A DNA stretch of 4,387 nucleotides from IMG/VR virus record IMGVR_UViG_2648501396_000003; one strand, given 5' to 3'. The notes beneath the pieces are model-generated. The model searched no databases. It was given only the letters and a program-made list of their open reading frames with translations, and was not told the DNA's origin. Shown here one piece after another: positions 1-4,387 of this stretch (the stretch's first letter is position 1; each line of letters begins with the position of its first letter). Source of the DNA: a virus (lineage: Duplodnaviria > Heunggongvirae > Uroviricota > Caudoviricetes). Position numbers and translations under genes: made by a program.

Positions 1-393
1 GCGCAGAGCACTGGCTGGCCTTCCGTCACGCATCCGGCACTGAACAATGCACCGGCGGTGAAAAACACGGTTGACCTGCCGACGTGGGAAGAACTGACTG
101 ACATTCGCGACACACTGAATACGGCAATTGATAAGGAGTTGTCCCGTACAACCAGTGATGCGCTGTTTCTGGCGCTGCGCCGGGTGAAAGCAGATCTGAA
201 TGCGGATATCAACACGCGCCTTGAACAGTCTGCACGGATCATTCAGCGCACACCGGATGAGGTTTTACCCGCGCTGGTGCTGGCGGCGACCTGGTTTGAT
301 AACGCGGCGCGTGACGCGGACATTATCCGGCGTAATGCCATTACGCATCCCGGCTTTGTGCCGGTGATCCCTCTGAAGGTGCCAGTGCAATGA
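1..393 (+). CDS. 3' end of a gene truncated by the window start; probably a DNA circularization protein (Mu N/gp43-like), C-terminal ~130 aa
   Basis: Frame 1 is open from nt 1 with no stop until TGA at 391-393, so the listed ORF 58..393 (GTG start) is the tail of a longer upstream gene. The assignment rests on synteny only: it sits immediately upstream of a Mu gp44-like hub gene and its stop overlaps that gene's start (ATGA at 390-393). Confidence 0.5.
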   Translation, partial: AQSTGWPSVTHPALNNAPAVKNTVDLPTWEELTDIRDTLNTAIDKELSRTTSDALFLALRRVKADLNADINTRLEQSARIIQRTPDEVLPALVLAATWFDNAARDADIIRRNAITHPGFVPVIPLKVPVQ

Positions 394-1469
394 ACGACAA
401 TGTCACGCTACGGGTAAATGGCCGGGAGTGGAATGGCTGGACATCGGTGCGCATCGGTGCCGGTATTGAACGGCTGGCGCGGGATTTCAGTGTGGAGATC
501 ACTCACCAGTGGCCGGGAGATGAGGGTATCACCACGCTTCAGCCGCGCATTAAAAACGGTTCAAAAGTGGAAGTGCTGATTGGTGATGAGCTGGTGATCA
601 CCGGCTGGGTGGAGGCGACTCCCGTTCGTTACGATGCCCGTTCGGTCAGCACCGGTATTGCCGGACGTAGTCTGACGGCTGACCTGATTGACTGTGCAGC
701 CGAACCGACACAGTTTAACGGACGCTCGCTGGTGCAGATTGCGCAGGCGCTTGCTGCGCCTTTCGGCATTGAGGTGGTGAACAGCGGTGCGCCATCGGGT
801 GTTATTCCTGATGTTCAGCCTGATCACGGTGAAACGGTGATTGAGGTAATCAACAAAATACTCGGTCAGCAGCAGGCACTGGCTTACGACGACCCGCACG
901 GCAGGCTGGTGATTGGCGGTATTGGCTCAACGCGGGCACATACCGCGCTGGTACTCGGGGAAAACATCCTTTCCTGCGATACGGAGAAGAGTATCCGGGA
1001 GCGATTTTCTGTTTACCAGGTGGCGGGGCAGCGTGCCGGAAACGACGATGATTTCGGTGAGGCCACCACCACCGCGCTGCGGGCCCGCACAGAGGACGCA
1101 TTTATTGCCCGTTACCGTCCGATGTATATCAGGCAGACAGGGCAGGCCACGGGGGCAGGCTGTATTGCCCGTGCGGACTTTGAAGCCCGACAACGGGCGG
1201 CGCGGACGGATGAAACCACCTATGTGGTGCAGGGCTGGCGACAGGGTAACGGTACGCTGTGGCAGCCCAACCAGCGGGTGATTGTCTTCGATCCGGTCTG
1301 TGGTTTCGACAATACCGAACTGCTTGTCTCGGAAGTCACGTTCACTCAGGACCAGAACGGCACCATGACGGAAATCCGTGTCGGCCCACCTGATGCTTAT
1401 CTGCCTGAACCCGAAGCCCCCGGCGCGCGGAAAAAGAAAAAAGCCAGAGTACAGGAGGACCCGTTCTGA
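390..1469 (+). CDS. Phage baseplate hub protein (Mu gp44/P-like), 359 aa
   Basis: Longest ORF in the region. Segments such as 'SLTADLIDCAAEP...GRSLVQIAQALAAPFGIEV' and 'LVLGENILSCD...RERFSVYQVAG' resemble what I recall of conserved blocks in Mu gp44. Weak RBS GAAGG at 375-379; start overlaps the upstream stop (ATGA). Confidence 0.85.
   Translation: MNDNVTLRVNGREWNGWTSVRIGAGIERLARDFSVEITHQWPGDEGITTLQPRIKNGSKVEVLIGDELVITGWVEATPVRYDARSVSTGIAGRSLTADLIDCAAEPTQFNGRSLVQIAQALAAPFGIEVVNSGAPSGVIPDVQPDHGETVIEVINKILGQQQALAYDDPHGRLVIGGIGSTRAHTALVLGENILSCDTEKSIRERFSVYQVAGQRAGNDDDFGEATTTALRARTEDAFIARYRPMYIRQTGQATGAGCIARADFEARQRAARTDETTYVVQGWRQGNGTLWQPNQRVIVFDPVCGFDNTELLVSEVTFTQDQNGTMTEIRVGPPDAYLPEPEAPGARKKKKARVQEDPF
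1453..1459 (+). promoter_or_regulatory. Ribosome-binding site for the spike gene
   Basis: AGGAGGA, 9 nt upstream of ATG 1469, lying inside the 3' end of the hub gene. Confidence 0.5.
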
Positions 1470-2017
1470 TGAGGACGATTGAAGCCATGCAGCGACAACT
1501 CCTCGGCCTGATTGGGCGGGCCGTGGTGAAAAGCATCAGTGCCGCCACGAAATGTCAGACCGTGGATGTGTCCCTGATTGCCGGTGAACCCAAAGCCGGG
1601 GTTGAACATCTTGAACCCTACGGTTTTACCGCAAGGGCAAACAGCGGTGCGGAAGCGGTGGTGTTGTTTCCGGATGGCGACCGTTCTCATGCGGTGGTTG
1701 TTACGGTGTCGGACCGTCGCTACCGCCTGAAAGGGCTGCAGACGGGTGAGGTGGCTGTCTATGACGATCAGGGGCAGTCCGTGACGCTGACCCGGGAGGG
1801 GATCGTGGTGGACGGTGCAGGTAAAACGATCACGTTTCGCAATGCACCTAAAGCACGTTTTGAAATGGACCTAGAAGTGACCGGACAGGTGAAAGACCTG
1901 TGCGACTCCACCGGCACCACCATGTCAGCGATGCGGCTTGCCTATAACGGGCATCGTCACAGAGAGAACGGTCAGGGCAGTAACACCGACAAACCTGATA
2001 AAGCGATGGAGGCATGA
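1469..2017 (+). CDS. Baseplate central spike / baseplate assembly protein V family (Mu gp45-like), 182 aa
   Basis: Strong RBS AGGAGGA at 1453-1459, 9 nt before ATG 1469, which overlaps the upstream stop (TGATG). Size and position after the hub gene fit Mu gp45 / P2 gpV. The C-terminus carries 'NGHRHRENG' (His codons at 1952-1954 and 1958-1960), consistent with the HxH metal-binding apex of spike proteins. Confidence 0.8.
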   Translation: MRTIEAMQRQLLGLIGRAVVKSISAATKCQTVDVSLIAGEPKAGVEHLEPYGFTARANSGAEAVVLFPDGDRSHAVVVTVSDRRYRLKGLQTGEVAVYDDQGQSVTLTREGIVVDGAGKTITFRNAPKARFEMDLEVTGQVKDLCDSTGTTMSAMRLAYNGHRHRENGQGSNTDKPDKAMEA

Positions 2018-2442
2018 TGGAACTGTGGCTGACGGTGAACGGTAAACGCACCTGCGCCAGCGCACAACTGGATCCGCTGACCCGCGCCGTGGTGATTTCC
2101 CTGTTTACCTGGCGGCGGGCGGAGCCTGATGACAACGCCGACGTCCCGATGGGATGGTGGGGGGATACCTGGCCTGCGGTACAGAATGACCGTTACGGCT
2201 CCCGACTGTGGCTGCTTCAGCGCAGCAAACTGACCAATCAGCTGGTGCAGACGGTAAGGGGGTATATCCGCGAATGCCTGCAATGGATGATTGATGATGG
2301 CGTGGTGTCCCGTATTGATCTGGATATCCGCCGCACCGGGATTAATGAACTGGGTAACAGTATCACTCTCTGGCGTCGTGACGGACCGGTAATGATTTCT
2401 TTTGATGATCTGTGGAGTGCGATAACGCATGGCGGACAGTGA
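2014..2442 (+). CDS. Phage GP46-family baseplate wedge protein (Mu gp46-like), 142 aa
   Basis: ORF of the expected size (~140 aa) in the expected position between the spike and baseplate-J genes. The start is an ATGATG doublet (2014/2017) overlapping the upstream TGA (2015-2017); GGAGG at 2008-2012 favours ATG 2017 as the real start. Confidence 0.7.
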   Translation: MMELWLTVNGKRTCASAQLDPLTRAVVISLFTWRRAEPDDNADVPMGWWGDTWPAVQNDRYGSRLWLLQRSKLTNQLVQTVRGYIRECLQWMIDDGVVSRIDLDIRRTGINELGNSITLWRRDGPVMISFDDLWSAITHGGQ

Positions 2443-3490
2443 ATTTCAGCGCCCGACGCTGGCAGAAAATATCAGTATGCTCCGTAACGATTTATTCGCC
2501 AGGCTGGACGTCAGCGACACGCTCCGGCGCATGGATGAAGACGTGCGGGCAAAGGTGTATGCGGCGGCGCTGCATACGGTTTACGGTTACATCGATTATC
2601 TGGCAATGAACATGCTGCCTGACCTGTGCGATGAGTCCTGGCTGGCGCGACATGCTGCGATGAAACGGTGTCCGCGCAAGGGGGCCACGGCTGCCAGCGG
2701 GTATATGCGCTGGGAAGGTGTCAGCGATGATGGCCTGAAGGTGACCGCCGGGAGTGTTATTCAGCGCGATGACCTGGTTCAGTACACGGCAACTGCCGAT
2801 GCAACCAGCTCCGGTGGTGTCCTGCGCGTGCCGATCGCCTGCTCAAGTGCAGGCGCGGTCGGTAACGCTGACGACGGTACGGCATTAATCCTGGTCACGC
2901 CGGTGAATGGTCTGCCGTCTTCCGGTGTGGCTGACACCCTGACAGGCGGATTTGATACTGAAGAGCTGGAAACGTGGCGCGCCCGCATCATTGAGCGGTA
3001 TTACTGGACGCCGCAGGGCGGGGCTGACGGGGACTATGTCGTCTGGGCTAAAGAAGTGCCCGGCATTACCCGCGCATGGACATACCGTCACTGGATGGGA
3101 ACGGGAACTGTCGGTGTGATGATTGCCAGCAGTGACCTGATTAATCCCATTCCGGAAGAATCAACGGAAACGGCAGCAAGACAACACATCGAGCCACTGG
3201 CCCCGGTGGCAGGCTCTGATTTGTATGTATTCAGGCCGGTGGCACATAAAGTGGATTTTCATATCCGCGTGACGCCGGACACACCAGAAATACGAGACGC
3301 CATCACCGCGGAGTTGCGTTCGTTCCTGCTGCGTGATGGTTATCCGCAGGGAGAACTGAAGGTATCGCGTATCAGTGAGGCGATTTCCGGTGCGAACGGG
3401 GAATACAGCCATCAGTTGCTTGCACCGGCAGACAATATCTCCATTGCAAAAAATGAACTGGCGGTACTGGGGACGATTTCATGGACGTGA
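2429..3490 (+). CDS. Baseplate J-like protein (Mu gp47 / P2 gpJ family), 353 aa
   Basis: 353-aa ORF whose start overlaps the upstream gene by 14 nt. Length, position and general sequence character fit the baseplate J family; this is recognition from memory, not a search. Confidence 0.85.
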
Positions 3491-4066
3491 CAAACGATGA
3501 TTACATCCGTCTGTTGTCAGCACTGTTACCACCCGGTCCGGCGTGGTCAGCCAGAGATCCGGCGATTGCCGGTGCGGCACCGTCATTAACCCGCGTTCAT
3601 CAGCGTGCGGATGCCCTGATGCGGGAGCTGGATCCGCGCACCACCACTGAACTGATAAACCGCTGGGAGCGTCTGTGCGGTCTGCCGGATGAATGTATTC
3701 CCGCAGGGAGCACAGACCCTTCGCCAGCGTCAGCAACGGCTGGATGCGAAGGTTAACCTGGCGGGCGGCATCAACGAGGATTTTTATCTTGCACAGCTTG
3801 CTGCCCTGGGCAGACCAGATGCCACCATCAAGCGATACGACAAAAGCACCTTCACCTGCTCATCGGCCTGTACTGACGAGGTGAACGCGCCGGAATGGCG
3901 GTATTACTGGCAGATCAACATGCCAGCCGCCACCAACACCACCTGGATGACATGTGGCGATCCCTGTGATTCCGCACTGCGTATATGGGGCGACACAGTT
4001 GTCGAATGTGTGCTTAACAAACTCTGCCCGTCGCATACCTACGTAATTTTTAAATATCCGGAGTAA
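3481..4066 (+). pseudogene. DUF2313 / YmfQ-like baseplate wedge protein (Mu gp48-like), interrupted by an apparent +1 frameshift
   Basis: Two overlapping ORFs in different frames: 3481..3756 (frame 1, 91 aa) and 3689..4066 (frame 2, 125 aa). The span is 586 nt, one more than a multiple of 3. Frame 1 reads protein-like up to '...[16 protein letters not shown]' and then ends in a short low-complexity tail; frame 2 has a stop at 3656-3658 and reads protein-like from about '[19 protein letters not shown]...' onward. Joining them near 3706-3712 gives a 194-aa product. The start overlaps the baseplate-J stop (ATGGACGTGA). Confidence 0.65.
4058..4062 (+). promoter_or_regulatory. Ribosome-binding site for the tail-fibre gene
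   Basis: CGGAG, 7 nt upstream of ATG 4070, just before the TAA stop (4064-4066) of the DUF2313 gene. Confidence 0.4.
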
Positions 4067-4069
4067 TCC

Positions 4070-4387
4070 ATGCATCGTATAGACACGAAAACCGCGCAGA
4101 AGGATAAGTTCGGCGCGGGTAAAAACGGTTTTACCCGTGGTAACCCCCAGACCGGCACACCTGCCACCGATCTGGATGATGACTACTTTGACATGTTGCA
4201 GGAAGAACTCTGCAGCGTGGTGGAGGCATCCGGTGCCAGCCTGGAGAAGGGGCGGCACGACCAGCTGCTTACCGCGCTTCGTGCGCTGCTGTTAAGCCGC
4301 AAGAATCCGTTTAGCGATATCAAATCGGATGGCACGGTGAAAACGGCTCTCGAAAACCTTGGTTTGGGAGAAGCGGCAAAACGGAAT
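4070..4387 (+). CDS. Tail fibre protein, N-terminal 106 aa (3' end beyond the window)
   Basis: RBS CCGGAG/GGAG at 4058-4062, 7 nt before ATG 4070. Frame 2 is open from 4070 to the window end with no stop; it is absent from the ORF track only because it has no stop in the window. The N-terminus '[25 protein letters not shown]...[14 protein letters not shown]' matches what I recall of the conserved baseplate-attachment domain of enterobacterial prophage side tail fibres (e14 StfP-like). Confidence 0.75.

Follow-up and report, generated by a model that had tools for sequence, protein, structure and literature searches.

Gp48 of phage Mu is baseplate wedge protein 3, which is present once in each wedge heterotetramer and bears the loop onto which the fibre N-terminus docks (PMC11915804). 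Its gene, together with E. coli ymfQ, belongs to the PF10076 (DUF2313) family, and in the tail modules of Shigella phages SfV, SfI, SfII and SfIV and in E. coli e14-type modules it shares a DNA identity of 95.9-96.7% across gene and flanks with the window analysed in this study (the whole stretch of DNA, 4,387 nt in length). The gene order of SfV-type modules, N-P-gp45-gp46-gp47-gp48-fibre, is also that of the window; no biological difference separates the two, and the window appears as a blend of two such modules. As in Mu gp48 and YmfQ, both halves of the ymfQ product match the family profile, and an overlap with gp47 followed by a tail-fibre gene is found as in SfV, whereas the deposited reading frame is broken after codon 76.

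Two other kinds of described system resemble the window. Tail genes of prophages do decay in E. coli, the e14 remnant being one example, and a module that is intact but for one frameshifted structural gene has the look of early decay that genuine prophage pseudogenes show; in contrast to such pseudogenes, the lesion described here is predicted by a consensus rule and its flanks are not a possible natural haplotype. Collapsed-repeat or mixed-haplotype assembly artefacts share with the window a short contig bounded by phage genes and, at its right end, stopping where the copies lose similarity, a spurious indel where alleles align with gaps, and a deterministic choice of bases. The usual artefacts of this kind are homopolymer indels or ambiguity codes, whereas in the window the ambiguity has silently been turned into plain bases, giving a clean-looking record that yields RefSeq proteins. 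Comparison with related loci makes it very probable that the extra base in ymfQ is an assembly artefact, produced when two slightly different intact prophage copies were merged into one consensus.

The baseplate module and the split ymfQ gene

A baseplate module of the Mu type occupies the plus strand of the window. Its first gene, the 3' part of a DNA-circularization gene (Mu N/gp43-like; called at 1-393, plus strand), is truncated by the contig start and is annotated as 'DNA circularization protein' in the homologous loci L001, L002 and L003. Intact genes follow on the same strand for the baseplate hub (Mu gp44/P-like; 390-1469; 359 aa; Pfam GpP-like_1st, Gp44-like_2nd and GpP_4th; baseplate hub in the SfV annotation), the baseplate spike (Mu gp45/V-like; 1469-2017; 182 aa; PF06890 Phage_Mu_Gp45, E = 1.5e-24) and baseplate wedge 1 (Mu gp46-like; 2014-2442; PF07409 GP46, E = 5.8e-33). 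The baseplate wedge 2 gene (Mu gp47/Baseplate_J; 2429-3490, plus strand; 353 aa; PF04865, E = 2.4e-53) is a composite of two alleles and overlaps ymfQ by 10 nt (3481-3490). Downstream of ymfQ, the constant N-terminal part of a tail-fibre gene starts at 4070 and is truncated by the contig end (4070-4387, plus strand); homologous loci annotate it as tail fiber, StfP or short tail fiber protein. The position of ymfQ, after and overlapping gp47/Baseplate_J and before the tail-fibre gene, is the same in E. coli BCE049, SfV and YZ3-11.

As deposited, the ymfQ/Mu gp48-like baseplate wedge 3 gene (3481-4066, plus strand) has 586 nt, against 585 nt (194 aa) in both inferred source copies. The ORF listing divides it between a 91-aa ORF in frame 1 (3481-3756) and a 125-aa ORF in frame 2 (3689-4066), both on the plus strand. 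Sequence and ORFs show a stretch open in both frames (3659-3756, plus strand), which follows the frame-2 stop TAA at 3656-3658 and ends with the frame-1 stop at 3754-3756. Each half matches Pfam PF10076 (Phage_Mu_Gp48) above the gathering score (cut-off 37.4), and the two matches are complementary: the N-terminal half scores 46.0 bits over profile positions 3-63 and the C-terminal half 39.9 bits over positions 60-149, so that together they cover positions 3-149 of 150. A single unbroken polypeptide of about 180-195 aa, as found in Mu gp48 (9ki1_a, 180 aa) and in L010 and L011 (194 aa each), two loci from a panel of 80 related IMG/VR loci with which the window was compared, is absent from the deposited window.

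The frame-1 product consists of 76 native residues followed by 15 that are out of frame. In alignments with the intact 585-nt genes of BCE049 and SfV, the surplus base falls at window position 3710, GGGA[G]CACAG; with the second common allele (YZ3-11/L011 type) as reference, it is the A at 3705 that is surplus. Once the extra base is removed, a 194-aa protein results, of which residues 14-192 align with the solved Mu gp48 chain 9ki1_a. The split gene is therefore confirmed as genuinely present in the deposited sequence.

These observations bear out most of what an earlier note had described. The identity of a DUF2313/YmfQ/Mu gp48 baseplate gene stands on the PF10076 matches and the Mu gp48 alignment, and the length of 586 nt, split across frames 1 and 2 by exactly one extra base, on the ORF listing and the alignment to 585-nt genes. 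Additionally, the shift was correctly placed at about 3700-3715, the repaired product of 194 aa has the length of intact homologues, and the lesion is isolated, all other genes of the window being intact. The same note had pointed to a short G run as the location of the fault, which did not survive alignment: the extra G sits between A and C and extends no run. A homopolymer sequencing error was rejected for the same reason, as no run is lengthened.

Homologues and occurrence of the allele

The same region occurs, 96-99% identical, in approximately 1,400 complete genomes of E. coli and in 12 phage records (SfV, SfI, SfII, SfIV and others). In every match listed, 701 query bases correspond to 700 bases of the record, and the annotation shows one YmfQ-family CDS; the deposited ymfQ is one base longer than about 1,400 intact 585-nt homologues. 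Single 194-aa CDSs represent the gene in the roughly 1,400 E. coli genomes, in the 12 phage records and in 592 viral contigs. The ymfQ module was found at 1,561 places in 1,399 genomes, with up to 3-4 occurrences in one genome.

The frameshift allele itself is known only from a single submission series. No exact match to the 71 nt around the site was found in the 1,359 complete-genome E. coli records carrying the gene, a 39-mer at the site had no match among GTDB species representatives, and the allele occurred in none of the 83 other loci compared. The exact 91-aa product is on record on just two contigs, JHRC01000106.1 and JHRD01000101.1, in a search that included a 15-billion-protein collection. 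The former (GCA_001265295.1; 4,387 bp) is identical to the window, which thus represents the full length of a short contig from a draft assembly of E. coli. The latter (GCA_001265315.1; 4,383 bp) is a sister contig from the same submission series and carries the frameshift too.

The sister contigs differ at seven positions (505, 1522, 1996, 2066-2067, 2086 and 2298). Six of these differences are standing polymorphisms among related prophages, and the A at 505 is private to the window. At the sites of difference, the alphabetically lower base is carried by one or the other assembly; these may be sites that were called mixed in one assembly and not in the other.

A genuine two-gene arrangement, which the earlier note had raised as the pattern that would overturn its interpretation, was rejected because E. 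coli, SfV and related phages have a single CDS of 194 aa here, and the two halves lie on one chain in the solved Mu gp48. A related proposal is that programmed +1 ribosomal frameshifting, or two separate polypeptides, makes the split gp48 functional. Family-like sequence is indeed kept in both halves, and an ATG opens the frame-2 ORF at 3689. Against this, the arrangement is not conserved: all annotated homologues have a single CDS, the allele occurs in 0 of the 1,359 complete-genome records, and Mu gp48 is one chain. Direct reading of the window sequence revealed no recognisable +1 shift motif and no Shine-Dalgarno sequence before 3689, and since the upstream ORF ends 65 nt past this ATG, translational coupling is unlikely. 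A functional split gp48 of this kind is therefore considered exceedingly improbable, and the recoding event that the earlier note had listed as its least favoured option is not borne out by any conservation among homologues. Equally little credence is given to the compound case in which the 586-nt gene exists in the cell, through insertion or misaligned allele exchange, and also yields a working wedge protein through +1 recoding or as two polypeptides.

Two parental haplotypes in the contig

Two panel loci account for the sequence of the window between 2660 and 4372. L011 is the closest relative of the window overall, and L010 is an intact natural locus that shares a rare feature of the window gp47 gene; both encode an intact 194-aa YmfQ. 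The shared feature is an in-frame GAT at 2726-2728 (SDDG vs SDG), which is missing in 77 of the 79 panel loci covering the site and found in L010. The GAT codon duplication is therefore a real, rare variant of one of the two copies, coming from the L010-like copy. The L010 haplotype had no exact match among complete E. coli genomes, the best match reaching 99.0% and lacking the GAT.

Within 2660-4372, the positions at which the window mismatches L010 do not overlap with those at which it mismatches L011, and no position is unlike both parents outside the frameshift site. A three-way MAFFT alignment of this interval contains 57 informative columns and 29 switches of parental origin, some of them 2-3 nt apart (3187/3190/3192 and 3295/3297/3298). 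In that alignment the gap is placed differently, giving two apparent violations at the frameshift site, which the pairwise alignment of the parents resolves. With 29 parental switches in 1.7 kb, recombination is not the source of the mosaic. Over 2660-4372, the window is a blend of two haplotypes and not the sequence of one DNA molecule.

At the frameshift, the parents differ in a variable patch at codons 74-77 (3702-3712, plus strand), where the BCE049/L010 allele reads CCCGCAGGGACACAG (PAGTQ) and the YZ3-11/L011 allele reads CCGGCGGGAGCGCAG (PAGAQ). These two natural alleles differ at five of the twelve positions in codons 74-77. When they are aligned with gaps, one column is occupied only in the L010 type (the A at 3705) and one only in the L011 type (the G at 3710); the window keeps both, which gives the additional base. 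The gapped alignment at the site is the single optimum under both megablast-like and CLC-like scoring, and the consensus taken from it is the 43-mer of the window. A simple recombinant of the two alleles was rejected at this site, as an origin pattern of 1,1,2,1 within 11 nt would be required.

The alphabetical base-choice rule

The choice between the parental bases follows a simple rule, which was formulated as taking the alphabetically first base (A<C<G<T) at each mismatch and keeping the base wherever one copy is gapped. The window has the alphabetically lower base at all 24 of its differences from L010 and at 37 of its 40 differences from L011, including 27 of 27 within 2660-4372. For natural loci compared with their nearest neighbours, the fraction of lower bases had a mean of 0.50 and a maximum of 0.75 (n = 53), whereas the two contigs reached 0.92 (window) and 0.90 (sister). 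Compared with the whole panel, the lower-base score was 0.72 for the two contigs vs 0.51-0.57 for four natural loci tested alike.

Applied to the pairwise alignment of L010 (1,712 nt) with the corresponding 1,709 nt of L011, the rule reproduces window positions 2660-4372 at 1,713 of 1,713 nt, extra base included, and it also yields the sister contig exactly. The alternatives performed less well against the window. The opposite (maximum) rule left 51 mismatches, and either parent on its own left 24 (L010) or 27 (L011); among 20,000 sequences with parental bases chosen at random site by site, even the closest had 13. To the left of window position 2660, where L010 begins, the panel allowed only partial modelling: over these 2.6 kb, the best panel pair under the rule leaves 8 mismatches (from 13), and 24 of 29 informative sites obey it. 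Over 2660-4372, the contig shows what distinguishes a collapsed consensus: its bases come from two observed natural haplotypes, their origin switches too frequently, and a deterministic, non-biological rule reproduces the sequence.

The regularity also bears on a biological route to the same mosaic, in which very fine-scale gene conversion or mismatch repair between co-resident prophages would have produced a real molecule and a misaligned heteroduplex the frameshift. Such a process would fit with every base of 2660-4372 coming from one of two natural haplotypes and with the presence of co-resident copies in many genomes. A preference defined by the alphabet is, however, a property of software: A is preferred to G, and C to both G and T, yet G is preferred to T, and we know of no repair process that always picks the alphabetically first base. 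Additionally, known conversion tracts are far longer than 2-3 nt, the distance that separates some of the switches seen here. This route is accordingly given hardly any weight.

Proposed origin of the extra base

The collapse of two prophage copies into one consensus would have proceeded as follows. Tail modules from two related prophages of the SfV/e14 type would have been collapsed into one pile-up of a draft assembly; the two were probably co-resident in the sequenced strain, a mixed sample being less likely. The consensus would then have been called column by column under a fixed rule, with the alphabetically first base taken at differences and a base preferred over a gap. At ymfQ codons 74-77, common alignment scoring would have preferred two mismatches and one offsetting 1-nt gap per allele, and with both gap columns kept, 16 nt would stand where each allele has 15, giving an apparent +1 frameshift. 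A rule of this kind could stem from a consensus caller, some of which settle ties in A, C, G, T order; an identical pattern would also arise if IUPAC codes were replaced by their first member. We infer that both copies reside in one genome, although a mixed culture would look the same; co-resident copies are plausible because the module occurs up to 3-4 times per genome. Judged from the sequences of the two parental loci, baseplate wedge protein 3 is most likely encoded intact, at 194 aa, by both real copies.

The main competing explanation is a genuine insertion of G at 3710 in an L010-type ymfQ of a real prophage, which would cut wedge protein 3 after 76 native residues, probably abolish fibre docking and mark a decaying prophage. 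An inactivating mutation with a possibly defective prophage tail had been the lead interpretation in the earlier note. In its favour, the deposited sequence contains the extra base, as does another assembly of the same submission series, no adjoining homopolymer invites a classical 454 or Ion Torrent error, and decay of E. coli prophage tail genes is established. A frameshift shared by both sister assemblies would normally speak for a real mutation; under a deterministic rule such sharing is expected, provided that both strains carry the same two prophages. Several findings oppose a genuine insertion: the flanking 1.7 kb is no possible real haplotype (29 switches; 51 of 51 alphabetically lower bases), the allele is found in no other genome searched, and the artefact rule, which has no free parameter, derives both the inserted base and its position exactly from two intact alleles. 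A slim chance is left to the genuine insertion, and the inactivating mutation gives way to a rule that reproduces the lesion from two intact alleles. Of the causes named in the earlier note, an assembly indel is retained, with the homopolymer mechanism replaced by a per-column consensus of two collapsed prophage alleles.

If the extra base is such an artefact, no single read is expected to contain the 16-mer of the window, CCCGCAGGGAGCACAG. Likewise, to the right of 4372 an L010-like continuation would read …GGGAGAATTATCTCTGG… and an L011-like continuation …GGGAGAAGCGGCAAAACGGAATGTGGG….

Ends of the contig

The right end of the window coincides with a repeat boundary (4372-4387). L010 and L011 are 96.5% identical in the 600 nt before 4330 and 54% identical, a random level, in the 600 nt after 4372. 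Past 4372, the window follows the L011 type for 15 nt and stops at 4387, and the sister contig stops at 4383. Collapsed repeats usually behave in this way at their boundaries. At the left end, where the second parent is lacking, locus L022 loses all similarity approximately 50 nt upstream of window position 1, within the DNA-circularization gene, which hints at a module junction near the left end of the contig.

Many IMG/VR contigs, L006 among them, end about 309 nt after the ymfQ stop, at the same point as the window and where the similarity of haplotypes falls to a random level. Here the constant N-terminal part of the fibre gene appears to meet exchangeable fibre modules. In BCE049, a pinE invertase lies downstream.

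Consequences for sequence records

The frameshift is almost certainly no real feature and does not show that a phage gene is broken or recoded. A clean-looking public draft contig without ambiguity codes that is a synthetic blend of two prophages is an issue of data hygiene. Because the contig blends two alleles, all proteins called on it are chimeric, and chimeric proteins are now in the databases; the 91-aa fragment of YmfQ is one example and the 353-aa gp47/Baseplate_J protein WP_052921838.1 (a UniRef entry with n=3) another. Counts of pseudogenes, judgements of prophage intactness and catalogues of alleles that draw on contigs of this kind will be wrong. A cheap, read-free flag for blended contigs is provided by the alphabetical-bias test.

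One further IMG/VR locus, L079, has the lower base at 7 of 7 differences from its nearest neighbour, L059; small as this number is, L079 may be another collapsed-consensus contig.

Many YmfQ fragments of 74-80 aa labelled 'partial', from draft genomes of E. coli, Shigella and Salmonella, fall into the same 90%-identity cluster as the 91-aa product. These fragments stop at …IPA, …IPAG, …IPAGT or …IPAGTQTL, corresponding to window positions 3700-3720 (codons 74-80). Many assemblies thus seem to break at this variable patch, a pattern consistent with frequent co-residence of diverged copies.
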